DNA from: Sphaerodactylus townsendi
Lineage: Eukaryota
Length of the DNA: 64,000 nucleotides
NCBI RefSeq assembly: GCF_021028975.2
Contig: NC_059439.1
Location: 30,752,001 to 30,816,000, forward strand
Reading direction: 5' to 3'
Below the pieces are notes generated by a model. The model did not search any database, was not told the origin of the DNA, and saw only the letters and a program-made list of their open reading frames with translations. The position numbers and the translations under genes were made by a program. This document shows, piece after piece, positions 1-64,000 of this stretch; the stretch's first letter is position 1, and every line of letters starts with the position of its first letter.

Positions 1-128
1 ATAGGACATGGAAATCGAGTACTTCCACTCATCCCCTGAGGCATTCCTGGTCATCTGTAGGAGATCCCGAAGTGCTCGCGGAATCATCCCCGGCTGATCC
101 GGACTCCCCAACATGGTGTGTGTTTTAC
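1..128 (-). CDS. KIF22: KIF22 coding exon 3 (truncated by window edge)
   Basis: Acceptor AG at 130-129; G|GT AAA ACA CAC ACC ATG = GKTHTM. Confidence 0.93.
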
Positions 129-2008
129 CTGCCATTTTGGCGAGAGAAAGGACAAGTGGAAAAGGAAGTTTTACTGGAGAGTTCTGCGTTGGTTCCAAAT
201 TCCAGACTATTTCTTCCCTCCATTTGGGGCTGCCCCCTTGCCCAGTTCAGATATACGAGGTGTGCCGTCCCTCTTTCCCTTTTCCAGGGGGTCTTCAGCC
301 CGTACTTGCCCCAGGTACATTGGCTCCAGGGCACTGCTCCACCCTGGCTCTGCTCCTGGTGCTAGCGATAGCCTACTGGCCAAGGCAGATAGCATACGCT
401 GGTGCACCACCCCTTTAGTCCAGACTCAGTTGTTCCTACTGGGCCTAAGCTCCTCTTGGCTTTCTCCTCTAACTCTCCATCCGACTCTCTATCTCCCCTC
501 CCCCACCCCTGCATCCTTCTTCCTCCTTTTATACTCTTGTTCCTCCCCTTCCCGTCCCTGGCATCTCTCCCTCCATGCCCCCAGTGGGCCACGGATGCCT
601 GTCTGGCCCAATCAGATCCCCTATTGGTTTCCCGGCTCATGGCCCTACCTTCCCTTTTAGGCCAGGGAAGGGCAATGACCACTTCCTCCCGGCCAAAGCA
701 GCGTCTCCTGGTGCCATATCGTCACCACACCCCAATGCCTTGGGTGAGCCCAGCAGGGCCAGGGAGTTGGCAGGAGGTGGGCGCAGAAGTGCAAGGGTTA
801 GAGCGGCAGGCAGAGTCTGGGGTGGTGGCCACCGTCCCTGGAGAACTCTAGCTCCTCCTGGTTGGTTTGCCCATGGTGGTGAACCTTTGGCACTCCAGAT
901 GATATGGACTACGATTCCCATCAGCCCCTGCCGGCATGGCCATCACCACAACTAGATTTGTCACCGTTCGATATTCACCTGCTCCAGTAGGCCCGTAGGC
1001 CAGAATGCTGGCATTCTGCCCCTCCAGCAAATGGCTCAGGACAGGCTGAACTGATCCCACGTAGATGTCGTTTTGAGTGGCTTTTTCACCATAAAAGGCA
1101 TCAAACCTGGTCAGAAAAGAGGCACGATTGCAACCCATTGGTTTTCCCCTAAAGTAGAATCATAGAGTTGGAAGAGAACACAAAGCACCATAGAGTCCAA
1201 GGGCCAGGAAGAGGCAACCTGAAGTCACTTCCAGCCTTCAAGCACTTCCCCTAGCATAGCCCTGACATCAAAAGAACATTCCTCTGGAGCAGCCATTCTC
1301 AACCAGGGTTCCGTGGTACCCTGGGGTGCCGTGAGCATGTCCCAGGGGTACCGCAGCAACACTACCGCCCTCCCCCATTTTTGTGGTGTCTCCCACCGGC
1401 GCCAGCAAGGACATGGAGCTGGCCCATGGGGCAGGGCCTGCCACAAGGTCAGCAGCCACCACCACCCCCAGTGCTTCCCTTCACCCTGGGAGGGGAAGGT
1501 GGGGTGTGTGGCAAGCAGGGGCAATGGGAGGGGAAGGTGGAGGGTGGCGGCAGGGGTACCGTGAGATATCAAGAGTGAGGTCAAGGGTACCCTGACCTCG
1601 AAAAGGTTGGGAAACACTGGTCTGGAGAGACACCAGTGTGCATTTTGGTACTTTCCCATAAGCCAAGACCCGTAGGGGCTCCTCCCGCAGCAGACAAAGT
1701 CAACACAGCGTCCTGTCAGTCTTTCCTTGGGTCAGAAATTTCACTTACTGACCTGGGATGTACAGGTCAGGAGGAATAGATCCCTTCTGAATTATCTGCC
1801 CAACTCACCGGTACTTCATCGTCTCCATCTCATTTCTCCAGTTGAGGATTTCCAGGGAGTGGGAGTCCACGCCTCGTACACATGGGGCACTCTGACCCTG
1901 TCCATTTCCCACACCAGGGCGCAATCGCACACAAACCCGTACTCGGGCTTGCGCTTTAACAGGGACTCGGCGGAACTCAGCCTGACTTAATCGTTGACTA
2001 GTCGTCAT
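1..2008 (-). CDS. KIF22: Kinesin-like protein KIF22 (Kid), N-terminal motor part; gene continues off the left edge
   Basis: Coding exons 2008-1809, 1106-979, 128-1 join in phase: MTTSQRLSQ...[11 protein letters not shown]...[15 protein letters not shown]|[42 protein letters not shown]|[26 protein letters not shown]...SISMSY; P-loop GPTGAGKT; matches recalled KIF22. Confidence 0.95.
979..1106 (-). CDS. KIF22: KIF22 coding exon 2
   Basis: tctgaccag acceptor, GTGAAT donor; FDAFYGEK...YGPTGA. Confidence 0.95.
1290..1619. mobile_element. Non-autonomous hAT (Charlie-like)
   Basis: Termini CAGCCATTCTCAACC / GGTTGGGAAACACTG; TSD CTCTGGAG / GTCTGGAG. Confidence 0.7.
1809..2008 (-). CDS. KIF22: KIF22 coding exon 1 (exon starts at 2014, ATG at 2008)
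   Basis: Acceptor ctgatcatag ends 2015, donor GTGAGT at 1808; VRVCVRLRP kinesin beta-1 motif. Confidence 0.9.
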
Positions 2009-2424
2009 GAATACCTATGATCAGAAAAAGTTTGGAGTAAGATAGCGGGACAACCAGCAGCTCAACCCCATACTCTAAGAAGCATCTACCATGCATCTGA
2101 TTGTGATTCGTTGATGTGAAACTGGAAAGCTACTCAGTTTACTATTCAATAACAATGTTTACGTACTTGAATATTTATACCTTGCTTTCTCCCCCACAGT
2201 GGGCATCCAAACCAACTTACAACATTGTTCTCTCTTCCTCCATTTTGGCCTCACGACAACCATCTTGTGCCATAGATCAGGCTAAGTGAGGGAGAGGCTC
2301 AAGAAACCCTGGGCCAAGGGAGATTTCAACATCCCACCTGCCTCACTTATACAGTTCCAGCACACAAAGCCATTTACAGACCTACATTTTCTTCTTTACT
2401 AGAGGAACCTGAGCCAATCTAAGC

Positions 2425-2604
2425 CAGTGGTTCTCAACCTGGGGGTTGGGACCCCTTTGGGGGTTGAACGACCCTTTCACAGGGGTCGCCTCTCTGCATC
2501 AGTGTTCTCCATCTGTAAAATGGATAAATGTTAGGGTTGGGGGTCACCACAACATGAGGAACTGTATTAAAGGGTCGCGGCATTAGGAAGGTTGAGAACC
2601 ACTG
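2425..2604. mobile_element. SPIN (Space Invader)/URR1-like hAT MITE
   Basis: TIR CAGTGGTTCTCAACCT; internal ends match recalled URR1/SPIN_NA; TSD ATCTAAGC / ACCTAAGC. Confidence 0.85.
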
Positions 2605-3172
2605 ACCTAAGCCATCCCAGCTGAAAGCCTGCACGGCGTAGCGGCTAAAGTGTCAGATTAGATCTTGGAAACCCTGGTTGGAATCCTCACTCTGCCATGG
2701 AACCTCACCAGGTGACCTTGGGCCAGTCACACACTCCCAGCGTTAACCTACCTCACAGGGGTGTTGTAAGAATGAAGCAGAAGGATGTAAGCAGCTTCAG
2801 GTTCCCCTTGGGGAGAAAGTTGCTCCAGGCGCCGATTGAACCCCACCCCACAGATAATTTCTAGATATACTTTACTTTACTCATAAGCATGTTCTAAGGT
2901 AGGAAATGAATAGGGCATGTGGGGGTGGAGGCTGGGGAGGGCGGGGTTTGGGAAGGGGCGGGGCCTCTGTGGGATATAATGCCATACAGCTCGTTCTCCC
3001 CAGCCACCCTCTATGCTGGCAGTGGCTGATGGGATTTGTAGTCCATGAACATCTGGAGAGCTGCAGGTTGCAGACCCCTGCTCCAGGGGAACTGATCTCT
3101 AGTTTGCAATTCCGGGAGATCTCCAGGCCCCACCTGGAGAATAGCAGCTCCATTTAACCCAACGCAGCTTAC

Positions 3173-3270
3173 CGAGCAAGACAGCAGGGAAAAGCAGGAG
3201 AGCGCAAACCCCGATGGGCCTCTTTCTCCGGCTCCTTCCGTCCAAAGCGGCTCCCACACAATGAAGCGAT
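3173..3270 (-). other. KIF22: Probable non-coding first exon of KIF22
   Basis: CG|GTAAGC donor at 3172 just downstream of cell-cycle promoter motifs; no ATG in the exon; 5' end approximate. Confidence 0.55.
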
Positions 3271-3900
3271 TCGAAATTCTCCAACCCCCGTTTGTATTTG
3301 GCGCTCGGCCCGCCCCGTCCCCCCAAACGGGCCAATAGGCAGGGAAAGCGGTTAACGCATGCGCGTGCGCGCTACCACAAGGCCCTACGCATGCGTACTG
3401 AAGCGGGAAGAGGTTGCGAAAGCACGGGCTTGAAATAAAGAGGTTTTCCGGCATGGAAAAGTGCCGCGGAGGCTGACGGGAAAGATTTCATGGTGCAGCG
3501 GAGGAGGCGGGGACACTTAGCAGACGGCAAAGGGGACTTGCTGCCCGGAAGTTTAAAAAAGGAGACGCATGCGCCTTGGGCGAGATGTTCCCACTTTCTT
3601 GAGCTTGGAGCAGAGGATGCGTGGAGCGGAGCGACGACGATCGATTGTGCGGACTTCGGCTTGTGCTGTCCGGTTTTGGATGGAGGCGTCTCGGAGAGCG
3701 TCTCTGATTGAGTCCCTGTCCGCCGTCGTCTGGGCACCTCTCGGGAAGGACGCCTTTTAAGTGCGGGGCTCCGCTGGCTGTAATTAGTTCCCTGCAGGAG
3801 GCGGTTGAATCACGGCGTGGCTTAAGAGTGGAAAGTCCTCGGGGCCGAGTTCAGTGGTGGTGCGGTTGTTTAGTCCTATCCTGGCTGAGCTCGTAACTCT
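3200..3900. promoter_or_regulatory. CpG-island bidirectional promoter KIF22 (-) / PAGR1 (+)
   Basis: CpG-rich. TTCGAA CHR variant 3270-3275, E2F TTTGGCGC 3297-3304, GC box about 3309-3316, CCAAT 3332-3336, three NRF1-like CGCATGCG (about 3357, 3388, 3567), ETS CCGGAAGT 3545-3552. Confidence 0.8.
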
Positions 3901-5715
3901 GAAGAAGAGCTGGGAGGTGAGCTCGAAAACGCGCATCCTACAATGACAGATCGACCCTACTCAGAAGTAAACCCCACCTAGTTCAGTGGAACTTGTTTCC
4001 AAGTAAGTGTGCACAAGAGGGCGGCCGTAAAGCTCCTGCATTCACTCTTTCTGCTAGATTTTGGGATGTGCTTAATGGTGGCTTCATCGTGCTGTTGTAA
4101 CGTAGATATTTTGGATAGTTACATAGTTCTTCTTAAGACTGGATATGTATCCCTCCTCCCCAAAAAAGAGCACTTGTGTTTTAAATAAACATTTCAGTTT
4201 GGGTATTAATTGGCCAGCTTACACTTGGCTGGAGATGTTTTGTTATTCATTATGAAAAAGGAAGACATGTATAGAGTTTGAAGGAGAATTTATGTAAACT
4301 GCAAAGCTGCTTGTGGCATTTTAAACAATAAGTTGCTCTGTATTTTCATTGCTAATGCAATTCATATTATCTTTATGGTATAGCAGAAAAGTGGTTTGTA
4401 TACATTAAAATTCCAAAGGAGTAATCAGGTTGGTCTGTAGCAGCAAAATTAAACAGGTGTCCTTAGACCAGAGGTCTGCAACCTGAGGCTCTCCAGATGT
4501 TCATGAACTACAATTCCCGCAAGCCACTGTCCAGCCCGGTGGCCCATGTTGGCGAAGACTGATAGAAATATGGATCCGCCAGAGTTACGAACCTATAAAC
4601 CAACACATTTTTCCAGTACTAAAGCTTAGTTTTATGTCAGATGTCATTTTTCCCCCCAATGTGCAAAGTGTATATCCATTAATGAGCTAGCTCACAAAGG
4701 CTTACGCTGTAACAAATGATGATAGTCTTCAACATACTACTGATGATAGTCTTCAACATACAACTTTAAAATTTATTTATTAGATTTTTATACCGCCCTA
4801 TCCCCAAGGGGCTCCGGGCGGTGTACAAAAATAAACATAATATAACATAAAATGGCTAAATCTTTAAAAGCAGCGATAAAACAGTAAAAGCTAAATCTCA
4901 TAAATACAATAAAAATAGTAGCATAAATATATATAAATATAAATGGCGTCCAGCAGCTCCATATTCAAAATTCTCTCCCCACAAGGGAGGAATGGCAGGT
5001 CCCAGATGTAGAGGGCCATGAGGTAGAGGGCCATGAAAGGGGGGGGAGGGGAAATTAAAATTGTACAATAATGAAACCCAGCAAAGTATGTTAGAATCAG
5101 ACTTCATTTTATGGGTGCAAATAACCATAAAAGCCAAACAAGATATGAGGCTGAGTGTTGTGTGATTGAATTCCTGTTTTTTAAAAACCAGGGTGCATGC
5201 ATCTGCTTTTTAAACCAGTGGAACCTTAAAGAGTTCCTTTTTGCAACTCCCAATATCATATCTGCTTTGGCTATTGGACTGTAGATTCATCACTGTATAA
5301 TCTTTCAGGTGTTTTCTTGAAAACTAATGATTTCATATGTTCAGTCACTATAGGCTCTGCCTGAGCTCACCCTCTAAGAAGGCACATCCCCCAAGACTGC
5401 TTGTGCACACTCAGATTTCATCTCCCTGTCACTTTTGAGAGCTCCTAATAAAAGGTATTTTTCTGCCTGCACCATTTTTGGTCTGCTGGGTCACAATAAG
5501 CAATGAGTGCATTAAGTTCACACAATAGCTTTGCCTTAGGCAGTGTGCTGCTTTCATTGCTGCTGATATTAATTGTGGTACACTGGATGTCTTATGTCAT
5601 ATGAGTACCATTTTTCTTCTCTGCCCTGCAATCCGCCTTCAGACTCAGTGAAGAAGGAAGGCTATACATAAGCTAAATAAATAGCTAGGCCTTTTGTGTG
5701 GCAAGGTGGCTCTAG

Positions 5716-6440
5716 AGAGCTAGTGTGGTGTCATGGTTAAGAGCATGTACGCTCTAATCTGGAGAACTGCATCTGATTCCCCACTCTGCCACTTAAGCTT
5801 TGGAGGCTTATCTGGTGAACCAGATTAGCTTGTGCACTCCAGCACATGCCAGCTGGGTGACCTTGGGCTAGTCCAGAGGTGGGATCCAGCAGGTTCTCAC
5901 AGGTTCCCGAGAGTAGGTTACTAATTATTTGTGTGTGCCGAGAGGGGGTTACTAATTGGTGATTTTGCCACGTGATTTTTGCCTTAGTTATGCCCTTCCT
6001 CTCCAGCAGATATGCATAAGAACTTAAAGCCGATCTAGCTTGGGAGGTGCACCGGCGTGCGTGGCAGCCCTAAGCCCTGCGTGCATTCGTTTCCACAGCC
6101 CATGGGACAGGCGCTTGGCTGGCTGCATCCTTGCCACAGCCCCACCCAGGAATGCCCCGGCCCCGGAATGCCTGGCCACGCCCCTGTCGTGTCCTGCCAC
6201 ACCCCATTGATGCTACGCCACTGTTTTGAATCCCACCACCATGAGAACCTGTTACTAAAATTTTTGGATCCCACCACTGGGCTAGTCACAGTTCTTTGGA
6301 GCTCTCTCAGCCCCACCCACTTCACAGGGTGTTTGTTGTGGGGAGGGGGAAGGGAAAGGGAATTGTAAGCCCCTTTGAGTGTCCTTACAGGAGAGAAAGG
6401 GGGGGGGGAATATAAATCCAAACTCTTCTTTTTCTTCTTC
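5716..6440 (+). mobile_element. MIR-related tRNA SINE (Squam3-like) interrupted by a hAT
   Basis: A/B-box head, CTGGGTGACCTTGGGCTAGTCAC core, (TTC)n tail. Confidence 0.8.
5874..6279. mobile_element. Non-autonomous hAT, CAGWGGTGGGATCCA family
   Basis: 15-bp TIRs; TSD GGCTAGTC at 5866-5873 and 6280-6287. Confidence 0.88.
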
Positions 6441-6587
6441 TACGTGAGTGGCCCTGTGTAGAAGAATCTCCTTTCTCATCCATCAGGCCACGGGGAGAGG
6501 CTCAAAATTTGAAGGACTGCGCACAGGATTGCGCTTTAAGCGGGGAAGCCTCGCCTTCACTTTTGTTGTATTCCATCTTGTGCAGCA

Positions 6588-6982
6588 ATGGAGGAAGCCG
6601 GCGCTGTGGAGGAAGGAGAAGTGACCTCGGGGATGCAGTCCCTGGCAGTAGAAGATGGGCCAGCCTCAGAGCTGGCCACCCCGACGGAGGAACAAGACGA
6701 GGCACCTGCAGAAGCAGAGGGGGAACAGGCGGGAGAGGGGGGCGAATCTGCCGAGGAGGATTGGTGCGTGCCGTGCAGCGATGAGGAGCTGGACTCCCCA
6801 GACAACTGGATGCCTCCCCCCGAGGAGATCCGGCGCCTCTACGAACAGATTGCTGCCCAGGGGACGCTAGAGATCCAGGCGGAAATCTTGCCCCGACGCA
6901 ACCCCACCCCGGAGCCCAACAGTGAAGATGAGGATAAATCCGACGGACAGCCCGACAATCAGGAAGAAGAGGAAGAAGAAAA
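6588..6982 (+). CDS. PAGR1: PAGR1 coding exon 1
   Basis: Acceptor tgtgcag ends 6585, ATG 6588, AA|GTGAGA donor. Confidence 0.93.
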
Positions 6983-9353
6983 GTGAGAGCGGGGGCTCTG
7001 GGTATTTGAATTAAGACAGTGGTGGCGAACCTATGGCACGGGTGCCAGAGGTGGCACTCAGAGCCCTCTCTGTGGGCACGCGTGCACAGAGTTCATCATA
7101 TGATAATAGTGTAATTATTTCAGGGAGATTATTAGCATTAAGCCTAAGACCTGGTTTTGGGGAAGCAGTGTAGGTAACCCTGTTAAACGATGTTAAACCC
7201 CACTGATCTTCATGGGAAGAACTAAAGTACAATCCTTTACCTGGGAGTAAAAGCTCCAGTTGCTTTTGGCAATGGGGTTTTGCTTCTGGAGTAAAACCCC
7301 TCCCTAGGGTCGTGGATTCACCCATTCGAAGCGTTGCACAGTTGCTTCAAAGCAAAGCCACCGACTACCACCAAGCTTACTCCCAAGTAATGCGCACCTT
7401 GGAGCCAACCGTTTTTTCTATACTAAAACCTCAGTATTCAGGTGAAATTGCCATGTTGGCAGTTTGCGATAAATGAGTGGGTTTTGGGTTGCAGTTCGGG
7501 CACTTGGTCTCGAAAAGGTTCGCCATCACTGAATTAAGACATGGGAGGAAGGACCTGGAGGGAGGACGGGGAGCCGCTATCGAGCGGGGCTGTGTTCATT
7601 CTGATTCTCTCTTTGCTCCAGGCCTCACGTGCCGACAGAGTTCGACTTTGACGACGAGCCAATCTCACCCAAAAAATCCTTGATCGATCGGCGGAGGACC
7701 CCTGGTATGTGACCCAGGAAAGCCATGCTTCTCTACACTGGCCTCCTGGACTCCTGCCCTTTCCGGAGAATTGGGGTTTGGCATTCCTTGCTGTATCCCA
7801 TGAGGCCCTGCTTCTGTCGTTACCCTCGTTCAGCCTCTGCTAACCTTGCCTTTGTTCCTGTTCCGCAGTCCTGCCCCTCACCACCCCTTAAGCCAGGAAT
7901 CCCCAAAAGGGTGTCATGGTGCTCATCAACAACCTTTTGGGTTCCCTCCCAAGTTTTTTTAGGGTGTGGGTGGAGCCCAATCAGCCTTTTGCCAAGCAAG
8001 CCTTCTGACTGGCAGTGCAATTTTTTGCCCCTCCCCTCCCTTGCATGCCACCCCTCTCTCCCCTCCCCCTCCCTCTGCTAGGATGGGTGGGCCAGGTCCA
8101 GATGCCGGGTCTTCTCCCCTCCCTTGCATGCCACCCCTCACTCACTCCCCTCCCATGCATACCACCCCTCCCTCTCCTCCCCCTCCCTCCGCTAGGGTGG
8201 GTGGGCCATATCCAGATGCTAGGCCCCCTCCCCTCCCTTGCATGCCACCCCTCTCTCCCCTCCCCCTCCCTCTGCTAGGGTGGATGGGCCAGGTTCAGAT
8301 GCCGGGTCCCCTCCCCTCCCTTGCATGCCACCCCTCACTCACTCCCCTCCCTTGCATACCACCCCTCCCTCCCCTTCCCTCCGCTAGGGTGGGTGGGCCA
8401 TATCCAGAGGCCGGGCCCCCTCCCCTCCCTTGCATGCCACCCCTCACTCACTCCCTTGCATACCACCCCTCCCCTCCCCCTCCCTCCGCTAGGGTGGGTG
8501 GGCCATATCCAGATGCTGGGCCCCTCCCCTCCCTTGCATGCCACCTCTCACTCCCCTTCCCTTCCTTGCATACCACCTCTCCCTCCGCAAGGGTGGGTGG
8601 GCCAGGTCCAGCAGCTGCTGCCACCGCAGCACAAACATTGCCACTGTATTGCTGAAGATGAGCTGTGACAATTGTTTTTTGGGCTTGCTCCGCCTCCTTG
8701 TCGCTGGGGCCACCATGCCATGACTGAATTCTAAAAATGCCCGCAGGTTTAAAAAAGTGTGTGTGTGTGTGTGGGGGGGGGGGGGCTGCCCTAACCTGTT
8801 CTGATCCCAAGAATCCAAGGTAGAGCTTCACTCCACACCAGAGTTAGCTGTTCAGGTCACCGCAAGGAAAGCTTGGCTGGCAACGTTTGGTGCTGTTGGA
8901 TGTAGGAGAGTAGACAAGCGGAGAAGGCAAGACAACCTGGTCTATGAGGCATACTTTCAGGTTGTTAAAAGGGAAACCAGGCTTACGCCCACAGCTAACA
9001 AGATGTCCTCCTGCTCCTTAACTGGGAGGGAAGTCGGACCGGAGTGAAACGGTTTCCCAGCGATGCTTTGCGATTGAGGTCTGCCTCTCGCTTTGAAAGC
9101 CTTGTCCCTCTGCTGACTCGTTCCTGTGGCCAAGTCTGACAAAGCCTAATTTTTATTCTGCTTTTCAGGGACTTTGGCGAAGAGCCAGAAGAGGGAGGCC
9201 CGCCTGGATAAGGTGTTGTCCGACATGAAGCGCCACAAAGTCTTGGAGGAGCAGATCATGAAGACCGGCAGGGACCTCTTTGACCTCGACTCCGATGACG
9301 TGCCCACTCCCAAAAGGCCACCGGGTCTTTTCTTGCGCCAGCGCAAATATTGA
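6588..9353 (+). CDS. PAGR1: PAXIP1-associated glutamate-rich protein 1 (220 aa)
   Basis: Exons 6588-6982, 7622-7704, 9169-9353 total 663 nt, in phase; [68 protein letters not shown]. Confidence 0.96.
7017..7531. mobile_element. Non-autonomous hAT, CAGTGRTGGCGAACCT family
   Basis: TIRs plus perfect TSD AATTAAGA. Confidence 0.88.
7622..7704 (+). CDS. PAGR1: PAGR1 coding exon 2
   Basis: ctccag acceptor; [27 protein letters not shown]; G|GTATGT donor. Confidence 0.95.
7894..8788. mobile_element. Decayed hAT MITE containing an expanded minisatellite
   Basis: CAGGAATCCCCAA left end, degenerate right end; imperfect TSD CCTTAAGC / CCCTAACC. Confidence 0.45.
8028..8612. repeat. C-rich compound minisatellite
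   Basis: Repeated CCCTCCCTTGCATGCCACCC and GCTAGGGTGGGTGGGCCATATCCAGATGC modules. Confidence 0.85.
9169..9353 (+). CDS. PAGR1: PAGR1 coding exon 3
   Basis: ttttcag acceptor; ends RQRKY TGA 9351-9353; AATAAA at 9504-9509. Confidence 0.95.
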
Positions 9354-9589
9354 CAGTAATGGGGGGGGGGGGTTTCCAATGGAACTAAGGGCTCCTGAGT
9401 TCTTGAACGTAACAGCAAATGAATACATTGCCACCATAGTCAAGACACAGCTCAGATCTTGCACTGGCTGCAGGAGGTATTTACTTGGGAGTTATCCAGG
9501 GACAATAAAACTCCATGAGTTTTTTTGACTTGTTGATATCTAGATTTTGGGTTTGCTTGTTTTTTTCCCCAGAAATTAAGAGGTAGAGA

Positions 9590-9875
9590 AAAAGAAGAAG
9601 AACTTGGATTTATATCCCCCCTTTCTCTCCTGTAAGGAGACCCAACGGGGCTTACAATCTCCTTTCCCTCCCCCCCACAACAAACACCCTGTGAGGTGAG
9701 TGGGGCTGAGAGAGCTCCGAAGAACTGTGACTAGCCCAAGGTCACCCAGCTGGCGTGTGCTCGAGTGCACAAGCTAATCTGGCTCACCAGATAAGCCTCC
9801 ATAGCTCAAGTGGCAGAGCGGGGAATCAAATCCGGTTATCCAGATTAGAGTGCACCTGCTCTTAACCACTACACC
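9590..9875 (-). mobile_element. Squam3-like SINE
   Basis: Reverse complement of the family, full length. Confidence 0.85.
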
Positions 9876-11590
9876 GTGCTGGCTAAGCCAAGAAAGTGGC
9901 ATGATCAGCACAGAGGTGCTCTCTGCATGTCATCTTCTCCATCTCCTCCCCACCTCACGTTGAAGAGGAGCCACGGCCACGTTTGCTTTGACTTAGTCTT
10001 AGCGGAACCTGCATGTGCTAGGGAATTTTCTGTCATTTCTGGCTGGCGCAGAAAGACTGCTTCGAAGAACAAGGGGCAGGAAGAGCAAGGAGGAAGCCGA
10101 TCACATCCAATATTGACCAGGACACCTTGAATGTTTGTTTTAACAAAGATGCTTTTTCACGGCACTAAAATTTAGCAGCAATCGCTAAGGGGCACAGAAA
10201 TGTCTCGGGAGAGTGTGCGCGAATCAGAAACTGCTTAGCCTTGCTTGGGTCACTACCCAAAAGGCTGCCAAGAACAATCAAATGCATGCAAAAGGCTTGC
10301 AGAAGGACTTCCCCGCCTAACCGTAGAGTGGGAAAGTCGCTTCACGTTCGAGAGCATAAGGAATAGGCGTGGGAGACGCAGCTGATATCAGGAGTCCAGT
10401 GGAGAGAAGCCAGCTGACAGGTCGAATCTAGCTAATCTCTACTGCCCGAGCTCTGGTCCCTATGGCACACCTTTTATTAGGAGTTTTTTCCAGGGGCAGG
10501 AGAGCTGAGGAGAATACTGTACCGCAAATACATGACTCATGGGGGGCTGCGCGCATTACGCGGGAGGAAAGCGTTCATGTCTGGAATGCTAATCCAGGGG
10601 GGTAGAGGAGACCTGCAGCTTTCAGATAAACCAGGAACTGGTTTCCATCCAGTTTCTACCAGCATGGGCCCAATTGTGCATGGCGCTGATATTAGAGGCT
10701 GATGGGAATTGTGGCGTTCCTGAACATCTGAGAGCCATGCGAGGTTCCTAAATTCTGGTCTAATCCATGCCTGGGGGTATGTGCCTTTTGTCCCTTTGTC
10801 CAGGGCATCCCATGACCGTGAGTCATGGGGGTCTTGTGGACCAGAGTGGAGCTCCACCCCTGCCCAGAGAGGCAACAAGATGGCGCAGAGCATCCCTGTG
10901 CTCATCTGTAATCTGAGGAGCTCCCTGGCTGGAGTTAAGCTGGCTCCACTGGCAACAGTAGAGCAGTATTTTGGGATGACATAGTCCCCCGGTACCCTCT
11001 TTCCCATACACAGAGCCACATCGTTCAGTACTTTTGCAAGGCCTCCATAGACCTCCGGGGTGCATCATTCCCTGATTCTGTTGACCACCTTCATTCCCGC
11101 TGGAAGCTTTTCCTCAGGTGGGAATTTTCCCAGCCTTTATTAACTTCCTTGACGATCTCTCGGGCGATGTTTGGGTTTTGAAACTGTTACAGCAGGGTAA
11201 CGGGTTCAAAATATTTAAGCCAAAAAGCTTAAGCCAACAAAGGAATAAAATGTATATTTTATTCACGCCAACAAATGGGCAAACAGCATCAGGGGAGCCA
11301 CACAAGATGACAGTGTGTTCTTACTTTTATAGGTTACATCAGAATAACAGTAAAAAGAATACACCCCAAAGTTCATCATCATCACTTAGTCATACAGAAA
11401 GGTGGAGATTTCCCTTCTTCCCAAAAACAATTGAACTTTCTAAGACCCTTATTGGAAGGTGGGAACACCTGATCTTTTGACGCAAGATGAACTAGGACCT
11501 GTTTCTTTCCTATCTATTTTGCCTCTTGTTGTCCTTCTTCCTAGGAAAAGAGCCTAAATATTTTCATGTTTCTTTCTTCTGTCTCCAGAA

Positions 11591-12024
11591 CAGGGGTAGG
11601 GAACCTTTAACACTCGGAGAGCCGTTTGGACCCGTTTTCCACGGGAAAAGAAAACACTTGGAGCTGCAAATAATTTTTGACATTTAAAATAAAGATAACA
11701 CTATATATATAGGGTCTTTTAAACCTTTTACTCCGCTCATTCTGAGAAGCGCATGGATGCGCCCACCCTGCTGCCTGCAGGGCGGGCAAGGATGAAGCCG
11801 GCGGCTCGGCCTCGCCGGCCGCTGGGAAAGCACCCACCCCACTCCAACGGGGTGGGCGAGAGGGGAAGCCCGCGGCGCGGCCCAGCCAACCATGGGCAGT
11901 TGGTGTGCCCGCCCTGCTGCCTGCAGGGTGGGCAAGGATGGGGCCAGCGGCTCAGCTCGTGGAGCCACAGTGCAAGGGCAGAAGAGCCGCATGCGGCTCT
12001 TGAGTCGCAGGTTCCCTACCCCTG
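11591..12024. mobile_element. Non-autonomous hAT, CAGGGGTAGGGAACCT family
   Basis: 16-bp TIRs, perfect TSD CTCCAGAA. Confidence 0.88.
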
Positions 12025-13039
12025 CTCCAGAAGAAGGGCAAATTCCAGGTGTCTGATTAGGAACTGTAAGGCCTTAAAACAGTTGAATCTGCATATTCTG
12101 TGTAACTGGACAAAGGGCACTCTGGACAAAGGGCACTATCAAGCTTGCCTAGTAACTGAAAGAGAATAGACTTTCAGGCCTGCATCTTTTCTTTGCTCAA
12201 CTGCATTATGGTTGCCAACTCCCCATTACAGAAAGAAAGTAATGGGGGGCAAGAAGAAAACCTTTGCATATAACAAAGTATATCCTTTATATGCCTTCTG
12301 CGCCTACAAAACTTGGGCCATTTTTGAGATTTATCGGATGATATATTATTGGTTTTGCTTCTGGGCCTGCGGTTCCGTTCTAATAAAACGCGTCAAGTTA
12401 GCGACGATCCAAAGCAATCTGAACGCTTGCAACAAAACAAAGGCGTGACAGAGAGGTGGGGAAGATCTAATTTATTTTTACAGCACAGATGAGTTAAGCA
12501 GAAATGTGGGGGACTAAATCCCACCGCACAAACTTTGCAATGCAGGCACAGGAGAGAAATTGATGAAAGGTCACAGACTGGTTGAAATGGAGTCTTTAAC
12601 TGGTCTTGCTTCTCTCTCAAAGTTTCCCCGAAAAAACAGAGAGGCGCGTGATACTAAAACTGTAGGTTGATGGGGCTTTAGTGGACCCTGGCAGCATCCA
12701 TACCTGAGGCAGCCCCTGAAAGATAAGACTCAGTAGAGAAGTGGCTATAAGAATTCATATTGACTGGCGCATCAGAAGAGAGAAGCAACCTAGATACACC
12801 ATGTCCACAAGAGCTATAGGACAGCATTGTCTCAAGACATCAGGACACACTTTGAGGGTCCACTTCATGGTACTTCAGAACCTCCAAAGGTGGTAGGGTT
12901 CCCCCCTCTAGTTCAGTATATGCAATGGTGACAATAAGAATATTCATACCGAGGCAGTAACAGCGGAGGCTTTTGATAATGGTGAGGAGCAGCAAACACC
13001 AGCGGATAAGGGCGGCATCGGAAACATTTTCCTCAGCGC

Positions 13040-13149
13040 TTACCGCCCCGGAGCAAAAATGTAGTCTAGAGCCTGCCGCTCCGGGCCTGCCACGTTGGGG
13101 TGCCAGAGGTCGGCGATAAAAATCACCCGTGGCCCGTCGGCGGGACAGC
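13040..13149 (-). CDS. ASPHD1: ASPHD1 last coding exon
   Basis: ttattgcag acceptor; [39 protein letters not shown]. Confidence 0.94.
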
Positions 13150-16100
13150 CTGCAATAAACATAGTTCTGATTAACAGGCAAGTGCAGCACAAACTGTGTG
13201 GCGTGCTTTATCAGCCTTGTCTTGAGGTAATCGTTGGGAATGCAGGTGAGGTAACTGCAGTGACTCCTGTCTTGCAGTAGGACATTTGCCTTGGTCGCCT
13301 GTGATGACTAGCCATCGCCTCAGGCGACCACGCACCTCTGTTGTTGAACAGGCAAGGCTACGTCAGCTGAGTCCACGGCTCTTTCTGATCTTGAATGTTA
13401 AACAAAAAACTGCAGGAGTGGACGAGAGCAGTGGGTGAGCAACCCTCGTCCCCATTCCTACAGACTTTCCTCTGAACATACTGGCTCTAAGGGGGCCTCC
13501 CTGGCAGGTGGCATAGCCTTGTCTGTTCAATAACATAAGAACAAGCCAGCTGGATCAGACCAGAGTCCATCTAGTCCAGCTCTCTGCTACTCGCAGTGGC
13601 CCACCAGGTGCCTTTGGGAGCTCACATGTAGGATGTGAACACAATGGCCTTCTGCGGCTGTTGCTCCCGATCACCTGGTCTGTTAAGGCATTTGCCATCT
13701 CAGATCAACAGAGGTGAATGGTCGCCTAAGGCAAGCCTACTGGTTTTACAGCTGTCCCACCCCTGGCTGCTTCTTAAAAGGCAGGTCCCAGGTGAGCTAA
13801 GGGATGCCAGTTAGAAGTTTCCTGCGTAATCGGAGAAGAAGAGGAGTTTGGATTTATACCCCACCTTTCTCTCTTGTACGGAGACTTACAAGCTCCTTTC
13901 CCTTCCTCTCCCCACAACACACACCTGGTGAGATAGGTGGGGCTGAGAGAGTTCAGCGAGAACTGTGACTAGCCCAAAGTCACCCAGCAGGAATGTGCGG
14001 AAACGCATCTGGTTCACCAGATAAGCCTCTGCCACTCAGGTGGAGGAGTGGGGGAATCAAGCCTGGTTCTCCAGATTAGAATTTACCTGCTCTTCACCAT
14101 GACACCGAGAAAGAGGAAAGATGTTTGTGAGTTAGACTGAAGTCCCTATTCGACCTCTGCGTTCAGCAGAGGCCAATCTGCTGGTGGTTCCTGGCCCCTC
14201 AATGATGCGGCTCGCCTCCACTCGGGCCAGGGCCTTCTCAGCCTTGGCCCCTGCCTGGTGGAACACTCTCCCTCCAGCTGTCCGGGCCCTGCGGGATCTG
14301 GGTGAATTCCGCAGGGCCTGTAAGACTGAGCTGTTCCACCGGGCCTTTGGAGTGTCCAGTTGCTGATTGGGTGCCCCCTTTTACTCATCCGGTTTGGAGT
14401 TCCCGCTGCCATCTACAGGACCCACCTTCCTGTCCTGTTTTCCCCCTCTCTGGGAGTGTTTTAATTGGGGTTTTATTGCGTGACGTCATCTCTGTTAATT
14501 TTATCGCTGTTTTTTAACTTTAATTTAATGGGGTTTGTTTGTATGGGTTGTAAATGGAAATTATGTTGTGCACTGCCCAGAGCCCTCCAGGGGTAGGGCG
14601 GTATATAAAACCAATAAATAAACAAACAAACAAACTGAGGCATTTCTACAGCTCCACCTTGAAAGGACACCGGAGGTTGGAGCGGCCCCAGACTCTGGCC
14701 CAAGAGAGTTGGATCCTGGGGATCACACCTGAGGCGGTTGTACGTTTCCCCCATGTTATAGGGGAAGGAACAGAGGTTGTGAAAGGACAACCTCCTACCC
14801 CCTGCATATGTAAGTAAAGCTTAAACCTGGGTCCCTTGACAATGGCACCGGGGCTTTCAAAACCACCTGTTCCTTATTACCATTGTGTGCTGTCGTGTGC
14901 AAGAAGGAGTCATCTACTAGGAGGCAGTATCCTTCTGACCAGCATTGTGGCTCACCACCTACCACCAGCTCACAACCGGGGGGCACCTTCAGCCCTGGAA
15001 AAGGAAGAAAGCAGGCACGTTTAGGAAGAAGGGCCCCAAATAACCTCCTCGCAACGTGAACACATGTGGACAAATACACATGTGTACACACAGGACCCCA
15101 AATTTAGTGATGAGGAAAGAAGCCCAAATTGGTTGTGGTGGGTTTTCCAGGCTGTGTGGCCGTGGTCTGGTGGATCTTGTCCCTAACGTTTCACCTGCAT
15201 CTGTGGCTGGCATCTTCAGAGGTGGATCACAGCGGGAAGTCTGTTACACACTGTGATACACCTCTGAAGATGCCAGCCACAGATGCAGGCGAAACGTTAG
15301 GGACAAGATCCACCAGACCACAGGCACACAGCCCGGAAAACCCACCACAACCAGTCAAATCCAGCCGTGAAAGCCTTCGATGAAGCTCAAATTGTTCAAA
15401 AGCAGTTGACACATGGAGATTATAGTGCACTGTATTGCCATCCTCTTACTTGGCTCTGACTTGCAAAGGTAAGAGCGGGAAAGGAACGTGTTGATGAGGG
15501 GAAACCAGACTGGAGACTCAGAAGGACAAGGAATAGGAAGCTTTTACATGCTGGAACCTTCTGTGGCTACTGCATGTTTTTCCATGCATCTGAGGAGAAA
15601 ATTCTGGATTACGTTCAAGGCATTGGTTTCGACCTTTGAGGCCTTGAGCGATCTAAGGGCTTCATAACTTCAAAACCACATCTTCTCATATTACAGTCCT
15701 TCAGAAGTGACTTACTAGTGGTTCCCAGCCCCAAAGACATTCAGTTGGCCTTTGAGGGCTTTCTTGGCCTTGGTTCCAGCCAGGAGGAACTCCCTGTCGG
15801 TGGACACCAGAGTTCTGTGGGGCTTTAATCAGTTTCACGGGTCCTGCAAGTTGACCACGGGGCTTTTGGTCGAGGCTACCCAGGAATCCATATAATCCCT
15901 GATAAGACAGCCTCCCTCATCTTGTGGATCTCCAACCACGCTCCCCCCCACCACACCCTTCCCCAGTAAATAGAGAACTTGTGCCAGGAGCGGGGTGTAT
16001 TGAGTTTTTAGATAAGGATTATAGTAATTTATATCCCCCCCTTTCTCTTCTGTAAGGAGACTGAAAAGGGTTTACAATCTCCTTTCCCCTGTTGCCCATG

Positions 16101-17142
16101 GATTCCCGGGTAACACCCCCACCCCAAACAAACACCCTCTAAGGTAGGTGGGGCTAAGAGAGCTCCGAAGAACTGTGATTAGCCCAAGGTCACCCAGCTG
16201 GTATGCACAAGATAACCTGGTTCACCAGATAAGCCTCCACAGCTCAAGTGGCAGAGCAGGGAATCAAACCCAGGGAAACGTCCGGGAAGGAAGACTCTGG
16301 CACTACCAACATTCACTGCTCACGCCCCTCTCCCACCGCCAAGCTCCCCCGCACTCCACTGCTCCCCCCAACAGGGTTTGCTCACCTAGGTGGCACCGTA
16401 CTCTGGTGTTGGTTGGCCCATAGGTCCCTGTCAGCACAGTTCCCGGTTGCAAGACGCTAAAGCAAGCGTTCCCAAAGCGGTTGGCGTTTACAAAGGTGCG
16501 CAGGGCACTCAGCGCCCTGTAGGTCCATGGGCAGCTGCGACAGTTCTGTGCCACGCACTCCCCCTGCCGGTAGAGGTAATAGCTGTGCCAGCCGGGGTTT
16601 GCGTTGGCCATCCATCCCCGCGGCGTAGGCGTCCCGGGTGCGAAATCCCACGCGATGTTCTCAAATTCGCGCAAGATAGCGGCGTAACTGAGTTCCAGGA
16701 CCTCGACGTCGTGGCGCTGGGACTCCCGGGGGAAGTAGGGGGCGGAGGGCAAATCTGGGAGATAAAAAGTGCTCGGCTTCTGGATGGCGAGGTGGTCGCC
16801 CAGCTGGTAGTGGGCCTGGTCCCGGATGCCTTTGTGCAGGCGGTTCATGCCAGACCACGAGTAGCGCTTGGCGTAATCCCGCAGGCTGCGATACAGGCGC
16901 TGGTTCATGGCATCGCTCTGGAGGGCACGGCGAGGGCATCGTTCCTCTGTGGGCACGCCCTGCTGGTGAGATGCAGGGGTCGCCTGCCCGCTCCCCACAC
17001 GGTAGCAATACCAGATGAACAGCAAGGCCAGGGAGCCCAGGACGGCTATGGTGGGTTCTGGTCGGGGCCTCCAAGACGAAGTGTCAGGGAGGAGTGGCGA
17101 GAGGAGGCCGCGGAGCCCCCAGTCGGACATGATACAGGGCAT
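13040..17142 (-). CDS. ASPHD1: Aspartate beta-hydroxylase domain-containing protein 1 (326 aa)
   Basis: Exons 17142-16386, 14994-14881, 13149-13040 total 981 nt; [67 protein letters not shown]; head-to-head with SEZ6L2 as in human. Confidence 0.93.
13531..13710 (-). mobile_element. CR1-like LINE 3' fragment
   Basis: AACATAAGAACAAGCCAGCTGGATCAGACCAGAGTCCATCTAGTCCAGC; near-identical copy at about 36292. Confidence 0.65.
13835..14107 (-). mobile_element. Squam3-like SINE
   Basis: Family match. Confidence 0.8.
14150..14635 (+). mobile_element. L2-clade LINE 3' end
   Basis: [15 protein letters not shown]...[17 protein letters not shown]2 C-terminus; GGGCGGTATATAAA...AATAAATAAAC tail. Confidence 0.8.
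14881..14994 (-). CDS. ASPHD1: ASPHD1 middle coding exon
   Basis: ttccag acceptor, GTAATA donor; [37 protein letters not shown]. Confidence 0.95.
15130..15381. mobile_element. Penelope-like element fragment, inverted pLTR pair
   Basis: About 100-bp inverted arms (15130-15232 / 15251-15353) with GAAGATGCCAGCCACAGATGCAGGCGAAACG; related copies at about 30603-30918, 38085-38210, 53690-53886. Confidence 0.75.
15261..15301 (+). ncRNA. Minimal type I hammerhead ribozyme motif (Penelope pLTR)
   Basis: CCT-CTGAAGA-T-GCC..GGC-GAAA-CG-TT-AGG; mirror copy on the minus strand at 15222-15182. Confidence 0.55.
16028..16273 (-). mobile_element. Squam3-like SINE, partial
   Basis: Family match. Confidence 0.75.
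16386..17142 (-). CDS. ASPHD1: ASPHD1 first coding exon
   Basis: First in-frame ATG after a TGA at 17157-17155; G|GTGAGC donor; start could alternatively be the ATG at 17130. Confidence 0.88.
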
Positions 17143-18154
17143 CTTCAAGCAGGCTCACAGCACCCCATGAGTGTCTGAGGACCTCTCTGGCCTTCTCATG
17201 CTGGCTCCTGGTGCCCTTTTAACCCCTTGTGCTACAGTGGGTGCCGTCCTCTCCGTCCTCAGCCGCGGCACCGATTCCCTCCTCCTCACATGTCCAGCTT
17301 TGTTTCTGGCTTCCAGGATCACTGGCTTAGCCTCTCCCCGGTCCTTTTCAACGCTCCTGCATCCCTCGGCCGGCCTGCCCTCCTTGCTCCATCACTGGCT
17401 TCTGTCTTTTCCTCTCCCCATGGCCAATCCAACATCTGTTACATCTCCACTCCTGCAATGTTTTCAGTCAACGATGCCCTGTTTCCTACCGGCTACTCCA
17501 GTTTTTCTCCATTCTCTATTGCTCTAGAGCTTTTCATGGCTTGTTTTCCTGCCAGAGACATCCGGAAAAGATTAAGATGTGCATCCCCCCCCCCTTTCCC
17601 CAGCGCGCACAGTTCCATCCACCACTGGCTCCATCCCTCCTTTTGACGTCGGACTCCTTCCTCGTATCAGCGCCGGGAGAGCTCCGCTGCATATCTAGCC
17701 ACCCCCACCACAGGGATCTGCTGCATCCCAGCACCAGCCAAAGAGCCTTTGAATAAACAGCTGCCTCCACCCCACCCCCCAGGCCCAAAAGTGAGTGGAT
17801 GAAAACATTAAGCGATGGAACTTGGCAGCGGGTAAATTGTACCATCCTTCTGGTTCCAGGGTGGGCGTGTGAATTGTAGGACCGACTGTGTCACCTGCAG
17901 GTTTGTGGCCAGGGGAAGGTCTCAACCCACAACCCCTCCCCTGGCTGTAGCAAGTATGGGCATACGCCTCACCTCCACCTCTTCCATCAATATCCAGGAG
18001 AGCCAGCGTGGCGTCGTGGTTAAGAGCAGGTGGATTCTAATCTGGAGAACCGGGTTTGATTCCCCACTCCTCCACCTGAGTGGCAAAGGCTTATCTGGGG
18101 AACCAGATGTGTTTCTGCACTCCTACGTTCCTGCTGGGTGACCTTGGGCTAGTC

Positions 18155-18314
18155 CAGGGGTAGGGAACCTTTAACACTCAAAGAGCCATTTGGACCCGTT
18201 TTCCACGTGCCTGTAGGGCGGGCAAGGATGAAGTCGGCGGCTCGGCTCGTGGAGCCGCAGTGCAAGGGCAGAAGAGCCGCATGTGGCTCTCGAGCCGCAG
18301 GTTCCCTACCCCTG
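18155..18314. mobile_element. Short hAT, CAGGGGTAGGGAACCT family
   Basis: Internal-deletion version of the 11591 element; TSD GGCTAGTC at 18147-18154 and 18315-18322. Confidence 0.88.
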
Positions 18315-18405
18315 GGCTAGTCACAGTTCTCTCCGAACTCTCTCAGCCCCACCTGCCTCACAAGGTGTCTGTTGTGGGGAGAGGAAGGGAAAGGAGCTTG
18401 TAAGC

Positions 18406-18473
18406 CATGCTGGCAGGGGATGATGGGAACTGTAGTCCATAACATCTGGAGGGCCGTGAGTTTGACACCTGTG
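18406..18473. mobile_element. Half palindromic MITE (left arm deleted)
   Basis: Right arm of the 135-bp family; TSD TTGTAAGC on both sides. Confidence 0.75.
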
Positions 18474-18950
18474 TTGTAAGCCACTTTGAGTCTCCTTAAA
18501 GGAGAGAAGGGGGGGATATAAATCCAAACTCCTCTTCTTCTTCCTCTCCTCCTCCTCCTCAGCTTCCTAACAACACCTTTCTAAACAATTGACCTTGTGG
18601 TCTTGTAGACCACAACGTCTTTTATTTCTTCAGTAATTTCATTGGTGTAAGGCCTAGTAACCCTGCATCTATCAATGACTCCACCACTCTGACTGTATAG
18701 TGGTGTCCCCTGGAGAAAATGGGTGGGTTCTATAGAACTGTGCCCCCCTGAAGTATCTGTCCTCCCCAGATTCCATCCCCAAAAGCCACCCCAGGTAACC
18801 TCAGAGGCAGAAGGAACACTCACAACTGCTTCATCACCATTTCCTGCGGCAGCTCTTCTCCCCACACACTGCATGAGACACTTTAACTCTAACAATGCCC
18901 CCTGGCCTCCCCAAGAACTCGTGCCTCTCAGGAGGTACTTAACTATCTTG

Positions 18951-19672
18951 AGAGCCAGCGTGGTGGACTCTAATCTGGAGAACCAGGTTTGATTCCCTGA
19001 TCTGCCACTTGAGCTGTGGAGGTTTATCTGGTGAACCAGATTAGCTTGTGCACTCCAACACATGCCAGCTGTGACCTTGGGCTGTGACCTATGATCTAGG
19101 CAAATAACCCCTGGGGAATCTTTTGGTGAACGAAATACATAACACAGACAGGAATGTGGTGTGGCTGGAACAGCCTAGAATTCCTTGTGCAGTGGGCAGA
19201 GACTGAATTCAGGATACTAATATGCTAAAGAGCTAGCAGACTTTGAATCTACATCATGTAAAACAAGTCATGTGTTACGCTTCTGGTTGTGCCGCCAACA
19301 GAAGCGATGGGAGTCACGGGATTCCCATATCTTCCCAACAACTGCTGGCCAAATGAGTGAGAACACGAGAGCCAGCGTGGCATAGCAGTTAAGAGCAGGT
19401 GCACTCTAATCTGGAGAACTGGGTTTGATTCCCGGCTCTGCCACTTGAGCTGTGGAGGTTTATCTGGTGAACCAGATTAGCTTGTGCACTCCAACACATG
19501 CCAGCTGGGTGACCTTGGGCTAGTCACAGTCCTTCGGAGCTCTCTCAGCCCCACCCACCTCACAGGGTGTTTGTTGTGGGGTGCAGGGTGGGCGGGAAAG
19601 GAGATTGTAAGCCCCTTTGAGTCTCCTTACAGGAGAGAAAGGGGGATATAAATCCAAACTCTTATTCTTCTT
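18951..19672 (+). mobile_element. Chimeric insertion: SINE 5' part + about 280 nt copied from SEZ6L2 intron 11 + full SINE
   Basis: 19087-19672 is the reverse complement of about 40385-40938. Confidence 0.75.
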
Positions 19673-20144
19673 GAGTGACTGCCTACAACCTTCGCTTAAT
19701 TTAGCAGCTCCTTAAAAATTAAACAGGTTGACAATGTCATTCCCAAACAGCGTTCCCCAAATAAATTCCTCCTCCAACAGTTCCCAACCCCACCAACTTC
19801 ACAGTCTGTACTTGGGCAAGCACCTTAGCACTTGGCCGATACTAATAAGATGGCATCCCAACTTCCTAGGGTTGACAGATCCAAGTTTTTAAAAGGTTTT
19901 TTTTTTAAAGAACCTTTTTCACATGGAAGAGAATTGGGTGACAGTTTGCTAGGGGACATGTTCAAGCCTGGTTCATGCATGCAGGAGAATGAGATGGGAC
20001 TGAACCAGCAGAAATCTGCTGATGGGCGGGAGTGATTAGAAAGGACTGTACCACTTCCATCTGCCCATTACATTTTGGAACACTCCCCTCTACTAACTCT
20101 TCCCTGCAAACAGAAAACCAGCAGAGTAAGAAAGGGGGTAGAAT

Positions 20145-20536
20145 CAGTGGTGGGATCCAAAAATTTTAGTAACAGGTTCCCATGGTGGTGGGATTCAAAC
20201 TGTGGCGTAGCGCCAATGGGGCTGGGCGGGGCACAATGGGGGCGTGGCCAGGCATTCTGGAGGCGGGGCATTCCTGGGCAGGGCTGTGGCAAGGACGTGG
20301 CCGCTGCGCCGGTCCTTGGGCGGGAAACGAATGCACGCAGGCGCAGGCTGCCACGCACGCCGGTGCACCTCCTGCTAGACTGCTTCAAGTTCTGCGCGCT
20401 ACGGCTGAGAGGAGGGGCGTAACTAAGGCAAAAATCACGTGGCAAAATCACCAATTAGTCCCCCCCTCTCGGCACACACAAATAATTAGTAACCTACTCT
20501 CGGGAACCTGTGAGAACCTGCTGGATCCCACCTCTG
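20145..20536. mobile_element. hAT, CAGWGGTGGGATCCA family
   Basis: Perfect TSD GGTAGAAT. Confidence 0.88.
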
Positions 20537-20981
20537 GGTAGAATATTCTCCTTCCTGTCCCCTTTTCATGATCCTTTTTTTGTTAAATGCAGAAACGTTG
20601 AAAGCTGGATTCCCTCAGTTGGAAGTGGTACAGTCTGTGCTACCGTCTGAGCCTGTACAACCTAATTCCTGCCCACCACCTCTTTGCGGGCCAGTCGGTA
20701 GAACCTGGCCTCCAGCTAACAGCCATTGGGGCCTCATGAAAACTGACAATTTGCCCCACACTCCCATAATTGCACGTTGCAGGAGGAAGGTTTGCCTTGG
20801 TAGGCAGGCGGTGTTTGGGGACAGTTTCTGCCCTCTTGCTGCCTTCACCTTGAGGAACTCCAAAGCCCCAATTCCCTGAAACCGAGCTTGGAAGGAAACC
20901 CGGGCCCTGCCTACCAATTCCCAAGGCCGTTCTTGAAGCATCGAGTCCCATCACAACTCCCCACCAACCCGTGCTTGAAAA

Positions 20982-21085
20982 TAGCAACCTTCCTGCGAAT
21001 CGCCCTTAGCAACTTCCCTGTCAGCTTCTGGTACCTTCCTTAGCAACCGCAGCGCCTCCCTTAGCAACCACCCTCCCATAGCAAC
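20982..21085. promoter_or_regulatory. Cluster of five RFX-type half sites between ASPHD1 and SEZ6L2
   Basis: TAGCAAC at 20982, 21007, 21041, 21062, 21079. Confidence 0.5.
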
Positions 21086-21614
21086 CGTTGTGAAGGAAGG
21101 TTGTTGGAGCCTTTCGGCTGCTCCCACAATAACCCTTCCCTTCCCCTGTCCCCTCGCCCAGAGCCCCTCTGCACACATCCCTTTCCCTCCCCAATCCATC
21201 CATTCCAGGAACTGACTTTTTTTTCTCCGGTATCCTTTCTTGTTCAGCACCTCGAGCATCCCTGGAGGAAAAGGGCCAACTCTTTGCTCGAGGCCAGGAG
21301 GGGTGAGAGTCTTGTGTGGACGTGATAGGTGGGAGGGTGGTCTCACTGCAATGAGGGGGGGAACGTGTGGATGGGGAAGTTTTTTGGGGGAAATGGCCAG
21401 GAGGAATGCTGGAAAGGAAAGTAGAAGCTACAGCTTGGTAAACATCAGGCAGTAAACGGGGCTGTGTTTTTCCAAAAGGAATCTGGGCTTTAAAAAGGGG
21501 AAATGAAGATAAAGAAAACTGGGAGCATTGCACAATAGACAAACTTGATCTAGCTTAGACAACTTAACAAGTGTAGAGATTTGGGGGCCCCTAATACACC
21601 TGCAGGATCTAAGG

Positions 21615-21760
21615 CAGTGCTGGCGAACCTTTGGCACCCCAGATGTTATGGACTACAATTCCTATCAGCCCCTGCCAGCATGGCCAATTGGCCATGCTGG
21701 CAGGGGCTGATGGGAATTGTAGTCCATAACATCTGGAGTGCCAAAGGTTCGCCACCACTG
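21615..21760. mobile_element. 146-bp palindromic hAT MITE
   Basis: Near-perfect foldback centred on GGCCAATTGGCC; TSD ATCTAAGG; deleted relative at 21818-21892. Confidence 0.88.
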
Positions 21761-23296
21761 ATCTAAGGCCTGCCCTTTATAAAAGGTTTCAGGGGATGAG
21801 GGTATTGGCCTAGAGGCCAGTGGTGGTGAACCTATGGCTGATGGGAATTGTAGTCCATGAACCTCTGGAGTGCCATAGGTTCGCCACCACTGGCCTACAG
21901 GTAAAGGCACAAGGTGAGTACTGCCCCTTGCTTTTGCTTGTCCTTAGGGGGCAACGTTGTGCCTTCAAAATCCTTGGCACGCCACTTCCTTGCACGGCTT
22001 TCCGACCAATTAGCGAAGCTAAGCTCCCGTCAGGTTTCGAACCCGCACCTCCTGCAACTGGAAGCAGGGCCGAAGCCTTCGCCATGAACCGTTTGGCAAC
22101 CCAACCAAACTTGGCTTCTTTTCATTGTTTTCTCTCAACCTCCTAGTCGTCAGGGAAGCCTGGCTTGGCAAATAAAACAAAATAAACTCCTTTTCCTTCC
22201 TGCCTTTTCCTCCTAGGCTAAACCCCCCCCCCCCCTCCTGATCGGGCTGTGTAAAAACTGTGCAAAAACCTGCAGTTGTCATCTGGCAAAGGGAAAGGCT
22301 GCCTTTCCACCTAAGGGCTCCGCAGCCCTGAATCCCAGATCTTTGCTTTCCTCTTCCTTGCTTCATTATTTTCCCCTGGCTGCGTTTGTTGCAACCCGTC
22401 CAGACCCACCGGCATCCGTGGGGGTGGAATCCATATTCCACACACTGTGCAAGAAGGCAAGCTTTAGGAGCCCGGTTGCGTAGGTTTGGCAAAGGCGCAC
22501 ACACCGCCATCCCTTGCTTTGCATTGTCAAGGGCAGGCAGGGAGACGACGACCAGGTTTCCCCCCCATTTGTTTCTGCAGCAGAGTCGACGTCTTGCTTT
22601 GGCAAGGCTAGGGAGGGAGCGACGGTGGGCCCTGGGCGATAAGCAGTCCTTGCAACGGGAGAACCCCAGAGGTGACTTTTTAAAGTGGGTGAATGGAGGG
22701 GGGTGGGGGCTTGCTTGCCTACAGGTCCTGCTGACTAGTTTCCAGGGAGCGGATTGCTTGGGGTGGGGGGGAGGGCAGACATCCTCTTGCAAGATCCCCG
22801 AGAGCCGGTGCCTTTTGGAGATGCGAAAGAACAGAAATCCCCCCCGTGCTTTGTGCATTGCCCAAAGCCAGCTTAGGTGGTCCCATCCTTTTGGCCAGCC
22901 CTAAGAGAGGGGACCAGAGGCCTGCAATCTAACCCGAACCGGTGTCTTGCTGCTTCATTTAAAAAATAGACATATATATTTTTAAGAAAGACCTCTATAG
23001 CATTTTTCCCCTCTTAAAAACGAGGCTCAGGTGTTGCAAAACAAGCCAGCGTGCAAAGATCTAGCCGGGCTTTGTCCCCCCCCGAGATCAACAGCGGCAT
23101 CTTTCTCCAATCCAATATATCATCTAGGTTTTCTTTCCAGAGGAGGGGACGCCAAAAAAATATATCAGCCCGAGCCTCTTGCAAAGGAATCCACTGCGTT
23201 TTCATTTGCAAAAGCTGACTCCACGGCTCCCTTGCCTGGCAGGAGAAGGAAATAGCCGGGCGAGGTATATTCTGCAGGTCGAGAACAAAATCCAAC

Positions 23297-46104
<22,808 letters not shown>

Positions 46105-47788
46105 AAGCTGTTAAAAAGAATCTGCATTCTTTCCCCATCCCGAGCGAGTTTGAGGAACAGTGACTGTGAACAATTCCTGTTTAGGAGGGAATAGCGGAAG
46201 GCGGTTTGCGGGGAGGGCTTAGGGGAAGGGGAGGGGGGAGAGGAGATTTCCACACTCCTTCACTCTACCCCGTACATCCAGCTTTCTCCCTCCCTCCCTC
46301 TGTTGCCGCCTCACTGTCTACTTTGGATGCTATTCGCATTCCCTCCCCCTGTAAATACCCTTTCAATGTGCCAAATGCGTTCACACACACACACAAACAC
46401 AAACACACTTTCTGCTTTATCTGTTTTATTTATCTTATTTATTAACCCACACCTCCTCCTCTTCCCTTCCCTCAGGTTTGTATTTCCGTAGCGGCTGAGG
46501 AAGAAGGAAAAGGTCGACGGTATTCGACCCCGTTCCGTTCTTCTTAGCCGTGCCCCCCCTCCCCCCTCCTTTTCCAAGGAGGCGGATATCACTTCTAGGT
46601 GCTGTCATTTTAAAATATATAGATATATATATCTTTATAGAGAAGGTTGTAAAATAACGAGAAAACCAGCATATGTGGCTTGTAGGAGCAATCCTACCGT
46701 AAAAAGCAAAAACAAAAAACATCCTAAAGCAGATGAAACCCAAGAAGAAGGGGGGAAAAAACAGGCAAGAGACCTAAATACAGGTAGACGCTATGATGAG
46801 GGAACCAAATTCATAACCCCAGTCCGGAACACGCTACAATGAAACGAGTCCCGTTGATTTCAGTAGGATTTTTTTCCCCGTGCAGGTAACATGAAATTGC
46901 AAAATAATAAGCTAGAGCCTCCCATAAAAAGCCAAGATGTTTCATTTAACAGGGAGTAAAGCAGGGTCAGAGCACAGGTGACTTCTAGGGTTGCCAACAG
47001 GCCTGGGGAAAATATATATCCTGTCCCTTCCATAGGGGCTTGATGCATGAAGAGGGCAGGTGAAGCTTTTCACAGCATGGAGGTAAATAACATCAATTAA
47101 TACATAGCATCCCATTAAGCCTCTTGGTTCCCCCTGCCTCCAGGTACGTTGGTAACCCTTGTGAGTGCCTTCTGACCTCACTATAATCTGGACTCGAAAA
47201 GGCCCCGCAACAGACCTATTGTTTCATTGTCTTATGTGAAAGAAGCCGGCGTACAAAACTCTTATGAGAGTTTTAGAGACATGAAGACAGTGTAACAGGA
47301 ACCAATCCTGCTATAATGGATTGTAAAGCAGGACTCTTGAAAAATTAAAGGGCACCATAATAGGACCTGTGCAACCCAATCCCACTGCATTCAGTAGGAC
47401 TTGTTTCCATTTAAATGTGCATAGAGTTGCAGCACTACTGACCAAGGGCTTTCTGATTACATCCTATCACTTTTCCTCCCAATTTCTGATTTGCCTCCCG
47501 TCCCTTAAAAAAGCAAGAAAAAGGTCAAGAGGGCCTGAAACTGTGTAGGGCTTGCAAAAAAAGAAGAGAATTTGCCCTCTAGAGGTAATCCCTTTAAGTG
47601 GGACCAGCCTGATCCTTGGAGCCTGTGTGAGGGTGCTGGGTTGTTTGCTTTGAGCAGCAAATGACTGCTTGCCCAGTTATATTTTTATCGGCATCAGGGC
47701 AATGTTTAGATTTTCCGGCTCAAGTTCTGACATTCCTTGGGTGCTCTCTGCTGTTAAATAAGAAAACATACCTTAGTGTTTTAAAGTA

Positions 47789-48560
47789 AGAATCATAAAG
47801 TTGGAAGGGACCCCAAGGGCCATCAAGTCCCACCCCCTGCAGTGCAGGAACACACAATCAGAGCACTCCTGACAGATGGCCACCCAGCCTCTTTTTAAAA
47901 ACCTCCAAAGAAGGGATCTCCACCTCACTCTGAAGCAGTGCATTCCACTGTCGAACAGCCCTTACTGTCAGGAAGGTTTTCCAGATGTTTCGGTGGAATC
48001 TCTTTTCCTTCCCCTTGGATCCATGACTCCTGGTCCTAGACCAGTGATGGCGAACCTTTTTGAGACCGAGTGCCCAAATTGCAACCCCAAACCCACTTAT
48101 TTATCACAAAGTGCCAATACGGCAATTTAACCTGAATACTGAGGTTTTAATTTAGAAAAAACGGTTGGCTCCGAGGTGCGCGTTACTCAGGAGTAAGCTT
48201 GGTGAAGCAACCATGCAACGCTTCAAATGGGTAAATCACGACCCTAGGAGGGTTTACTCAGCAGCAAGCCCCATTGCCAGCAACCGAGCTTACTCCCAGA
48301 ACAGGTAAAGGATTGTGCCCAGGCCAGCCTAGATGTGTGTGTATGGGGGGGTGATTTTCCGCCCCGCCCACATGATGAACTCTGGGAACACGTGCCCACA
48401 GAGAGGGCTCTGAGTGCCACCTCTGGCACCCGTGCCATAGGTTCGCCACCACTGTCCTAGACTCTGGAACAGCAGAAAACAAGCTTGCTCCCTCCCCAAC
48501 ATGACATCCCTTCAAATATCTAAATGTGGCTATCATGTCACCTCTCAACCTTCTCAACCT
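47789..48560 (-). mobile_element. CR1 LINE 3' fragment interrupted by a hAT
   Basis: RRLRGDMIATFRYLKG ORF2 remnant; CR1 tail at 47789. Confidence 0.85.
48042..48454. mobile_element. hAT, CAGTGRTGGCGAACCT family
   Basis: Perfect TSD TCCTAGAC. Confidence 0.88.
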
Positions 48561-48964
48561 TCAAGTCCTCTTCTCACGAATGTTGAAGGCTAGCTGGCAG
48601 GGCTCATTAAAAATATTTCCAAAAATTACTTCCAGTGTTCCCTAAAAATTAGGGCCCAATCCACCAGGAAGGTCTACACAGGATCCGTTGACCTGCTCTT
48701 GAGGAGCTGTTGTGAAGCCTCCACTGGCCGCTTTCCCGGTGGAGTTTCCCAGTTGTCGGATTCCTGAGCATGTGACGTCAGTTCTGAGCAAGCTGAAAGT
48801 TATTCCCTCCCGGGTCCAAAAAAAAGGCCTTTCAAAATCTAAATGAAGGATGAAATCAGATCCTGAACGACAGACATTTTCTGCAAAGAGTAAAACGCAG
48901 GAGGCCATTTTGTTATCAAGGATGTTCCTTTGATAATAAAAGATGGGAAAGTGAGGATTTAAGG

Positions 48965-49099
48965 CACAGGTGTCAAACCCGCGGCCCTCCAGATGTTATG
49001 GACTACAGTTCCCATGATCCCCTGCCAGCATCATGCTGGCAGGGGATGATGGGAACTGTAGTCCATAACATCTGGAGGGCCGCGGGTTTGACACCTGTG
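48965..49099. mobile_element. 135-bp palindromic hAT MITE
   Basis: 66-bp arms with one mismatch, 3-nt loop; TSD ATTTAAGG. Confidence 0.9.
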
Positions 49100-50175
49100 A
49101 TTTAAGGCATTCGTGTATAATGGCTAAAGTGCAGACGTTTCACTAAATTTTTTTGCCTCTTAAAAATAAGAAGCCTTTGAAATTCACAAATGTTTTCATT
49201 CAGGCTTTTAAGGACAATTGTGCCATTGACTGCTACTGATTTGCCACTTTTAAAGGAAAAAACCCCCACACCTGTGTATTTTCTCCCAACTATTTAGTAC
49301 ACTTACCAACAAAACAAACTTGGAGGCCTTGGGCTCCCCATGTCTCACAGTATCCCTCTAATGAAAAAAAAATCTCCACAGAAGATAATGTTGTTTTGTG
49401 TGGGAAATTGTGTCAATTCGGAGGCTGATTTTCTTTTAAAGGAGATGTCTTTGGCATATCCTGTTACCAGGAAGATAACATATGCACTTAAGTATTTTGT
49501 GGATTAAATGCAGAAGGACATTTGCAAACATGACAGGAGGGATTTCCCTTTAAACAACAGCTAGAAGGTCTCCCTTTATCACTTGGATCCCCTTCAAGGA
49601 CATTTTGCTGGGGTGGAGCTGTTTGCCAAGATTCTTTCCTTTCAGTCTGCTTTGGCTTTTTAAAAGAGGCTGCAGAACTTCACAGTGCCAAAAGAACCTT
49701 TACAGAAATTTAGGGCTGAGAAAAGACTTCCATTTTATCCCTTAAATATACTCTCCACAAGCATATGAGAGAACCCTGATGGGAAAATAAGTCAGAAGGT
49801 CTGAAGAACATGTCCCCTGTGGTCTCTGTTTAGCCCACTCCCCTTCCTACAGGAATATTACCCCTCCCACCCTACACAGACATAAGGGTCTCTTTCCCAC
49901 TTCTCCGTTATCACTTGCTGATTGTCCAATCCACCCCTTCCCAAAGGCTGTTCTCTTGCATTTTGGAAAAAGGCAAAAGGATTACCCCCCGCCCCCCCTG
50001 CCAGACTATTCTGTCTCCCTGCTAGTCTCATTCATGCTGGGAAAGATCATGTGAGGGATATTTTCAAGGGAAATGGAATTTTCTGGGAAATGCTGCCCTT
50101 TGCAATCTCGTACCCCTAACTTTTCAGCCCTTGGGTATTTATTTATTTTTTGGTCATTTGCTTTTATTTTGGAGC

Positions 50176-50185
50176 AATAAATAAA
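50176..50185 (+). terminator. Candidate distal SEZ6L2 polyadenylation signal
   Basis: Overlapping AATAAATAAA after a U-rich tract and before GT-rich sequence; implies a 3' UTR of about 4 kb. Confidence 0.45.
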
Positions 50186-50885
50186 ACCGCACCATTTGTA
50201 AAAGCTGTGGCATCTGCGTCTCTGTGCTGCAAAGGGTGGGGGGGAGGGAAGAGAGAAAGAGCGTTTGTGTGTCTTTGTGAAACTCAAAACCTATTTCACA
50301 GAGAATCTTCGGTTTCTGTACTGAGCCAGTATCCTGTCGCTTCCCATCATCACACCAGAAATTGGACAGAGGGGTCAGGATGAGGGAAAAGTCAAACTGC
50401 CTGTCCTGTTCCTGGCCCTATAATATGATGCATTTATTTCACTTCCCTGCTAAGTACATAATGCCCCTTGCTGGACACAGTAAAATAAAAAAATAAAGTG
50501 TCATAACAGTTGTAGTAAGAGCCAGCTGAAAAATCATAAGCGAGTAAAACAGCTTTGGATTGAGTGAGGCTCGTCCCCAAATGTTTTCTGAAACCACACT
50601 TTAGCAACAAAACTGAAAACTTGGAGAAGGGGACAATGAGCCTTTTATAACCTGGATGTTAATTTTTGACCAGGTCTGCCCTCACCAGGAAAGGCCGCGG
50701 CTGTTGACAAAGTTGAAAATTCAGCTGTCCAGTAACTGGGCTCTATCTGGCTCCAACAGCGCATCTGTTGCTACCGAACTTTCTCCAGCCTGAAATAACT
50801 GCCTTTTGGATTTGGGGTTCGCTCGTTGATCACAGAAGCCACAAACCACTTGTCAGACTCTGCACATGTACATTTTATTTTATTA

Positions 50886-51187
50886 GAAGAAGAAGAAGAG
50901 TTTGGATTTATATCCCCCCTTTCTCTCCTGTAGGAGACTCAAAGGGGCTGACAGTCTCCTTGCCCTTCCCCCCTCACAACAAACACCCTGTCAGGTGGGT
51001 GGGGCTGAGAGAGCTCGGAGAAGCTGTGACTAGCCCAAGGTCACCCAGCTGGTGTTTGTGGGAGTGCACAGGCTAATCTGAATTCCCCAGATAAGCCTCC
51101 ACAGCTCAGGCGGCAGAGCTGGGAATCAAACCTGGTTCCTCCAGATTAGATACACGAGCTCTTAACCTCCTACGCCACTGCTGCTCC
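50886..51187 (-). mobile_element. Squam3-like SINE
   Basis: Full-length. Confidence 0.88.
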
Positions 51188-52216
51188 TAGTTAAAATATT
51201 AGTTAAAATATTTTTACCTCACCTTTCCTCTTGGCTTAGGGTTGACTAGATCTTTTTCCTGACAAGATCCCTGGACCTTTAATGAATGCCTGTGGATCAC
51301 TTTTGTCAGAGAACACTGTCCCTGCCATTTTATTTTGTGGAAGAGCCCCATCAGAGATTGTATTCAGGATTGGGGAGGGTGACAATTCAGCTATTATTTT
51401 TTGGTCTTCTCTTCCCTGGATCATAGCTGCCTATTAAGGTTGAATTTTAGAAATATCTCAGGCTATCTATGGCAGTAGTATTCTTTTCTTGCTGAATTTG
51501 CAAGTTAGAACTGGCAGTTCATCCATTTTTCAACTGTCCATGGACTCTGTTGCATAGAGCTATTATAATCTTGGACAGTTAGCTGAAACAATGACAGGAA
51601 AAAATGATTACTGGGTTTTAAATAGAGGTTAAGAGTTGAGATTGGCCTTATCTTGCGGTATCTGATGTAACATGCTGATTGGCTTATGTGCACATTCCTT
51701 ACAAACCAATCAGTTATCTGAGTATGATCCCGTAACTAGAATAGTTCAGATTTAGAGAAAGAGAAGATTTATATATTTTTTCTATAAATATGCACTTATG
51801 TGGCAAGCAAACCAGATTTCTCTGGATGGAAGTCTCAGAAGAAGAATAGATAACTGGGCGGTTGTTTGCTGGGAAAATCAAACATTTCTCAAGGTTGGTG
51901 CTTTCAAGGTTGAATTCAATTGTCAAGGGATCCAGACTTCTGTTCTTTGAGATATCTTCAAATGCCAGTCACGTGTTCTTAAGTGTTCTTTTTATCTTAA
52001 GACCCACCAAAAGGTCATAGGTCAGTGAGCAAGCTTTTAAGTTTCCTAGATGTTTTCCCCCCTCAGGTGAGATAAAAGCCTTTATACTAGTAATTATGGT
52101 AGGGTTATTGCTGGGGAATCTGTTTACTCCAGTGCATCTGGTGACCCTGGCAGCATCTTATCTGTTATGTGCAAACAGCCACAGTTCATCTGAACCATTA
52201 GATTAGCATTCCGCAT

Positions 52217-52635
52217 TCTTTTTATCCCCTTTTCAACATAAAGATGACAGATTTGTGAATTCCTCCGCCATTCTTGGACCATCTTTGTTCTAGAATGCTC
52301 TGCTTGGGTCTTGGTGCCTGGTTCTGTCCCCAAGGTACTAGGACCAGTGGTGGGATCCAAAAATTTTAATAACAGTTTCCGAAGGTGGTGGGATTCAAAC
52401 AGCGCCGCCGCCGCACACACGCACCTCCAGTCCCTATTGGGCAGGGAGGTTGCTTTAGTAACCCCTTCTCGGCACTCAGAAAAAAAATTAGTAACCGCTT
52501 CTAGAGAAGTGGTGAGAACTGGTTGGATCCCACCTCTGACTAGGACCCAAGTGGAGCATTCTAGAAGACAGTCCAGGAAATGGCGGACGAAGTCACAAAT
52601 CTGTCATCTTTATGTTGAAAAAGGTACAAAAAGAG
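52217..52635. repeat. Long inverted repeat (about 100-bp arms) with a hAT near its apex
   Basis: TTTTCAACATAAAGATGACAGATTTGTGA... mirrored by ...TCACAAATCTGTCATCTTTATGTTGAAAA. Confidence 0.85.
52345..52538. mobile_element. Short hAT, CAGWGGTGGGATCCA family
   Basis: Perfect TSD ACTAGGAC. Confidence 0.85.
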
Positions 52636-53165
52636 GAAGCTCTTCAGCTTGCAAAATACGATAAAGCTTTCCCAGGAAGGGGAAAAGGGCAGGGATCTGG
52701 CATGCTGAGTCATGCTCAGTGTAATAAGCGAAACACAAGCGCGCAGCAATTTATTCTCTATGGGTCATTCCTGTTCACTTGTTTGAAGCTCCTGGTTGCA
52801 TCGTGCACACAAGCAGGTGGGACCCTGTTGCACAACCTTTTAACTGCGTGAAAATTCCTGTCTGATCTGAATATTCCTAAAAGGCAGCTGATTCTGCAGG
52901 GAAAGAAGTCATCTGTTTACCTACAGTTATGAAGAAGTAAAACAGCTTGCCTCATCTCTTTCATAACGTGTGTGCTTGGAGGAGCAGGGGAGGGTGTGGA
53001 GACTGCTAAATAAGGTTTAGCCCAGCATTCTTAAGCGTAAGGCTGTGTCACTGACAATCCAGACCTAGTTAATTCATGCCATGGTACATTCCCTATTCAC
53101 TACATAAGGTTGTGAAAGCTGGACAGTGAAGAAAGCTAACAGGAAGAAAGCAGATCCCTTTGAAA

Positions 53166-53673
53166 CAGAGGCGTACCTGGGGTAAATGGCGCCCGGAGAC
53201 AAATTGTCTCCAGGATGCCCCCCAGGCTCTGCCCCTCCCCCCCGCCCCAGGCTCCGCCCCCCACTGCCCTCAACCCCACCCATGTCACCATGGACATGGT
53301 AAGGTCTAGGGTGCCCACCTCTCCCCAGACTCCCCCTGCTGGCTGGGCTCCCAGCTGGCAGCCTGCAGTCTCTTCTGACCCCCCCCCCCTCCGGGCAGGC
53401 CAGAAGAGACTTCAGTCCTGGCCTCGGAGACCTTCTTTTATAAGCACTGAGGCCGGGGGTGGGCCTTGGGGAGCAGGAAGGGGTGGGCTGAGGGTGCTTG
53501 GAGGCAGAGGAAGTCCTGCTGTCTCGTCATTTTTTCGTGCCTCGGATGGGGTCGAGGCATGCGAAACAGCAGGACTTCCTGGTCACGTGGGGGGGCTGAT
53601 TTTGCGCCCCCCCCACGTGACCAGAAGAGTGGCGCCCAGGGGTACCCCTTTTCCCTTGGCAGATACGCCACTG
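53166..53673. mobile_element. hAT (Tip100-like termini CAGWGGCGTAYCT)
   Basis: Perfect TSD CTTTGAAA. Confidence 0.8.
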
Positions 53674-53689
53674 CTTTGAAATATATATT

Positions 53690-53886
53690 TTGAAGGCTTT
53701 CATGGCTGGAATCATTTGGGTGTTGTGGGTTTTCCGGGTTGTATGGCCGTGTTCTAGTAGCATTTTCTCCTGATGTTTCTCCTGCATCTGTGTTCCTCTG
53801 AAGGTGCCAGCCACAGATGCAGGCGAAACGTCAGGAGAAAATGCTACTGGAACATGGCCATACAACCTGGAAAAACCACAACACCC
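53690..53886. mobile_element. Penelope-like inverted pair
   Basis: Arms as in the 15130 copy; hammerhead-like motif 53795-53835 with GTC triplet but CTGAAGG core. Confidence 0.7.
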
Positions 53887-53944
53887 TTTGAAATATTTTG
53901 GAGGACAGTGTTACGGATTCTGTGAACTGCTCCTCCCCCACAAC

Positions 53945-54235
53945 AAGATAAAATCAAGCCTAAATTGTGTCTACAAGCTAAAATGACTAAACTGAGCATA
54001 TTGTCCTTGGGTCATATCATGAGAAGACGAGTCACTGCAAAAGACAATAATGTTAGGAAAATGGAAGGTAGCAAGAAAAGTGGAAGCACCAATATGAGAT
54101 CAATTGATCCTGTAATGGAAGCCACGGCCCACAGTCTGCAAGACCGGAGCAAGGCTGTTAATAACAGGATGTTTGGGAGGTCACTGATTCACAGGGTTGC
54201 CGTGAGTCTGAAATGACTTGAGGATGCTTTACACA
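53945..54235 (+). mobile_element. RTE-clade (BovB-like) LINE 3' fragment
   Basis: GHIMRR...MEGSKKSG..NMR.ID ORF remnant and CACAGGGTTGCCGTGAGTC 3' end. Confidence 0.75.
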
Positions 54236-54380
54236 CGCACAGAGCTCTGCATCTTGCTTCCAGCAACAGACAGCTGGGCAGTTCCAGGAACACTGCAGGC
54301 AAGAAATCAAGGCTCCATCCCAAGTGTCTGATATTCAGTGGTACACTGCCTCTGACCATGGAGGGGCTCTAAAGTTGGAA

Positions 54381-54678
54381 CAGCAGTGGCGTAGGAGGTT
54401 AAGAGCTTGTGTATCTAATCTGGAGGAACCGGGTTTGATTCCCAGCTCTGCCGCCTGAGCTGTGGAGGCTTATCTGGGGAATTCAGATTAGCCTGTACAC
54501 TCCCACACGTGCCAGCTGGGTGACCTTGGGCTAGTCACAGCTTCTTGGAGCTCTCTCGGCCCCACCTACCTCACAGGGTGTCTGTTGTGAGGGGGGAAGG
54601 GCAAGGAGATTGTAAGCCCCTTTGAGTCTCCTGCAGGAGAGAAAGGGGGGATATAAATCCAAACTCTTCTTCTTCTTC
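54381..54678 (+). mobile_element. Squam3-like SINE
   Basis: Full-length. Confidence 0.88.
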
Positions 54679-55254
54679 ATGACTTAAATAGGCCAGCCTT
54701 TCTCTTCAGAGGGGAAAAAATGAACGGGTAAGGAAAGAATATTAGCGAAGACAGCTCTCTCCCCACCTCAGTCCCCAGTAAAGTGGGTTACTTGGTTCAG
54801 AATAATGTCTTGTCTTGCACCCCCGCCCCCAGGATACGACTAAATGCTGACGTTCTTTCTGTTTCTTCCTCTTGCCTTTGCCCTGTCCCAACTTCACCTC
54901 TGGGATCCCCAAACTTCCGCACTTCCAGTCAGGTCTCCTCTCCTGTAATAACTTTGTGCTAATTAACCCCCCAGAAGGGCTGGAAGCTTGGCACCTTTGC
55001 TGTGACTCACAAATGTTCTTCACACCTTCCCTGCAAGAGCCAGAGAGTGGGGGGGGAAAGAAGGTGGGGTGAGACTGTGACGCGCATAGTGAGGGGGAGA
55101 CTCCCTCGGGGGCCAGAGCACCCCCGAAACAGCGACCCAGAAGGATCTCCCAGTGGGCAACACTGCTCCTGAGAGTGCCAACTCAGTACCATAATGAATA
55201 ATAACTGGGGGTGGTGGTGGTGGAGAGAAAATGACGCTCCCCTTTAAAATGTAC

Positions 55255-55515
55255 ATGTGCAGAGTGCCTTCAAGTCACAGCCGACTTCTGGCAACCCTGA
55301 TTCTCAAGGCAAGAGACTGGCAGAGGTAGTTTGCCATTGCCCGGCTCTGCATACGCACCCTGGTTTTCACTGGGGTCTCCCATCCAAATTATTTTTCTTG
55401 GGGGCCTCTCATCCAAATGGTTTTTCTGGAGGGGGGTCTCCCCCAATACCAGCCAGGGCCGACCTGTTTGAGATGCTCAGATCCGAGGAGATCAGGCTTA
55501 CCTGGGTCATCCAGG
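55255..55515 (-). mobile_element. Decayed 5S-rRNA-derived SINE with Sauria/RTE-like tail
   Basis: Minus strand GCCTGATCTC...GGTCGGCCCTGG...TTGGATGGGAGACC resembles 5S; short relative at about 45652-45689. Confidence 0.5.
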
Positions 55516-55579
55516 TCACCTCTCTGTCAAAATATGCCCCCCCCTAATTTTCTGAACCCCATCTAAGGTCTCCAGGATC

Positions 55580-56310
55580 ACCCACCCCCTCTTTGCTTGA
55601 AGGGAATCTGCACCGGAAGCGGAGGAGGGGGGGAAACCCGGGGCTGTTCACTCCCTCCCCCGCCTCCTCCTCCTCCTCCTCCTCCTCCCCTTTCACGCGC
55701 GGCGGCTTGTGTCAGCGGCGCTGACGCCAGCATCCTCCCCCGCATCCCGTCGCCATGGCAACCCTTTGTTACCTCCGACGCTCGAGTGGTCCAGCCCGGG
55801 AGGGGGCCGGCCGGAGAGGTATATAGGCAACGCTGGGGGGGAGCCAAGGAAGGCAACTCCGGATCCCCACCCAGGAGGAGGAAGGAAGGCCAGGATCGCG
55901 GGCCAGCCAGGCGAGGATCGGGGCCGGGAGAGCAGACCCGCTCCTTATTGATTGACCTTGATGGTGGCGATAGATGCGCATTATAAAAAAAGCGAGATCC
56001 GTCTGGAAGGACTGCGCTGCACCCGAGCCCGGACGGAGGCACTGAGATCCTCCTCCCCTCTCCGGCCTCGGCCTCTTCCCTCCAGGCAGGAGGCGGCCCC
56101 TGAGGATCATTTTCTCTCTGCACAGAGGAACAGGAACTTGGGAGAGCAGTTTGCAGCACAGCCTTTGCTGGAGGGCGGCGAGCAACTGACCGGTAATGGC
56201 TTCCTTCTGTAAAGTTTTGGGGTGGTTGGGCAGCCGGTTTGGGAGGCCCGCGCCCGGATCTGGAAGCGGGGAAGGTTGGAGAAAACGAGGAGGAATGGGC
56301 GCACTTGGAA
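55580..56310 (+). promoter_or_regulatory. CpG island, probable promoter / non-coding exon 1 of the DUSP14-like gene
   Basis: CpG-rich; ETS CCGGAAG about 55613; X-box GTCGCCATGGCAAC 55749-55762; the nearest downstream plus-strand gene has an acceptor-preceded ATG. Confidence 0.65.
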
Positions 56311-57168
56311 GAGGAAGACTTTGAGTAACTTTGGGGTGGTTCTGTATGTTAAGAATACCTGAGGAGTTTTATGGCAGGTGGGAAATGTGCTTTTGGGGAG
56401 GGGGCAAGGAAATGTGAATTAGTGGTGTTGGGCCCATGTGGAAAGCTTAAAGGGGGCACATGGGATCAGGGACTTGGAGCCAGGCTTGGCAGCGCGCGGG
56501 TGCGAAATCTCACATTTTTGCACCCAGTTAATTAATCCAATATAAGCGCCACACCCTTCGCTCTGCATTTATAAGTTACCAAAGGTGGGTCGGAGTGCCA
56601 ATTCTATGCACGGAAACATGACTCAGGATAAAATTCGCCCTACGGGGCTTTGTTTCGCTGTACTGGGGTTAACTCTTGAGCACATTACTTTTGTGGCAAA
56701 GGTGATTTGAAATTCAACTTAAAAAAACAATAACAGGGTTTAGAGGCAGGGTGTAGAAATGAGGCACGAAGAGGTGGTTTGTCCTTTCCTGAGAAGTGGG
56801 GGGCAAACATTCATTTCTTTCTAGACAGATCTGGAGTTCAATAGGGAAGGAACAGTTGTTCCGAAAGTTAAAGGGAGAAGAGAGGGTGTGTTAAAGGATG
56901 AACATTTGAAGGGGAATGGTATATGCAGCCAGGCAGGTTGGAAGTGTTAAATGGGAAATAGTCTATCTGAGCTGCAGAAATTTGGGGAACAGGGACGAGG
57001 CAGTGTTTATAAGTGGCACACAAGGGAGGTTTGTAAGGGATGTGATTTCAATGCACGCCAGAGGAAATGTGAGGCCAAAGGAGGTTGAAAGTGATGAGAC
57101 AGTAGAGTAGATGGAGGCAGAACTTTTGGTTCAGCATTCCTAGAGAGGCAACCAGACTGGACCTAGAG

Positions 57169-57354
57169 CAGTGGTTCTCAACCTTCATAATGCCACGATC
57201 CTTTAATACAGTTCCTCATGTTGTGGTGACCCCCAACCCTAACATTTGTCCATTTTACAGAGGGAGAACACTGATGCAGAGAGTCTTAGGCGACCCCTGT
57301 GAAAGGGTCGTTCGACCCCCAAAGGGGTCCTGACCCCCAGGTTGAGAACCACTG
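57169..57354. mobile_element. SPIN/URR1-like hAT MITE (opposite orientation to the 2425 copy)
   Basis: CAGTGGTTCTCAACCTTC...TTTAATACAGTTCCTCATGTTGTGGTGACCCCCAACC...GGCGACCCCTGTGAAAGGGTCGTTCGACCCCC; perfect TSD ACCTAGAG. Confidence 0.88.
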
Positions 57355-59577
57355 ACCTAGAGTGAGGAGATATTATGTCATGGGTGTGTGTGGGGGGGAT
57401 AAAGGGTGGCGTGCAGAAGAATGCCTTTTGGGAAGCCATTTGAAGGCACGTTCTAAAGAGCACCTCTGTTTGTTTTGATGAATCCAAAATATTTATCCGT
57501 CCCCTTATTCTTCATTCACCGTACCTTATGCATATTGGAATGGCTACCTTTGAGGAAGGGCTGTGGGTCACGAACAGTACATCTGCTTAGCACACAGAAA
57601 GTTCCAGACTTAGTAACCAGTTATAAGGGACGAGTTGTAGGTGAAAGACCGCCACGTGAAGCCCTAGAGAATCACTGCCCGTCAGGGTAGAAATGCTTGA
57701 CTTCAGTGGATCTGATTCACTATAAGGCAGTTTTGTGTGTCTGCCCAAGATATAAACATATATGTAGAAAGCCTTCATCCACTGCCCAGATCTGCAAATA
57801 GTGGAAACGGCATTAAAGGGTAACTGATCTGTGTTACGCAATCTCAAACGTGTGCCTCTGCTCTTGATGGGTCCTCACCCACTTTTCAAACCTGATTGCT
57901 TCTGGTGGGCCTGCTTATTGGTACAGGAGCCACAAGAAGGGTTGTATGAGCTGGCCATTGAGTCTGGAAATGAGTTAACGTGAGAAGCGTGGAGTGCTGG
58001 TGGTTTAGGAATGCCATCCACCAGGTGGGACTTGAAGATCTCTCGGTATTACAGATGACCTCCAGAATGCTAAGATCAGTTTGCCTGGCTTCTTTGGAGG
58101 GTAGACTCCATGGCCATGTATCTCATGAGCTCTGCCCCTCCCCAAACCCTGTTTCTATTAGCCCCAGCCCCCCAAACTCTGGATATTTCCCAACCTAGTG
58201 CTGGCAACCCTACCTTGGTTCAAGACACATTGAAATAGCAAGTTATTATAACTGCGTGGTGGTGATATACCTGAGCAGAATTCTTTTAAGGAGATGAAAA
58301 TGCATTGGGTTCGCCATCAAGGCCCAGGACAGATCTCTGGGCTGTGGTATATCCCAGGGAGCATAAGCCTTTTGCAGTACAATATTTACAGAATCTATTT
58401 CTTAATCTTGGTGCATTCTTATCCCAAAATGTATTTGTTAGACTCAGTGTTTTCAGTTATGTGTCAGCCGCACAACTCAAATTTGAGGAGAAATCAGTGC
58501 ATCCCGGTTTGGATAATTCCCTGGTATTTAGAAAGGGGGTGAGGGGAGGAGGGACTTCAGTCTCTTTGCCCCATGGATGTTTTGTGTGTTCTTGAGATTA
58601 TTATGAAAGTGTGATAGATGAACAGGAGGAAGCAATTTGGGAAGAAGGAAAGCATAAACCAAGTAGGGTATAACGAATGCAGATATTTGGGGGAGGGACT
58701 GTTTGTCATATAGAGGAAGGGAACCTCTCTGATGCAGAGGCAACTCCCTCCCTGCACACCAATAACCACAAAGCAAAAGTTGCACATTAATACCAACACA
58801 CACACCCCCTGCATTTTGAGCCCACTGCAGTTTTGGCAAAGGGGTTGACCGGCAGAGAGCCCAGGCACTGGTCTGCTAAAGAGCCCACTGCCCCTTTAAG
58901 AGGCTGTCCGCTCCCTCCCCCATGCCTCCATTTTCCCATCTTCTCCATCATCCCCTTTCTGCGCATCATTCCTGCAGCATCACAGTTTCTAGTTCCTTCC
59001 CTTCTTCCCTCCCCCTTCCCTGGCCCTTGGAAGCAGGAGTCGGAGCAGCCACCGGCCGCTGCTGGGGGACTTTAAGGAAATGATTGAGGTAGGATATCGG
59101 GAGATGTTTGGTTTTGCACAAATATAGAACTTGCTGATGCACATTCCCCTGCAGTCCTCTTTTGCGCCCTCCTTTACTTTTTTATTGCTTCCCGTTGCTG
59201 TGTCATGTCATCTGTCTCTGTTCCCATCTCCTTCCTAAAATCACTGTTCCCCTCCACCCCTCTCCACATACTGTTATTGTTCGGTCTCTCCTGTTTGCAC
59301 CAATAATCGCTTCTCGTTCCTGTGCCTCGTTGGCCTCATATCTGTCCAGATTGATCTCTTACAAATCCATGCCTACCCCCGTCTATCACGTGCAGAGGAT
59401 TTTATTTTCAGCTGCTATTTGAGAGTGCTGTTGGTCACAAAAAGCATTCTGAATTGTGAGGGTAGGAGTGGCTCGGGGGGCGGTTAAGTAAGAGCGTTAG
59501 GGGACATGATGTGGCCGTTTAACTCTTAAGCGTGGCCCGGTTCTTAAGCCTTGCCTTTCTTCTCCTCCACAGCTGTT

Positions 59578-60219
59578 ATGTACGCTGAACCATCCACCAT
59601 GAATTTCCGGAACCACGGCTTTTTCCGCCGTTCTCCGCCCCCTTCAGTGACCAAACCGTCCCCTACCGCTGGGAACGCTCTGTCTGTCTTAGGAGGCATT
59701 GCCCAAATCTCGCCCTGCCTCTACCTCTGCTCTGGCAATGCAGCATCCAACAGACACATGGTCTACTCCAGGGCAGTGACTTGTGTGGTGAATGCTACCA
59801 TGGAAATCCCCAATGCCAACTGGCCAGATATTGACTACGTCAAGGTGCCTGTTCCTGACCTTCCTCACGCTCCGCTCTCCTTGTACTTTGATTCTGTGGC
59901 CGATAGGATACACCAGACCGGGAAGAAGAATGGAAGAACCCTCGTCCACTGTGTGGCAGGCGTCAGCCGGTCTGCCTCCCTCTGTATTGCCTATTTAATG
60001 AAATATCACCGGTTGAGTCTCTTGGATGCCCACGAGTGGGTGAAGAGCAGGCGGCCTGTCGTGAGGCCCAACGTAGGCTTCTGGAGGCAACTCATAGAAT
60101 ATGAACGGAAGCTGTTCGGCAAGAACACTGTCAAGATGGTGCCCTCGCCCATTGGGTTGGTCCCAGATGTCTATGAAAAGGAGACCCGCGGGCTGGTCCC
60201 CGTGTGGAATTTAAGATAG
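59578..60219 (+). CDS. Dual specificity protein phosphatase 14-like (atypical DUSP14/18/21 family), 213 aa (206 aa from ATG 59599)
   Basis: Single coding exon after acceptor ctccacag (59572); GGIAQI, VNATMEIP, VPDLPHAP (general acid D), HCVAGVSRS, AYLMK, RPNVGFWRQLIEYE, PDVYEKE; intact catalytic motif. Confidence 0.93.
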   Translation: MYAEPSTMNFRNHGFFRRSPPPSVTKPSPTAGNALSVLGGIAQISPCLYLCSGNAASNRHMVYSRAVTCVVNATMEIPNANWPDIDYVKVPVPDLPHAPLSLYFDSVADRIHQTGKKNGRTLVHCVAGVSRSASLCIAYLMKYHRLSLLDAHEWVKSRRPVVRPNVGFWRQLIEYERKLFGKNTVKMVPSPIGLVPDVYEKETRGLVPVWNLR

Positions 60220-60913
60220 ACGCTGGGTAACTTTGGGGAGATGGTTGGGTGGTGGGCTGGCTGGAGTTAGGATCAAAATGTTCCACCATGGTAGGACCTT
60301 GGTATGACCTTCCAACATGGTGGACCTTGATAAGGAATTCTGTTATGGTTAGTCTTTTTGTAAGGCCTTGCAATATTAGATCATGGGAAAGACTTGATTT
60401 ACTTGGACCTTCCAGTGTGGTAGACTTTGATGGTTCCACTGGGGCAGACATCACTAGGAATGTCACCTTGCTTATTCTGAGAAGATAGTTAAGAACAATA
60501 AGTATAGGGAATAAAGATTACTATCTAAAACAAGGACACCAAGATCTTAATAAAGCACCTCTCCCTAGTTAGGAGGCGAAACATGAATCTTTTGGAGACA
60601 GTGTCACTACTCCCAGCTACTTCCTAGCAATGGAAATTGAAAATATTTTTATTTTTCAGTGAACACAATATACATTCTCCCCGTCCTCCTCAGGGAGTGA
60701 TATTTAAGCACCAAGGTGATATAAACCCCTGTTAATGTTACTCCAAACATTCAAGGAGCGCTGCATCAATAGTTGGCCAGAAATCAGGAACCTAAAAATG
60801 ACTTAAAAGAATCCAGTGCTAGAGGGAACGTTGAAAAAGGGAGGGAAACTGATATAAACGCTGGTTTTCACTGAACAGGCTGCAATCTGGTCCATAAATG
60901 ACATGAATACTAT

Positions 60914-61042
60914 GGCTGATTCCGCATGGGCCAAAAACAGCAGTGTGAAAACGGTGTGAAAGGGTTCAAAACGGTGTAAAAGGGTTTATACTGTTTTCAC
61001 ACCATTTTCACACTTCTGTTTTTGGCCCATGCGGAATCAGCC
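60914..61042. mobile_element. PIF/Harbinger-like palindromic MITE
   Basis: TIR GGCTGATTCCGCATGGGCCAAAAACAG; TSD TAT. Confidence 0.75.
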
Positions 61043-63269
61043 TATGTTTCAGTAGAGTGTTCCAACTCAGGGAGGAGAATCCAAAAGGACTGAGGGAAAA
61101 GGAAGGGAGAATTTTAATATTACCTCAACACCAGAGCCCACCCAAAGCTGGGGAGGACATATGGCACCAAAGAGGACACAGTTTAAATGGAAAAGGGTAG
61201 TGGTTCATAGATACCTCTACTTCTGGCACTAGGAATTACAGTTTAATATAAAAAAAAACCAACCCATCTTATCTCTGCTCCTCAAGGCCAACAAATTGCA
61301 AAGGGCCCTGGTAGCGCGTGGGTGGGAAGAGGGGAGTTTTCTAAACATTTCACCCGCAAAGAAGCACATTTCCAAAGAGAATAACCTACCCCTGGAAACT
61401 GACAGAAGCAAAAATCCATTCAGAAGAATAGTAAAAGCAGCAGCATTCTGAGCAGTGAATTTAATATCTGAAGCAGCAGCTCGGTGTTTTAAACAAAGCT
61501 GTGCGAGGGGTGAATTTTAAGCAAAACGTGACAGTTCTACTTGAAGAGGAGCTCCACAGTAATGGCACAAAAAGGGAAAGATACACTCTGCAGCTGTAGG
61601 CATTTTCCACGGAAACGTACTCATCGTGTGTAACATTTCAAAATGGTGCTGACAAGAAGACCAGGCTGCACCTAGAAGCTGAGCCGAACCAGCAGACATG
61701 TTATTTCAAGCTGCATATGTTGTTTTGATGCCTGGTTGTTTCTTTTTTTTGGTAAGATGCCGACTCCCAAGTTTTTCAAAAGGATTGTTGAAAGGCTCAG
61801 ATTTGCCGTTCAGATCCCCACTTGAGGAAGTTTAAAGCAAACTGCTGTTTTTCTATGAAGGAAGTTCTAGAATGAAGAAGTTGCACATCCTTTACCAGCC
61901 TCTGTCACAATCAGCCCCTAGTACAACTCTTCCCCCCCCAAAAAAGTCTTGCCATCTTGTAAACAGGGTTATTGTAGCATTCTTAAACATTCATGAATAT
62001 TCCTACGACCATATAAGCAGTAGCAGGTTGAAATCTGTTTTCTTTGAACAACTCAGTACATTGTGTCCTAACATTATTTTGGCTTTTTTAACCCGATATA
62101 TCAGAGTTCCAGCGCAGTGAAATAAGCTGCTAGATTAATGTGATCTTTGCAAAGAAAATGTCATTTCTAAGCCAAATCTTTGCAAAAAAATAATGAACTA
62201 AGCCACTTGGGAATATGTTGGTTCTTATATATTGCAGGCGAATAACTGCTCCCCCAACCCACCCACCTTCCTGTTTATGAATAAGTTGAAGTATCTTCAT
62301 TACCTCCGCCTGAGAAAACAGGCAGACGGTATTTGGCAAATTGGATCTTACGACTTTCAAAGCGTAAGCCATATTCCCCTTTCCCTCCCTCAAATATTTT
62401 ATTATTTTACTTTGTTAGAAGAATACGGGGGGTGTCATGTAACAAAACCCCTTCAAAATATTTTACAGAAAACTCGTATAACTTTTTGTAGACTAGAGTC
62501 TTATTGGGTCAAATATCTATCCTAAATTATTGGGTCAAAATTAATAGCAGCAGCTGTAAGTTGACTCCAGGAAGGAACGTAAGCTGTCATACTAATGTAG
62601 TTTTTTAAGCAACACCCTCCAAGTATGTTCCTTGGTCTGTAGCCTGTGACTAGGAATATACGAAGCTAGATTAGTAGAGAGTTGAGAAATAAAGCCAATT
62701 AAAGGTACCTGAGAGCAAGACTGCGGTTCAGAGATTTTTCAGACCCCCGAATTCACACATTTCCCAGAATCTACACCTCCAAACCACCATCTGCTTGAAG
62801 TCTGTTTTTCATCTCTTCAGGCAGAGCAAGGTTTGGGAGCTGAAAACTGCTGGATTTTCCCCCTCAAACCATAGCAAGTTCATCCTTTCCATTTAAGCAC
62901 AGAATGTCTACGTTAGAAGGCTCTTAAAACAGCTGGCATCTGAACAAGGGGGTTAACGTGCTATATAGACAAATGTTTAAGCCAGCATGTAGCACTGGTT
63001 AATGTAAGAGTCATTGTAGCCATACAGAACATTTCCCTCCCAAAGTAGGAATTGGGCCCATGAGGAGAATTTCAGCTCTCATTAAGGGGCAGTTGGTTGA
63101 CACGGGTCACAGCACAGCGGGTCTTTTTCCCCCCAATTGTTACGTATACATATCTATAAATATTTAAAACCTATGCCTTTCTGTATAGTTTGTACATAGT
63201 AGAGGATTAAATGCGGGAATCTATATTAATTAAAGCTAGGGTTTCTTATGGCTTCAGTTCAAAGATCTT

Positions 63270-63279
63270 AATAAATAAA
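63270..63279 (+). terminator. Candidate distal poly(A) signal of the DUSP14-like gene (proximal AATAAA at 60510 and 60549)
   Basis: AATAAATAAA preceded by an AT-rich tract with TGTA motifs. Confidence 0.4.
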
Positions 63280-63588
63280 CGTTTTAAAACCGCTATGATG
63301 CCCGCTTTTGTGAAAGAATCCTCTTTTTCTTGGCAAGAAGACAAAGAGACACGAGAAGGGGAGTTGATTCTTGGCGAAAGGTGTTCTCAAAACAGCTGTG
63401 CAGGGAAAACATTCCGTTCAAAGGCTTTGGTGGGCGAGTGTCAATCCTGGAAGTCTATATTGAGTTACTTAGACCAAAAAGTCTACAGCTAAAGACAGTT
63501 TATCACACTTTGCCCCAAACATTGCACATAACATTATAAAATCCTTATTTTGCTGTGCTACTTCTCCCAAATCTGTACATTGTATTTA

Positions 63589-64000
63589 GAGAAGAGTTTC
63601 GGATTTGCACCCCACCTTTCTCTCCTGTAGGGAGACTCAAGGTGGCTTACAAGCTCCTTTCCCTTCCTCTCCCCACGACAGACACCTTGTGAAGTGGGTG
63701 GGGCTGAAAGAGTCCGGAGAGAACTGTGACTAGCCCAAGGTCACCCAGCGTGAATGTAGGAGTGCAGAAACACACCTGGTTCACCAGACAAGCCTCCTGT
63801 AGGGAGACTCAAGGTGGCTTACAAGCTCCTTTCCCTTCCTCTCCCCACAACAGACACCTTGTGAAGTAGGTGGGGCTGAAAGAGTCCTGAGAGACCTGTG
63901 ACTAGCCCAAGGTCACCCAGCAGGAATGTAAGAGTGCAGAAACACACCTGGTTCACCAGACAAGCCTCTGCCACTCAGGTGAAGGAGTGGGAAATCAAAC
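63589..64000 (-). mobile_element. Squam3-like SINE with a 172-bp internal tandem duplication
   Basis: 63625-63796 repeated at 63797-63968. Confidence 0.85.

Follow-up and report, generated by a model that had tools for sequence, protein, structure and literature searches.

The window studied here, a 64,000-nucleotide stretch of the genome of the gecko Sphaerodactylus townsendi (contig NC_059439.1), contains KIF22 (- strand), PAGR1 (+), ASPHD1 (-), a SEZ6-family gene (+) and, last in this order, a gene encoding a DUSP14-like phosphatase (+) (Table 1). The SEZ6-family gene includes a TM exon, and its tail, which finishes at a stop at 46104, contains YSPI and NPLY, both given as sorting signals of SEZ6L2 in a row of a published table (PMC5297682). 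The name SEZ6L2 is based on these tail motifs and on the neighbouring ASPHD1, the Atlas name for the sushi exon being just 'sushi domain'. Runs of N occur in this gene (28732-28872, 35370-35500 and 35522-35684), and one CUB exon region may be incomplete. A CpG-dense segment at 45600-45950 (o/e 1.20 in 45501-46000), located inside its last intron, is probably a repeat insertion.

KIF22, PAGR1 and ASPHD1, together with TMEM219, lie on human 16p11.2. Instead of the 17q12-type neighbours LHX1, TADA2A and SYNRG, the window carries KIF22, PAGR1, ASPHD1 and SEZ6L2. No Pfam sign of MAZ, PRRT2, MVP or CDIPT, which are neighbours in human, was obtained from the longer ORFs of positions 1-46104. Between 46 and 64 kb, none of 136 ORFs, a subset of those of 45 aa or more, gave a Pfam match that would point to further genes.

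Table 1. Coordinates of genes and features in the window
Feature	Position	Strand	Evidence
KIF22 exons; gene extends beyond the window	1..1159	-	KIF22 E 1.6e-20, next kinesin 5e-08
PAGR1, three coding exons	6579..9377	+	PAXIP1_C, E 3.8e-18
ASPHD1-type gene, head to head with the SEZ6L2 gene	14798..17154	-	Asp_Arg_Hydrox; Atlas cluster named ASPHD1, score 0.93
SEZ6-family CUB/sushi gene, mapped exons, taken to be SEZ6L2	29280..46104	+	3 CUB and 5 sushi ORFs; SEZ6L sushi E 3.5e-28
Stretch also conserved in snake gene models, in their 5' part	55630..55830	+	Crotalus P0004 E 1.7e-22; Naja P0166 E 6e-06
CpG island, likely promoter	55680..56280	.	GC 0.64, CpG o/e 0.71
Upstream exon as mapped, from the ATG of a RefSeq isoform at 55961	55961..56192	+	100% to P0160 aa 1-77
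GT-AG intron, 3,380 nt, joining upstream and coding exons in frame	56193..59572	+	Gene models, splice signals
Single coding exon of the DUSP14-like (clade B) phosphatase, 213 aa	59578..60219	+	ORF, Pfam and PDB matches
Second in-frame ATG (MNFR start), CCACC context	59599..59601	+	Use as start inferred
Asp94, aligned with DUSP14 Asp80	59857..59859	+	D in 36/36 clade A and 36/36 clade B proteins
P-loop HCVAGVSRS with Cys125 (DUSP14 Cys111) and Arg131 (DUSP14 Arg117)	59947..59973	+	Alignment
Candidate 3' end	60510..63275	+	AATAAA at 60510, 60549, 62688, 63270

Structure of the phosphatase gene

A previous sequence-only reading of this DNA had proposed an intact ORF of the DUSP14/18 family carrying HCVAGVSRS, and this was confirmed: the frame at 59578-60219 (+) is unbroken, without stop or frameshift, and its 213-aa product matches Pfam DSPc (PF00782) over the whole model length (E 8.5e-36). 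Among PDB structures, DUSP14 (2wgp) matches best (E 2.2e-82), followed by DUSP18 (E 3.9e-66) and DUSP21. All the Pfam matches of the protein are of phosphatase type, and it lacks an N-terminal rhodanese/MAPK-binding domain, which the atypical DUSP14/18/21 subfamily is not known to have. The features of this subfamily, namely the DSPc domain, the HCxxGxxRS P-loop and the upstream Asp, are present in the gecko protein, this last residue being aligned with DUSP14 Asp80, to which we ascribe a general-acid role.

The ORF starts with MYAEPST, whereas the N-terminus given in the sequence-only reading, MNFRNHGF, corresponds to a real in-frame ATG further inside (59599), at whose position the coelacanth and lungfish orthologues start. 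The ORF protein is found letter for letter inside the RefSeq model P0160 of S. townsendi, whose first 77 residues map to 55961-56191. An identical junction between this upstream exon and the coding exon is implied by three models, P0160, P0125 (Gekko kuhli) and the unnamed Logan protein P0127, splicing being deduced from gene models and from splice signals. The acceptor noted upstream of the ORF does exist, a pyrimidine tract preceding an AG at 59571-59572, 5 nt upstream of the ATG, and so does the nearby CpG island (55680-56280, GC 0.64), where CpG o/e is 0.71 vs 0.31-0.33 in the flanks. The translation of the upstream exon is poorly conserved (47-51% identity to two other N-terminal extensions), and this exon is therefore probably, to judge from its sequence, mostly 5' UTR. 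The start of the gene near 55.6-56.0 kb leaves an intergenic gap of about 9.5 kb to the SEZ6L2-type gene; the 13.5 kb that had been reported between them holds from stop to ATG (13,474 bp), not from gene to gene.

The coding region is intronless, as expected if the ORF were a processed or otherwise non-functional pseudogene, but the intact frame, the canonical intron, the CpG island and a mean core identity of 98.7% over 17 squamates make this explanation practically untenable, in agreement with the former judgement that an obvious processed pseudogene was not involved.

Phylogenetic position among four vertebrate clades

Homologues were collected by a single-protein search (480 matches among 619 candidates) and by a profile search (750 matches among 8,000), the best 120 being listed in each case. 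Two trees of about 200 columns were built, with 88 of 210 proteins (tree 1) and 60 of 450 (tree 2), rows being picked for taxon spread after isoforms, fragments and most unnamed proteins had been dropped; tunicate, amphioxus, brachiopod and mollusc proteins were used as outgroups. The high-scoring P0301 and P0302 were discarded, being repeats internal to distant proteins. A full HMM scan of 50% representatives, where proteins more than 50% identical sit behind a representative, gave no new clade-B representative among the best 150 of 322 at E<=1e-30. A search for longer forms returned three matches among 7,997 candidates, none of them of clade B; this was a weak search, the known long turtle fusions being absent from its results.

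Both trees resolve four vertebrate clades: A, corresponding to DUSP14; B, containing the gecko gene; C, formed by DUSP18/21; and D, a fourth one. Clade B (support 100/95 in tree 1 and 98/95 in tree 2) comprises proteins from chimaera, sharks, rays, lungfish, coelacanth, caecilians, salamanders, frogs, turtles and squamates, the nearest neighbour of the gecko protein being P0122 (Gekko japonicus XP_015275026.1). It is the sister of clade A (95/86 and 99/88, respectively), and C groups with D (97/87 in tree 2), giving the overall order ((A,B),(C,D)). Chimaera and elasmobranchs are present in both A and B, and the duplication that separated these two clades is thus older than the split between sharks and bony vertebrates. 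By source names, 36 taxa have both an A and a B protein, with an A-B core identity of 61-72%. Squamate DUSP14 proteins (P0063-P0073) have a long stem branch, 0.2 in tree 2, and the clade B protein P0179 (Platysternon) wrongly bears the name 'copper homeostasis protein CutC' in its source.

Clade D includes coelacanth, lungfish and caecilian proteins (P0071, P0076, P0081, P0087, P0089), to which fast teleost proteins were added in tree 2 (97/97; P0313, P0333, P0336, P0356, P0368, P0408). The teleost part consists of two fast subgroups, one member being si:ch1073-184j22.2. When these teleost proteins were considered as clade B orthologues, the AU test rejected the arrangement (p-AU 0.0067), long branches being involved, and they join D. 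No amniote or cartilaginous member of clade D was seen. This clade is likely the fourth copy generated by the two rounds of genome doubling (2R). No lamprey- or hagfish-named sequence was present among the matches listed, and 1R/2R timing relies on topology and paralogon pairing.

It could be argued that the gecko gene is the true DUSP14 orthologue, relocated, or a recent gecko or squamate duplicate of it. P0160 bears the plain RefSeq name 'DUSP14', and a DUSP14 from the host was not seen among the members listed (10/10 and 15/37) of the squamate DUSP14 clusters. Against this, the grouping of squamate A with squamate B as a recent duplicate is rejected by an AU test made, like all those reported here, after tree inspection (p 8.8e-05), five other geckos (Gekko japonicus, G. 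kuhli, Eublepharis, Paroedura and Euleptes) have both genes, Eublepharis having DUSP18 too, and the clade reaches chimaera. Such an explanation can hardly be upheld, and neither of the two outcomes that would have contradicted the sequence-only reading was obtained: the protein is not nested in the DUSP14 clade in either tree (88 and 60 rows), and it is not a gecko-specific duplicate. Mammalian proteins called 'DUSP14-like' (Chionomys, Ochotona) were placed inside the DUSP14 clade.

Another proposal would be a paralogue from the first round of genome doubling, closest to the fourth clade or to DUSP18 instead of DUSP14. The branch joining A and B is short (0.08-0.10), its SH-aLRT is moderate (86-88), and the AU test rejects B as sister to D with a p of just 0.029, in a comparison that involves long branches. 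However, A+B has starred support in both trees, shark DUSP14 is 70% identical to the gecko protein, and the same pairing is predicted independently by the paralogons, all of which makes a first-round origin very improbable.

Probable genomic origin and losses

In a paralogon study (PMC12954441), SEZ6, LHX1 and TAOK1 are assigned to paralogon 2A, and SEZ6L2, KCTD13 and TAOK2 to 2B, the A-B and C-D paralogon pairs are attributed to the second whole-genome duplication (WGD), and dot-chromosome blocks such as 2B are considered to derive from a loss-prone recessive subgenome. DUSP14 and LHX1 are described within the same 17q12 interval (PMC10655816). The earlier assignment of this 16p11.2-type block to the DUSP14/SEZ6 paralogon fits that published 2A/2B table, and the pairing of A and B in the trees matches the pairing of 2A and 2B. 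We infer that the gecko gene is the paralogon-2B copy, with DUSP14 as its 2A partner.

Direct observation of linkage is limited to the gecko window, that in turtles being deduced from fused gene models. The models of Pelodiscus (P0149) and Chrysemys (P0159) fuse a PAGR1 domain to the clade B phosphatase, which indicates that the phosphatase lies directly behind PAGR1 in turtles. The order differs from that of the gecko, where SEZ6L2 is the upstream gene, and therefore the block has been locally rearranged. In addition, the python and Gekko accessions of the phosphatase are numerically near those of TMEM219 in the table of Hara et al. (PMC5901865), an adjacency of accessions only. Gekko accessions near that of the phosphatase also correspond to crk-like and urotensin-2 receptor-like elusive genes (rows 293, 427 and 549 of Table S10 in the same source), a hint of more lost ohnologues in this block.

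The difference in neighbour order between gecko and turtles would also fit an old duplication of DUSP14 on a small scale, either in tandem or by retrocopying, before the split of sharks and bony vertebrates, the copy having come to lie in the SEZ6L2 block by chance; a single-exon coding region could move as a retrocopy, and the tree by itself dates the split just to before the gnathostome radiation. Nevertheless, the landing site would coincide exactly with the block published as the 2R partner of the DUSP14 region, two genome doublings predict just such a symmetric ((A,B),(C,D)) topology, and both a 5' intron and a CpG-island exon are present in the gene. We consider a small-scale origin improbable. 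In contrast, it is very probable that we are dealing with an intact, spliced sister gene of DUSP14, extending from sharks to lizards, likely born in the second vertebrate genome doubling and, by analogy with DUSP14, predicted to damp MAP-kinase signalling. The separate WGD paralogue proposed in the sequence-only reading is supported, although it is kept well beyond reptiles, in cartilaginous fishes, lungfish, coelacanth and all three amphibian orders. The family would then constitute a clean four-copy example of 2R with reciprocal losses.

Clade B accounts for 135 of 450 proteins, 134 sorted clearly and one more by the tree, seven of them unnamed. None of the 135 is named as coming from a mammal, bird, crocodilian or ray-finned fish, and no tuatara protein was seen among the members listed. 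Four clade B clusters are partly listed (20/35, 12/27, 4/19 and 9/24 members unseen), and the unlisted and unnamed members might still hide a crocodilian, bird or monotreme protein.

The gene had already been catalogued. Row 206 of Table S10 in Hara et al. 2018 (PMC5901865) contains, as AmnPhylome_0001335_sub_002, the gene LOC107117427, classified as 'elusive', with DUSP14 as its non-elusive paralogue and counts of 0 birds, 0 mammals and 0/2 alligators; the deep search in that work covered 112 mammal and 68 bird gene sets. It is the same gene, XP_015275026.1 being P0122 (Gekko japonicus) and XP_007424400.1 being P0136 (python). The gene fits their definition of elusive, which asks for two or more reptiles and an outgroup and for the absence of mammals and birds, this absence holding among the cluster members listed here. 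The record consists of a table row, with neither synteny nor cartilaginous fish and with an empty Xenopus cell, and it includes gar, zebrafish and stickleback genes, whereas no ray-finned member of clade B was found here; these ray-finned genes may belong to the fourth clade. In that work, 469 elusive genes are given, and such pairs are treated as probably early-vertebrate duplications. The core finding, a paralogue of DUSP14 lost in mammals and birds, is therefore ordinary, since ohnologues kept elsewhere and lost in these two groups are a common and well-described class. The literature searched yielded no article centred on this paralogue or on how the Xenopus gene is named, nor any direct synteny paper on the gene, and the supplements of PMC10208646 gave no match by gene name, their large table, visible in part, being keyed by ids.

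TMEM219 is present in humans. The Hara table, which is automated, gives 0 mammals for it too (PMC5901865). Even so, the loss of clade B in mammals, already suggested in the sequence-only reading, is well supported, both by that table and by the absence of mammal-named proteins among the 135. The loss in birds is likely but less sure, due to the fact that in chicken paralogon 2B corresponds to dot chromosome 38, whose assembly is difficult; of the 16 ohnologues of 2B listed, crocodiles keep 11 and birds 9 (PMC12954441). Separate losses would have taken place in mammals, archosaurs and probably ray-finned fish, a pattern that would be typical of the recessive subgenome.

Predicted function and relation to DUSP14

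In cysteine phosphatases, a Cys attacks the substrate phosphate, an Arg holds it and an Asp acts as general acid. By conservation, these roles would correspond in the gecko protein to Cys125, Arg131 and Asp94, respectively, and taking into account that the three residues are invariant in the 36 clade B proteins compared, an active cysteine phosphatase is predicted. The protein is about 67% identical to mammalian DUSP14 (MKP6, 17q12, 2wgp), with which it shares the single-domain layout, the catalytic D, C and R, and Arg45 and Lys103, but from which it differs in belonging to a separate clade since before sharks, in its paralogon and in its N-terminus. The P-loop has HCVAG where DUSP14 has HCAAG, although shark DUSP14 has V too. 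DUSP18 and DUSP21 belong to the same subfamily and have the same P-loop, with about 54-56% identity to the gecko protein, yet in both trees the first split separates them from it.

TAB1 and ERK are dephosphorylated by human DUSP14, and the activation of this enzyme has been reported to involve methylation of Arg17, Arg38 and Arg45 by PRMT5, TRAF2 binding at the IAQIT motif and ubiquitination of Lys103; its activity is reduced by C111S, and the double mutant Q29N/T31S loses TRAF2, single T31S falling outside that paper (PMC6219832). At these sites, the gecko protein keeps Arg45 and Lys103, lacks Arg17, and has S38 and IAQIS. Position 31 is Ser in 25/25 tetrapod B proteins, which have IAQIS vs the IAQIT of DUSP14, and Thr in 36/36 A proteins; tetrapod clade B thus carries T31S naturally at a TRAF2 site that has been mapped. 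R38 is not diagnostic of DUSP14, because the DUSP14 proteins of sharks and squamates lack it too. Since Arg17 and Arg38 are missing and the TRAF2 motif is IAQIS, the switching-on of the protein probably differs from that of human DUSP14. It would therefore act as a brake on MAPK pathways with a partly different activation, its presumed substrates (ERK, JNK or the TAB1-TAK1 pathway) being those suggested by DUSP14. Squamate DUSP14 has Lys at position 38 in 17/17 proteins, and His replaces an otherwise invariant Arg149 in 8/36 clade A proteins.

The frog proteins annotated as DUSP14 deserve a separate comment. X. tropicalis NP_001072193.1 and X. laevis dusp14.L NP_001086177.1, both named 'dusp14', sit in clade B, as do 'DUSP14'-named proteins of Rana, Bufo, Hyla and others (ids including P0261, P0281 and P0276), and the placement of frog 'dusp14' with clade A was rejected (AU p 2.1e-04). 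Xenopus 'dusp14' is, despite its database name, the orthologue of the gecko gene. True frog DUSP14 is confined to one cluster (9/9 members listed), with proteins from Ascaphus, Discoglossus and pelobatoid frogs; none from pipid or neobatrachian frogs was seen among the listed cluster members, and on this absence from the lists a loss in both groups is likely.

In squamates, mean core identity over 17 species is 98.7% for B and 90.9% for A, and B is more identical than A in 136/136 pairs, which are not independent of each other. This is opposite to the trend described for elusive genes, on average faster than their partners (PMC5901865). In both trees, it is the B copy that is faster in cartilaginous fishes. 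The Xenopus naming, the absence of DUSP14 from the pipid and neobatrachian proteins listed, the slower squamate copy and the placement of teleost proteins in D were not found in print within the literature searched.

An ohnologue hand-over can be proposed, to which we give an even chance of being correct: the four 2R copies would survive variously, with Xenopus and neobatrachians running on the twin after losing DUSP14, and squamates having a near-frozen twin and a DUSP14 that has sped up. If true, most frogs and squamates would rely mainly on the copy discarded by mammals for DUSP14-type braking of MAPK, and this copy would have its own activation mode.

The lack of orthology between Xenopus dusp14 and the human 17q12 gene matters for models of that deletion interval and for frog synteny anchors, and dusp14 has been used as such an anchor in one paper (PMC2777172), where Xenopus Dusp14 is reported near Nme2, whose human counterpart is on chromosome 17. 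This proximity would be compatible with a paralogous block and also with a location that differs in frogs. In linking Xenopus Nme2 to amniote NME1/2, that paper relied in part on the nearby 'Dusp14', which is the clade B paralogue. Moreover, the Ensembl protein id of Xenopus 'Dusp14' is near that of an elusive NLK2-like gene (Hara Table S10 row 17), and by this adjacency of ids, the sole basis for the idea, Xenopus nme2 itself might lie in the paralogous block.
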